Source of the DNA: Actinomycetes bacterium
Lineage (GTDB): Bacteria; Actinomycetota; Thermoleophilia; RBG-16-64-13
Reading direction: 5' to 3'
Length of the DNA stretch: 64,000 nucleotides
Assembly: GCA_024637095.1 (NCBI GenBank)
Contig: JAGXFV010000024.1
Location: 770-64,769 of the forward strand
Shown: positions 1 to 64,000 of the stretch, piece by piece
How positions within the stretch are numbered: position 1 is the stretch's first letter
Layout of the letters: the number at the start of each line of letters is the position of its first letter
Program-made: the position numbers and the translations under genes
The notes under the pieces: model-generated
What the model was told of the DNA's origin: nothing
The model's database searches: none
The model's input: the letters and a program-made list of their open reading frames with translations, nothing else

Positions 1-1916
1 GGCCGCGACCCTTCCTTTGCTGAGAATAACCACCCTGTCGGCCACGCGGGCGACCTCTTCCAGGTCGTGCGACGTGAAGAGCAGAGCGCGCTCCCCCTTA
101 CGCCAGCCCTGCAGGTACCGCATCAGACGAGTCCGGCCCTGGGGGTCCAGGCCCGCACCCGGCTCATCCAGGATCAGTAGAACGGGGTCGAGGGAAAGCA
201 CGCCGGCCAGCGCTACCCGCCTCTGCTCGCCCAGCGAGAGCGCGTGCGGGGACCGCCGGCGATACGAATCGTCTAGACCCACCGCCTCCATGGCGGCAAC
301 CACCCGTTGCTCCACCCGGGCTTCGCTGAGCCCCGCCATCCGCGGGGCCACCGCGATGTCCCCCTCGACGGTGGCTGCGAACAACTGGAACTCGGGACGC
401 TGAAAAACCATGCCGATGTCCCCGCGGCGCAGGGTGGACACCGTCCCGGAGGTAGGCGGCAGCAGACCGGCGATCAGTTGGAGCAGCGTGCTCTTACCCG
501 CCGCCGTACCCCCGAGCACCGCAGTGATGGCCCGCGGCTGGAGGTCGAGGTTGATGGCCTCAAGGGCCTCCCGGGCCATGGGCATACCCGGGTTGTACAC
601 CACTCCGGCGCGACGCAGAGAAACCAGAGGGGCCGCCGAAGGCTCACCCGACCGGAAGGGTGCCGCCGCCGCGTCCCGCTCGGGCTCCGCCGCCGCGTCC
701 GCGTCAGGTGCCTTCGGGATAGCCGGAGACTCGCCGGGCGGGGGCTCTCTGGGCGGGAAGTCCGGCGCGCCGCCAAGCTCGTGCAAGGCCCGGGCCAGTG
801 CCCCCTCATCCAGAGGGGCGGTCGCCTTCCTGCCCAATTGGGCAACCAGTGGGCCCAGCCGAGGCCGTGGCCCGGTCGGCCCAGAGGCCCCGGTCGGCCC
901 AGAGGGACCGGGCGGCCCAGAGGGCCCGGGTGGCTCAGACGGCCCGGTCGGCCCAGACGGCCCGGTCGGCCCAGACGGTCCGGTCGACGGCGAGGACTCC
1001 GTCCGCTCCTGCGGCCCCATGGGCGCCGGGGACCCGGTCGGCTCGACCTCGTGCGCCGGAACGTCCGCTCCGGCGCGTCTCTCCTCTTCCGTGGCGGGCT
1101 TCAGAGCGCGCGCCATCTCCAGGGAAAAGGTCATGACCGGCGGAAGTCCCAGCGGATAACGCTGCACCTCCTCCGACCGAAAGAACTGATCCGGCCGCCC
1201 TTCCCAGCCCATCCGACCGCCTGAGAGCACGTAGAGCCGGTCGGCCGGCAGGGTTTCCTCAGCCAGTTGGGTGACGAAGACCACACCGATGCCACGGTCG
1301 GTCATCCGCCTCACCAGCCGGATCACCTCGCGCCTGCCGCGATGGTCCAGCATGGAAGTGGGTTCGTCCAGGATGAGGACGGAGGGCTCGAGCACCAGGA
1401 CCGCGGCCAGCGCCAGCCGCTGGCGCTGGCCGCCGGAAAGCAGATGCGGCTCCGTGCCGGCTTCGGCCGTCAGGTCCAGGTCGGCGAGGGCCGCGGCCAC
1501 CCGATCCTGCATCTCCAGGCGGGGAACGCCCAGATTCTCAAGGCCGAAAGCGACGTCGTCCGCCACCGTGGCGCCCACGATCTGGTCATCGGGGTTCTGG
1601 AAGACCAGGCCCACCCGCGCGCAGATGTCGGGTCGCACCGCGGGATCGTCGGTCCGCATCCCGCCGACCTCGACCCACCCTTCCTCCGGCAACAACAGGC
1701 CATTGGCAAGCCGGGCGAGCGTGGTCTTTCCCGAGCCGTTACCCCCCATGACCGCCACGATCTCTCCGGAATGGACACGAAGGTCGACCGCGCTCAGCGC
1801 CGGCCGGCTCCCGCCGGGGTAGCTGTAGCCCACGCCGGCAAAGCGAAGCGCCGGGGCGTTCCCGCTCCCGGCGCTATTTCTCACGAGCCGCTCGGTAGTT
1901 CCAATGCGGCCGGTCA
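1..1916 (-). CDS. Fused tandem ABC ATPase of an energy-coupling-factor (ECF) transporter, EcfA1-EcfA2 type. The 3' end runs off the window. The N-terminal domain carries FQNPDDQ and the C-terminal domain carries FQRPEFQLF, each with Walker A and LSGGQ motifs. They are joined by a Pro/Gly/Ser/Thr low-complexity linker of about 150 aa.
   Basis: Manual translation of the reverse complement. ATG at 1916..1914 gives MTGRIGTTE...GNGSGKTTLARL...LSGGQRQRLALA...; the second domain has GGTAAGKSTLLQ...LSLGEQRRVALA...EEVARVADRVVILSKGRVAA at position 1. It is absent from the ORF track because it is cut by the window edge. It sits immediately downstream of rplQ, as in the Firmicutes rplQ-ecfA arrangement. 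Confidence 0.8.
845..990. repeat. Imperfect tandem 9-nt/18-nt repeats (ggcccggtcggcccagacg...) that encode the collagen-like (GP[ST])n stretch of the EcfA linker
   Basis: Direct reading: repeated units ggcccagaggccccggtcggcccagagggaccgggcggcccagagggcccgggtggctcagacggcccggtcggcccagacggcccggtcggcccagacggtccggtc. On the minus strand these give PSGPTGPSGPTGPSEPPGPSGPPGPSGPTGASGPTGP. Confidence 0.75.
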
Positions 1917-1951
1917 TCTCTGCAACAAAGCTCGGCTGAGTTTAAGACCGC

Positions 1952-2302
1952 CTAGACCAGCTCGAGATACACCATCTCAGCGGCGTCTCCCTGACGAGGC
2001 CCCAGCTTGAGAATCCTAGTGTAGCCCCCGGGCCGGTCCGCGTAACGCGGCCCGATCTCGTTGAACAGATCGTAGGTGACCTTCTTGTTCCGGAGCGTGC
2101 TGATAGCCACGCGGCGATGATGCAACCCGCCTGACTTGCCAAGGGTGATCATCTTCTCCACCAGCGGCTTGACCTCTTTGGCCTTTGCCTCCGTGGTCTT
2201 CACCCGCCCGTGCTCGAGCACGGAACAGGCCAGGTTGGCCAGCAGCTGACGCCTATGGTCGGGCTGCATCCCGAACTTCCGCCCCTTCTTCTTATGCCTC
2301 AC
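1952..2302 (-). CDS. rplQ: 50S ribosomal protein L17
   Basis: 116 aa, MRHKKKGRKFG...RRVAISTLRNKKVTYDLF...GGYTRILKLG. Confidence 0.95.
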   Translation of the reverse strand: MRHKKKGRKFGMQPDHRRQLLANLACSVLEHGRVKTTEAKAKEVKPLVEKMITLGKSGGLHHRRVAISTLRNKKVTYDLFNEIGPRYADRPGGYTRILKLGPRQGDAAEMVYLELV

Positions 2303-3465
2303 GACGCCTCTCCGTCTTCACTCTCGTCGGTGTCCGTCGAGGACAAACCGGATTCATTGCCTTCAGATAGATCCTCGCCCCGCAGGTGCAGTCCGCGCTC
2401 GGTCAGGCGCTCACGCACCTCTTCAATACTCTTCTTGCCGAAGTTGGGGATATTGAGGAGTTCCGCTTCGCTCTTGGACATCAGGTCGCCGACCGTCTCC
2501 ACGCCCTCGCGCTTGAGGCAATTATACGACCGCACGCCGAGCTCCAGCTCCTCGATCAGCATGTCGTCCTGCTCGGAGCGACCCGAGTCGCCGGTGTACT
2601 TGGCCCTGAGGTAGTCCTCGAGTTCGCCGACCTGAGCTTCGCCCAGCAAGACGATGCTCGACAAACGTCCGTGCTCCCACAGGCGCAGCAGTTCATCTTC
2701 GGAATCAACGCCGGACTCGCGCAGCGCGCTCTTGGCCGCCTCGGAAACCAACAAGTTGTCCGGGAAGCTCTCGCGCTCGGGCTCGGGCACGTCGCCAAAG
2801 AGGCGCAGGTGCTCCTGCAGGATCATGGCGGCGCCGCGCAGCGCCTCCCAGGGATCGAGCGCCCCGTTGGTCTCGACCTCGAGGGTGAGCTTGTCGAAGT
2901 CGGTCCGTTGACCGACGCGGGCGGGTTCCACTTGATAGGAAACCCGGGAAACCGGCGAGAAGATGGAGTCGATGGGGATGACCCCCAGCACCGACTCGTC
3001 ACTCTTGTTGTCGTTCGCGGAGGCGTAGCCCCGGCCGCGGCGAACCGTCAGCACGAGGTCCAGCTGCGCCCCTTCTTCAAGCGTGGCGATGTGGGCGTCC
3101 GGATTGACGACCTCGAGGTTCGAGGGCGTGTCGATATCACCAGCGGTAATGGCTCCCGGCCCCTCACGTACGAGATCCACCTGCATCTCGTTGTCCTCGC
3201 CGTGCATGACGAAGACCACCCGCTTGAGGTTCAGAATGATGTCGGTGACATCCTCCTTGACACCCCGCACCGACGAGAACTCGTGAGCAACTCCGTCGAT
3301 CTTGACCGCTGAAATCGCGGCTCCCTCGAGGGACGACAGGAGCACCCGGCGAAGGGAGTTGCCGAAGGTGTAGCCGAACCCCCGATCGAGCGGCTCGACC
3401 ACGAACGTCCCGTGGTTGTCTTCGACCTGCTCAGAGGTGATCTTAGGGGAATAGAAATCTAGCAA
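2299..3465 (-). CDS. rpoA: DNA-directed RNA polymerase subunit alpha. The C-terminal HhH domain (alpha-CTD) is followed by a short acidic tail.
   Basis: 388 aa, MLDFYSPKITSEQV...; CTD VRSYNCLKREGVETVGDLMSKSEAELLNIPNFGKKSIEEVRERL; tail STDTDESEDGEAS. Confidence 0.95.
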   Translation of the reverse strand: MLDFYSPKITSEQVEDNHGTFVVEPLDRGFGYTFGNSLRRVLLSSLEGAAISAVKIDGVAHEFSSVRGVKEDVTDIILNLKRVVFVMHGEDNEMQVDLVREGPGAITAGDIDTPSNLEVVNPDAHIATLEEGAQLDLVLTVRRGRGYASANDNKSDESVLGVIPIDSIFSPVSRVSYQVEPARVGQRTDFDKLTLEVETNGALDPWEALRGAAMILQEHLRLFGDVPEPERESFPDNLLVSEAAKSALRESGVDSEDELLRLWEHGRLSSIVLLGEAQVGELEDYLRAKYTGDSGRSEQDDMLIEELELGVRSYNCLKREGVETVGDLMSKSEAELLNIPNFGKKSIEEVRERLTERGLHLRGEDLSEGNESGLSSTDTDESEDGEAS

Positions 3466-3519
3466 CCGTCCTCCAGTTTCCTAACGTATCCAGCTCCGAC
3501 CGCTACGCGAGCGCCCGGA

Positions 3520-4146
3520 CTACTTGGAGTAGAGCTCGATGATGAGCTGCTCCTGCACCGGCACGTCGATGTCCTCCCGGTCGGGAAGGCGCAGCACCTT
3601 GCCGGCAAGAGTGTCGTGGTCTGCCTGTAGCCAAGCTGGGACCGACGCGGTCAGATCCGTGGCTTCCTCGATCACGTCCCGCAGAGTCTGATCGCTCTGC
3701 TTGAAGACGATCACATCCTCAGGACGAACGCGGTACGAGGGAATGTCCACCCGACGACCGTTGACCTCGAAGTGACCGTGCATCACCAACTGACGAGCCT
3801 GCCGCCGCGAGGCTCCGAAACCGAGGCGGTACACCACGTTGTCCAGCCGCGTCTCGATCAAACGCAACAGATTTTCGCCCGTAATTCCGGGTTGGCGCGC
3901 GGCCTTCTCGTAGTAGTTGCGGAACTGAGCTTCGAGCAGCCCGTAATAGCGCCGAGCCTTCTGCTTCTCCCGCAACTGCTGCAGGTACTCGGATTGCTTG
4001 CGCCGCCGGCCGCGACCGTGCTGACCGGGGGGATAGCCCCGCCGATCGATAGCGCACTTGTCTGTGAGGCACCGCTCGCCTTTGAGAAAGAGCTTGACGC
4101 CCTCCCGCCGGCACTGCTTGCACTGTGGTCCCGTATCTCTAGCCAT
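3520..4146 (-). CDS. rpsD: 30S ribosomal protein S4
   Basis: 208 aa, N-terminal Cys cluster [19 protein letters not shown]4 RNA-binding domain. Confidence 0.95.
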
Positions 4147-4172
4147 TCGTTCTGACTCCGTTACTGCCGGCC

Positions 4173-4574
4173 CTACACCCGGCGCCGCTTCTTGGGGCGG
4201 CAGCCGTTGTGCGGGATGGGGGTGATGTCCTTAACACTGTTGACTTCCAGGCCGGTGGCCTGCAGGGAGCGAATTGCGGTCTCCCTGCCGCTTCCCGGCC
4301 CCTTGACGAACACATCGATCTTCTGGAGACCGTGCTCCATGCCGGCGCGGGCGGCGCGCTCGGCGGTCACCTGCGCGGCGAAAGGTGTGGACTTACGCGA
4401 GCCCTTGAACCCGGCCGCTCCGGCCGTCGCCCAGGCGATCACGTTGCCTTCCTTGTCCGTCAGGGTGACAACGGTGTTGTTGAAGGACGTCTTGACGTAG
4501 GCGTTGCCGACGGCGATGTTCTTGCGCACCTTGCGCCGCCGCGTTCGCGCGCCCCGCTTTACCGGTTTTGCCAT
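4173..4574 (-). CDS. rpsK: 30S ribosomal protein S11
   Basis: 133 aa ...[18 protein letters not shown]...[14 protein letters not shown]. Confidence 0.95.
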
Positions 4575-4631
4575 GAACCTCTCTCCGCTTCGTTCCGGTT
4601 GAGTCAGTCAGTCGAGTCTCGGCGGACCAGC

Positions 4632-5009
4632 CTAGACCCGCACCTTTTTCTTCATACCGACCGTCGGCTTGTGCCCCTTGCGGACACGAGCGTTGGTCTT
4701 GGTCCTCTGGCCGCGTACGGGCAGACCACGCCGGTGGCGGATGCCCCGGTAACAGCCGATTTCCATGAGCCGCTTGATGTTCTGGCTGCGCTCACGGCGA
4801 AGATCACCCTCGACCAGGAAGGTGTCCTCCACGTAGTTGCGGAGGCGAATCTCCTCGTCCTCTGTCAGATCTTTGACCTTTGTGTCCGGATTGATCTGGG
4901 TGGCAGCAAGGGCCTTTTGGGCCGAGCTCTGTCCCACTCCGTACACATAGGTGAGTCCGATCTCCACCCGCTTGTCGCGGGGAAGGGTGACGCCAGCTAT
5001 CCGAGCCAT
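4632..5009 (-). CDS. rpsM: 30S ribosomal protein S13
   Basis: 125 aa [26 protein letters not shown]. Confidence 0.95.
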
Positions 5010-5023
5010 CTATCCGCTCCTGG

Positions 5024-5137
5024 TTATCCCTGCCGCTGCTTATGGTTCGGGTTCTGGCAGATAACCAGCACCTGGCCCTTGCGGCGAATTACCTTGCACT
5101 TCTCGCACATCGGTTTGACCGACGCCCGTACCTTCAT
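5024..5137 (-). CDS. rpmJ: 50S ribosomal protein L36, zinc-ribbon form (C-x2-C-x12-C-x4-H)
   Basis: Manual translation of the minus strand: [37 protein letters not shown] (37 aa). Not in the ORF track because it is shorter than 60 aa. Confidence 0.9.
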
Positions 5138-5230
5138 GATTCCGTTCCCCTCATCTCTATCCCTTCCCTCGACACAGACGGACCGCCCCGACTTCCGCCG
5201 GGCGGGCCGAGCGCACGTATCTCGGGCCTG

Positions 5231-5452
5231 TTACTTGAATCTATAGGTGATCCGGCCGCGCGTGAGGTCGTAAGGAGAAAGCTCGACCTTCACCCGGTCT
5301 CCCGGCAGAATCCGGATATAGTTCATCCGCATCTTGCCCGAGATGTGGGCCAGGATTTCGTGATCGTTGTCCAACCTCACCCGGAACATCGTGTTCGGGA
5401 GGGCTTCGACCACCACTCCTTCTAGCTCTATCGCATCTTCTTTAGGAGACAC
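5231..5452 (-). CDS. infA: Translation initiation factor IF-1
   Basis: 73 aa ...[47 protein letters not shown]. Confidence 0.95.
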
Positions 5453-5529
5453 CCTCGGCTCGTACCCCGTTCTTTCGTCAATCGGTCAAATCGCAGACCG
5501 AGCATATTACCACAACCGGAGCCCTCTTT

Positions 5530-6276
5530 TCAGACCGCCGTCAGCACCCGTGGACCATCGCTGGTTATTGCGACCGTGTGCTCGAAGTGCGCGGACAGCG
5601 TGCCGTCCCGCGTGTACACTGCCCAGCCGTCGTCACCCATCTCGACGTCGTAGCGCCCGGCGTTCACCATCGGCTCTATCGCCAGCACCATTCCTTCCAC
5701 CAGACGCGGACCCTTGCCCGGCGCGCCGAAGTTGGGCACCTGCGGGTCCTCGTGCATGTCCCGCCCGATGCCGTGACCAACCAGGCTGCGCACCACGGAG
5801 TACCCGCGTTCCTCAACGTAGGCCTGTACCGCGTAGGAGATGTCTCCCACCCGGTTACCTTCGCGGCACTGCTCAATCGCCCGGCCGAGCGACTCTCGCG
5901 TGGCCGCCATCAGGGAGGATGCGTCCTCGGAAACCTCCCCCACCGGCACCGTGATCGCAGAGTCGCCGACGTAGTCCTCCAGCGTCACGCCCACGTCGAT
6001 GCTGAGGATGTCACCCTCCGTCAAAGCGGCCTCTCCGGGAATGCCGTGCACAATCATGTCGTTGGACGAGGCACAGATCGAACTCGGAAAACCCCGGTAA
6101 CCCTTGAAGGTGGGAACCGCCCCGTGGCTGCGGATGTAATCCTCGGCCATGCGGTCGAGTTCAGCGGTGCTCACACCCGGATGCACCGCTGCGGCGAGTA
6201 TCTCCAGGCAGCCGCGGACCAGGCGCCCGGCGCGGGCCATCTTCTCGATCTCGGTGGCTGACTTACGGATGATCAC
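5530..6276 (-). CDS. map: Methionine aminopeptidase, type I
   Basis: 248 aa, pita-bread fold motifs ...VVHGIPG...DIGV...HGIGR...EPM. Confidence 0.9.
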
Positions 6277-6320
6277 TAGGTCTCGTCTCTGGTCTCGCGA
6301 TGGCCTCGGTTTCGGGTTGC

Positions 6321-6989
6321 CTACTCGGCGGGCCCGATCGCGGCCTTGATGTCCTCGTACACGTTGTCCGGCGTCTGCTGCCCGTCGATGCGCGCCACCA
6401 GTCCTTGCTCATCGTAGTAGTCGATCAACGGCTCGGTCTGCTCGGCGTAGACGTTCAGCCGGTTGCGCACTGTGCTCTCGGTGTCGTCGTCGCGTTGGAA
6501 GAGCTCGCCCCCGCACTTGTCGCAAACGCCCGCGCGTTGGGAGGGATTCCCGTACACGTGGTAAGGCGCCTGGCACTCGCGGCAGATCCTGCGTCCTGAG
6601 AGGCGCATGACCAGTTCTTCGTCCGGCACCAGCACCGCCACAACCCGGGAAACGTCTCGGCCCAACTCGGCGAGGCTCGCGTCAAGCGCCCCGGCCTGCG
6701 GAATCGTGCGCGGGAAGCCGTCCATCAAGAACCCTTCGGCCGTGTCCGGCTCCTGCAGGCGGTCTTTGACGATGCCGATCACGACCTCGTCGGGCACCAG
6801 CTCACCTGCGTCCATGTAGCGCTTGGCCTCTAACCCCATCTGCGTCTGGTTCTTGACGGCGGACCGCAGGATGTCTCCCGTAGAGATGTGCGGCAGACCG
6901 TAGTCTTCCACTATGCGGCTCGCCTGCGTTCCCTTGCCCGCGCCGGGGGGTCCCAGCAGTATCAGGTTGACCTGTGCCATGTCCCCCAT
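6321..6989 (-). CDS. adk: Adenylate kinase with a Zn-binding lid (CxxC...CxxC). The true start is probably M4 ([20 protein letters not shown]).
   Basis: P-loop [10 protein letters not shown]; lid [10 protein letters not shown]...CDKCGGEL. Confidence 0.93.
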
Positions 6990-7006
6990 GTCCCCCTCTC
7001 GCTCGC

Positions 7007-8260
7007 CTACTTGAGGAATCCCTCGTAATGCCGCATCAGCAACTGCGACTCCATCTGCTTCATGGTGTCGAGCGCGACCCCGATGACGATCAGCAGGGAG
7101 GTCCCGCCGAAGAAGAAGGGCACTCCCATGAACCGGATCAGCAGCGTGGGCAACACCACGATGGCCGCCAGGAATAGGGCTCCGGGCAGAGTGATCCGGG
7201 TGAGGACGCGGTCCAGATACTGCGCCGTGGGCCGGCCCGGACGAATCCCGGGGATGAAACCCCCATGCTTACGCAGGTTGTCGGCCTGATCGAGCGGGTT
7301 GAACTGCACCGCCGTATAAAAATAGGTGAACAGGATGATCAGCAGCACCTCGACGGCCAGATACGCCCAGCTACCCGGGCCGATGGTGGTCGCGGCGGTC
7401 TGCGCCCAATCCCAGGGGGTCATCTGGGCCAGGGTCACCGGGAAGAGCATCACCGCGGAAGCGAAGATGACCGGGATAACACCCGCCATGTTCACCCTGA
7501 GGGGCAGATACGTGCTCTGCCCACCGTACATCTTGCGGCCCACCACCCGCTTGGCGTATTGGATCGGAATGCGCCGCTGGCCCTCCTGCACCATGATGAT
7601 CGCCACGATAACGCCGAGAGCGATGAGCGCCATGACCAACCATTCGAGCGGGTTCATCACCCGGATCATGTTGTAGAGCCCGCCCGGCAGCGCCGAGATG
7701 ATGCTTGCGAAGATGATCAGGGAGATGCCGTTACCGATGCCGCGCTGAGTGATCAGTTCGCCCAGCCACATGACCAGACCGGCACCCACCGTCAGGGTGA
7801 AGACGATCAGATAGAACTTGTAGGGCGTCAGCGGGTTCTCAGGCGGAAACGCACCCTGCGTCCGGAAGAGAAACACGAAGGCAATCGCCTGGACCAAGGA
7901 CAGCACGATGGTCGTATACCGGGTGTACTGATTGATCTTCTTGGCCCCGGATTCCCCTTCCTTGGCGATGGCCTCCAGTTGCGGGATGACCGTCGTCAGC
8001 AGGGTAAAGATGATCGACGCCGTGATGTACGGCATGATCCCCAGCGCGAAGACGGCCACGCGCTCGAAGGCGCCGCCGGCCAGCACGTTGAAGAAGCCAA
8101 AGACCCCACCGCCTTGGATGAGGTCCGAGATGGCCCCGAGATCAACACCGGGAACAGGCACGAACGACCCGAACCGGTAAAGGGCGATGATGAACGCCGT
8201 GAACAGCAGGCGGGTCCGAAGATCCGGCAGCTTCCAGGCGTTCAACAGTGATTGCAGCAT
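7007..8260 (-). CDS. secY: Preprotein translocase subunit SecY
   Basis: 417 aa, 10 TM, MLQSLLNAWKLPDLRTRLLFT... Confidence 0.95.
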   Translation of the reverse strand: MLQSLLNAWKLPDLRTRLLFTAFIIALYRFGSFVPVPGVDLGAISDLIQGGGVFGFFNVLAGGAFERVAVFALGIMPYITASIIFTLLTTVIPQLEAIAKEGESGAKKINQYTRYTTIVLSLVQAIAFVFLFRTQGAFPPENPLTPYKFYLIVFTLTVGAGLVMWLGELITQRGIGNGISLIIFASIISALPGGLYNMIRVMNPLEWLVMALIALGVIVAIIMVQEGQRRIPIQYAKRVVGRKMYGGQSTYLPLRVNMAGVIPVIFASAVMLFPVTLAQMTPWDWAQTAATTIGPGSWAYLAVEVLLIILFTYFYTAVQFNPLDQADNLRKHGGFIPGIRPGRPTAQYLDRVLTRITLPGALFLAAIVVLPTLLIRFMGVPFFFGGTSLLIVIGVALDTMKQMESQLLMRHYEGFLK

Positions 8261-8314
8261 CTGTTACTCCACTCTTCGAGTACGGCTCGGCCGGCTACGG
8301 GAGGCCGCGGGGAG

Positions 8315-8791
8315 CTAGAGCTCCTCGCAGGTGCCACCCGCTTCCTCGATCTTACGCTTGGCGGAAGCGCTGAAGCCGTGGGCCTTCACGGTCAGGGCCC
8401 GGTTCAGCTCGCCTTCGCCCAGAATCTTGACGCGCTCGTCGGCCTTCTTCACGATGCCCTTCTCGAGCAGGGCCTCGGGGGTCACCTCGGTACCCGCCTC
8501 GAACGCCTCGAGCCGGTTGAGATTGACCGGCACCATGTACGTCCTGAAGGGACCAATGGGCATCGCGTCCTTGCTGTGAGGGCCGCGGAGTTTGGGCACC
8601 CGCATGTGCAGCGGCATCTGCCCACCCTCATACCGAGAGGAAATCTGTCCGCCGGAGCGGGCCTTCGAGCCCTTGTGGCCGCGGCCGGAGGTCTTGCCGG
8701 TGCCCGAGCCGTGCCCGCGACCCACCCGCTTGCGCTTGGTGCGCGAGCCCTCGTTCGGGCGCAGCTCGTGTAGAAATACTTCGTCAGCCAT
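8315..8791 (-). CDS. rplO: 50S ribosomal protein L15
   Basis: 158 aa ...[20 protein letters not shown]. Confidence 0.93.
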
Positions 8792-8794
8792 CGG

Positions 8795-9259
8795 CTATTC
8801 CTTGTTCTCGGCTTCCGTCTCGTCTTCGTCTTCGGCGGGTTCCTCTTCGGGTCCCTCCGCCTCGATGGATTCCCGCGACTCCTCCGGGGATTTCTTCTCT
8901 TCCGAAGGCTGTTCCACCTCGGGCAGGGCCTCGGGAGCCGGTTCTTCGGTGGGCTCGGGCTGCTGAGCGGGCGCTTGGGCTTCAGGCCGCTCGGCAGGCT
9001 TCTCGGCCTCCGCTTCGGCTGTGGACTTCACCGTTACCCCCGGTGCCGGATCGGGCGCCTTTTGCTCCGCGCCCGCCTGCTTGGAGGTTACCTCACTCAC
9101 CTCGAGCATGTAGTAGATCTTTTGGATCATCCCGCGGATCACCTGGCTGTCCTCGTGATAGACCGTCTGGCCCGGGCGCCGAAGGCCCAGGGCGCGCAGG
9201 GTGTCCTTGTGATCCTGCTTGCGCCGGATGGCGCTCTTAACCTGGATTATCTTCAGCAT
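8795..9259 (-). CDS. rpmD: 50S ribosomal protein L30 (N-terminal ~60 aa) followed by a ~95-aa Pro/Glu/Ala-rich acidic C-terminal extension
   Basis: MLKIIQVKSAIRRKQDHKDTLRALGLRRPGQTVYHEDSQVIRGMIQKIYYMLEV, then SEVTSKQAGAEQKAPDPAPG...EPAEDEDETEAENKE. Confidence 0.85.
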   Translation of the reverse strand: MLKIIQVKSAIRRKQDHKDTLRALGLRRPGQTVYHEDSQVIRGMIQKIYYMLEVSEVTSKQAGAEQKAPDPAPGVTVKSTAEAEAEKPAERPEAQAPAQQPEPTEEPAPEALPEVEQPSEEKKSPEESRESIEAEGPEEEPAEDEDETEAENKE

Positions 9260-9265
9260 CGTCCG

Positions 9266-9844
9266 CTACTCCTCGCCCGCCGCCGCAACCGCCTGAGTTT
9301 CGGCGCCAGCGGACTCAGGCTCCTGCTCGGTCGGGTGCTTCTCCATGCCGAGGACCTCGCGGACCGTCTTGCCTCTCAGGCGGGCGATTTCTTCGGGCCG
9401 GCGCAGCGAGCGCAGGCCTTCCTCGGCCGCCCGAACCATGTTGATCGGATTGGTGGTGCCGAGGCACTTGGTCAGCACGTCGCGCACGCCGCCCAGTTCC
9501 AGTACCGCACGCACGCCGCCTCCGGCGATGACCCCGGTACCCGGGGAAGCCGGCTTCAGCAGGACCTTGCCCGCACCGTAGCGACCCACGATGGCGTGAG
9601 TGATCGTGCTGCCGTGCTTGGGCACGACAAACAGGTTCTTCTTGGCGTCGTCGATGGCTTTCTGGATGGCAAGCGGTACTTCCTTGGCCTTGCCATAACC
9701 CACGCCCACGACGCCCTCGCCGTCACCCACAGCCACGAGAGCCGTGAAGGAGAACCGCCGACCGCCTTTTACGACCTTGGCGACGCGGTTGATCTCGATC
9801 ACGTTCTCCTGCAGGTTCAGCGCGTCCGCCTTGATCTGTGACAC
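9266..9844 (-). CDS. rpsE: 30S ribosomal protein S5
   Basis: 192 aa; dsRBD-like N-terminal domain, ...[17 protein letters not shown]... Confidence 0.93.
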
Positions 9845-9862
9845 TGCGTTCCCTTTCCCTTC

Positions 9863-10219
9863 TTAGAAGCTCAGGCCGGCTTCGCGTGCCGCGTCCGCCA
9901 GGGCCTTGACCCGCCCGTGGTACAGATACGAACCGCGATCGAACACGACCTGCTCGATTCCGGCCGCTTTGGCCCGCTCGGCGAGCAGCGAGCCCACCTT
10001 GGCGGCCTGCGCTTTCTTGTCTTCGGCAGATGCCTCGACACCGGCGGGACCGGCGCTTGCAAGCGTGGTCCCGGTCGTGTCGTCGATGACCTGCGCCCAT
10101 ATGCCGCGGTTGGAGCGGAACACAGTCAGGCGAGGGCGCTGCGGAGTGCCCTTCACCTTGCTGCGCACCCGCACCGCACGCCGCCGGGCGGCCAGTTTTT
10201 TCTTCTTTAGTACGCTCAT
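9863..10219 (-). CDS. rplR: 50S ribosomal protein L18
   Basis: 118 aa ...[20 protein letters not shown]. Confidence 0.93.
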
Positions 10220-10247
10220 CGTCCTCGGTCAGTTCTTTCGTTGGTTG

Positions 10248-10781
10248 CTAAGCGCGCTTGCCGACCTTGCGGCGGACGTACTCGCCCTGGTACCGGATGC
10301 CTTTGCCCTTGTAGGGCTCAGGCTTGCGGATGGCTCGGATGTTAGCGGCCACCTGGCCGACCTTCTGCTTGTCGATACCCCGCACCACGACCTGCGTCGG
10401 AGCCGGGACTTCGAACTCGATCCCCTCGGGCGCATCCACGAGCACGGGGTGAGAGTAACCCACCTGCACCTCGAGGTCCTTGCCCTTGAGCGCGGCGCGG
10501 TAGCCGACGCCCACGATCTCTAGGCGCTTCTCGTAGCCCACGGTGACTCCCGCGACCATGTTGGCCAACAGGCTCCGCGTCAGGCCATGCAGCGCCCGAT
10601 GCTCCTTGGCTTCGCTCGGCCGCGACACCTTGAGGTTGTCGTCCTCGAGAGCGACCAGCATATCGGGATGTACTTGCTGTTCCAGCTGACCCTTGGGCCC
10701 CTTGACGCTCACCACGCTGCCGTTGATGGCCACGTCGACGCCTTGAGGTACAGCTATGGGTGCATTTCCAATTCTAGACAT
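10248..10781 (-). CDS. rplF: 50S ribosomal protein L6
   Basis: 177 aa [17 protein letters not shown]. Confidence 0.93.
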
Positions 10782-10787
10782 ATTGCC

Positions 10788-11183
10788 TTACCACACGAAG
10801 CAGACGACTTCGCCGCCAACACCCAGGCGCTTCGCTTCCCGCGAGGTCATCACCCCGTGAGACGTCGACATGATCGCCGTCCCCAGGCCTCCGAGCACGC
10901 GTGGCAGCTTGTCCTTCTTGGCGTAGATCCGGCGGCCCGGCTTGCTGATGCGCTTGATTTGGGCAATCACGCGCCGACGGTCCTCGGTGTATTTCAACTC
11001 GAGGATTAGCTCGTCGTAGCTCTCGCCCTTCTCGACCCGGACGTCCGCGATATAGCCCTCGTCCTTGAGGATCCCAGCGATGTCGACCTTGAGTTTGGAG
11101 GTCGGCATCCGGACCTCTTGCATCATGGCCTTGTTGCCATTCCGGATCCGAGTGAGCATATCGGCGATAGGATCAGTAAGCAT
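10788..11183 (-). CDS. rpsH: 30S ribosomal protein S8
   Basis: 131 aa [17 protein letters not shown]. Confidence 0.95.
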
Positions 11184-11192
11184 CTCTACCCC

Positions 11193-11378
11193 CTACCAGC
11201 TCGACTTGGTGACGCCGGGAACCACGCCCTGGTGCGCGAGATCCCGCAGACAGATTCGGCACAGACCGAACTTGCGGTAGTAACCCCGCGGCCGCCCACA
11301 CCGATTGCATCGGTTGTAGGCCCGGGTGGAGAACTTGGCCGGGCGCCTGTTCTTCGCAATTTGCGACTTCTTGGCCAT
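11193..11378 (-). CDS. rpsN: 30S ribosomal protein S14, type Z (zinc-ribbon, 61 aa)
   Basis: [48 protein letters not shown]. Confidence 0.93.
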
Positions 11379-11396
11379 TAACTAGTGCTCCTCTTC

Positions 11397-11942
11397 CTAG
11401 CTCTGCCGAAAGGGCATGCCCAGCTTGCGCAGCAGAGCCCGCCCCTCTTCGGGGTTCGTGGCGGTGGTGGTGATGGCGATATCCATCCCCCGCACCCGGT
11501 CGATCTTGTCGTAGTCGATCTCCGGGAAGATGATCTGCTCCCGAAGGCCGAGGTTGTAGTTGCCGTCGCGGTCGAAGGCGTCCGGGGAAATGCCCCGGAA
11601 GTCACGGATCCTGGGGAGCGCGATGCTGATCAAGCGATCGAGCATCTCCCACATCCGGTCACCGCGCAGCGTGACCCGCAGGCCGACAGGCATGCCCTCA
11701 CGGACCTTGAAGTTGGCGATCGACTTGCGCGCCCGCCGCACCTGGGCCTTTTGCCCGGTGATGGCGGCCAACTGCTCGCCGGCTTCCTCCAACTGCTTGG
11801 CGTCCTGCGACGCCTCGCCGAGGCCCATGTTCACGGTCAACTTGGTGACCCGGGGGACCTGCATCACGTTCTCGTACCCGAACTCCTCGCGCAGTTCGGG
11901 CAGAATCTCCTGTTGATATCTCTCTTTTAGCCTGGGCGCCAT
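11397..11942 (-). CDS. rplE: 50S ribosomal protein L5
   Basis: 181 aa ...[20 protein letters not shown]. Confidence 0.95.
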
Positions 11943-11946
11943 CTGC

Positions 11947-12294
11947 CTAGCCTTTATCCACGGTTACGTCGCACTTCTTACAGAAACGAACCTTCTCATC
12001 GCCTTCTTCGCGCATCCCCACCCGGGCGGCCTCGCCGCAGCCGGGACATACCAGCATCACGTTTGAGATCGGAAGCGGCGCTTCGCGCTCGATGACGCCA
12101 CCCTGGGGGTTGCGCTGAGTGGGGCGGACGTGACGCTTGATGAAGTTCACGCGCTCAACGACCACGCGGTTGTCTTCGGGGATGACCCGCAGGATCTTGC
12201 CCTCCTTGCCGGTCTCTTTGCCCTGAATCACGCGGACGGTGTCGCCCCGCCTAATCTTCTTGGTGAAGTTGTCTTTGGTCTTGGTCTTGCCCAT
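11947..12294 (-). CDS. rplX: 50S ribosomal protein L24; its conserved C-terminal region carries four Cys (CPGC...CKKC)
   Basis: 115 aa [25 protein letters not shown]...[40 protein letters not shown]. Confidence 0.9.
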
Positions 12295-12297
12295 GGT

Positions 12298-12666
12298 CTA
12301 CAGCACCTCCGGGGCCAGGGACACGATCCGCGTGAAGTTCTTGTCACGCAGTTCGCGGGCCACCGGGCCGAAGATCCGCGTGCCCCGCGGGTTGTTCTGG
12401 CGGTCGATCAGGACTGCGGCGTTCTCGTCGAAGCCGATGTAGGTGCCGTCCTTGCGCCCAAACGGCTTCTTGACCCGTACCACCACAGCCTGAACCACTT
12501 CGCCCTTTTTCACCGAGCCGCCCGGGGTCGCCTCTTTGACCGTGCCCACGATGACATCGCCCACGCCGGCATAGCGCCGGCGGGACCCGCCCGTGATCCG
12601 GATGCAGAGGAGCTCTCGAGCGCCGGTGTTATCGGCGACCTTGAGTCTCGTTTCTACCTGTACCAT
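12298..12666 (-). CDS. rplN: 50S ribosomal protein L14
   Basis: 122 aa [16 protein letters not shown]. Confidence 0.95.
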
Positions 12667-12699
12667 CGCTCTCGTTTCCCGTCTCTTGGTAGGGCGGCT

Positions 12700-12957
12700 T
12701 TACTCAGCCCGCTGCAGCACTTCGATGAGCCGCCAGCTCTTGTCCTTGGACAGGGGGCGGCACTCACGCACCAGCACGGTGTCACCCACATGGGCGGTGT
12801 TCTGCTCGTCGTGGGCCTTCAGCCGCTCGGTGCGGCGCATGACCTTTTTATAGAGAGGGTGCGGCTTGGCCGCGGTCACCTCGACGACGACGGTCTTATC
12901 CATCGCATCCGAGACCACCAGGCCCTGGCGCTCCCGTTGGGTGCCTTCACCGGCCAT
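12700..12957 (-). CDS. rpsQ: 30S ribosomal protein S17
   Basis: 85 aa ...[14 protein letters not shown]...[29 protein letters not shown]. Confidence 0.93.
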
Positions 12958-13152
12958 CTACTGCTCCTTCTCCTTGTAGCTCTTCACGGTCAGGATCCGG
13001 GCGATGTCCCGCCGGACCTGCTTCAGGCGCGCGGTGTTCTCGAGCTGCCCGGTCGCGTGCTGGAACCGCAGGTTGAACAGTTCCTCACGGTTTTGCTTGA
13101 GCAGCTGCTCCAGCTCCTGGCCATCCATCTCGTTGATCTCGTTAACCTTCAA
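12958..13152 (-). CDS. rpmC: 50S ribosomal protein L29
   Basis: 64 aa [31 protein letters not shown]. Confidence 0.9.
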
Positions 13153-13564
13153 AGCCGTCCTCCCTCGCCACGAAACGTGCCTTGACCGGGAGCTTCTGGG
13201 CGGCGAGGCGGATGGCCTCTTTCGCCAGATCCTCGGGCACGCCGGCCAGCTCGAACATCACCCGGCCGGGCTTGATCACGGCGACCCATTTGTCAGGCGA
13301 ACCCTTGCCCGAGCCCATCCGGGTCTCGGCCGGCTTCGCCGTCACCGGCTTGTGCGGGAAGATGTTGATCCACACCTTGCCGCCCCGCTTGATCTTGCGG
13401 GTCATGGCAACACGGGCGGCCTCGATCTGCCGGTTGGTCACCCAGCCGGCCTCAAGCGCCTGCAAACCATACTCGCCGAACTGCACGCTGGTCTGGCCCT
13501 TGGCCTTACCGGCTCGTCTGCCGCGCTGCTGCTTGCGGTACTTTATTCTCTTGGGTAGTAGCAT
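13142..13564 (-). CDS. rplP: 50S ribosomal protein L16
   Basis: 140 aa [23 protein letters not shown]. Confidence 0.95.
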
Positions 13565-13656
13565 CGTTTCCTCGTTCTCCTGGCGTCCGCGTCACACGGC
13601 CTCGGGTGTGGCCATCAACCAGAGAGGGAGACCCCTCCGGCGGCCACTCCCGCAGC

Positions 13657-14364
13657 CTAGGACTGCGGTCCGCCCCTCCGCCGCCGGTTGTCGACGATTC
13701 CGAGCCTGTCGCGGTCGCTCGCATCCTCCGCAAAGCCCTCGGGCATTACCTCGCCCTTATTGATCCACACCTTCACGCCGATCTTGCCGAAGGTGGTGTT
13801 CGCCTCGGCAAAGCCGTAGTCGATATCGGCCCGCAGGGTGTGAAGGGGGACGCGCCCCTCGCTGTAGCCTTCGATCCGCGCCATCTCGGCGCCGCCCAAA
13901 CGTCCCGCTGAGCGCACCTTGATGCCCTCCGCGCCGGAACGCACGGCCGAGGTGATCGCCCGCTTCATCGCGCGCCGGAAGCTCACCCGGTTGGCGAGTT
14001 GCTCGGCAATGGACTGGGCCACCAGGCTGGCGTCGAGCTCGGGCCGCTTGATCTCGGTGATGTTGATGTGGACGGCTTTGCCCGTCATATCGTGGATCTC
14101 GCGGCGCAGAGCGTCGACTTCGGATCCCGACTTACCGATCACGATGCCGGGACGCGCCGTGAAGATGTCGATCACGATCTTGTTCGTGTCCTTGCGGATC
14201 ACTATATCGGAAAGACCAGCGTGACCCATCTTGGTCTGGATGTGCCGTCGGATCGCCAAGTCCTCTTTGAGGAAGCTGGCGTAGTTCCGCTCGGTGAACC
14301 AGTGGGCCTTCCAATCGTGGATGATGCCTAGCCGGAGTCCCTCCGGATGTACCTTCTGACCCAC
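13657..14364 (-). CDS. rpsC: 30S ribosomal protein S3
   Basis: 235 aa [23 protein letters not shown]; KH domain. Confidence 0.95.
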
Positions 14365-14367
14365 TAG

Positions 14368-14706
14368 CTACGACTCCTTTCTCTCGTCCAGAGAGATGGT
14401 GATGTGACTGGTCCGCTTGCGGATACGAGTCGCCCGGCCCATCGCCCGCGGGCGAAAGCGCCGCAGCGTCGGACCTTCGTTGACAAAGGCGCGCGCGACG
14501 ATCAGTTCGTCGGCGTCCATGTCGTGGTTGTTCTCAGCATTCGCCAGCGCGGACTTCAGCACCTTACGCACCTCGGGAGACGCACCCCGGGGAGTCAGCA
14601 TCAGGATCGAATCCGCATCCTGCACCGACTTGCCCCGGATCAGATCTACCACCAGCCGGGCCTTCCGAGGGGAAACCCGGACGTATTTCGCGGTCGCGTC
14701 GACCAT
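14368..14706 (-). CDS. rplV: 50S ribosomal protein L22
   Basis: 112 aa [26 protein letters not shown]. Confidence 0.93.
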
Positions 14707-14708
14707 GG

Positions 14709-14990
14709 CTACCTCCTCGCCCGTTTCTCTTTACCGCCGCTGTGGCCGCGGTAGGTACGGGTGAGGGCAAACTCGCCCAACCGGTGGCCCACCATGCTCT
14801 CGCTGACGTAGATGGGCACATGCTTGCGCCCGTCGTGCACCGCGATCGTATGGCCCACCATCTCGGGATAGATGACCGAAGCGCGAGACCAGGTCCTCAG
14901 CATGCGCTTCTCGCCCGTCTGATTCATGCGCTCGATGCGCTGCATCAACCTCTCTTCGACGAAGGGAGCTTTCTTGCTCGATCGTGCCAC
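14709..14990 (-). CDS. rpsS: 30S ribosomal protein S19
   Basis: 93 aa [17 protein letters not shown]...[18 protein letters not shown]. Confidence 0.95.
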
Positions 14991-14999
14991 GTTCTACTC

Positions 15000-15833
15000 C
15001 TATCGTCCCTTGCCGCGTCGCCGGATGATGTACTTGTTGGAGGGCTTGTTGGCCTTCCGGGTCTTGTGCCCCAAAGTGGGCACGCCCCAGGGGGTCACCG
15101 GATGGCGCCCCGGAGGGGTGGATCCCTCGCCGCCGCCGTGCGGGTGATCGACCGGGTTCATGGTCGTTCCTCGGACGGTCGGGCGGACACCGCGCCAGCG
15201 GCTTCGCCCGGCCTTACCGCCGGTGAGGTTCTCGTGCTCGGCGTTGCCGATCTGACCGACGGTCGCCCGGCAATCCAGGTGAACCCGGCGCATCTCGCCG
15301 GAGGGCAGGCGCAGGACGGCGTAGTTGCCCTCTTTGGCCATGATCTGCGAGCCGGTGCCGGCGGAACGGGCCAACTGGCCGCCTTTGCCGATGTGCAGCT
15401 CTATGTTGTGCACCGTGGTGCCTGTGGGGATTCTGCGCATGGGCAGAGCGTTCCCCACTTTGATGTCCGCTTCCGGCCCGGACTCGATCTGATCGCCGAC
15501 CTTCAGCTTGTTGGGCGCCAGAATATAGCGCTTCTCGCCGTCGAAGTAATGGATCAAGGCGATGCGGGCGCTGCGGTTGGGATCGTACTCGATCGAGGCG
15601 ACCCGGCCGGGCACCCCGTCCTTGTTCCGCTTGAAATCGATGACTCGGTAGAGCCGCTTATGGCCCCCGCCCTGATGTCGCGTCGTGATCCGGCCGTTGT
15701 TGTTCCGCCCACCCTTCTTCTTGATGGAAACGGTAAGCGACTTCTCCGGCTCGGACTTGGTGACCTCTTCAAACCCCGGCGTGGTGGTGAACCGTCGGCC
15801 CGGGGAGGTCGGCCTGTATTTTTTGACAGCCAT
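15000..15833 (-). CDS. rplB: 50S ribosomal protein L2
   Basis: 277 aa [15 protein letters not shown]... Confidence 0.95.
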
Positions 15834-15859
15834 GTTCCTCCTACTCTTCCTTCCCGGTC

Positions 15860-16144
15860 CTAGGTCGCGCCGAAGAACTCGATCCGGTCACCCGGAGCAA
15901 GTTCGACCACGGCCTTCTTCCACTGACGGGTGCGGCCCCGGGTCATGCCTCGCCGCTTGGGCTTGGCCTTCATGTTGATGGTGTTGACCCCGATCACGCT
16001 CACACCGAAGATCTCCTCGACCGCATCGCGGATGTGGCCTTTGGTCGCCTTACTGTAAACCTCGAAGGTGTACTTGTTCTGCTCGATCTGGTCATAGCTC
16101 TTCTCGGAGATGACCGGACGCATGATTATCTGCCTGGCATCCAT
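15860..16144 (-). CDS. rplW: 50S ribosomal protein L23
   Basis: 94 aa [17 protein letters not shown]. Confidence 0.93.
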
Positions 16145-16768
16145 CTACGCTTCGCCTCCCTGCAGGGCGACGAAGGCCGACTCCGTGACGAGCACGCTGC
16201 GCGCCCACACGTAGTCCTGAACGCCAACCTCGCTCCAGAGCATCACCCGGGTCTGCGGCAGATTGCGGAAGCTCAGCAGGAGCTCCGCGTCTTCCGGCCG
16301 GCCAATCACCAGCAGGGGCTTTTCGATGGCGGCCTCAGCCAGGATCGCGACCGCCCTGTTGGTGGAGGGCAGTTCGAATTCAGCGCCGGCAAGCACGCGC
16401 ACGGCCCCGGCCTCGACCAGATTCCCCAGCGCCTGCCGATAGGCCTTGGCGCGCACCTTCTTGTTGACCTTAAATTCGTGATCGCGGGGCTTCGGCGGGA
16501 ACGCCACGCCGCCCTTGGTCCAGTGAGGCACGCTGCTGCGGCCGGCGCGGGCGCGGCCCGTGCCCTTTTGACGCCACGGCTTGGCGCCGGTGGCAGCCAC
16601 TTCACCGCGCGACTTGGCTGAGTGCGTGCCCTGTCGAGCTGCGGCCTGCTCGGCCCGAACCACCTCGTGCACGAGGCCCATATTGAACCCCGACTCCACG
16701 AGGGCGTCCGGGAGCTGCGCCTCGCCGATTGTCGCTCCATTGTCGTCTATCTTCGGTAGTGTTGGCAT
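16145..16768 (-). CDS. rplD: 50S ribosomal protein L4
   Basis: 207 aa ...WRQKGTGRARAGR. Confidence 0.93.
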   Translation of the reverse strand: MPTLPKIDDNGATIGEAQLPDALVESGFNMGLVHEVVRAEQAAARQGTHSAKSRGEVAATGAKPWRQKGTGRARAGRSSVPHWTKGGVAFPPKPRDHEFKVNKKVRAKAYRQALGNLVEAGAVRVLAGAEFELPSTNRAVAILAEAAIEKPLLVIGRPEDAELLLSFRNLPQTRVMLWSEVGVQDYVWARSVLVTESAFVALQGGEA

Positions 16769-16773
16769 CGATC

Positions 16774-17385
16774 CTATCCTCTGACGAACACGAGGGAACC
16801 CTTGCCGCCGGGCACCGCGCCCTTGATCAGCAGGAGGTTCCGTTCGGGGTCGGTGCTTACCACCGTCAACCCGGATTGAGTGACTTTCTTGTTGCCCATC
16901 TGCCCCGGAAGACGCGTGCCCTTGAAGACGCGCGCGGGGCTGGCGGAAGCGCCGATCGAGCCGGGGGCCCGATGGAAACGGGAGCCGTGCCCGCCGGGGC
17001 CTCCCTTGAAGTTGTGCCTCTTCATGACTCCCTGAAAGCCCTTGCCTTTGCCGATACCGCTCACGCGGATCTTGTCGCCGGGCTCGAACACCTCTACGGT
17101 CACGGTGTCACCCACGGTCAGCTCGTCGCTGCCCGCTACCTCGACCAGGTGACGGTGGGGGGCGGTCCCACTCCTGTTCAGATGGCCCAGGAGCGGCTTG
17201 TTCAGTTTCTTGGCCTTCACTTCTTGAAAGGCGAGTTGGGTGGCCTCGTAACCGTCCGTTTGCGTCGTCTTCTTTTGGGTCACCACACAGGGGCCGGCCT
17301 GCAGAACCGTCACCGGGGTCACGGTGCCGTCCTCGCCGAAGACCTGGGTCATGCCCAGCTTTTTTCCTAGTATTGCCTTCATCAC
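16774..17385 (-). CDS. rplC: 50S ribosomal protein L3
   Basis: 203 aa [16 protein letters not shown]. Confidence 0.95.
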
Positions 17386-17690
17386 AACTTGATCTCGATG
17401 TCGACGCCCGCGGGCAGATCCATCCGCATCAGCGAATCCACGGTCTTGGGAGTCGGTTGGTGGATGTCGATCAGACGCTTGTGCGTACGGATCTCGAAAT
17501 GCTCCCGCGAATCCTTGTCTTTGAACGGGCCCCGGATCACGCAGTAGACGTTCTTCTCGGTGGGCAGAGGAACCGGTCCCGAAATCGTGGCGCCGGTACG
17601 CTCGGCCGTTTCCACGATGCTGCGGGCGCTTCTGTCCACGAGCTCGTGGTCATACGCTTTGAGCCGTATCCGTATTTTCTGCTGTGCCAA
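17382..17690 (-). CDS. rpsJ: 30S ribosomal protein S10. The start is corrected to the TTG at 17690 ([15 protein letters not shown]...); the 22-aa N-terminal extension in the ORF track is a longest-ORF artefact.
   Basis: Conserved N-terminus [16 protein letters not shown] begins right after the TTG. The track start at 17747 is also TTG (caa on the plus strand). Confidence 0.9.
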
Positions 17691-17760
17691 CGTGTCCTCG
17701 CCTCTATCGTGCTCGAGAGCGGGGCGACTCCCGCCGCCCCGCTCCAATGCGCCTAAGCTG

Positions 17761-18966
17761 TTACTTGATGATCTTGGTGACCACGCCCGCGCCCACGGTC
17801 CGGCCGCCCTCGCGAATAGCGAAGCGGAGGCCTTCCTCCATGGCGATCGGGGTGATCAGGCTTACGTTCAGGTTCGTGTTATCACCAGGCATGACCATTT
17901 CGACGCCCTCTTCGAGGGTGACGTCGCCGGTCACGTCGGTCGTCCGGAAGTAGAACTGCGGACGGTATCCGTGGAAGAACGGAGTGTGACGTCCGCCTTC
18001 TTCCCGGGACAGAACATAGACTTCGGCCTCGAAGTCGGTGTGGGGCGTGATGCTGCCCGGCTTGGCCAGCACTTGGCCGCGCTCGACGTCTTCCCGCTTG
18101 ATGCCGCGGAGCAGCACGCCGATGTTGTCGCCGGCAACGCCTTCGTCCAGCAGCTTGCGGAACATCTCCACGCCGGTGGCAACGGTCTTTTGGACCTTCT
18201 CATGGATACCGACGATCTCGACCTCTCCGCCGACCTTGACGATTCCGCGGTCAACCCGGCCGGTCACCACGGTGCCGCGGCCTTGAATGGTGAAGACGTC
18301 CTCGATGGGCATCAGGAAGGGCTTGTCCGTGTCGCGCTCCGGCTGAGGCAGGTAGCTGTCCACCGCATCCATCAGCTCCAGGATCGGCTTGCAGGCTTCG
18401 CACTCGTCGCCGCCGCAACCACACTCGAGCGCCTTGAGGGCGGAGCCGGTAACGATGGGGATGTCGTCCCCGGGGAACTCGTACTCGGTCAGCAGTTCGC
18501 GCACTTCCATCTCGACCAGCTCGAGGAGCTCGGGGTCGTCGACCATGTCGGCCTTGTTGAGGAAGACCACGATGTAGGGAACGCCGACCTGACGGGCGAG
18601 CAGAATGTGCTCACGCGTCTGGGGCATGGGGCCGTCGGCAGCGGAAACGACCAGGATCGCTCCGTCCATCTGAGCGGCACCGGTGATCATGTTCTTGATG
18701 TAGTCAGCGTGCCCCGGGCAGTCCACGTGGGCGTAATGCCGATTGTCGGTCTCGTACTCCACATGAGCCGTGGCAATTGTGATGCCGCGCTCGCGCTCCT
18801 CGGGAGCGTTGTCGATGGAGTCGAAACTCCTTACGGTAATGTTGGGGTTACGGGACGCGAGACAGCACGTGATAGCCGCGGTAAGGGTGGTCTTGCCGTG
18901 GTCGACGTGACCAATCGTCCCGATGTTCACGTGCGGCTTCGTCCGCTCGAACTTCGCCTTCGCCAT
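17761..18966 (-). CDS. tuf: Elongation factor Tu
   Basis: 401 aa [33 protein letters not shown]. Confidence 0.97.
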
Positions 18967-19049
18967 TTCTTCCTTCCTCCTGTCGCCTGACAGTCTGCTT
19001 CAAAGGCCGCCGCACATCGGCCGGCCCCTTGGCCCTTGTTTAACGCCGT

Positions 19050-21161
19050 TTAGCCGCGCTGAGCGATAATCTCCTCAGCAACGCTGCTCGGCACTTCAGA
19101 GTAATGATTGAACTGCATGCTGTATACCGCCCGACCCTGCGACATCGAGCGAAGGTCGGTAGCGTATCCGAACATGCTCGCCAAGGGAACCTCGGCGCGG
19201 ATTACCTGTGCGCCCGCCCGCGGTTCCATCCCCAGGATGTGTCCGCGCCGACTGCTGAGATCGCCCATCACGTCGCCCATGTACTCATCGGGAACCACCA
19301 CCTCGACCGCTTCCACCGGCTCCATCAGAACCGGCTTGCCTCGCCTGGCACCTTCCTTGAAGGCCATGGAGCCGGCGATCTTGAAGGCCATCTCCGAGGA
19401 GTCGACCTCGTGGTAGGAGCCATCGAACAACTCCACCTTCACATCCACCATCGGGAAGCCGGCGATGACCCCGGTTTCCATGGCTTCGGTCACGCCGGCT
19501 TCGACCGCGGAAATGTACTCGCGCGGCACGGCGCCACCGACGATCTTGTTGGTGAAGACCAAGCCCTCTCCGGGCTCAGCCGGCTCCATGCGCAGAACCA
19601 CATGGCCGAACTGGCCGCGGCCGCCGGTCTGCCGGACAAAGCGGCCTTCCACCTTGTCGACCGGCTTGCGCACGGTCTCCCGGTAGGCAACCTGCGGACG
19701 GCCGACATTGGCGTCAACGCGAAACTCGCGCAGCAGTCGGTCGACGATGATCTCCAGATGAAGCTCGCCCATACCACCAATGATGGTCTGGCCTGTCTCC
19801 TCGTCGGTCCGCACCCGGAAGGTGGGATCCTCCTCCGAGAGCTTGACCAAGCTCTCGGACAGTTTGTCCTGGTCGGCCTTGGTCTTGGGCTCGATGGCCA
19901 CGTGAATCACGGGCTCGGGGAACTCGATGGACTCCAGGATCACCTGATGATCCGCATCGGTCAGCGTGTCGCCGGTGGTCGTGGCCTTAAGGCCGACGGC
20001 CGCGGCGATGTCCCCGCTGAAGATCTCCTCGCGGTCTTCCCGGTGATTGGCGTGCATCTGCAGGATGCGGCCCACCCGTTCCTTCTTGCCCTTGCTCGTG
20101 TTGTAGACGTAAGAACCCGACTTGAGCGAGCCGGAATAGATCCGGAAGAACGTCAGCTTGCCAACGTAAGGATCGGTCATAATCTTGAAGGCGAGTGCCG
20201 AAAAGGGCTGATCGTCCCCGGGCTCGCGGATGATCTCTTCGCCGGACTTGGGATCGACGCCCTCTACCGGAGGGACATCCATCGGGGACGGGAGGAACTC
20301 GAGCACGGCGTCCAACAGCATCTGCACGCCCTTGTTCTTGAAAGCCGACCCACACATAACCGGCACCAACGCGATGTTCAGCGTCGCCTCGCGGATAGCC
20401 TCGCGCACGTCGGCTTCGGCAACCTCTTCGCCCTCGAGGTAGGCCATCATGATGTTTTCGCTATGGTCGGCCAGCATCTCGACCATCTGCGCGTGGGCTT
20501 CCTCGGCCTCGGCCTTCATGTCGGCAGGGATGTCGATCTCGTCCCACTCGACGCCCATGTCGTCCTTGTACATGTACGCCTTCATCCGCACCACATCGAC
20601 GATCCCCCGGAAGTTGTCCTCGGCCCCGATGGGGAGTTGGATGACCAGCGGATTGGCATGCAGGCGGTCGATCATGGTCTGAACACCGCGGCGGAAATCC
20701 GCGCCGGTGCGATCCATCTTGTTGATGAAGGCGATACGGGGAACCCGATACTTGTCGGCCTGCCGCCACACCGTCTCCGACTGCGGCTCGACGCCGGCAA
20801 CCGAGTCAAAAAGCGCGATGGCCCCGTCCAGGACACGAAGGGAACGCTCGACCTCCATAGTGAAGTCCACGTGCCCGGGCGTGTCTATAATGTTGATTCG
20901 ATGATCTTTCCACTCGCAGGTCGTAGCGGCCGCCGTAATGGTGATCCCGCGCTCCTGCTCCTGTTCCATCCAGTCCATGACAGCGGCGCCGTCGTGCACC
21001 TCGCCGATCTTGTAGGTCCGACCGGTGTAGTACAGGATCCGCTCGGTGGTCGTCGTCTTACCGGCATCGATGTGGGCCATGATGCCGATGTTACGCACCC
21101 GCTCGAGCGGAAACAGTCGCTTGCTGCTGGAAACTACCTTTTTCTCCGTTGCCTGTGCCAC
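19050..21161 (-). CDS. fusA: Elongation factor G
   Basis: 703 aa ...[25 protein letters not shown]. Confidence 0.97.
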
Positions 21162-21330
21162 GTTAATTCTCTATATCCCGTCGTTCGTGATGTTGCGCTA
21201 CTTCGTCCCACACATCGGCCCCGCCCGAAAGCTCGCTCCCGGGGCAGGGCCGCGAATCATATACTTTACCAACTGAAGCCCGGTTGTCTCAGGCCTCGGT
21301 TGAACTCCGGCTGAAAAGAAAAGAGCCCGG

Positions 21331-21801
21331 CTACCAGCGATAGTGGGCAAAGGCCTTATTGGCCTCGGCCATACGCAGCAGGTCTTCCTTCTTCTTTATG
21401 GTCGTGCCCGTGCGATTGAAGCTGTCCAGCAGCTCGTTGGCCAGACGGGTCGCCATGCTGTTCTCGCGCCGCTCACGGCTGTGGTTGACCAGCCAGCGCA
21501 CGGCCAGGGTGTAAGACCTTCTGGTCGCCACTTCGATCGGCACCTGATAGTTGGCGCCGCCAACTCGTCGGGACTTGACCTCGAGAGAAGGACGGACGTT
21601 CTCGATCGCATCCCGGAGAACCGTCACCGGGTCCTGTCCCGTCCTCTCGCGGAGAATGTCCATCGCGTCGTAGACGATCTGCTCGGCGAGAGACTTCTTG
21701 CCGTCCAGCATCAACCGGTTGACGAGCTGAGTCACCAGCCGATTGCGGTAGACCGGATCGGGGACTATATCCCGCTTGGATGCGCGTGCTCTACGTGCCA
21801 T
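21331..21801 (-). CDS. rpsG: 30S ribosomal protein S7
   Basis: 156 aa [20 protein letters not shown]. Confidence 0.95.
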
Positions 21802-21821
21802 CTTGTGCTAGCTCCCCTGAC

Positions 21822-22194
21822 CTAACTGCCGGCTTTGACGCCGTACTTGGAACGACTTTGCTTCCGGTTGGCGACGCCGGCCGCGTCCAGAGCGGCCCGC
21901 ACGACCTTATAGCGAACACCCGGCAGGTCCTTGACCCGGCCGCCACGCACCAAGACCACGGAGTGCTCTTGCAGATTGTGCCCGATTCCAGGAATGTAAG
22001 CCGTGATCTCCATCCCATTGGTCAACCGGACGCGCGCAACCTTCCGCAGGGCCGAGTTCGGCTTCTTGGGAGTGGTCGTGTACACCCGGGTACAGACGCC
22101 CCGCTTCTGCGGCGCGCCCTTGAGGGCTGGGGTCCTGTTCTTCTTTTCCTGCTGCTGCCGCCCTTTGCGGATCAGCTGATTAATCGTCGGCACA
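21822..22194 (-). CDS. rpsL: 30S ribosomal protein S12. The start is corrected to the GTG at 22194 (124 aa); the ORF track over-extends it by 44 codons.
   Basis: [13 protein letters not shown]...[39 protein letters not shown]... aligns end to end with canonical S12. Confidence 0.9.
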
Positions 22195-22386
22195 AATGCT
22201 CCTATATCTGGATATTCCACATGCCCGTTTATTCCTTTGCCGGGCCCCCCGCCTCGTCCTCCCATAGGGAGTACTCGGCCGAAGCCGCGACGGCGAAGTA
22301 TAACAAAGGGCTTGGGGGGCTGCAACAAAGGCGCAGCCCCCGTGTCCGCTCATCTCGACTGTCGCGCCGGTTGTTGCCTGCCTCGG
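22195..22386 (-). promoter_or_regulatory. Leader and candidate sigma70-like promoter of the str operon (rpsL-rpsG-fusA-tuf) and of everything downstream
   Basis: The minus strand reads TTGCAG-17nt-TATACT (revcomp of ~22290-22320). It lies in a 190-nt non-coding gap between rpoC and rpsL. Inference only. Confidence 0.3.
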
Positions 22387-26706
<4,320 letters not shown>

Positions 26707-26736
26707 AGGAAGATCTCCTTACCCTCGTCCTCGGTC

Positions 26737-30525
<3,789 letters not shown>

Positions 30526-30675
30526 ACGGGTCACTCCTCGTTGAGACGGGCAAGGGCTAGCGAACGAACGCGCAAACTCGGATATTAGCACAGCTCTGCA
30601 AACGCGCACAAGCCCGGCGGGGCACCACTTTAGGCACCCCTAACCGGGCTCGAGAACTGCTGACGACGAAGTTCG

Positions 30676-31083
30676 TTACTTGACCTCGACGGTCGCGCCG
30701 GCTTCTTCCAGCTGACCTTTGACCTCTTCGGCCTCGTCTTTGGTGATGGCTTCCTTGACGGCGTTCGGCGCGTTGTCAACCAGATCCTTGGCCTCTTTGA
30801 GGCCCAGACCGGTGATCTGCCGGACGACCTTGATCACTTGTATCTTCTTGTCGCCGGCCGCCTGAAGGACGACGTCGAACTCGGTCTGCTCTTCGGCCTC
30901 GGCCGGAGCGGCTCCCGCGGGGGCGGCGGCGGCTACGGGGGCGGCGGCGCTCACGCCAAACTCCTCCTCCAGGGCCTTGACGACCTCCGCCAGTTCGAGC
31001 ACGGACATCTTCTTGATCTCTTCAATAAGCTCTTGAGAGTTCATACTGCTGTTCACCTCCTCCCCCACACAATCGGGGCGCAT
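30676..31083 (-). CDS. rplL: 50S ribosomal protein L7/L12
   Basis: 135 aa [31 protein letters not shown]. Confidence 0.95.
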
Positions 31084-31119
31084 CGTTTCTCCGGCGGCAC
31101 GCGGCCGCCGCTCACGCGG

Positions 31120-31643
31120 CTAGGCCGCCTGCGCCTTCTGCTCTCGAATTTGGTCCAGGGCGATGGTAAACCCGCGGATCGGCCCGGTCAGCACGGTTGC
31201 AAAACCGTACAGCGGCGCAGCGATCCCACCGATGACCTTGGCCACCAGCTCGTCACGGCTGGGCAGAGAGGCAAGCTCCTCCACCTGCGACGCAACGATC
31301 AGATGATCGCGCAGGAATCCGCCCTTGACCGTGAGCTTCTTGTAACTCTTCGCGAAATCCTGGATGGCTTTGGCCGGAGCGACCGGATCGTCGTCACAGT
31401 AGGCGATGGCGGTCGGACCTTCCAGCATGGGGCCGACTCCTTCCATGCCGGTCTGACCCACCGCCCGCAGCGCCAATGTGTTCTTGACCACCTTGAGCTC
31501 GGCGCCCGCCTCGCGCAGCTTGCTGCGCAGCTCGGTCGCCTCGGACACGGTGATCCCACGATAATCCACCAGGAAGTACGAAGGATGGCTTTTCAGATCG
31601 TCGACGATCTCGTTGACCGCGGCGACCTTCTCCGGTTTCGGCA
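31120..31643 (-). CDS. rplJ: 50S ribosomal protein L10. The start is corrected to the ATG at 31643 (MPKPEKVAAVNEIVDDLK), which has a GGAGG SD.
   Basis: The ORF track start at 31896 adds 84 aa that overlap the divergent nrfH upstream region; SD gaaggagggagg lies immediately upstream of ATG 31643. Confidence 0.9.
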
Positions 31644-31955
31644 TCTGCCTCCCTCCTTCATCGCACAAAAAAACGCCCACCCCGAGACGGAGATGGACGA
31701 TGAGGGCGATCGAGGGCTGCCTGTTGGCCGTCTCGCTCGCGTCTAACGTCTGCCTCGGCCGGCCGATGAAGCGCTCTTCATCATTTCGGCCACCCCGCGG
31801 GGCGGCGCCGGCTGTCTCGGGCTTGGCCGAGCAGTATAGCACGGCCTCCAAGTGACTGGCATTCTCGCGGGTGGTTGTTTGAGAAATGGGTAACAAGCGG
31901 ATGGAGGTGTCTGCGCGGATGCGATCCCAGATCGGGATACAGGGAGGATGATGCC
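31644..31955. promoter_or_regulatory. Divergent regulatory region. It holds the rplJ-rplL leader (the expected L10(L12)4 autoregulatory site) on the minus strand and the nrfHA promoter on the plus strand.
   Basis: 312-nt non-coding interval between two divergent starts. The L10-leader function is inferred from the conserved rplJ position; no specific motif was verified. Confidence 0.4.
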
Positions 31956-32426
31956 ATGGCTGCAGGGCATTGGAAAACGAGGACGGTCATCCTAGGAGCG
32001 GTCCTCGGCCTAACTGTCCTTGGAGTCTTCCTCGCGTTTGGCCCCCCCGAACTCTTCGCACGATCCGAGGAACCCGAATTCTGCGGTGGGGCCTGCCACC
32101 CGATGGAAGCCAACTACGAATCCTGGTTTCACGAGGGTCCCCACCGGCAGGTCAAGTGCGTCGATTGCCACCTGCCCAACACCAGCACTCCCCGGCACCT
32201 ATGGCAGAAGGGACTGGACGGCGTGCATGACTTATGGGTGTTCTCCACCGACCAGGTTCCGGACGAGATCGAGCTTTCCGAACGAGGACAATCGGTGGTC
32301 CAGGAGAACTGCCTGATCTGCCACGGAGCCATGACCACGCACATCGATCAGGAGAGGACCTGCTGGGACTGCCACCGCGGCATGTCTCACGGCTTCGGCG
32401 GATCGGTCGAGGCGAAGAACCTTTGA
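31956..32426 (+). CDS. nrfH: Cytochrome c nitrite reductase small subunit NrfH (membrane-anchored tetraheme quinol dehydrogenase of the NapC/NirT family)
   Basis: 157 aa MAAGHWKTRTVILGAVLGLTVLGVFLAF (TM anchor); four CxxCH (CGGACH, CVDCH, CLICH, CWDCH); SD agggagg 9 nt upstream of ATG 31956. Confidence 0.88.
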   Translation: MAAGHWKTRTVILGAVLGLTVLGVFLAFGPPELFARSEEPEFCGGACHPMEANYESWFHEGPHRQVKCVDCHLPNTSTPRHLWQKGLDGVHDLWVFSTDQVPDEIELSERGQSVVQENCLICHGAMTTHIDQERTCWDCHRGMSHGFGGSVEAKNL

Positions 32427-32449
32427 CCTCGCAGGGGAGTGAGCAAGTT

Positions 32450-33937
32450 ATGAGACAAAAAGTGCCTGGATTTCTGGTCTTGGCCGCGCTCGTCGTGGCC
32501 ATCCTTCCGCTCGCGCTCGGCTGCGCGCCGGACAAGCCAGAGGCCGTGAAGACAGGGACGATTCCGGCCGACACCGTGGATCCCAAGGTCTGGGGAAACC
32601 TCTACCCCGTTCAGTACGACCTCTGGCTGGCCACCAGCGAAGACCGCCCCGCGGGCGAGAGCCCATATAAGCGAGGGGGCGACGAGGGCAAGGTCGTCTA
32701 CGACAAGCTGAGCGAGTACCCCTTCATGGCCCTCCTCTTCAACGGCTGGGGTTTCGGGGTCGAATACAACGAGCCGCGCGGACACGCCCACATGGTCACC
32801 GACCAACTGGAGATAGACCCCTCGCGGGTCAAGTCCGGCGGCGCCTGCCTTACCTGCAAGACTCCGTATGCCCCCTCGATGTACGAGGAGCAGGGCGCCG
32901 GCTACATGGGCGATCCGTATCTGGAGGTGCACTCGCGCATCCCCAAGGAATTTCAGGAACTGGGAGTGACGTGCATCGATTGCCACGACAACGAGACCAT
33001 GGCGATCAAGCTCAGCCGTCCCGCCTTGACCGACGCCTTGGAGGACATAGGCTTCGACCACGAAGGAGCGACGCGTCAGGAGATGCGGACCCTGGCCTGC
33101 GCCCAATGCCACGTCACGTACGTGCTCCAGCGCGATGAGGAGATGAAGCCGGTCGAGCTCATCTTCCCCTGGGAGGGAAGCAACGAGGGCGCCATCACCA
33201 TCGAGAACATCATCGATGTGATCAAGGATGAGCCCTCCTACTACGAGTGGAAACAGGGCGTCACCGGGTTCAAGCTGGCGTTCATCCGCCACCCGGAGTA
33301 CGAGTTCTTCACGGCCGGGAGCGTGCACGCGAATGCCGGTCTGTCCTGTGCCGACTGCCACATGCCCTACACCCGGGTGGGCTCGGCCAAGGTGAGCGAC
33401 CACGATGTGACCAGTCCGCTGAAGAACGAGATGGAAGCGTGCCGGCAGTGCCACCCCAGCTCCATCGAGGACCTGAAGGAACAGGTGGTGGCGATCCAAG
33501 AGCGCACCCTTTCGATGACCAATCGCGCCGGCTATGCCACCGCGGTCTCGGCCAAGCTGTTCGAGACCACGCACAAAGCTAAGGAGGCGGGTCGGCAGGT
33601 CGATCAAGCGCTCTATGATCAGGCCAAGGAGTTCTACCTGCAGGCCTTCTACCGCACGAATTACCTTGGCGCCGAGAACTCGCTCGGCTTCCACAATCCC
33701 AGTGAGGCAGGACGGATCGCGGGCGACGCGATCGCGATGGCGACCCAGTGCCAGGCCCTGCTCCGCCAGGCACTGACGGAGGCCGGGGTATCAGTGCCGG
33801 CCGCCGTCAACCTCGAGTTGGGCACGTACCTCAATGACCGGGGCGAGAAGGGTCTGATGTTCGACACGGAAGTGGAGCTCAAAGACCCAACCGGAGTGCA
33901 GGATCTGCTCACCCCAGCGGAGTCTCTCGGTTATTAG
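32450..33937 (+). CDS. nrfA: Cytochrome c552 nitrite reductase catalytic subunit NrfA (pentaheme; CxxCK active-site heme plus four CxxCH). Predicted lipoprotein.
   Basis: 495 aa MRQKVPGFLVLAALVVAILPLALGC (lipobox LALGC); CLTCK, CIDCH, CAQCH, CADCH, CRQCH; the ORF track start is over-extended (32234). Confidence 0.88.
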   Translation: MRQKVPGFLVLAALVVAILPLALGCAPDKPEAVKTGTIPADTVDPKVWGNLYPVQYDLWLATSEDRPAGESPYKRGGDEGKVVYDKLSEYPFMALLFNGWGFGVEYNEPRGHAHMVTDQLEIDPSRVKSGGACLTCKTPYAPSMYEEQGAGYMGDPYLEVHSRIPKEFQELGVTCIDCHDNETMAIKLSRPALTDALEDIGFDHEGATRQEMRTLACAQCHVTYVLQRDEEMKPVELIFPWEGSNEGAITIENIIDVIKDEPSYYEWKQGVTGFKLAFIRHPEYEFFTAGSVHANAGLSCADCHMPYTRVGSAKVSDHDVTSPLKNEMEACRQCHPSSIEDLKEQVVAIQERTLSMTNRAGYATAVSAKLFETTHKAKEAGRQVDQALYDQAKEFYLQAFYRTNYLGAENSLGFHNPSEAGRIAGDAIAMATQCQALLRQALTEAGVSVPAAVNLELGTYLNDRGEKGLMFDTEVELKDPTGVQDLLTPAESLGY

Positions 33938-33984
33938 CCACGCTGGAGTAAGAGCGGGGCCGCATCCCCAGCTCCACACGCAGG

Positions 33985-34027
33985 AAAGCCCGCTCCCGGG
34001 AAAGAAGTCCGGAGCGGGCTTTCTGAT
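33985..34027. terminator. Bidirectional intrinsic terminator hairpin between convergent nrfA (+) and rplA (-)
   Basis: aaagcccgctccc-gggaaagaagtcc-ggagcgggcttt with a T-run (tttctgatt) on the plus strand. Confidence 0.5.
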
Positions 34028-34077
34028 TCCAACCAGCGCCTTCCCGCCACGGCGGGTCGCACATAACCAGCGAGGGA

Positions 34078-34815
34078 CTAGAGGGCCGCTTCTGCCGCCG
34101 CAGCCTCCTCGAGTTCATCGATCAGACCCCGGCTCTTGGTCGAGTCAACGGGTATGCCCGGGCCCATGGTGCTCGTCAGCGTGATCGAACGCAGATACTT
34201 GCCCTTGGCCGCCGCCGGCTTGGCGCGGATGAGCTCGTCCAGCATCTCGGCGTAGTTCTCGACGATCTGCTTCTCGCTGAAGGACTTCTTGCCGATGATC
34301 ACGTGTACCACGCCGAACTTGTCGGTGCGGTACTCGATCTTGCCGCCCTTGGTATCCTGCACCGCCTTGGCCACGTCGAAGGTGACGGTACCGGCTTTGG
34401 GATTGGGCATCAGTCCTCGGGGACCGAGCACTCGTCCGAGCTTACCGACCACGCCCATCATGTCGGGGGTGGCAATCGCAGCATCGAAGTCGATCTCGCC
34501 GGCCTCGACCCTGGCGGCCAGGTCCTCGGCGCCCACTACGTCTGCACCGGCCTCCTGGGCCTCGGTGGCTTTGTCACCTTTGGCAAAGACCGCGACGCGA
34601 ACCACCTGACCGGTGCCGTTGGGCAGCATGAGCGTGCCGCGCAGTTGCTGGTCGGCGTGCCGGGGATTTACCCCCAGCTTCATATGCACTTCGATGGTCT
34701 CGTCGAACTTAGCCGAGGGGAGTTGCTTCAGTAACTGAACGGCTTCGACGGGGGAGTACTCGCGGGTGACGTCCACAGAGCGACGCGCCTCGCGGTAGCG
34801 CTTGGAACGGGCCAT
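34078..34815 (-). CDS. rplA: 50S ribosomal protein L1
   Basis: 245 aa [30 protein letters not shown]. Confidence 0.95.
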
Positions 34816-34952
34816 ATTGACCTACCTCCTGGTGGTGCCAGCGGGCTATTGCCCTCCCACCGCTATCGGACCCCGGTGGCGCGCTTGGCCGCCGCGGCCC
34901 TCTTTGTCTATTTGGAAGCGAGGCCTCCGCCTCGGCTCCCGGCGCGTAAGGC

Positions 34953-35381
34953 CTAGCGGCCCTCCACGGTTACGCCCATGCTGCGGGCCGTGCCGGCGAT
35001 AATCTGCATCGCGCCCTCGACGTCGTTGGCGTTGAGGTCGGGGAGTTTGGTCTCGGCGATCTCCCGAAGCTGGGCTCCGGTGATTTTGCCCACCTTGTCG
35101 CGGTTCGGCACGCCTGATCCCTTGTCGATCCCAGCGGCCTTCCGGATGAGCACAGCCGCCGGCGGGGTCTTCGTGATGAAGGTGAAGGAGCGGTCCTCGA
35201 AGACGGTGATCTCCACCGGAATGATCGTCCCAACGCTGTCCTGCGTCTGGGCGTTATACGCCTTCGTGAACTCCATGATGTTGATCCCGTGCTGGCCAAG
35301 CGCAGGGCCCACTGGGGGGGCCGGGGTCGCCTTTCCCGCCGGAATCTGCAGTTTGATGATTGCCCTAACTTTCTTCGCCAC
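34953..35381 (-). CDS. rplK: 50S ribosomal protein L11
   Basis: 142 aa [34 protein letters not shown]. Confidence 0.95.
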
Positions 35382-35409
35382 CGATCGCTCCCGTCACCGA
35401 AAAACTTTG

Positions 35410-35937
35410 TTAGATCTTCTTGACCTGCTCGAAACCCAGCTCGGTCGGCGTGTCGCGACCGAAGATGGAAACCATCACCTTGAGCTTGCTCTGCTCCGCA
35501 TTGACCTCGGACACCTCACCGGTAAAGTCGCTCAGTGGGCCGGCAATGACCTTGACCTGATCCCCGACGGAGAATTCCGCTTTGGCCTTGGGCTTCTCAA
35601 CGGTGGCCGTATGAAGGATGCGATCGACCTCAGTCGGGCTCAAGGGGGTCGGGGCGCTGCCAGAACCCACGAAACCGGTTACGCCGGGGGTGTTTTTCAC
35701 CAGAGACCAGGAGTCGTCCGTCAGGATCATCTTGACCAGGATGTAGCCGGGGAAGATCCGCTTCTCCACCTGGACCTTCTCGCCGCCCTTGGTCTCGACC
35801 ACCTGCTCGGTGGGCACCACGATATCCTCGAATGCATCCACCTGATTCATCGACTGGATACGGTGCTCCAGGTTGGCCCGCGCCTTGTTCTCATGACCGG
35901 AGTACGTGTTGATTACGTACCACTTTGGATCGAACAC
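35410..35937 (-). CDS. nusG: Transcription termination/antitermination factor NusG. The start is probably the GTG at ~35937 (FDPKWYVINTYSGHENK).
   Basis: NGN domain plus C-terminal KOW (GDQVKVIAGPLSDFTGEV); the ORF track start at 36024 adds ~29 Arg-rich residues. Confidence 0.85.
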   Translation of the reverse strand: MFDPKWYVINTYSGHENKARANLEHRIQSMNQVDAFEDIVVPTEQVVETKGGEKVQVEKRIFPGYILVKMILTDDSWSLVKNTPGVTGFVGSGSAPTPLSPTEVDRILHTATVEKPKAKAEFSVGDQVKVIAGPLSDFTGEVSEVNAEQSKLKVMVSIFGRDTPTELGFEQVKKI

Positions 35938-35945
35938 CGGGCGCC

Positions 35946-36233
35946 CTACCCCAACCTGGCCAGATCGACGAGTGTGGCCCAGACGAGGTCCCAGACGCCG
36001 ATGTAGACCGCGGCAATTACGCACGCGACCAGCACGACCATGGTCGACTGGAGCAACTCGGGCCGCTCCGGCCAGGTGACCTTGCCCATCTCCACGCGCA
36101 CTTCCCGGAAAAAGGTACCGAGACGGCCGCTCCGCTGCATTGCCTGAGAACGGGTGGAGCGGGCCACCGTGTTTCCGCGGTTCTGGACCCGAGACGTCTT
36201 GGGCGTCGGCTTACTCGTCGTAGTCTTTGCCAT
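35946..36233 (-). CDS. secE: Preprotein translocase subunit SecE. The start is corrected to the internal ATG (MAKTTTSKPTPK...); a single C-terminal TM helix.
   Basis: 95 aa ...FFREVRVEMGKVTWPERPELLQSTMVVLVACVIAAVYIGVWDLV; the ORF track start overlaps tRNA-Trp. Confidence 0.85.
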   Translation of the reverse strand: MAKTTTSKPTPKTSRVQNRGNTVARSTRSQAMQRSGRLGTFFREVRVEMGKVTWPERPELLQSTMVVLVACVIAAVYIGVWDLVWATLVDLARLG

Positions 36234-36256
36234 CACACACCTATTTAGAAGAAACC

Positions 36257-36333
36257 TGGCAGGGCAGGAGGGATTCGAACCCACGGCCTGCGGTTTTGGA
36301 GACCGCTGCTCTAGCCAGCTGAGCTACTGCCCT
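36257..36333 (-). tRNA. tRNA-Trp (anticodon CCA), CCA 3' end encoded
   Basis: Minus strand AGGGCAG-TA-GCTC-AGCTGGCTA-GAGC-A-GCGGT-CTCCAAA-ACCGC-AGGCC-GTGGG-TTCGAAT-CCCTC-CTGCCCT-G-CCA (one U-U mismatch in the T stem); coordinates +/-1. Confidence 0.85.
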
Positions 36334-36347
36334 GCGAATGACTCGCG

Positions 36348-36479
36348 CTACTTGGTTTCCTTATGGACCGTATGACCCTCACACCACTTGCAGTACTTGC
36401 GGAACTCGATCCGCTCCGGATCATTCCGCTTGTTCTTCATGCTGGTGTAATTGCGGCGCTTGCACTCTTGGCAGGCCAT
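36348..36479 (-). CDS. rpmG: 50S ribosomal protein L33, zinc-ribbon (C4) form
   Basis: Manual translation: [43 protein letters not shown] (43 aa). Missing from the ORF track because it is shorter than 60 aa. Confidence 0.85.
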
Positions 36480-36600
36480 CGTGACTCTAACCCGCATTAC
36501 TTCACCATTCCCTATCTCGAACGATGCGGCATCCTACCATAGCCCACAACGGGAACCCAAGGGGGAGCAGCCCTCCCTGGGTTGCACGATGAAGCCTAGG

Positions 36601-36674
36601 TAGCGGGGCAGGGACTCGAACCCCGGACTCGCGGATTATGATTCCGCTGCTCTGACCAACTGAGCTACCCCGCC
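36601..36674 (-). tRNA. tRNA with anticodon CAT. It is elongator tRNA-Met or lysidine tRNA-Ile2, and not initiator-like (no three consecutive G-C pairs at the base of the anticodon stem).
   Basis: Minus strand GGCGGGG-TA-GCTC-AGTTGGTCA-GAGC-A-GCGGA-ATCATAA-TCCGC-GAGTC-CGGGG-TTCGAGT-CCCTG-CCCCGCT-A. Confidence 0.8.
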
Positions 36675-36679
36675 TTGTA

Positions 36680-36755
<76 letters not shown>

Positions 36756-36822
36756 CCGTCCCGGAAGACCGGCATCCCGCCGACCCACCCGTCGCGCCCC
36801 GCGCAACATGCGCGAAAGCTAA

Positions 36823-36906
<84 letters not shown>

Positions 36907-37271
36907 ACGGGAATGCCGCCTAAAGGCGAAGACGGATGATACCAGAGGTCAGGGGGTTTTCAAGCAAACGGAGGCCACCGAAAGGGCGAGCCAAACGGGC
37001 CGCAAACCGCCCCCAGGAACCCACAACCTCAGCCCACCCCGGGCCACAGAATGAACTGAGGCCCCGACGCTGCCACGTCATCGGGGCCCCTAGTTCGAAG
37101 GAGGGAGGATGGGTTTTGTTTGAAACGTGTCGTCGCCATGTCGGCCTTGCGACCGACCGACTCGTTTGTTGTTGACTGCATTGTACTACAGCTCGTAGTA
37201 CATGACAAGTGGCCCACTTTTGCGCTCCGGAGGTATGCCGCAGACGGCGGTTCCTGGCGGAGCGACCGCCC

Positions 37272-38936
37272 TCAACCCACGAAGCCGTCGCCCTTCGTCC
37301 CGTCGAGACCCAGCAGTTCTCTCGCCTCGCTCGCCAGTTGCAGCCCCACCTGAGCTTCCTCATCCACGATGGTGGTGGCGCCGGCTCGGCGGAAGTCCTC
37401 CTGATATCTGTGGTACCGGGCGCGAACCAGGATGTGGGCCTGGGGAGCGAGGAAGCGGACGAGGTCGATGACCCGTTTGGTCGCGGAGGGGTCCGGGGTG
37501 GTGATCAGGACCGCGGCGGCGCAGGCTATCTCTAGATGCTCGAGCACCTCGGCGTGCGTGGCGTCGCCCAAGTGCAGGCGGATCCCGTGCTCTCGGGCGG
37601 CGACTGCGTTGCGGGGGTTCAGGTCCACGACGGTCAGGTGCTCCACTCCCGCCTCGCGCATTGCGTCCGCCGCGCGCTGGCCGGCGGGTCCGTAGCCGAT
37701 CACCACGACCTGCCCGGGCCCGTCACTGCAGGCCAGTTCCGCCTGCCGTCGCCCGCCTTGACTCCGCCGCGCGGCCGCCGCCTCGGGGAGGACATGGGCC
37801 GCCGCCGAAGCCAGGTAAGGGGTGAGCAGGAGCGTCAGCACCGTCACGGACAGGATCAGCCGAAATAGATCATCGTCCAGGAGCCCTTCGCCCCGAGCCA
37901 CCTGAGCCAGGACGAAGGAGAACTCTCCTATCTGCGCGATGGTCAGGCCGGTAGCCAGAGCCGTGCCGGTCCGGTAACCCAAGAGGCGCAGCACGCCTGT
38001 CACGATGCCGCTCTTGCCGACCACCACCAGCGCCACGAGCGCCAGGACCATGCCCGCGTTGGACAGCGCCCAGGCAGGATCGCCAAACATACCCACAGAA
38101 GAGAAGAAGAGGGTGATGAGCAGAGTGCGAAGCGCCGAGATGTCCGAGCGGATCTGAACTGCGAACGGCGATTCCGCCAAAAGCAGTCCGGCAGCAAAGG
38201 CGCCAACGGCGGGGCTGAATTCAATGGCGTGGGCTCCCCAGGTCGCCCCCAGCGCGACGAGCACCGCCAGCAGGATGGGAAGCTCGCGGTTTCGCGTGAG
38301 ACCCCCAAGCCGGAAGACCTTTGGCAGGAGCACCCCAACCAATAGGTAGAGCAGACCCAGTCCGGCGATACCCAGCAAAGCCGCTCGGCCCAGATCCCAA
38401 AGCGTTTCGTCGAGGCCGCCTTCACCGGCAAGCGCCGAGACGAAGAAAACGAGCGGCACCACCGCCACATCCTGGACGAGGAGAATAGCGATGGCGTTGC
38501 GGCCAAAGACGCTGTCCGTCTGAGCCCGGTCGGTCAGCACGCGCACGACGAAGGCCGTGCTCGAAAGCGCGGCCACCGCCCCCACGGCCAGAGCGGGACG
38601 CGAACCCAATCCCAGGGCCAAGGCCACGAAGTAGGCGGCGGCGCCCGTGAGCAAGATCTGCGCACCGCCAGCGACGAAAGGCACCCAACCCAGCCGGAGC
38701 AGCCGTCGCAGGGAGAATTCCAGTCCGATGGTGAAGAGCAGGAGCGCGGCGCCCAGTTCGGCCAGCACCTCCACGTCTTCGCCGGTGGGAATCAATCCCA
38801 GGACATTGGGGCCGATGAGCATCCCGGCGAGAAGGTAGCCGATGATGGCGCTCTGCCTTAGTTGCTCGGCGAGTATCCCCAGCGCGAGCGCCGCGCCGAG
38901 CAAGATCATTATTTCCGCGAGTTGCCCCCACTCCAT
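37272..38936 (-). CDS. Monovalent cation:proton antiporter of the CPA2 family (KefB/KefC-like) with a C-terminal RCK/TrkA-N NAD-binding domain
   Basis: 554 aa; 12-13 TM; C-terminal VVVIGYGPAGQRAADAMREAGVEHLTVVDLNPRN Rossmann motif. Confidence 0.85.
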   Translation of the reverse strand: MEWGQLAEIMILLGAALALGILAEQLRQSAIIGYLLAGMLIGPNVLGLIPTGEDVEVLAELGAALLLFTIGLEFSLRRLLRLGWVPFVAGGAQILLTGAAAYFVALALGLGSRPALAVGAVAALSSTAFVVRVLTDRAQTDSVFGRNAIAILLVQDVAVVPLVFFVSALAGEGGLDETLWDLGRAALLGIAGLGLLYLLVGVLLPKVFRLGGLTRNRELPILLAVLVALGATWGAHAIEFSPAVGAFAAGLLLAESPFAVQIRSDISALRTLLITLFFSSVGMFGDPAWALSNAGMVLALVALVVVGKSGIVTGVLRLLGYRTGTALATGLTIAQIGEFSFVLAQVARGEGLLDDDLFRLILSVTVLTLLLTPYLASAAAHVLPEAAAARRSQGGRRQAELACSDGPGQVVVIGYGPAGQRAADAMREAGVEHLTVVDLNPRNAVAAREHGIRLHLGDATHAEVLEHLEIACAAAVLITTPDPSATKRVIDLVRFLAPQAHILVRARYHRYQEDFRRAGATTIVDEEAQVGLQLASEARELLGLDGTKGDGFVG

Positions 38937-39120
38937 AAAGAGAGCTTACCCCAGCGGGCAGGCACTCCCGCAGGGTGTTGGGGCGCGTCTCTTCCTCCGC
39001 GCCCGCCGTGGCCACTCACCTTGTTCGGTCCTCCCTGCCGGACGCCGCCCGCGTTTCTCGGTCACCGACATTCGGGGAGAGCGACTGAAAACCCTAAGCT
39101 TTCGCAACGAGGTGAAGCAA

Positions 39121-39459
39121 ATGGCAGCGGAATTGATCGGCGGGCCCACGCTCGAACGCGACAAGGGCGAGGTGCGAGCCGACTTCAGATTCAGGTTGAC
39201 GGGGCTGCAGTACGATCGCCTAGAGCTGGGCTGGCGGGATCCGGCCGCCGGAGGGACGGGCATCGAACCGGGTGGCTCCTCGCTCGTGGTCTCCCAGGGA
39301 AAGACCGAGTTGATCGTTCCGGTCCACGTCCCCGAGAGCTACTTCACGGGTGGCAGGGTCATCAGGTTTCAGTTGCGCGACGCCGACGAGGCCGACGCCC
39401 CGCCCATGTGGCAGCGGGACTACCTGCTGGGCCCGGACCTGCAGATCGAAGCCGCGTGA
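39121..39459 (+). CDS. Hypothetical protein (112 aa), translationally coupled to qor through a GTGA overlap
   Basis: ATG 39121 with SD gaggtg; MAAELIGGPTLERDKGEVRADFRFRLTGLQYDRLELGWRD...; the stop TGA at 39457-59 overlaps the GTG start of the next gene. Confidence 0.55.
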   Translation: MAAELIGGPTLERDKGEVRADFRFRLTGLQYDRLELGWRDPAAGGTGIEPGGSSLVVSQGKTELIVPVHVPESYFTGGRVIRFQLRDADEADAPPMWQRDYLLGPDLQIEAA

Positions 39460-40436
39460 GGGCGCGCGCGGTCAGGATTCACGAAACCGGCGGACCCCAG
39501 GTTCTCCACCTCGAGGAAGTCGAGGTCCCTGAACCGGGACCGGGCGAGGCCCGGGTAAGGAACGAGTTTGCCGGCGTCAACTTCATCGACACCTACCACC
39601 GCGCCGGTCTCTATCCGTCAAAGTTGCCTCTGGTTCTGGGTCAGGAAGGTGCGGGAGTGGTCGAATCGGTGGGACAGGGGGTGCAGGCCATAGCTGCTGG
39701 AGATCGGGTTGCCTACGCGGGGGGACCACCCGGCTCCTACTCCGACCTCCGCCTAATCCAGGCCGACCGACTCGTCCCGCTCCCCGGCGAAATTGACACG
39801 AATACCGCTGCGGCCATCACCTTGCGGGGAATGACGGTGGAGTACCTCATCCGGCGAACCTTCCCCGTGGCCAAGGGCATGACCGTGCTCTGGCATGCCG
39901 CGGCAGGCGGGGTCGGACTGCTGGCCTGTGAGTGGCTCTCCTCACTGGGGGCAACGGTGATAGGCACCGTGGGCAGCGACAAGAAGGCGAGACTGGCCCG
40001 CGATCACGGCTGCACACACACCATCAATTACAAGGAAGAAGACTTCGTCGAGCGCGTGCGCGAGCTGACCGAAGGGGAAGGCGTGCCGGTGGTCTACGAC
40101 GGGGTCGGCCGTTCCACCCTGTCCGGCTCGTTGGACTGCCTGGCCCCCCGGGGACTATGCGTCTCCTTCGGCAATGCTTCGGGCAAGCCGGAGCCGGTGG
40201 ACGTCCTGACCCTGGCGGAGAAAGGGTCGGTGTACCTCACCCGCCCCCGCCTGGGAGACTACACGCGAACCCGTGACGAACTCCTGGCGAGCGCCTCGAC
40301 GCTCTTTGAAGCCGTCATCCAGGGTCGGGTCGCCGTCGAGATCGGGCAAGAATACGCGCTGGAGCAGGCGGCTGAGGCCCAAGAGGCGCTGGAGGAAAGA
40401 CAGACCGTGGGCTCCACCATCCTCAGCATGGGTTGA
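39456..40436 (+). CDS. qor: NADPH:quinone oxidoreductase / zeta-crystallin-like medium-chain dehydrogenase (MDR family)
   Basis: 326 aa VRARAVRIHETGGPQVLHLEEVEVPEPGPGEARVRNEFAGVNFIDTYHRAGLYP...AAGGVGLLACEWLSSLGATVIGTV; the ORF track fuses it in-frame with the upstream region. Confidence 0.85.
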   Translation: MRARAVRIHETGGPQVLHLEEVEVPEPGPGEARVRNEFAGVNFIDTYHRAGLYPSKLPLVLGQEGAGVVESVGQGVQAIAAGDRVAYAGGPPGSYSDLRLIQADRLVPLPGEIDTNTAAAITLRGMTVEYLIRRTFPVAKGMTVLWHAAAGGVGLLACEWLSSLGATVIGTVGSDKKARLARDHGCTHTINYKEEDFVERVRELTEGEGVPVVYDGVGRSTLSGSLDCLAPRGLCVSFGNASGKPEPVDVLTLAEKGSVYLTRPRLGDYTRTRDELLASASTLFEAVIQGRVAVEIGQEYALEQAAEAQEALEERQTVGSTILSMG

Positions 40437-40550
40437 GAGGACGGTTGGATCGCCGCTCCTGATTGAGCACCTGGGCCTCCGGGAAGTCTTGAACGCAAAG
40501 CCGAAAGAGTGAGAGTCCAGACGCATCCGGACCAACGAGTGGAGGCGGGT

Positions 40551-40826
40551 ATGGCCGAGAAGGAAAGGGTTTCGTACTGTCTGGTCTGTCGGCAGGAGGA
40601 TGAGCACTTGGTGCGCAGACGCTGCGGGGCCGAAGCCCAGCGGCAGGCGGGACTCACTCCCGCGATGGAACTGGGGACCGGTGCCTGCTCGCACGACGAC
40701 CGGATGGCGTGGTGCCACGACTGGCCCGAAGAAACGGTCACCTGGCTGCGCCGTCAGGTGGAGGACATCACCGACGCCGAGGTGACGGACGGCCTTCCTT
40801 CCGGTTTCGACCGGATTCAGTGCTGA
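40551..40826 (+). CDS. Small Cys-rich hypothetical protein (91 aa; a CxxC motif plus further Cys and His residues, possibly a Zn-binding domain)
   Basis: ATG 40551 with GGAGG SD 5 nt upstream; MAEKERVSYCLVCRQEDEHLVRRRCG...GACSHDDRMAWCHDWPEE; GC3-rich codon usage consistent with the host. Confidence 0.5.
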   Translation: MAEKERVSYCLVCRQEDEHLVRRRCGAEAQRQAGLTPAMELGTGACSHDDRMAWCHDWPEETVTWLRRQVEDITDAEVTDGLPSGFDRIQC

Positions 40827-40842
40827 GCGAGCACGCCCCTGG

Positions 40843-41223
40843 TTACTTGGCGTAGCGGCGGCGCAGGCGCGGCGCCTCCAACAGGGCTCCCGCCAAGAGG
40901 GTGAACCCGGCAACTCCAAAGAGGATTGCCAGCATTCTCCCGTATGGCTCACCCAAGCCACGGCGCTGTCCGAGCAGGAGCAGCGCAGTGGTCACCCACT
41001 CAAAGGCCCCGAACAGGAGCGCCACCTGCACCACGCGCGCGGCCCAGCGCCGCCGCACCAGCAAGAGCAGCGGCAGCAGCAGGAAAAGCATCATCAATTG
41101 TGGCTGGAAGGACCGGAGATAGTGGGCCACCAGCAGCAGGCAGGCAAGCAGCACCGGAAGCAGCAAGGCGATCTCGACGACCGCGCCACGGGCGTATCTT
41201 CGCGGTGATACCATCTGCTCCAT
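40843..41223 (-). CDS. Small integral membrane protein (126 aa, 3-4 TM), hypothetical
   Basis: MEQMVSPRRYARGAVVEIALLLPVLLACLLLVAHYL...; the ORF track start at 41418 adds 65 non-hydrophobic residues. Confidence 0.55.
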   Translation of the reverse strand: MEQMVSPRRYARGAVVEIALLLPVLLACLLLVAHYLRSFQPQLMMLFLLLPLLLLVRRRWAARVVQVALLFGAFEWVTTALLLLGQRRGLGEPYGRMLAILFGVAGFTLLAGALLEAPRLRRRYAK

Positions 41224-41260
41224 AAATCTACTTTTCACTAGATAAAGGTTGGAATCTCCC

Positions 41261-41755
41261 GTGGGCAAAGATAGCAGTTTCCGTCCTCCCCTTCTCCTTC
41301 TAGCCGCGTTTTTGGTCGCGATCGCCGGGAGCCTGCTCCTGGTCTCCTGCTCGTCTGACGAGGGGGAGCCGACGGACACCGGAGCCGCCACCGAAGACAC
41401 GGCTGCGGGTTCCGGCACGACGTCGGCGCCGAGCAGCGACCCTTACACCGACATCGCTCCCGATGAGTTGGCGCAGATGCTGGAGAGCAAAGACTTCCTC
41501 CTGATCAACACGCACGTCCCCTACGAGGGCGAGATCGAGCAAACCGACCTCTTCATCCCCTTCGATCAGCCGGTGGATGAGATTACGGAACTACCCGAAG
41601 ACAAGTCGACCAAAATGGTGCTGTACTGCCAGAGCGATCGCATGAGCCGCATCGCCGCCGAAGCCTGGGCGGACGCGGGCTACGACAATCTCTACAACCT
41701 GGACGGCGGCTTCGTCGCCTGGGAACAGGCGGGATACGAGCTGCTGCAGAAGTAG
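41261..41755 (+). CDS. Rhodanese-domain (sulfurtransferase) lipoprotein
   Basis: Signal peptide plus lipobox LLVSC; rhodanese active-site loop VLYCQSDRMSRIAAEAW; GFVAWEQAGY; start is GTG 41261 or TTG 41249. Confidence 0.75.
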   Translation: MGKDSSFRPPLLLLAAFLVAIAGSLLLVSCSSDEGEPTDTGAATEDTAAGSGTTSAPSSDPYTDIAPDELAQMLESKDFLLINTHVPYEGEIEQTDLFIPFDQPVDEITELPEDKSTKMVLYCQSDRMSRIAAEAWADAGYDNLYNLDGGFVAWEQAGYELLQK

Positions 41756-41812
41756 CCGGCTCCCCGGTGTTCCTCCACTTCACCGTCCACGAACACCCCG
41801 AGGAAGGCGACG

Positions 41813-42295
41813 ATGTCCGGTCTCGAGATCATTGTGGCGCTGTTGATGCTCCTGGGGCTAGCGGGCACCATCATCCCCTACTTCCCCGGAATACTGCTGG
41901 TTCTAGGGGGGGCCGCTTTATGGGCGCTTCTTGGGGATGTCGGCCGGACGGGTTGGGTCACGTTGGGCATTCTCGTAGCGATCGGCGTGACGGGGATGGT
42001 GCTCTCCACCCTGCTCTCTGTGCGCATGGCCGCAGGCAGAGGCGCCTCGCGCTGGATCCTGGGCGTAGGTCTATTAGGCGTGGTCGTCGGTTTCTTTGTC
42101 ATCCCCGTGGTGGGAGCCCTGATCGGTGGGCCGATCGCCATTCTCCTCGCCGAGTTCTACCGGGTTCGTGATCTGGACCGGGCGTGGACTCTGACCGTCC
42201 GAGCCCTCAAGGGTGTGGGGGTGGGAATACTGGTCGAATTCGTGACCGCCGTAGCCCTCATCGCCATCTGGGTATCAGTGGTGCTCTTCGTCTGA
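41813..42295 (+). CDS. Small 4-TM membrane protein (DUF456-like)
   Basis: 160 aa MSGLEIIVALLMLLGLAGTIIPYFPGILLVLGGAALWALLGD...; SD gaggaagg upstream. Confidence 0.6.
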   Translation: MSGLEIIVALLMLLGLAGTIIPYFPGILLVLGGAALWALLGDVGRTGWVTLGILVAIGVTGMVLSTLLSVRMAAGRGASRWILGVGLLGVVVGFFVIPVVGALIGGPIAILLAEFYRVRDLDRAWTLTVRALKGVGVGILVEFVTAVALIAIWVSVVLFV

Positions 42296-42305
42296 GGTGG
42301 CCTGG

Positions 42306-42342
42306 AAGCCGACCAGGGGGACTCGAACCCCTGACCTGCTCA
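42306..42342 (-). repeat. Copy 1 of a tRNA-3'-half-like direct repeat: T-arm AGGGGTTCGAGTCCCC plus an acceptor-like end. No 5' half is present, so it is not an intact tRNA.
   Basis: Plus strand aagccgaccagggggactcgaacccctgacctgctca; 26-nt identical core with copy 2 at 61488..61513. Confidence 0.7.
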
Positions 42343-42412
42343 AATTGCGAGTCCTCCAGGACCACCGTCCATGACCTGTTGCAGTGTGGATTGTGCAGGC
42401 ATTTTCGGGAGC

Positions 42413-44746
42413 CTAGCCCATGATCCGCTTGAGTAGGGTCTTCACGGGACCGCCGTGCTTCTTGACCACCATCACCGACGAAGGCGAGTAGCGGGCCACC
42501 TTCTCCGGGATCTCACCAAAGAGCACCTGCCCCAGCCAGGGTTCGTTCGCCGCGCCGATGGCCACCAGGTCGAACTCCCGGCTCGCCTTGGCAATACCGC
42601 CTGCCACTCCCTTGGCCTCCACAATGGTCGCGTCGGTGAAGACGTCTCCCTCGATCAGCTTGAGCGTCTGCTCGATGTTTTCCAGCGCGGCCTGACGCTG
42701 CTGCTCGCCGGCTCCCGGCGGCACCACCTGCATGCCGGTAACCGTCAGCTCGAGCTCCTCGGCGATCGCTCCCAGCATCACCGCAGCCAGTTGGGCGTTC
42801 ACGCCCCCGGCGGAGGGAAGCAGGCAACTCCGCGGCTGTCCCGACCCCACCAGTTTGAGCAGCATCACGTCGCACGGGGCCAGGCGCACCACTCTGTCGA
42901 CCACCTCGCCGAAGATGCGCCGGCGTGTGTTGGTGTAGCCCTTCCAACCCATGACCAGTAGCTCCGCGCGGTGATTTTCGGCGGCGGCCAGCAACCCCTC
43001 GGAGGCAACGTGGGCCACCACCAGGTCGGTATCGAGCTCAAAGCCGCGCTCGCGCGCGATAGCCCGCGCCTGCTCCAGTAGCGGCTCGCGATGGTGGCTG
43101 AAGCGGGAGCCCTCGTGGATGGGAACCTGGCGGGGCACCCGCACCACCGTGACCGCGATGAGGTGCACTCCCCGCTGGCGGGCGACCGGATAAGCAAATT
43201 CCAAGAGTCTCTCCACCGTATCCGGATTGTGCAGCGCGACCACCACGGTGGGTTCCTCGCTGATTGAGGGACCGCGCGCTTTGGTAAGCAGCACCTGGGG
43301 TTCGAGCTCGGCCGCACGCTTCTCGAAGACCGCGTAGTAGAGTAGCAATCCCAGCGCCACCCAGCCCGCGGTGACGTACCAGGCGACCGGCTGAAAGTTG
43401 AACTGGTAGAGGGCCAGGAAGATGTTGAGAGTGAAGCCCAGAACCGGCACCCAGGGATAGAGAGGCAGGCGGTAGCGGCGGGGAATGTCGGGATACTTGC
43501 GGCGCAGGGCGATCACCGAGAGGTTGACCATGGCGAAGGTCAGCAAAAACATCAGACTGGCAGCGGAGCCCACCGCTTCCAGGGGCAGGACCATAGCGAC
43601 GGCGAGGAGCATGGCGCCGGTAACCAGGATTGCGATCCGCGGCGTCCGCCGCACAGGGTCGATCTGGGACATCTTGCTCGGCAGCAGCACGTCCCGGCTC
43701 ATCGAAAACGCCACCCGGGAGGCGGCCATCACCGTGGCGTTCAGGGCGGACATGGTGGAAAGCAGGCCGCCGACGACGATGAGCGCCACGCCGAAGGCCG
43801 GCATGAAGCTCTCGGCGGCCTTGACGATCGCGGTCTCGCCGTGGAGCCCCAGGAACTGCCAGGAGGGCAGACCGCTCTCGGGACGGATGGCGGCCAGAGC
43901 CACGAACACGATCAGCAGATAGACCGCCACCGTCACCCCCAGGGAGATGAAGGTTGCGCGAGGGATGTTCTTCTCCGGCTCCTTGATCTCCTCGGAGACG
44001 GTGGCAATCAGGTCATAACCCTCGAAGGCGATGAAGGTGAGGCCCATGGCCACGAGCACGCCCCCCACGCCCTCGGGAAGGAAGGGCGTAAAGCTGTCGA
44101 GCGCCACGTCCGGCTCCCCCAGGATCCGGTTCAACCCGAAGGCGATGAAGACGGCGAGAATCGCCAGTTTGGCCAGAGTGAGGAAGTTCTCCGCCTTGCC
44201 GGTGACTGCAGCTCCGCGGATGTTCAGCCAGGTGAAGGCGGCACCCACCACCACGGTGACTGCGAGCATCGCCGACGTATGCCCGGTGAGCTCGAACAGA
44301 GATTCGGTCGTTCCGGGAAGGTACTTCTCGAAGACCTCCCAGAAGTAGCTGGCAAAAGCCAGAGCGTACAGACTACAGGCCACGGTGTAGGCGAACCAGA
44401 GCATCCAGCCGGCCACGAACCCGGCCACCCCCTCGAAGGCCATCCTGACGAACGAGTAGCCGCCGCCGGCCCGGGGCACCGCCGAAGCCAGTTCGGCGTA
44501 GACGAAGGCGGTCAGCAGGGTGACGAGGCCATTGGCGCCAAAAGCCAGGATGGAGGCGGGCCCCGCTTCGCCGGCGGCGATCCCCGTGAGCACGAAGATG
44601 CCCGCGCCGATCATCGCACCGATGCCGATCATGGTGGCTTCGAAGAGCCCCAGGTCGCGGGCGAAAGTGGCTTCTTGTCCCGTAGCCGCAGTCGGCTCGG
44701 TGGTCATCGGCTCGCTCGTCGCCAAGTGGCCCGCTCCCTCCGGCAA
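42413..44746 (-). CDS. APC-family amino acid permease (12 TM) fused to two C-terminal universal stress protein (UspA) domains
   Basis: 777 aa; N-terminal ...FEATMIGIGAMIGAGIFVLTG...; C-terminal tandem Usp-like ...VVVALHNPDTVERLLEFAYPVARQRGVHLIAVTVVRV... and ...ELLVMGWKGYT... Confidence 0.8.
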   Translation of the reverse strand: MPEGAGHLATSEPMTTEPTAATGQEATFARDLGLFEATMIGIGAMIGAGIFVLTGIAAGEAGPASILAFGANGLVTLLTAFVYAELASAVPRAGGGYSFVRMAFEGVAGFVAGWMLWFAYTVACSLYALAFASYFWEVFEKYLPGTTESLFELTGHTSAMLAVTVVVGAAFTWLNIRGAAVTGKAENFLTLAKLAILAVFIAFGLNRILGEPDVALDSFTPFLPEGVGGVLVAMGLTFIAFEGYDLIATVSEEIKEPEKNIPRATFISLGVTVAVYLLIVFVALAAIRPESGLPSWQFLGLHGETAIVKAAESFMPAFGVALIVVGGLLSTMSALNATVMAASRVAFSMSRDVLLPSKMSQIDPVRRTPRIAILVTGAMLLAVAMVLPLEAVGSAASLMFLLTFAMVNLSVIALRRKYPDIPRRYRLPLYPWVPVLGFTLNIFLALYQFNFQPVAWYVTAGWVALGLLLYYAVFEKRAAELEPQVLLTKARGPSISEEPTVVVALHNPDTVERLLEFAYPVARQRGVHLIAVTVVRVPRQVPIHEGSRFSHHREPLLEQARAIARERGFELDTDLVVAHVASEGLLAAAENHRAELLVMGWKGYTNTRRRIFGEVVDRVVRLAPCDVMLLKLVGSGQPRSCLLPSAGGVNAQLAAVMLGAIAEELELTVTGMQVVPPGAGEQQRQAALENIEQTLKLIEGDVFTDATIVEAKGVAGGIAKASREFDLVAIGAANEPWLGQVLFGEIPEKVARYSPSSVMVVKKHGGPVKTLLKRIMG

Positions 44747-45027
44747 GTCGTCGTGGCAACGCGCCCCGGGGCGCGACGGCTCCTCTGCGAGGTCCCGGTA
44801 TTTTACGGACCGGGGGCCCTGGGTTCAACCAAAGCTCCCCCGTCGCACGCCGCCTGTGCTGCCGAGTTTGTCCGAGGGCGGTTCCCCCGCTCAGAGAGGG
44901 CGCGACCAGGGTAGAAGGCGGTCGTGACGCCTCGGGGCGAATGCCCAGCCGTCGGACAGAACCTGCGTCGGAAAGAAGGTTGTCTGTGCCCGCAGCAAGA
45001 CCAACTGGACGGACCGGGTAGCCCAAG

Positions 45028-46320
45028 ATGAGGCGGAATATCTGGCTGCTCGCCCTGGCTCAGGCCCTCCTCTTGACAGGCAGCGCACTGGTGGCCTCGA
45101 CCGCAGCGCTCGTCGGCAAAGAACTCAGCCCCTACCCCCTCCTCGCCACCCTGCCCCTGGCGGCCCAGCTGGTGGGCACCATGCTGACGACGATTCCCGC
45201 CGCGCTGCTCATGGCCCGGATCGGCCGGCGCGCGGGCTTCTCGGTAGGGGCGGCGCTGGGACTTGCGGGGGCAATAATCGCGACCTTCGCCGTGCTCGGC
45301 GGGCGCTTTTACCTCTTTTCCCTGGGCACGGCTCTCATCGGCGTGTTCAACGGTTTTGGGGTCTACTACCGCTTCGCCGCCGCCGACGCCGCCACTCCCT
45401 CATACCGCAGCCGCGCCGTCTCCTACGTCCTCGCCGGGGGTGTAGTGGCGGCAGTCGCCGGCCCCAGCCTGGCGCGCTGGACGCGCACCCTGATCGGCGA
45501 GGCCGAGTTTGCGGGCAGCTTTCTGGGCCTGGTGGGTGTCTACGCCGTTGCCGTCTTCATCCCGCTGCTAACCACTCTGCGAAAACCGGAAGAGACGGAA
45601 CTCGCCGCCGCGGGGCGCCCGCTCGTCCAGGTCGCTCGGCAGCCCGCCTACCTGGTGGCGGTGATCGCGGCCACCATGGGTTACGCCTTCATGGTCCTGC
45701 TGATGACCGCCACCCCCCTAGCCATGGACGCGAAGGCCTTCACCTTCGGGCTGATCGCCTTTGTCATACAGGGGCACGTGCTCGGGATGTACGCGCCTTC
45801 CTTCGTGACTGGGGGACTAATCGGGCGACTCGGCGTGCTTCAGGTAATGCTCCTGGGGGCCACGCTGGGCGCCGCGGCGGTTGCCGTCAACCTCGCCGGG
45901 ACCAGCGGGGTGCACTTCACAATCGCCCTCGTGTTGCTCGGCGTCGCCTGGAACTTCCTCTTCATCGGGGGCACCACGCTGCTCACCGAGACCTACCGGC
46001 CGGCCGAGCGGGCCAAGGCCCAGGCGTTGAACGACTTCACCGTCTGGACCGCGGTGGTCGCAGCTTCCCTGTCCGCGGGCGCCCTGCAGCAGGCCTTCGG
46101 CTGGCGGGCAGTCAACCTTGGCGCCATCCCGCTCATCCTGATCGCCGCCGGCGCGGTTGGCTGGCTATGGCTCAAGCGGCGGGGGATGCCCGGGCCGCTC
46201 ACAGCCGGGCAGGTCCAAGCCGAGCCGCGGAGCGAAGAAGGACCCTCCCTGGAGGACCCCGCGTTGATCCCCGGACCCGGCCTGCCCACCCCGGACTCCG
46301 GCGAAAAGGCCCCTGCGTAG
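45028..46320 (+). CDS. Major facilitator superfamily transporter (12 TM)
   Basis: 430 aa; MFS motif ARIGRRAGF; all-hydrophobic topology. Confidence 0.8.
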   Translation: MRRNIWLLALAQALLLTGSALVASTAALVGKELSPYPLLATLPLAAQLVGTMLTTIPAALLMARIGRRAGFSVGAALGLAGAIIATFAVLGGRFYLFSLGTALIGVFNGFGVYYRFAAADAATPSYRSRAVSYVLAGGVVAAVAGPSLARWTRTLIGEAEFAGSFLGLVGVYAVAVFIPLLTTLRKPEETELAAAGRPLVQVARQPAYLVAVIAATMGYAFMVLLMTATPLAMDAKAFTFGLIAFVIQGHVLGMYAPSFVTGGLIGRLGVLQVMLLGATLGAAAVAVNLAGTSGVHFTIALVLLGVAWNFLFIGGTTLLTETYRPAERAKAQALNDFTVWTAVVAASLSAGALQQAFGWRAVNLGAIPLILIAAGAVGWLWLKRRGMPGPLTAGQVQAEPRSEEGPSLEDPALIPGPGLPTPDSGEKAPA

Positions 46321-46374
46321 CCGCGACCGCTCCAGCAGGCGCCCCCGGCGTCACCGACGGACTGTCAAGTATTA

Positions 46375-46403
46375 TTGACACCCTGTCCGTTTTTGGTTAC
46401 TAT
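46375..46403 (+). promoter_or_regulatory. Near-consensus sigma70 promoter TTGACA-17-TACTAT in an AT-rich spacer. It is flanked by inverted repeats GTCAAgtattaTTGAC and CTGTCaaatttattaGACAG, which are candidate operators for the downstream XRE regulator.
   Basis: Direct reading of 46360-46440; the AT-richness here is conspicuous in this GC-rich genome. Confidence 0.55.
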
Positions 46404-46443
46404 TCCTCTGTCAAATTTATTAGACAGGCATAGGAGCCGTCAG

Positions 46444-46863
46444 ATGTCGTTCCAAGAGAAGAGCACCGTTGCCATGACGGGCGCTTTGATAGTCGTGTAC
46501 GGCGCCTACTTCGCCGTCGTGGGAGCCTGGCTGGCGTCGACCCCGACGGACGAGATCGTCTATCAGCCTCTGATGGTGGTTGCCATCGTTCCCTTGGTGG
46601 TCCTCATCGTGCTCAGCCACGCTGTCATCGCCGTCGCAAAACCGAAGGAAGCAAACGCCTACGACGAACGCGACCGCATCGTGGCCCTCCGCGGGGACCG
46701 TCTGGGCGGCCACACCTTGGCTGTCGGCGTATTCGTGGGCCTGGTGCTCGCCATGGCCGAGGTCTCGCCGTTCTTCATCGCCCATGGCCTGCTGCTCGCG
46801 TGGGTTTTGGCGGAGATCACGGGAAATGCAACGAAGCTCATACTCTACCGGCGAGGAGCCTGA
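46444..46863 (+). CDS. Small membrane protein (3 TM) co-transcribed with an XRE regulator. It resembles the membrane-protein/HTH pairs of the DUF2178 type.
   Basis: ATG 46444 with SD aggag; MSFQEKSTVAMTGALIVVYGAYFAVVGAWL... Confidence 0.6.
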   Translation: MSFQEKSTVAMTGALIVVYGAYFAVVGAWLASTPTDEIVYQPLMVVAIVPLVVLIVLSHAVIAVAKPKEANAYDERDRIVALRGDRLGGHTLAVGVFVGLVLAMAEVSPFFIAHGLLLAWVLAEITGNATKLILYRRGA

Positions 46864-46866
46864 CGG

Positions 46867-47082
46867 GTGGCAAAACCGACTCGGGTCACCAACCGGATTC
46901 GTGCTCTGCGTTTTGAAGCCGGCGAGATGACCCAAGGAGAACTTGCCGAGCGCATCGGTGTCACCCGACAGACGGTCAACGCGATCGAGCAGGGCAAATA
47001 CTCACCGTCCCTCGAGGTAGCCTTCAAGATAGCCCGGGTCTTTGGAGTCGCCCTCGAGGAGGCGTTCCAGTACCCGGGCTAG
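46867..47082 (+). CDS. XRE-family (Cro/C1-type) helix-turn-helix transcriptional regulator
   Basis: 71 aa ...LRFEAGEMTQGELAERIGVTRQTVNAIEQGKYSPSLEVAFKIARVFGVALEEAF. Confidence 0.85.
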   Translation: MAKPTRVTNRIRALRFEAGEMTQGELAERIGVTRQTVNAIEQGKYSPSLEVAFKIARVFGVALEEAFQYPG

Positions 47083-47097
47083 ACCGACCGGGGGCGA

Positions 47098-48552
47098 TCA
47101 GCCGCCTCTGACGCCTCTTTCGATACGTTCTCCGACCTCTGGGTCGATGTTGCGCCAATATTCGAAGGCGCGCTGCAGCACAGGCTCGGACACGCCGTTT
47201 GCCAGATGACCCGCCACATTGGAGACCAGTAGGTCGCGCTGGCGGTCGTCCATGACTTCGCGCACCAGGGTGCCGGGCTGGACGAAGTCGCCGTCATCAC
47301 TGTGCGGAGTGTAGGCGGCGCGGACGAACTCGCCATTGGTGCTCCACACGGCAGCCTCGGGGTACCGCTCGGGGTCGGGCGTGGGTCCCCCCTTGGAGTT
47401 GGGCGTGTAAACCGGATCGGAGACGTTGTCGATCCTCATCTTCCCGCCCTTGCTGTAGTTGTGCACCCCAGCCTTTGGCCGGTTGACGGGGATCTGCTTG
47501 TAGTTGACCCCCAGGCGTGCCCGGTGGGCGTCGCCGTAGGAGATCAAGCGAGCAAGCAGCATCTTGTCCGGGCTGGGCCCGATCCCGGGGACGAGGTTGC
47601 TCGGCTCGAACGCCGCCTGCTCAATCTCGGTGTGAAAATCGCTCGAGTTGCGGTTAAGCGTGAACCGGCCGACCTCCTGCAGGGGGTAGTCGCCGTGAGG
47701 CCAGACCTTGGTGAGGTCGAAGGGGTTGAAGCGGTAGCTCTCGGCCTCTTCGAAGGGCATGATCTGGACCTTGAAAGTCCAACTGGGGTAGTCGCCTCGC
47801 TCGATCGCGTCGAATAGGTCGCGCCGGTGATAGTCGGCGTCCGCCCCGGCTATCTGGTCGGCCTCCTCCTGGGTGAGGTTCTCGATACCCTGGTCGGTCT
47901 TGAAGTGGTACTTCACCCAAAAGCGCTCACCTTCGGCGTTGACCCACATGTACGTGTGGCTCGTATAGCCATTCATGTTGCGGTAGCTCTTGGGGACGCC
48001 TCTGTCGCTCATCAGGATGGTGACCTGGTGGGCGGATTCCGGAGACAGGGTCCAGAAGTCCCACTGCATGTCGTGGTCGCGTAGGCCGCTGTCCGCCCGG
48101 CGTTTCTGGGAGTGGATGAAGTCCTGGAACTTCATCGGGTCGCGGACGAAGAACACCGGCGTGTTGTTGCCCACCATGTCGTAGTTGCCCTCGGTGGTGT
48201 AGAACTTGAGGGCGAAGCCGCGGACGTCGCGCCAGGTGTCGGGGCTGCCGCTCTCGCCGGCTACCGTGGAGAACCGGGCCAGCATGTCGGTCTTCGTCCC
48301 CGGCTGGAACACGGCCGCCTTGGTATAGGCGCTGGCGTCCTGAGTCACCTCGAAGTGCCCAAAGGCCCCCGACCCTTTCGCGTGGGGCTGGCGGTCCGGG
48401 ATCATCTCCCGGTTGAAGTTGGCCATCTGCTCCATGAGGTAGTGATCCTGGAGCAGGATCGGCCCGTCGGGACCGACAGTCAGAGAGAACTCGTCGCTCG
48501 ACACGGGAATCCCCGCATCAGTGGTGGTCGGCTTGCGGCCCTCGGTTCCCAT
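47098..48552 (-). CDS. katA: Monofunctional heme catalase (clade 3 / KatA-like, ~484 aa)
   Basis: ...[18 protein letters not shown]-type motif (here [21 protein letters not shown]), ...[19 protein letters not shown]..., proximal Tyr region [14 protein letters not shown]; the start is corrected to ATG 48552 ([10 protein letters not shown]). Confidence 0.9.
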
Positions 48553-48798
48553 GGCGTGAATGCCTCGCTTTCTATGCGTCTGGGTGGAATGCGGCTCTTC
48601 AGTCTCACAAAAATACCGCAAGGGCCTGGCAATGACCAAGAGAGCGCCTGCGGAGCGCTCGCTCGAATCCCCGCACAGTGAAGGGCTACGAGTTGGTATC
48701 CCCCAGGTGAGTGGCCCTCTGTCAGCGATTGGCACGGCCGTCCGCGTACTGAAGGACGGCCTGGAGAATGAAGTAGCCGCGCCGCCCCCGCGGCCTGC

Positions 48799-49581
48799 CT
48801 ACTGCTGGTTATCAGCGTAACGCATCTGGGCGAAAGTGGCCCCGACTCCGGCGAGGAACGTCAGGACGACCACCACCAGGCTGGCGGGTGCCAGTGTCTC
48901 GACGCGCGGTCCGGCCACCCCGGCAAACAACGGCACTATCGACCAGGGGAACCATTTTCCCCACCCGGTCGCTCCCAATACATTGCCGAGAACGAGGGTG
49001 AAGATAGCGAAGCCCAGAGGCGGCAAGTAGCCCCTTCCGAGCGTCGCAACCCAGGCCACCGTCGGCACCAAGAGGAAGGCAACGCCCGCAGCGATCAGGA
49101 CGTCACTTGCACCTCCCCAGACGGTCCCTGCCGAAAGACCGGATAGACCGAGTGTCAGACCGAGCACCACCGTCTCCACAATCGCGAAGATCGAGAGTCC
49201 GGCGAACCAAACGAACACTACGGCAAGCTTCGCGAGGGCAAAACGATAGCGAGGGACCGGAAGGGCCAACATGTTCTTCGCCGTTCCTTCGGCGTACTCG
49301 CGGCCAAAGACGTAGGCCGCAATGACAGCGAGAAGGATCATCCCTCCGAGCCCGGAGATCTGGGTCAAGAGGAGGAAGTAGCTCTCCCAGGTGGCGTCCA
49401 GGCCGGCCAAGTCGGCCTTGGTACCAAGGAGACCTAGCTGACCGGCCCGCTCGGGGTCGCGTACGATCCACATGAAAAGCGCACCGACCGATGGTCCGGT
49501 GGCGTAGGCGAGCAAAGAGAGCCACGTAACCTTGCTGCGTCGCAGCTTCAGAAATTCGGTCGTGAGCGTTGGTGCCGTCAT
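48799..49581 (-). CDS. ABC-2 family transporter permease
   Basis: 260 aa, 6 TM; downstream of and overlapping the cognate ATPase gene. Confidence 0.75.
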   Translation of the reverse strand: MTAPTLTTEFLKLRRSKVTWLSLLAYATGPSVGALFMWIVRDPERAGQLGLLGTKADLAGLDATWESYFLLLTQISGLGGMILLAVIAAYVFGREYAEGTAKNMLALPVPRYRFALAKLAVVFVWFAGLSIFAIVETVVLGLTLGLSGLSAGTVWGGASDVLIAAGVAFLLVPTVAWVATLGRGYLPPLGFAIFTLVLGNVLGATGWGKWFPWSIVPLFAGVAGPRVETLAPASLVVVVLTFLAGVGATFAQMRYADNQQ

Positions 49582-49595
49582 CCAAAGTCCCCCCG

Positions 49596-50375
49596 TCAGG
49601 CAACGCCCCCAGTGACTTGCAGGAAGTATCGCTCGAGCTGCATGGAGAGCAGCGCCTCTGCACGCTGCTCTTCAGTATATTTAGACTCCACCAGAGTACG
49701 GGCCCGCTCGAAGAGCTCCTTGCGGCTCAGTTCCTCCAGCAGGCGACCGCCGCCAATCACTCCCACGCGGTCGGCTAGATGCGCCACCTCCGGCAGAATG
49801 TGGCTCGACATGAAAACGGTAACCCCGTGTTCGTCCGCTATCGAGCGCAAGAGCTTGCGGATCTCAACGATGCCGGCCGGATCAAGGCCGTTGGTCGGCT
49901 CGTCTAAGACGAGCACGTCCGGGCGGTGGAGTAGGGCACGGGCGAGCGCAAGCCTCTGCAAGTTGCCGTGGGAGAGGCGCCCGGCCCGCCGATCCGCGTA
50001 CGCATCTAGACCCAACTGATCGATTACTCGGCGAACGGCGTCCGGTTCCGACCCTGTCAGCCGGCGCTGGATCTCGAGGTTCTCCCAAACGGTGAGATTG
50101 GGGTACGCGGTGGCCGTCTCTACCAAAAACCCTACGCGACCCAGCCAACCCGTGTCGCCCCCGTCCGCCAGATGGCCGAGCACCCGTACCTCACCCTTGC
50201 TGGGATGGATAAGGCCAAGAAGCATCCGTATGGTGGTGGTCTTGCCGGCTCCGTTGCGGCCGAGAAAACCGTAGATCTCCCCGCGCCGCACGTCGAGGTC
50301 GAGACGATCGACCGCCAGTACGTCGCCGTACCGCTTGGTCAATTTGCGAGCCGAGATCACCGTGTCAGCGCTCAC
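49596..50375 (-). CDS. ABC transporter ATP-binding protein (ABC-2/DrrA-like exporter ATPase)
   Basis: 259 aa, GRNGAGKTTTIRML Walker A, LSHGNLQRLALARAL signature, VLVLDEPTNGLD Walker B. Confidence 0.85.
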   Translation of the reverse strand: MSADTVISARKLTKRYGDVLAVDRLDLDVRRGEIYGFLGRNGAGKTTTIRMLLGLIHPSKGEVRVLGHLADGGDTGWLGRVGFLVETATAYPNLTVWENLEIQRRLTGSEPDAVRRVIDQLGLDAYADRRAGRLSHGNLQRLALARALLHRPDVLVLDEPTNGLDPAGIVEIRKLLRSIADEHGVTVFMSSHILPEVAHLADRVGVIGGGRLLEELSRKELFERARTLVESKYTEEQRAEALLSMQLERYFLQVTGGVA

Positions 50376-50971
50376 CGGTTCTCCTCGTAGCCTAGGACCC
50401 GCAAGGCAAGTTCGGTCGCCGCACCTATGGCTTCCGGCATCTCAGTCGCCGGCGTTCCCGCCAGCTCCGCGCTGTTGAGCCCGCCGAGAATGAACCAGGC
50501 GGCAGCACGGGGATCCGGCACGTCAAAGACACCCTCTTCTACACCCTGAACAACGATCGATTCGACGGTCTGAAGTAGGCGCGGTACGAGGTTCTCGGTC
50601 AGGCGATAGTGCAGTAGCCGATTCTCCGGACGGTGGATGAACTCGGCGAGCTCGACAGACGACTGATGAGCATCGATTCCGCTAAGGATGTCGCGTAGGC
50701 GGAGGAGCTTAGCGACCGGGTCCACGCCCGTCCTTTCAATGGCCGCCTCTATGTCCGCCATCAGAGCTTCGACCATCTGCTCGGCTACTGCCAAAACGAT
50801 CTCTTCTTTCGAGTCGAAATAGAGATAGAAGGTGCCCTGGGCGATGCCGGCGGCCCGGACGATGTCACTTACCGATGTGTTGGCCACTCCACGCTCGGCG
50901 AACACCTGCGCCGCGACTGAGCCAAGTCCGGCGCGTCGTGCAACCTTATCTACGGTGGGACGAGGGGCCAC
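50372..50971 (-). CDS. TetR/AcrR-family transcriptional regulator, first gene of the tetR-ABC operon
   Basis: 199 aa; N-terminal HTH ...VAAQVFAERGVANTSVSDIVRAAGIAQGTFYLYFDSKEEI. Confidence 0.85.
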   Translation of the reverse strand: MAPRPTVDKVARRAGLGSVAAQVFAERGVANTSVSDIVRAAGIAQGTFYLYFDSKEEIVLAVAEQMVEALMADIEAAIERTGVDPVAKLLRLRDILSGIDAHQSSVELAEFIHRPENRLLHYRLTENLVPRLLQTVESIVVQGVEEGVFDVPDPRAAAWFILGGLNSAELAGTPATEMPEAIGAATELALRVLGYEENR

Positions 50972-51315
50972 CGAGTAGCCTCCAGAAGGAATGGTGATTG
51001 TGACTGACTGTCAGTCATAATATCACGCATTCCTCCTGCCGCCTGGGCAATCGCGAACATCCCGATTCTGACGGTCTAAACCACGGACCCCGAGGTCCAA
51101 TTTCTCATCAATACCCGTTCAGCTCGAGTCGCTGTCGAGCCGACGGAGGGGGGAGAGTCTTCGAAACAGCGACGAGTACGGCGCTGCCAGGCTTCCATCT
51201 TCATCCAACCTTCTCCCCAGTTTGAGCCTAGCACCCACCATGTATCAGCGAAGCGCCCGCGGCGGTCTCGTCAGGTGCAAGCCCAAGTTGAATCGCGGCG
51301 ACCATGCTGTGATGG

Positions 51316-51525
51316 TCAGCCCTGCAGAAAGGCCCTGATCGAGCTCGCGATGCGGTCGGGTGCCTCCAACGTCAACAGGTGGCCCGCATCTTCAACGATC
51401 TCGAAGGTGACGTTCGGCGCGGATGCGACGACTGATCGGACCGACTCAGGACGCACGAAGTTGTCGTCCGATCCCCAGAGCAACAGGGTCGGCACGCCGT
51501 CGGCAGGGAAGGGATCAAGCAGGTT
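51316..51525 (-). pseudogene. C-terminal ~70-aa fragment of an alpha/beta-hydrolase-fold protein; a remnant with no N-terminal catalytic part
   Basis: ...FPADGVPTLLLWGSDDNFVRPESVRSVVASAPNVTFEIVEDAGHLLTLEAPDRIASSIRAFLQG is the canonical tail of abhydrolase_1 proteins; the upstream part of the ORF is antisense to the cytochrome c fragment. Confidence 0.55.
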
Positions 51526-52047
51526 GTGTTGCAGCCGGAGGTAGTCTTCAAGGACTCCATCCGGAAGATGCCCAACCTGGACGTCACCGAGCAGGAGGCC
51601 ACGGACTTGGCCGCCTTCCTCGAGTGGGTGTCCAACATCGACAATCACGACTGGCCGCCGCAGGACTCTGAGGACCGCATGTCGGCCGCCGAGCGTAGGG
51701 CCACAGGCGTCGGCCTCTCCCGGGGCGCTTCCGCCTTCCAGCAGAACTGCATGGGTTGCCACTCCATCGGCGGCGCAGGCGGCAGCATCGGCCCGGCCCT
51801 CGACAACGTCGGTGCCAAGTACGACCAAGCCACTATCGAGGCCATCATCGTCGACCCGGAGTCGGTGAACCCCGGCGCTACGATGCCTCCGCAGTCGAAC
51901 GTGAGTGACGCTGACCGTCAAGCCATCGGCGAGTTCCTCGCCAAACAACGGGATGCGGATTCTGCGGGGTCACGGGGAGACAGTATGCCAGGCGGGGGCG
52001 GAGAGTATGCGTTGCGGCCGCCCCATTTCCGGAGGTGTACAGAATGA
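51526..52047 (+). pseudogene. Fragment of a c-type cytochrome: a C-terminal mono-heme domain CMGCH...M with no signal peptide, probably N-terminally truncated
   Basis: ...GASAFQQNCMGCHSIGGAGGSIGPALDNVGAKYDQATIEAIIVDPESVNPGATMPPQ...; starts MLQPEVVFKD with no secretion signal. Confidence 0.5.
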
Positions 52048-52230
52048 CCTTGTCGATCAACCTCGAGCAGACGGGCCCCGGCTGCTCGGTCGTTCGGTCG
52101 ATCCCCCGGGCGGCCTCGCTTGTCCGATGGGTTTGGGGACCAAGTTCAGCCATGGCGAAGAGATACTGCTGCGCGGAGCCTCGCTCGGAGGACGGGATAA
52201 CGCCCTTCCCGCTCAGCCAGGCCGTGGCTT

Positions 52231-52656
52231 TCAGTCCGTTGTTCCGGCGACCGCCGCGAGCAGTTCGTACGGAGCGAATACTGGGATGGTTGCTTTAGCG
52301 AAGTCGCGGCCGTTGCGCGTTACGATGGCACCGACGCCGGCAGCGTGAGCCGCCTCGTGCGCCACCGCGTCCTCGTAGTCGCCAAAGCCGTCGTCGTCGA
52401 GGGCGCGCTGAAGCACGTCGCGGTCCACCGGCGCAACCTCGAACAGGCTCAGCAGCGTACGGATATGGTCATGAGCGCGCCTGCGCCCCAGGTCCTTGGC
52501 TCCGACGTAGTGCAAGGTGGTTACCGCGGTGGCGCAGATCGCCCCCCCGATGCGACCGTTGTCCACAAGAGCAATAAGCTTGGTGGCCTCTTGGACGTGG
52601 GGCTCCCTCTCAAGCAGGACGTCGAGCAGGACGTTGGCGTCGAACAACACTCTCAC
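52231..52656 (-). CDS. vapC: PIN-domain ribonuclease toxin (VapC-like)
   Basis: 141 aa MRVLFDANVLLDVLLEREPH...; conserved acidic residues D6, E36, D... Confidence 0.8.
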   Translation of the reverse strand: MRVLFDANVLLDVLLEREPHVQEATKLIALVDNGRIGGAICATAVTTLHYVGAKDLGRRRAHDHIRTLLSLFEVAPVDRDVLQRALDDDGFGDYEDAVAHEAAHAAGVGAIVTRNGRDFAKATIPVFAPYELLAAVAGTTD

Positions 52657-52895
52657 CGGTACTTCTCCTCAAGGCGGCGCCGGTAGTCCTCCTCAGTCGT
52701 AGTCGCTCCCTTGAAGCCCCCTATAAGGGAACGGACACGGGGGCTGATCTCCGTCCCGGGTATTTCCTCTTCCGCGTCTAGCAGCGAGAAGTAGTCGGCG
52801 ACGATCTGGGACACGGATTTTCCCGCACGGTCCGAGTAACGCTTGGCCTTGCGGATCAGTTGGTCATCGAGCCTGAGTGTGAGTTTCGTGTTCAT
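52653..52895 (-). CDS. Antitoxin for the adjacent PIN toxin (80 aa, ribbon-helix-helix/CopG-like N-terminus); ATGA overlap with vapC
   Basis: MNTKLTLRLDDQLIRKAKRYSDRAGKSVSQIVADYFSLLD...; the start is corrected to ATG 52895. Confidence 0.7.
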   Translation of the reverse strand: MNTKLTLRLDDQLIRKAKRYSDRAGKSVSQIVADYFSLLDAEEEIPGTEISPRVRSLIGGFKGATTTEEDYRRRLEEKYR

Positions 52896-52975
52896 GGCGC
52901 AACCTCTAGACGTATTGACGGTACAAATATTATACGTCACTGCGCGTCCCAGGCAAGCCGACAGATCACGGGAGC
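52896..52975 (-). promoter_or_regulatory. Promoter and operator of the TA module. The minus strand has TTGCCT-16-TATAAT, and an inverted repeat CGTAT...ATACG overlaps the -10.
   Basis: revcomp of 52920-52975: ...ggcTTGCCTgggacgcgcagtgacgTATAATatttgtaccgtcaatacg... Confidence 0.5.
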
Positions 52976-53147
52976 CGAAGGCCCGCCTCTGGTCTTCCCA
53001 CCGCATTTGGCAGCCGCGAGGCAGGTCGTCGCTGCCGCACTTGCGGGCGGGACAGCGCCCATCATGTCTCAGGATAGTCGCTGACGTGCCTGACGCCGAT
53101 CTCGCCCGCAGGTTGCTCTGCCGCTAAAGAGCCGGGAGAAAGGCCGG

Positions 53148-53585
53148 GTGGTAAGCGTGTGGGCGTCTGTGCCACGGCCGTCTCCGCCGAGGAGGGGGCG
53201 GCCTGGACCGCCTTATTGCGCGACTTGGTGGCCCGCGGCCTTGCCGGCGTTAAGCTCGTCGTCTCCGATGATCACCGGGGCCTCACCGGCGCCGTCTTTG
53301 CCGTGCTTCCCCGGCACCTCGTGGCAAAGGTGCCGGACCCACTTCATGCGAAACGTCCTTACGAAGGTCCCCTGGAATGCCCCCACTCTCCGTACCACCC
53401 GCAGGCTGGGCCACCGTCTAGTTGTAATGCCCCCGAACAGCGCGGAGGCGAGACCCATCCGGGTGGGCTCCCGCGCATGTCGCGTTGGCGCGCTTGGAGT
53501 CGGACAACCGGGGGAAGCTATTTCTCGGGCCGGGGGGCCGGCCTGCGACTGCCCGCCACCCTCGTCAGGAGTCCCGTTTGAATGA
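53148..53585 (+). mobile_element. Frameshifted internal fragment of an IS256-family (Mutator-like) transposase; a remnant with no terminal inverted repeats
   Basis: Two overlapping plus-strand frames: ...AWTALLRDLVARGLAGVKLVVSDDHRGLTGAVFAVLP (53159 frame) and ...PGTSWQRCRTHFMRNVLTKVP (53148 frame). They match the DDE-region consensus (...ISDDHKGL...QRCxVHfmRNvl...) of IS256 transposases. Confidence 0.7.
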
Positions 53586-54555
53586 GGAAAACCCGCGCTT
53601 CGCCCCCCGCCCGGACACTCCCGTCGTCCTGTCCACGCACGGGTTGACAAAGGACTTCAGGGACGTCCGGGCCGTCGACGACCTCGATCTGGCGGTCTGC
53701 CGGGGCGACGTCTTCGGCTTCCTGGGCCCGAACGGGGCGGGAAAGACGAGCACCATCCGCATGATCTTCGGGCTGATCTACCCCACCGAGGGGCACGTGG
53801 AGATCTTGGGGCACCGAGTGCCTGACGAGCGGCAGGAGGCCCTCCGCCACGTCGGCGGGTTCGTCGACGACCCCATCTTCTACGGCAACATGAGCGCCCG
53901 GCGCAACCTCCGCCTGTTCGGCGGAATGAACGGCCCGGTCAGCGAAGAGCGGATCGGCGAGGTGCTCGAGATGGTCGGGCTCTCGACGCGAGCCGATTCG
54001 AAGGTTGGCGGTTACTCCCACGGTATGCGGCAGCGCCTCGGCATCGCCCTCGCCCTGATCCACCGTCCCGATATCGTCGTGCTCGACGAACCCACCAGCG
54101 GCCTCGATCCGGCCGGGATGAGGGACGTCCGGGGGCTGGTCCGGGACCTGGCGACGACGGGCACGACGGTGTTCCTGTCGTCGCACCTCCTCCACGAGGT
54201 GGAACTCGTCGCCAATCGTGCCGCCGTCATCACCCGGGGAAGGCTCGTCCGGCAGGGGGCGGTGTCCGAGCTCCGGCCGGCCAGGTCGGCCGTGAGGATC
54301 AAGACGGGCGACCAGGCTCGCGCCTGGGAGGTGCTGCGGTCCTTCGGCGGCGCCGGTGGGCTAGTCGAGGAGGAGGAATACATTCGGGTCTCGGCGCCGG
54401 ACGACCAGGTCCCCGAGATGGTGCGCCGACTCGTCGCCGCGGGTGCCGATGTCGAGGCCGTTATCCCCTCGTTCGAGCAGGGGTTGGAGGAGATGTTCCT
54501 CGAGATGACGGACGCGGATGAATCCAAGGGCGCGGGGGCGCCGACCGAGGGATGA
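53578..54555 (+). CDS. ABC transporter ATP-binding protein (ABC-2 exporter type)
   Basis: GPNGAGKTSTIRMI, LSGYSHGMRQRLGIALAL, IVVLDEPTSGLD; start TTG 53578 with GGAG 6 nt upstream (the ORF track start is over-extended). Confidence 0.8.
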   Translation: MNEENPRFAPRPDTPVVLSTHGLTKDFRDVRAVDDLDLAVCRGDVFGFLGPNGAGKTSTIRMIFGLIYPTEGHVEILGHRVPDERQEALRHVGGFVDDPIFYGNMSARRNLRLFGGMNGPVSEERIGEVLEMVGLSTRADSKVGGYSHGMRQRLGIALALIHRPDIVVLDEPTSGLDPAGMRDVRGLVRDLATTGTTVFLSSHLLHEVELVANRAAVITRGRLVRQGAVSELRPARSAVRIKTGDQARAWEVLRSFGGAGGLVEEEEYIRVSAPDDQVPEMVRRLVAAGADVEAVIPSFEQGLEEMFLEMTDADESKGAGAPTEG

Positions 54556-55376
54556 ACGTGGGCCACCTCAGACGCGAGTTCACGAAGGTGATCTTCCAGA
54601 AGCGGACCTACATCGGGTGGGGAGGCCTGTTCGTCGTCCCCTTCGTGGTCGCGACAGCCATCAGCCTCACGTCGGGCCCTCTGCACGGTAACCGACAGGA
54701 CGTCATGGAGATCCTGGTCTCAAACATGCAGTCGAACGGCCTCTACCTGCCCATCGTGCTGCTCAGCATGCTCGGTTCCTTCTTCATACCGCTGCTGGCT
54801 GCTGTCGCCGGCGGTCAGACCATCGCGGGGGAGGCGGAGAAGGGCACGCTCCGGACGGTGCTGATGCAGCCGGTGCGGCGCAGCGCGGTGCTATTGGGCA
54901 AATGGCTCGTGGCCAACGTCTACATGCTGATCGGCCTGGCGCTCCTGGCCGGGGCCGCCGTTGTCGCCGGTGCCGCGTTCTTCGGGCTCCACCCCCTCAC
55001 GCTGCTCTCGTTGCAGACGATCGGGAGTGGCGAGAGCGCGCTTCGCATCCTGGTGGCCTACGGGTACGTGTTCGCCGCGACCATTGCGGTGGTGTCACTG
55101 GCGCTGATGTTCTCGACGTTGACCGACTCCAGCCTGACCGCCGTCGCGGGCGCCCTGGTGCTGGTGATCGTCATGCTGGTGCTGCAGCAGTTCAGCGCCT
55201 TCGACTTCATCAACCCGTACCTGTTGTCGTCGCACCTGGAGGGCTGGACCACCCTCCTTCGGGAGCCGATCGACTGGAGCCCGATCTGGAAGGGCCTCGC
55301 CACCTTCGCCGCCTGGACCGTTGCCACGATCTCCATCAGCCTGCTCTGGTTCCGCCAGAAGGACATCCTCTCCTAG
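54552..55376 (+). CDS. ABC-2 family permease (6 TM); ATGA overlap with the ATPase gene
   Basis: 274 aa, hydrophobic throughout. Confidence 0.75.
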   Translation: MNVGHLRREFTKVIFQKRTYIGWGGLFVVPFVVATAISLTSGPLHGNRQDVMEILVSNMQSNGLYLPIVLLSMLGSFFIPLLAAVAGGQTIAGEAEKGTLRTVLMQPVRRSAVLLGKWLVANVYMLIGLALLAGAAVVAGAAFFGLHPLTLLSLQTIGSGESALRILVAYGYVFAATIAVVSLALMFSTLTDSSLTAVAGALVLVIVMLVLQQFSAFDFINPYLLSSHLEGWTTLLREPIDWSPIWKGLATFAAWTVATISISLLWFRQKDILS

Positions 55377-55427
55377 CGGTGAGGTGACGGTGAAACCCAG
55401 CGACGGCTCGGCATGCCGGGTGCTCTT

Positions 55428-55922
55428 CTAGCGGGCGGCGCGTCCGCCGAGCAGCCGCGCGTAGGTCGCGCTGAGCTCGAGGTCGAAGGAGACGAATGTC
55501 GAGGTCTCCGGATCCCAGAAGAGAATCGCGTCTTCGTCCTCTGCCACCCGGGCCCAGCCGTTGCCCAATTGCACCCAGATGAGCTGTCCTATGGCGTCGA
55601 CACGCTCCGTCGGAGGCCTGTCCGCCTTCGCCCGAAGATGGCCATCGGCGTCCCGGCCGCGGTCGAGCCGAGCAGACAAGGCCACGTGGCGGCGGGCCTC
55701 GGCGACGACGAGGTCGGACAGCCAGGGGTCGGCCTCTTCTGTGACCCCGGAGCGATCCCGCCTGACCGAGAGCGAGCCGGCGACCACCCGGTCCCAGAGG
55801 AGGCCGGCCGCACGGGTCCGGCGCCCGGGGTCGGCGTGGGCGGGGAGCTCGGCTTCGGCTGTCCTATAGAGCAGCCGCCAGAGCCAGCAGTGGGGACCTT
55901 CGGTACGGGCGGGTAGCTGCAT
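55428..55922 (-). CDS. Hypothetical protein (~164 aa); no recognisable motif
   Basis: MQLPARTEGPHCWLWRLLYRTAEAELPAHADPGRR...GQLIWVQLGNGWARVAEDEDAILFWDPETSTFVSFDLEL. Confidence 0.4.
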   Translation of the reverse strand: MQLPARTEGPHCWLWRLLYRTAEAELPAHADPGRRTRAAGLLWDRVVAGSLSVRRDRSGVTEEADPWLSDLVVAEARRHVALSARLDRGRDADGHLRAKADRPPTERVDAIGQLIWVQLGNGWARVAEDEDAILFWDPETSTFVSFDLELSATYARLLGGRAAR

Positions 55923-56320
55923 GGATGCCTCCTCATTGCGAGGGCGGTGGTCGGTTTTCGCGGACACACGCTCTTCGGCAGTCACGACCGCCCCCTCGCA
56001 GGGTAGCAAGCCGTGTCGTGTGACCGGGCTCGAACCGGCCGCCGCTGCCGGGCTGCTAGGATTCTAGAGGCCGTAGATGCTGGGGCGAACCGATCGCGCA
56101 GCGAGGAGTTGGGGGGATGATCGCGCTGGAAGAGGGCCGAGGGGCGTCGTTCGTGGCGCCCGGTCGCGTGCGCGCCCTGCTTTCCTAGTCTCCCCTCCGG
56201 ATGAGGAACCGCTTGTACGGCACTCAGCGGGATTCGGAGGGCTTCCTACGAGAGTCCGAGTCAGGTGGTCTCGACCAACGGCTACGCCCTCACGAGCCCC
56301 GACGTCGATCTGAACATCGG

Positions 56321-57028
56321 TTACCCCGCGGTGGCTTCGTTCTGCACGGCGGGGGCGTCCTGTTTTGGGACCGCCTCCATCTGGGCGTCGAGGCTGGCTT
56401 CGAAGGCCTGCGCGGCCTCGGAACCGTTGGCCGCGAGAACCTCGGGTTTCGCGTCGTCCCACGTGGAGAACGTCCGGTCTAGTTCCTGCCCGGCGGCGTC
56501 TAAGTCGTTGGCCTTGACGTCGATGATCACCTGGCGCTCTTGCGCGTCGAGGCGGCCGATGGCGGCAGGCACTGCCGGGTGGTAGAGGGCGAAGAGGTCT
56601 ACGACGGCGAAGCTCACGTCGTTGGCGGTCTGCTCGGTGACGATTTCGTCATCGGCTTGGGCTGCCTTCGCCAAGGCCTCGAGGGCGGAGTGCATGGCGT
56701 CGACTTGGGCCTGGGCGGCGCCGTCAGAGACGGCCTGCGCCTCGTACTCAGCCCACGCATCGGTCATGTCCGTTACTTCCCCCTGTATGGCGGCCCAGCC
56801 CCCTCCCGGAATTTTGTCGATGATGTCCTCGGCGCCGGCCTCTATCGTGTCGAGGGGCGGCGGGACGACGCCCGTGGTTGCCGGTTCCGCGGCGGAGGTC
56901 GTCGTCTGCTCCGGCATGGATGGAGGGGCGGCGGAACTGCAGCCGGCCAGCGCCGCCATCAGTATCACCGAGCCCAAGGCAAGCGCCGCCTTCTTCCAAT
57001 AACCGCTGAGATCCAAGGTCTGCTCCAT
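56321..57028 (-). CDS. Lipoprotein (signal peptide plus lipobox LAGC), Ala/Asp/Gln-rich, hypothetical
   Basis: MEQTLDLSGYWKKAALALGSVILMAALAGCSS... Confidence 0.6.
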   Translation of the reverse strand: MEQTLDLSGYWKKAALALGSVILMAALAGCSSAAPPSMPEQTTTSAAEPATTGVVPPPLDTIEAGAEDIIDKIPGGGWAAIQGEVTDMTDAWAEYEAQAVSDGAAQAQVDAMHSALEALAKAAQADDEIVTEQTANDVSFAVVDLFALYHPAVPAAIGRLDAQERQVIIDVKANDLDAAGQELDRTFSTWDDAKPEVLAANGSEAAQAFEASLDAQMEAVPKQDAPAVQNEATAG

Positions 57029-57112
57029 TCGTCGTGGGGTCCGCAGCCCGGGCTGGGGCGGCTCCACTGAGTGAAGCCGCCCCCGAACCGTCGGTTGGAT
57101 GGCTAGGCGGTG

Positions 57113-57472
57113 TTATTCCTGGCCGTCGAACTCGTGGCTCGCGTTGGGATTCTCTGGTTCGTCGGCGTGGCCTCCGGGGCCGTCATCCTCGGTAGCCGAT
57201 TCATGGTCGCCGGATTCCGGCTCCTCGGCTTCGCCGACCTCGTTGGCGTCTTCGGCACCGTTCTCCTCTTGGACGTCATCGAAGTCCGTGGCCTCAAGTT
57301 GCTGCGCTGCGGCGCGGGTCAGATCGGGTGACGACGCCTCCTCCTGGACCATGGTAGTCGCAGGGTCGGCGGGGGTCGCGGGAGCCGCGGCGTGGGCCAG
57401 CGTGCCCCCGCCCACGGCCATTCCGGCGACGGTGAGCGCGATCGCTGCCGCCTTGAACACTCGGTTCTGCAT
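57113..57472 (-). CDS. Small secreted, extremely acidic protein (119 aa; signal peptide, then a D/E-rich sequence)
   Basis: MQNRVFKAAAIALTVAGMAVGGGTLAHAAAP...QEEASSPD...EENGAEDANEVGEAEEPESGDHESATEDDGPGGHADEPENP. Confidence 0.55.
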   Translation of the reverse strand: MQNRVFKAAAIALTVAGMAVGGGTLAHAAAPATPADPATTMVQEEASSPDLTRAAAQQLEATDFDDVQEENGAEDANEVGEAEEPESGDHESATEDDGPGGHADEPENPNASHEFDGQE

Positions 57473-57654
57473 CGGGTTCTCCTTTCGAGAGTTTCAGGGA
57501 TGATGCATTCGCAGTGTACGAGGCGTTCCTGAGATAACGCTGAGTGCAGGTCTACGACGGACCCGCCTGCCTCGCCGGGGAGCGACCCTTCGCTTCCCCG
57601 GATTGGGACAGGACTCTCATCCCGCGTTCATGTTTGGCTGCAACAATCGTGCGC

Positions 57655-58329
57655 ATGCGTGTCTTGGTGGTTGAAGACGAGGTGAAGATGGCGGCGCTCA
57701 TCCGGCGCGGCTTGGAAGAAAACGGTCAGGCTGCAGACGTGGCCGGCACGGGAGAAGAAGCACTGGTGCGGGCAGGCTCGACCGAATACGACGCCATCAT
57801 CCTCGACGTAATGCTTCCGCAGATCGACGGGTTCGAGGTCTGCCGGCGGCTTCGGCAGAATTCCGTCTGGGCTCCGGTGCTCATGCTGACTGCTCGGGAT
57901 GCAGTCGAAGACCGAATCGCCGGCCTGGACACGGGCGCCGACGACTACCTCACCAAGCCGTTTTCCTTCGCCGAACTGCTGGCTCGCCTCCGGGCGCTGG
58001 TTCGTCGGGGGCCGCTGGAACGCGAGGCCGTCCTATCGGTGGGCTCCCTGCGGCTCGATCCCGCGACGCACCAGGTCTGGCGCGGAGAATCCGAGGTACA
58101 ACTCTCCGCCAAGGAGTTCTCCCTGCTCGAGACCTTCATGCGCCAACCGGGGCGGGTCTTCTCTCGTTTCGAGCTGCTCGAGCATGCTTGGGATTACAGC
58201 TATGAGAACCGGTCGAACATCATAGAGGTCTACGTCCGCTACCTGCGGGAGAAGGTGGATCGGCCCTTCGGCGTGCGCTCCATACAAACGGTTCGCGGGT
58301 CCGGCTACCGGCTACGGGATGACATTTGA
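57655..58329 (+). CDS. OmpR-family response regulator (REC plus winged-helix)
   Basis: MRVLVVEDEVKMAALIRRGLEENGQ...DAIILDVMLPQIDGFEVCRRLR...; start ATG 57655 (the ORF track is over-extended). Confidence 0.9.
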   Translation: MRVLVVEDEVKMAALIRRGLEENGQAADVAGTGEEALVRAGSTEYDAIILDVMLPQIDGFEVCRRLRQNSVWAPVLMLTARDAVEDRIAGLDTGADDYLTKPFSFAELLARLRALVRRGPLEREAVLSVGSLRLDPATHQVWRGESEVQLSAKEFSLLETFMRQPGRVFSRFELLEHAWDYSYENRSNIIEVYVRYLREKVDRPFGVRSIQTVRGSGYRLRDDI

Positions 58330-59705
58330 GATTCACGAGGCTGAGGCGGCTGCCCATACGGGTGCGACTGGCCCTCGCATTCACCGTAGCGATGGCGCTG
58401 GTCCTTGGGATCGTGGGTTTCTTCGTCTACGAGGGCGTCTCCGGAGCCGTTGACCGGAGCATCGACTCGGGTCTGACTGCCCGGGCGGGGGACATCACGG
58501 CGCTCGTACGACAGGCCGACTCCGGCCTGCGCCAGGGTGGAGGCGCCGTACTCGGCGATCAGGATGAGAGCTTCGCGCAGGTTCTCGATTACGACGGCAG
58601 GATCTTCGATTCCACCCCGCAACTCGCCGACAAAGCCATTCTCTCACGCGTCCAATTGGGACAGGCCGTAGCTGGGGCGACCTTCTTCGACGGCGTTCTG
58701 ATTCCAGGCATGGAGGATCCGGCCAGGCTCCTGGCGGTCCCCACGGTGGCTCAGGACCGGGGGCTCGTCGTGGTGGTGGGCGCGTCTCTCGAAGGTCGGG
58801 AGGAAACCCTCTCGCAGCTCTTCACTCGGCTGTCGGTGTGGGGGCCCGTCGCTCTTCTTCTGAGCTCGTTCCTGGCGTACGTGTTGGCCACGGCGGCTCT
58901 ACGGCCGGTGGAGCTCATGCGGCGCGAAGCGTCGGCCATATCCGCCGCCGAGCCGGGTCGGCGTTTGCCGGTCCCGGAGGCTCGGGACGAGCTCGCTCGG
59001 CTGAGCACGACGCTGAACGAGATGCTTGCCCGCCTCGAAGCGGCGATGGAGACTGAGCGTACTTTCGTTTCCGACGCCAGCCACGAACTGCGAACTCCGC
59101 TCTCGCTGCTCAAGACCGAATTGGAGCTTGCGCTCGCCCAGAAACGTTCGACAGCCGAACTCGAGGAGGCGCTTCGCTCGGCCGCCTTCGAGACCGATCG
59201 TCTGACTCAATTGGCGGAGGATCTCCTCGTCCTCGCGCGCGCCGACCAGGGCAGGCTCCAGATCAGAAGCGAGGAGATCGATATCAGGCGAATCCTGGAA
59301 GGTGTGCGCGACAGGTTCGCGCTGCGGGCTGGAGATCTCGAACGCGACCTGACCGTCGCCGCCCCTCCAAGTTTCGTGGTTCGCGTCGATCGGCTTCGCA
59401 TGGAGCAGGCCCTCTCCAACATCGTGGACAACGCGCTTCGGCACGGAGAAGGCACGGTTGAGCTGCAGGCCGAAGAGGTGGAGGGCAGTCTCGAAGTCCA
59501 TGTCCTGGACGAGGGCCCGGGCTTCCCCGCCGAGTTCATCCCCCGGGCCTTCGAACGTTTTGCCCGTGACGAATCCCGCTCGGAACGGGGGGCGGGCCTC
59601 GGTCTGGCTATCGCAGCTGCCATCGCCGAGTCCCACGGCGGGTCTATGCGCGTTGGGAACCGGGACTCGGGAGGTGCCGATGTCTGCATGTTCTTGCCGG
59701 CTTGA
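58326..59705 (+). CDS. Sensor histidine kinase (2 TM, HAMP, HisKA, HATPase_c); 4-nt overlap with the regulator gene
   Basis: H-box VSDASHELRTPLSLL; N/G boxes ...NALRHGEG...LDEGPGFP...GAGLGLAIAAAIA. Confidence 0.9.
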   Translation: MRFTRLRRLPIRVRLALAFTVAMALVLGIVGFFVYEGVSGAVDRSIDSGLTARAGDITALVRQADSGLRQGGGAVLGDQDESFAQVLDYDGRIFDSTPQLADKAILSRVQLGQAVAGATFFDGVLIPGMEDPARLLAVPTVAQDRGLVVVVGASLEGREETLSQLFTRLSVWGPVALLLSSFLAYVLATAALRPVELMRREASAISAAEPGRRLPVPEARDELARLSTTLNEMLARLEAAMETERTFVSDASHELRTPLSLLKTELELALAQKRSTAELEEALRSAAFETDRLTQLAEDLLVLARADQGRLQIRSEEIDIRRILEGVRDRFALRAGDLERDLTVAAPPSFVVRVDRLRMEQALSNIVDNALRHGEGTVELQAEEVEGSLEVHVLDEGPGFPAEFIPRAFERFARDESRSERGAGLGLAIAAAIAESHGGSMRVGNRDSGGADVCMFLPA

Positions 59706-59760
59706 CTGGGCGGTGCAGGCCGGTCATCTGGCAGACAGAGCTCGCATCCCTCGCCGATCT

Positions 59761-64000: not shown

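Follow-up and report, generated by a model that had tools for sequence, protein, structure and literature searches.

An nrfHA operon at the boundary of two ribosomal operons in a Thermoleophilia-like actinobacterial lineage

Why should an operon for nitrite ammonification sit between the genes for ribosomal proteins L1 and L10? The stretch of DNA considered here, a 64-kb window from an uncultured Thermoleophilia-like actinobacterium, has nrfH and nrfA lodged between rplA and rplJ, within what is otherwise the rplKAJL-rpoBC block. The arrangement raises several questions. Is the pair likely to be functional, and does it carry control signals of its own? Is the site special, or simply permissive? 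And could the placement itself matter to the cell? Based on sequence comparisons, we propose that the locus very probably holds a functional, self-contained nrfHA cassette, which became fixed at the rplKA/rplJL-rpoBC boundary in the ancestor of one clade and has been inherited vertically since.

Identity and surroundings of the nrfHA pair

Both genes that border the pair lie on the minus strand: rplJ (L10; 31120-31644; PF00466, 106.9 bits) is the first gene of the rplJL-rpoBC unit, and rplA (L1; 34078-34815; PF00687, 229.4 bits) is the last gene of the rplKA unit. The gap between them measures 2433 bp, against a median of 161 bp in 51 loci, and holds a two-gene operon in place of the canonical contiguous order, in which rplA is followed directly by the rplJ leader. 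Within some 35 kb occupied by genes for translation and transcription, the two genes of this operon, nrfH (31956-32426) and nrfA (32450-33937), are the sole ones on the plus strand. Their coordinates and strands bear out the initial annotation in that the pair diverges from rplJ, across a spacer of 311 bp (31645-31955), and converges on rplA, across one of 140 bp. The composition of the pair, also described there as native, is indeed close to that of its neighbors: GC3 is 0.76 in nrfH and 0.84 in nrfA, compared with 0.79 to 0.85 in the flanking genes, and the GC content of the region (0.61 to 0.64) is that of the flanks. Around the cassette there are no integrase or transposase open reading frames and no flanking direct or inverted repeats beyond the chance level, and the region does not have the makeup of a mobile genomic island or transposon.

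Re-translation and Pfam searches agree on the gene identities and heme motifs first read from the DNA. By homology, the 156-residue NrfH is a membrane-anchored tetraheme menaquinol dehydrogenase. It begins with a hydrophobic transmembrane helix, RTVILGAVLGLTVLGVFLAFG, and has four CxxCH motifs (CGGACH, CVDCH, CLICH, and CWDCH), the first of them in the CxxCHxM form that is typical of the family. The protein matches PF03264 with 51.8 bits and NrfH of Desulfovibrio vulgaris (2j7a_C) with an E value of 2.4e-10, and in the latter alignment the CxxCHxM motif (CGGACHPM) and an Asp coincide. Its match to TIGR03153 spans the full length of the model (positions 7-138 of 138) and, at 127.1 bits, is 7 short of the equivalog cutoff of 134.2.

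NrfA (495 residues) carries a CLTCK motif at residues 133-137 and four CxxCH motifs (CIDCH, CAQCH, CADCH, and CRQCH), all of which are aligned in the structures 6v0a and 8bcx. PF02335 is matched with 465.7 bits (cutoff, 24.1) over profile positions 1-427 of 438, and the structures 8bcx (629 bits) and 6v0a from Geobacter (Trichlorobacter) lovleyi (621 bits) are about 60% identical over the full length. The NCBIfam equivalog cutoffs are missed by a wide span (209.5 versus 595 for NF008339 and 157.1 versus 692.5 for TIGR03152); since these models appear to represent the calcium-dependent NrfA types of gamma- and epsilonproteobacteria, the shortfall bears on membership in those subfamilies, not on the NrfA fold.

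To which type, then, does the enzyme belong? The segment I-R280-H281-P-E of NrfA lines up with I-R277-H278-P-E of the G. lovleyi enzyme, in which R277 is reported to be the arginine that stands in for calcium (Campecino et al. 2020). Geobacter NrfA has an arginine in place of the calcium ion, and the arginine-type, calcium-independent subclass occurs in actinobacteria (PMC12285233). Judged by its sequence, NrfA of the window is a member of this already known subclass. Second-sphere residues align as well: Arg126 and His281 align with Arg122 and His278 of G. lovleyi NrfA, for which the roles of such residues have been described (PMC11925055), and the Tyr of CAQCHVTY, kept in both 6v0a and 8bcx, is presumably a further second-sphere catalytic residue. 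Both genes are under purifying selection, with dN/dS values of 0.16 for nrfH and 0.07 to 0.12 for nrfA (overall range for nrfHA, 0.07 to 0.17).

Known Nrf systems place the pair in context. The NrfA proteins of 6v0a and 8bcx share with that of the window the CxxCK and four CxxCH motifs. In these two proteins and in window NrfA alike, an Arg-His pair takes the place of the calcium ligand that precedes the distal His in calcium-dependent NrfA, and both the G. lovleyi and the window proteins begin with a Cys-containing, lipobox-like signal. The differences lie in the host, G. lovleyi being a member of the Desulfuromonadota, in the genomic location, and in the fact that the window enzyme is known from sequence. 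NrfH2A4 of D. vulgaris (2j7a and 2vr0) comes from the same two-gene nrfHA arrangement without adjacent maturation genes, and its NrfH likewise has one transmembrane helix, four hemes, a CxxCHxM first motif, and the aligned Asp; in contrast, its NrfA is calcium dependent and reaches merely 177 to 180 bits against window NrfA, and identity between the NrfH proteins is low. The nrfHAIJ system of Wolinella succinogenes also pairs an NrfH-type quinol dehydrogenase with a CXXCK NrfA, in a system II (Ccs) background, but its operon encodes the CXXCK synthase NrfI (PMC12285233), which has no counterpart in the window or beside related loci.

Does this last difference make the locus anomalous? The initial annotation noted that a heme lyase was lacking from the window, and this part stands: neither nrfEFG nor nrfI lies in or next to the operon within the 64 kb, and the ten largest nonribosomal open reading frames of the window have no ResB or CcsA Pfam match. 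In motif searches run without a positive control, no W-rich CcsA/CcmF signature was found in the six frames of the window, no CcsA-like motif in the flanks of any of 86 NrfA loci, and no W-rich synthase motif in the six frames of all 166 loci. Treating the absence as out of the ordinary is not warranted, however, in that Wolinella NrfI is the only documented case of a dedicated CXXCK lyase adjoining nrfHA (PMC12285233). Operons of nrfHA without an adjacent heme lyase are the norm.

Candidate control elements and hairpins around the cassette

It had been suggested that nrf expression signals and an L10 leader must share one spacer. Candidate elements of both kinds can in fact be located within 31645-31955. 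On the rplJ side, the 5' leader (31645-31839, minus strand) is a homologue of the L10 leader. At Rfam gathering thresholds the window yields tRNAs only, and the L10 leader emerged solely in a permissive local search, with a full-length RF00557 match at 31659-31839 that scores 25.2 bits (local E value, 0.053), below the gathering score of 44. The leader lies directly 5' of rplJ, contains, at 31699-31674, an attenuator hairpin that resembles a terminator and is followed by T7, and is 93.8% identical to that of the Soudan_30 genome (L006), compared with 71% for the adjoining spacer; the L10 proteins of the two are 94% identical. A helix of the form AGACAGCYGGC...GCCRGCCGAGG, also present in Thermoleophilia and Gaiellaceae relatives, shows covariation: in an alignment of 12 relatives, 8 of its 15 pairs have double changes, and pair 17/71 occurs as CG (5), UA (4), and AU (1). 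The Rfam L10 leader occupies the same site and has the AGACAGC...CCGAGG helix and a terminal terminator-like hairpin with a U-run; the subthreshold score sets the window leader apart as an actinobacterial/Thermoleophilia variant, of which one relative (L019) scores 28.2. On the strength of position and covarying structure, rplJ keeps its own L10 leader, predicted to be autoregulatory. A promoter-like match, the candidate extended -10 TGCTATACT (31833-31841, minus strand), could serve as the rplJ promoter, P(L10). This -10 is kept in the window, in Soudan_30, and in a JGI contig (L086), whereas the -35 is not, and other Actinomycetota have similar TAnnnT boxes at a distance of 10 to 15 nt upstream of their leaders.

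On the nrfH side, a 20-nt element, (C/T)TTGAGAAATGGGTAACAAG, lies upstream of the gene at 31878-31897 (plus strand) and is a candidate operator or promoter element. It recurs with 0 to 2 substitutions in L006, L086, and a 448-kb ENA contig (L166), and it is identical in two further loci (L002 and L003), where NrfA is 78% identical and nrfHA is flanked by genes for an adenine glycosylase and an RNase H; across the window and 1.77 Mb of loci, no other match with at most 3 mismatches was found. Because the element is common to the window and to loci at another site, the nrfHA cassette would appear to carry its own control region, and we infer that the 20-nt sequence is an nrfHA control element. 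As for its class, inspection revealed no fit to an FNR/CRP site (TTGAT-N4-ATCAA) or to a sigma-54 or DosR site; only one heptamer-like ATGGGTA could be aligned with a NarL 7-2-7 site, and the spacing is wrong for a SigB/SigF promoter (GTTT-N15-GGGTA). Closer to the gene, just 5' of the nrfH Shine-Dalgarno sequence GGGAGG (31942-31947), is a palindrome, ATCCC-N5-GGGAT (31924-31938, plus strand), which is kept in the window, L006, and L086; in L166, the two arms have changed in concert (GTCCC...GGGAC) around a larger loop. The palindrome is probably a hairpin of the 5' untranslated region or an operator.

At the other end of the cassette, the predicted hairpin common to the ends of nrfA and rplA was found and is conserved. 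A bidirectional terminator-like hairpin, GAAAGCCCGCTCC on one strand and GGAGCGGGCTTTC on the other (33984-34023), lies between the convergent genes. Its 13-nt arms (33984-33996 and 34011-34023) are 100% complementary, its fold has z-scores of -4.2 on the plus strand and -3.4 on the minus strand, and its stem is invariant in four genomes, while identity in the spacer around it is only 51%. These observations are consistent with a hairpin that terminates both nrfA and rplKA. A second small hairpin, CCCGCC-AC-GGCGGG (34043-34056), proximal to the rplA stop codon, is shared by the window, L006, and L086 and appears in the minimum free energy folds.

Distribution of the arrangement and the nature of the site

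How far does the arrangement extend? The order rplJ-nrfHA-rplA is colinear in four independently assembled relatives at about 88 to 92% nucleotide identity: a Logan assembly (L005, 100%), the metagenome-assembled genome (MAG) Soudan_30, the JGI contig, and the ENA contig. Colinearity with the window extends over 5 kb at 89.9% for Soudan_30 and over 12.5 kb at 89% for the ENA contig. In the next NrfA relatives (72 to 78% identity) and in 79 further NrfA loci, nrfA is sited elsewhere, and in the nearest other genomes (Gaiellaceae, with RplA about 70% identical) rplA and rplJ are adjacent. The initial annotation held that a clade-wide arrangement would not be novel; the arrangement is indeed shared, but within one narrow clade (four members, 88 to 92%) and not by the next relatives, so nrfHA cargo at the rplA/rplJ site is, in this sampling, lineage specific. 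The dS values of 0.24 to 0.57 show that the insertion predates the divergence of the clade lineages; since a long branch separates the clade from the next relatives in the sample (RplA, about 70%), neither the age nor the donor of the insertion can be fixed. The contigs of the 72 to 78% NrfA relatives (L001 to L004) have a GC content of 0.66 to 0.68 and Pkinase and PASTA neighbors, which suggests that they too are from Actinomycetota. The report on the Soudan MAGs does not discuss nrfA of Soudan_30 or its location (PMC8042283), and the global nrfA survey has no text on Actinomycetota or synteny (PMC10716430).

Is the junction itself unusual? The initial annotation saw a rare break in a universal block. 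The rplKAJL-rpoBC order is conserved, but the rplA/rplJ junction is a known weak point: more than 1 kb lies there in 9 of 80 sampled rplA loci, all from Actinomycetota, and in 8 more of the 80, rplJL is elsewhere. Eight of the nine lie outside the clade of the window, with cargo unrelated to nrfHA, such as RsgA with a G8/beta-helix protein, MoxR with DUF58, MarR/DUF2087 with PAC2 and a nitroreductase, or a methyltransferase. The mmaA-lipG genes of Mycobacterium tuberculosis and open reading frames of Streptomyces occupy the same position between rplA and rplJ. Actinomyces israelii and Bradyrhizobium diazoefficiens, too, have genes that part rplKA and rplJL (PMC12993453), and rplJL forms an operon of its own in actinomycetes (PMC2904383). 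We attribute the weakness of the junction to its being the boundary between two self-contained operons. Other split clusters likewise have foreign genes at this boundary and keep the rplJL promoter and leader; the cargo of the window differs in being a multiheme respiratory operon of opposite orientation, a kind found at the site only in this clade.

A proposed explanation and its meaning

In the explanation that we favor, a cassette consisting of a 20-nt control element, a 5' untranslated region hairpin, nrfH, nrfA, and a bidirectional terminator would have been fixed in the common ancestor of a single narrow clade of uncultured Actinomycetota affiliated with the Thermoleophilia. Based on homology, NrfH, held by one transmembrane helix, would oxidize menaquinol, and the electrons would travel via its four hemes to NrfA. 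The latter, probably lipid anchored on the outer face of the membrane, would reduce nitrite to ammonium at the lysine-ligated heme, with R280 in place of the active-site calcium, as in the Geobacter enzyme. The rplKA unit would end at the hairpin that also ends nrfA. The location would be tolerated because nothing essential is split and rplJ keeps its own promoter and L10 leader, and a block on read-through from rplKA into rplJL would leave the two ribosomal units fully uncoupled. The data can be explained without any functional tie of nitrite reduction to the ribosomal genes.

What would such an enzyme do for its host? It may serve respiration, detoxification, or scavenging of trace nitrite. 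One tentative alternative, to which we give clearly less weight than to the explanation above, is that NrfHA is mainly a detoxification or side-activity enzyme acting on nitrite, NO, hydroxylamine, or sulfite, and not an energy-conserving respiratory ammonifier. NrfHA of D. vulgaris serves nitrite detoxification, and the window contains no nitrate reductase gene. In the Soudan brines, the home of one clade member, neither nitrate nor nitrite is detectable, yet rapid turnover can also leave nitrite undetectable (PMC8042283). Also against this alternative, the quinol-dehydrogenase partner NrfH is present and under selection, and the closest characterized homologue, that of G. lovleyi, supports dissimilatory nitrate reduction to ammonium (DNRA) (PMC12285233).

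Could the position itself be functional? The back-to-back control regions of rplJ and nrfH, about 116 bp apart, might couple nitrite reductase with ribosome and RNA polymerase synthesis, through the supercoiling of divergent transcription or through a common regulator, with selection retaining nrfHA at the site. Only 40 bp lie between the -10 of P(L10) (31833-31841) and the nrf element (31878-31897), and four lineages that have diverged to dS 0.2 to 0.6 all retain the arrangement. Inertia alone, however, predicts retention over so short a divergence, the same cassette and 20-nt element occur in the nonribosomal neighborhood of L002 and L003, and the unrelated cargo in other Actinomycetota argues for a permissive site and not for selected coupling. 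We therefore regard such coupling as improbable. The same low standing applies to the notion of an adaptive placement, in which an nrfHA control region back to back with the strong L10 promoter, together with a bidirectional terminator behind rplA, would have rewired the cluster so that rplJL-rpoBC is free of rplKA read-through and nrf is tied to ribosome and RNA polymerase synthesis; the tie would act through supercoiling or through a common regulator on the 20-nt element.

That the locus is a recent genomic island or an assembly chimera, and not a stable part of the chromosome, is a reading we reject as highly improbable: although the closest NrfA proteins beyond 72% identity come from Desulfobacterota-labeled MAGs, which implies transfer between phyla at some time, and a comparison of the window with L086 shows nrfA to be more diverged than the genes beside it (dS, 0.57 versus 0.04 to 0.12), a hint of recombination, the same junctions in four independent assemblies (NCBI, JGI, ENA, and Logan), both colinear at 89 to 90% identity, together with the native GC and GC3, the purifying selection, and the lack of any integrase, transposase, or flanking repeat in the region, largely refute it.

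What does a self-contained cassette at an operon boundary mean more broadly? An nrfHA pair between ribosomal operons amounts to a curiosity; no new system is at hand, the site is a natural operon boundary that often holds extra genes in Actinomycetota, and the understanding of Nrf enzymes and of ribosomal operon control is left unchanged. Nonetheless, it clearly illustrates that the rplA/rplJ boundary is the preferred breakpoint of the “universal” rplKAJL-rpoBC block, which is useful for synteny anchors and operon prediction. The clade would be a clean test case for an acknowledged open question, namely, how heme is attached to CXXCK in a system II, NrfI-less Gram-positive organism, and the 20-nt element offers a handle on an nrf regulator in actinobacteria. 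Finally, records of DNRA potential in Actinomycetota are sparse, and arginine-type NrfHA from an uncultured Thermoleophilia-like lineage of soil and the deep subsurface is an addition to them.

A predicted nitrite-ammonifying pair on the opposite strand

Two plus-strand open reading frames, nrfH and nrfA, lie between rplA (34078-34815, minus strand) and rplJ (31120-31644, minus strand), and retranslation, motifs, and profile matches bear out the initial annotation of this pair in every structural detail. The nrfH product (31956-32426, plus strand; 156 aa) combines an N-terminal hydrophobic helix with four CxxCH motifs, matches NapC/NirT (PF03264), scores slightly below the cutoff of the NrfH model TIGR03153 (127.1 versus 134.2 bits), and aligns to Desulfovibrio vulgaris NrfH (2j7a_C), first heme motif (CxxCHxM) included. 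The nrfA product (32450-33937, plus strand; 495 aa) carries CLTCK and four CxxCH motifs and matches PF02335 at 465.7 bits. Among solved structures, the closest to this protein are 8bcx and 6v0a (Geobacter lovleyi; 621-629 bits, about 60% identity), whereas the calcium-dependent classical NrfA structures score only 120-185 bits. Arg280-His281 align to G. lovleyi Arg277-His278, and Arg126 aligns to Arg122, residues whose roles are described for the G. lovleyi enzyme (PMC11925055). Geobacter NrfA has an arginine at the site where other NrfA enzymes bind calcium, a substitution that arose several times, actinobacteria included (PMC12285233). Given that arginine-type NrfA has already been described, the window enzyme is a member of a known subclass. 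Like G. lovleyi NrfA, it has an N terminus (…LPLALGC) similar to a lipoprotein signal; in a presumably monoderm host, such a signal would anchor NrfA in the membrane on its outer face.

The heme lyase that a CxxCK heme normally requires had been noted as missing from the window. Indeed, no CcsA, ResB, or CcmF-type genes were found in the 64-kb window or beside related actinobacterial loci, and a CcsA-type W-rich motif was absent from the flanks of all 86 NrfA loci in a search run without a positive control. Among system II organisms, a CXXCK synthase has been confirmed only in Wolinella (NrfI), Shewanella has no dedicated CXXCK lyase, and the route in other organisms is unknown (PMC12285233). 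Since NrfI stands alone in this respect, the lack of a lyase gene in the window is typical of nrfHA loci rather than anomalous.

The minus strand also encodes rplK (34953-35381), rplL (30676-31083), rpoB (26737-30609), secE, nusG, and rpoC and then the str, S10, spc, and alpha ribosomal operons. From about 1.9 to 36.9 kb, the codon-position GC signature marks no plus-strand genes other than nrfH and nrfA. About 45 consecutive minus-strand genes and four tRNAs run from secE to rplQ (1900-36900), a supercluster that includes rpoBC, fusA, tuf, the S10/spc/alpha operons, secY, adk, and map, with nrfHA as the sole unit on the other strand. Transcription of nrfHA is probably head-on to the replication fork, provided that the supercluster runs in the direction of replication. 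Separately, the 3' end of rpoB (26737-27070, minus strand) encodes a roughly 100-residue, very acidic, low-complexity tail (...LADEEE) past the usual RpoB region, and a long N-terminal extension is possible if the first GTG is used.

Inheritance and phylogenetic reach

The convergent and divergent layout (rplJ and rplA on the minus strand, nrfH-nrfA between them on the plus strand) recurs in four further assemblies: a Logan assembly of SRR13628066 (L005; 100% identity), Soudan_30, a MAG and GTDB representative from the Soudan iron mine (L006; RplA 97%, NrfA 90%, and RpoB 96%), a JGI metagenome contig whose protein is labeled "Thermoleophilia bacterium" by NCBI (L086; NrfA 92%), and a 448-kb ENA contig (L166; NrfA 92.5%). 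The window aligns colinearly to Soudan_30 over 5 kb at 89.9% and to the ENA contig over 12.5 kb at 89%; we therefore set aside an assembly chimera, as the four further assemblies share the junctions. The dN/dS ratio is 0.16 in nrfH and 0.07-0.12 in nrfA (dS, 0.24-0.57), which argues that the pair has been kept by selection since before the clade lineages split. The native-looking composition noted initially holds, with GC (0.61-0.64) and GC3 (0.76 in nrfH and 0.84 in nrfA) matching the flanking genes, and no mobility genes or flanking repeats were found around nrfHA. Purifying selection, native composition, and the lack of such genes and repeats likewise set aside a recent genomic island.

Between the window (32450-33937) and the JGI contig (760-2244), dS is 0.57 in nrfA and 0.27 in nrfH, versus 0.12 and 0.04 in adjacent rplA and rplK; against Soudan_30, the values for nrfA, nrfH, and their ribosomal neighbors are comparable (0.19-0.44). 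The nrfA excess may reflect allelic recombination within the clade or a codon-bias constraint that is stronger on ribosomal genes.

The next NrfA relatives, at 78% and 72% identity, sit in other neighborhoods: nrfHA lies between adenine glycosylase and RNase H genes in L002 and L003 and follows an amino-acid permease gene in L001. No ribosomal neighbors occur at 79 further metagenomic NrfA loci of 57-64% identity, a range in which the named sequences are mostly from Desulfobacterota. Conversely, rplA and rplJ are adjacent in the genomes that come next by RplA similarity (about 70% identity; Gaiellaceae and other Thermoleophilia MAGs). Taken together, these two comparisons indicate that nrfHA as cargo at this site is confined to a single narrow clade, which sits on a long branch; relatives share the arrangement within that clade and not beyond it. 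To our knowledge, nrfHA at the rplA-rplJ junction has not been described previously.

The junction and its candidate expression signals

Across 80 fetched rplA loci, rplJ lies within 450 bp of rplA in 51 (median gap, 161 bp) and more than 1 kb away in 9, all of them from Actinomycetota and one of them Soudan_30; in 8 others (2 Actinomycetes, 4 Chloroflexia, 1 labeled cyanobacterial, and 1 Elusimicrobia), no rplJL was present within the 3-10 kb available downstream (4-10 kb for the Chloroflexia and Actinomycetes loci). Outside the nrfHA clade, the cargo is unrelated to nrf and is 1.5-4.3 kb long in other Actinomycetota MAGs: an RsgA GTPase and a G8/beta-helix protein (L025, 10690-14977), a MoxR ATPase with DUF58 (L029, 9631-13486), a MarR/DUF2087, PAC2, and nitroreductase trio (L031, 10678-13069; L032, 10702-13184; L033, 4682-7022; L041, 10705-13045), a methyltransferase (L023, 10687-12358), and a further unrelated insert (L030, 2494-4010). 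M. tuberculosis and Streptomyces also have genes at this junction. In Actinomyces israelii and Bradyrhizobium diazoefficiens, other genes stand between rplKA and rplJL (PMC12993453), and in Streptomyces coelicolor and mycobacteria, rplJL forms an operon by itself and has a start site of its own (PMC2904383). Because the junction parts two self-regulated transcription units, it is permissive to insertions. The interruption of the conserved block is thus genuine but, given 9 of 80 loci with more than 1 kb at the junction, less surprising than supposed.

Upstream of rplJ, the L10 leader (RF00557) gives a full-length, sub-threshold match of 25.2 bits (31659-31839), similar to that of a Thermoleophilia relative (L019; 28.2 bits), and terminates in a hairpin plus T7 (31699-31674). 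An alignment of 12 relatives shows an AGACAGCYGGC...GCCRGCCGAGG helix with compensatory changes, and identity between the window and Soudan_30 is 93.8% in the leader and 71% in the adjacent spacer. A candidate extended -10 box, TGCTATACT (31841-31833), kept in the clade, precedes the leader core CCCGAGACAG by 13 nt; other Actinomycetota have comparable boxes ahead of the leader. In cargo-free Gaiellaceae relatives (L007, L010, L012, L024, and L077), the leader core begins about 25-30 nt past the rplA stop with no intervening hairpin, so read-through from rplKA into the rplJ leader is likely there. In the window clade, the cassette and its putative terminator are predicted from sequence to preclude such read-through. 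That terminator, proposed initially as shared by nrfA and rplA, corresponds to a hairpin at 33984-34023 with perfect 13-bp arms, A-rich on one flank and T-rich on the other, which does not vary across four genomes, whereas identity in the remaining spacer is only 51%; this conservation supports a terminator function.

About 60-75 nt upstream of nrfH lies a 20-nt element, CTTGAGAAATGGGTAACAAG (31878-31897, plus strand), kept in all four clade members as (C/T)TTGAGAAATGGGTAACAAG (L006, 12951-12970, minus strand; L086, 175-194; L166, 5415-5434). It is identical in L002 (3859-3878) and L003 (1697-1716), whose NrfA is 78% identical and whose neighborhood differs, and no other match at up to three mismatches exists in 1.77 Mb of fetched sequence or the window. 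Being common to two neighborhoods and otherwise absent, the element is part of the cassette. It is probably an operator or promoter element, judging from this distribution, and a candidate binding site for an actinobacterial nrf regulator. It did not fit the consensus patterns of FNR/CRP, NarL, SigB/SigF, sigma-54, or DosR. A palindrome, ATCCC-N5-GGGAT (31924-31938), precedes the nrfH Shine-Dalgarno sequence. In the ENA contig (about 5460-5492), both arms have changed together (GTCCC...GGGAC) and the loop has grown to 21 nt and is self-complementary, which suggests a 5' untranslated region RNA hairpin rather than a fixed-spacing operator.

Proposed function and standing

The nrfHA pair is intact and selected, with complete diagnostic motifs, a conserved upstream element and downstream hairpin, and a candidate rplJ promoter and leader that remain intact. 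We posit that NrfH would oxidize menaquinol and pass electrons to NrfA, which would reduce nitrite to ammonium at its lysine-ligated heme, with Arg280 replacing calcium. In this model, the cassette would be transcribed by itself, divergently from the candidate rplJ promoter, and the hairpin would terminate both nrfA and rplKA, leaving no read-through into rplJL. The loci and window compared gave no evidence of functional coupling of nrfHA to the ribosomal genes.

A full-length monofunctional catalase gene (47098-48735, minus strand; PF00199, 619 bits), 13 kb away from nrfHA, hints at oxygen or peroxide exposure in a genome with relatives from anoxic brine. In the Soudan brines, neither nitrate nor nitrite is detectable (PMC8042283). 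Respiration, detoxification, and scavenging are all candidate physiological roles for NrfHA. Overall, the initial observation is confirmed and its interpretation is partly supported: this is a known NrfA subclass in a known permissive junction, and the nrfHA cargo found there is lineage-specific.
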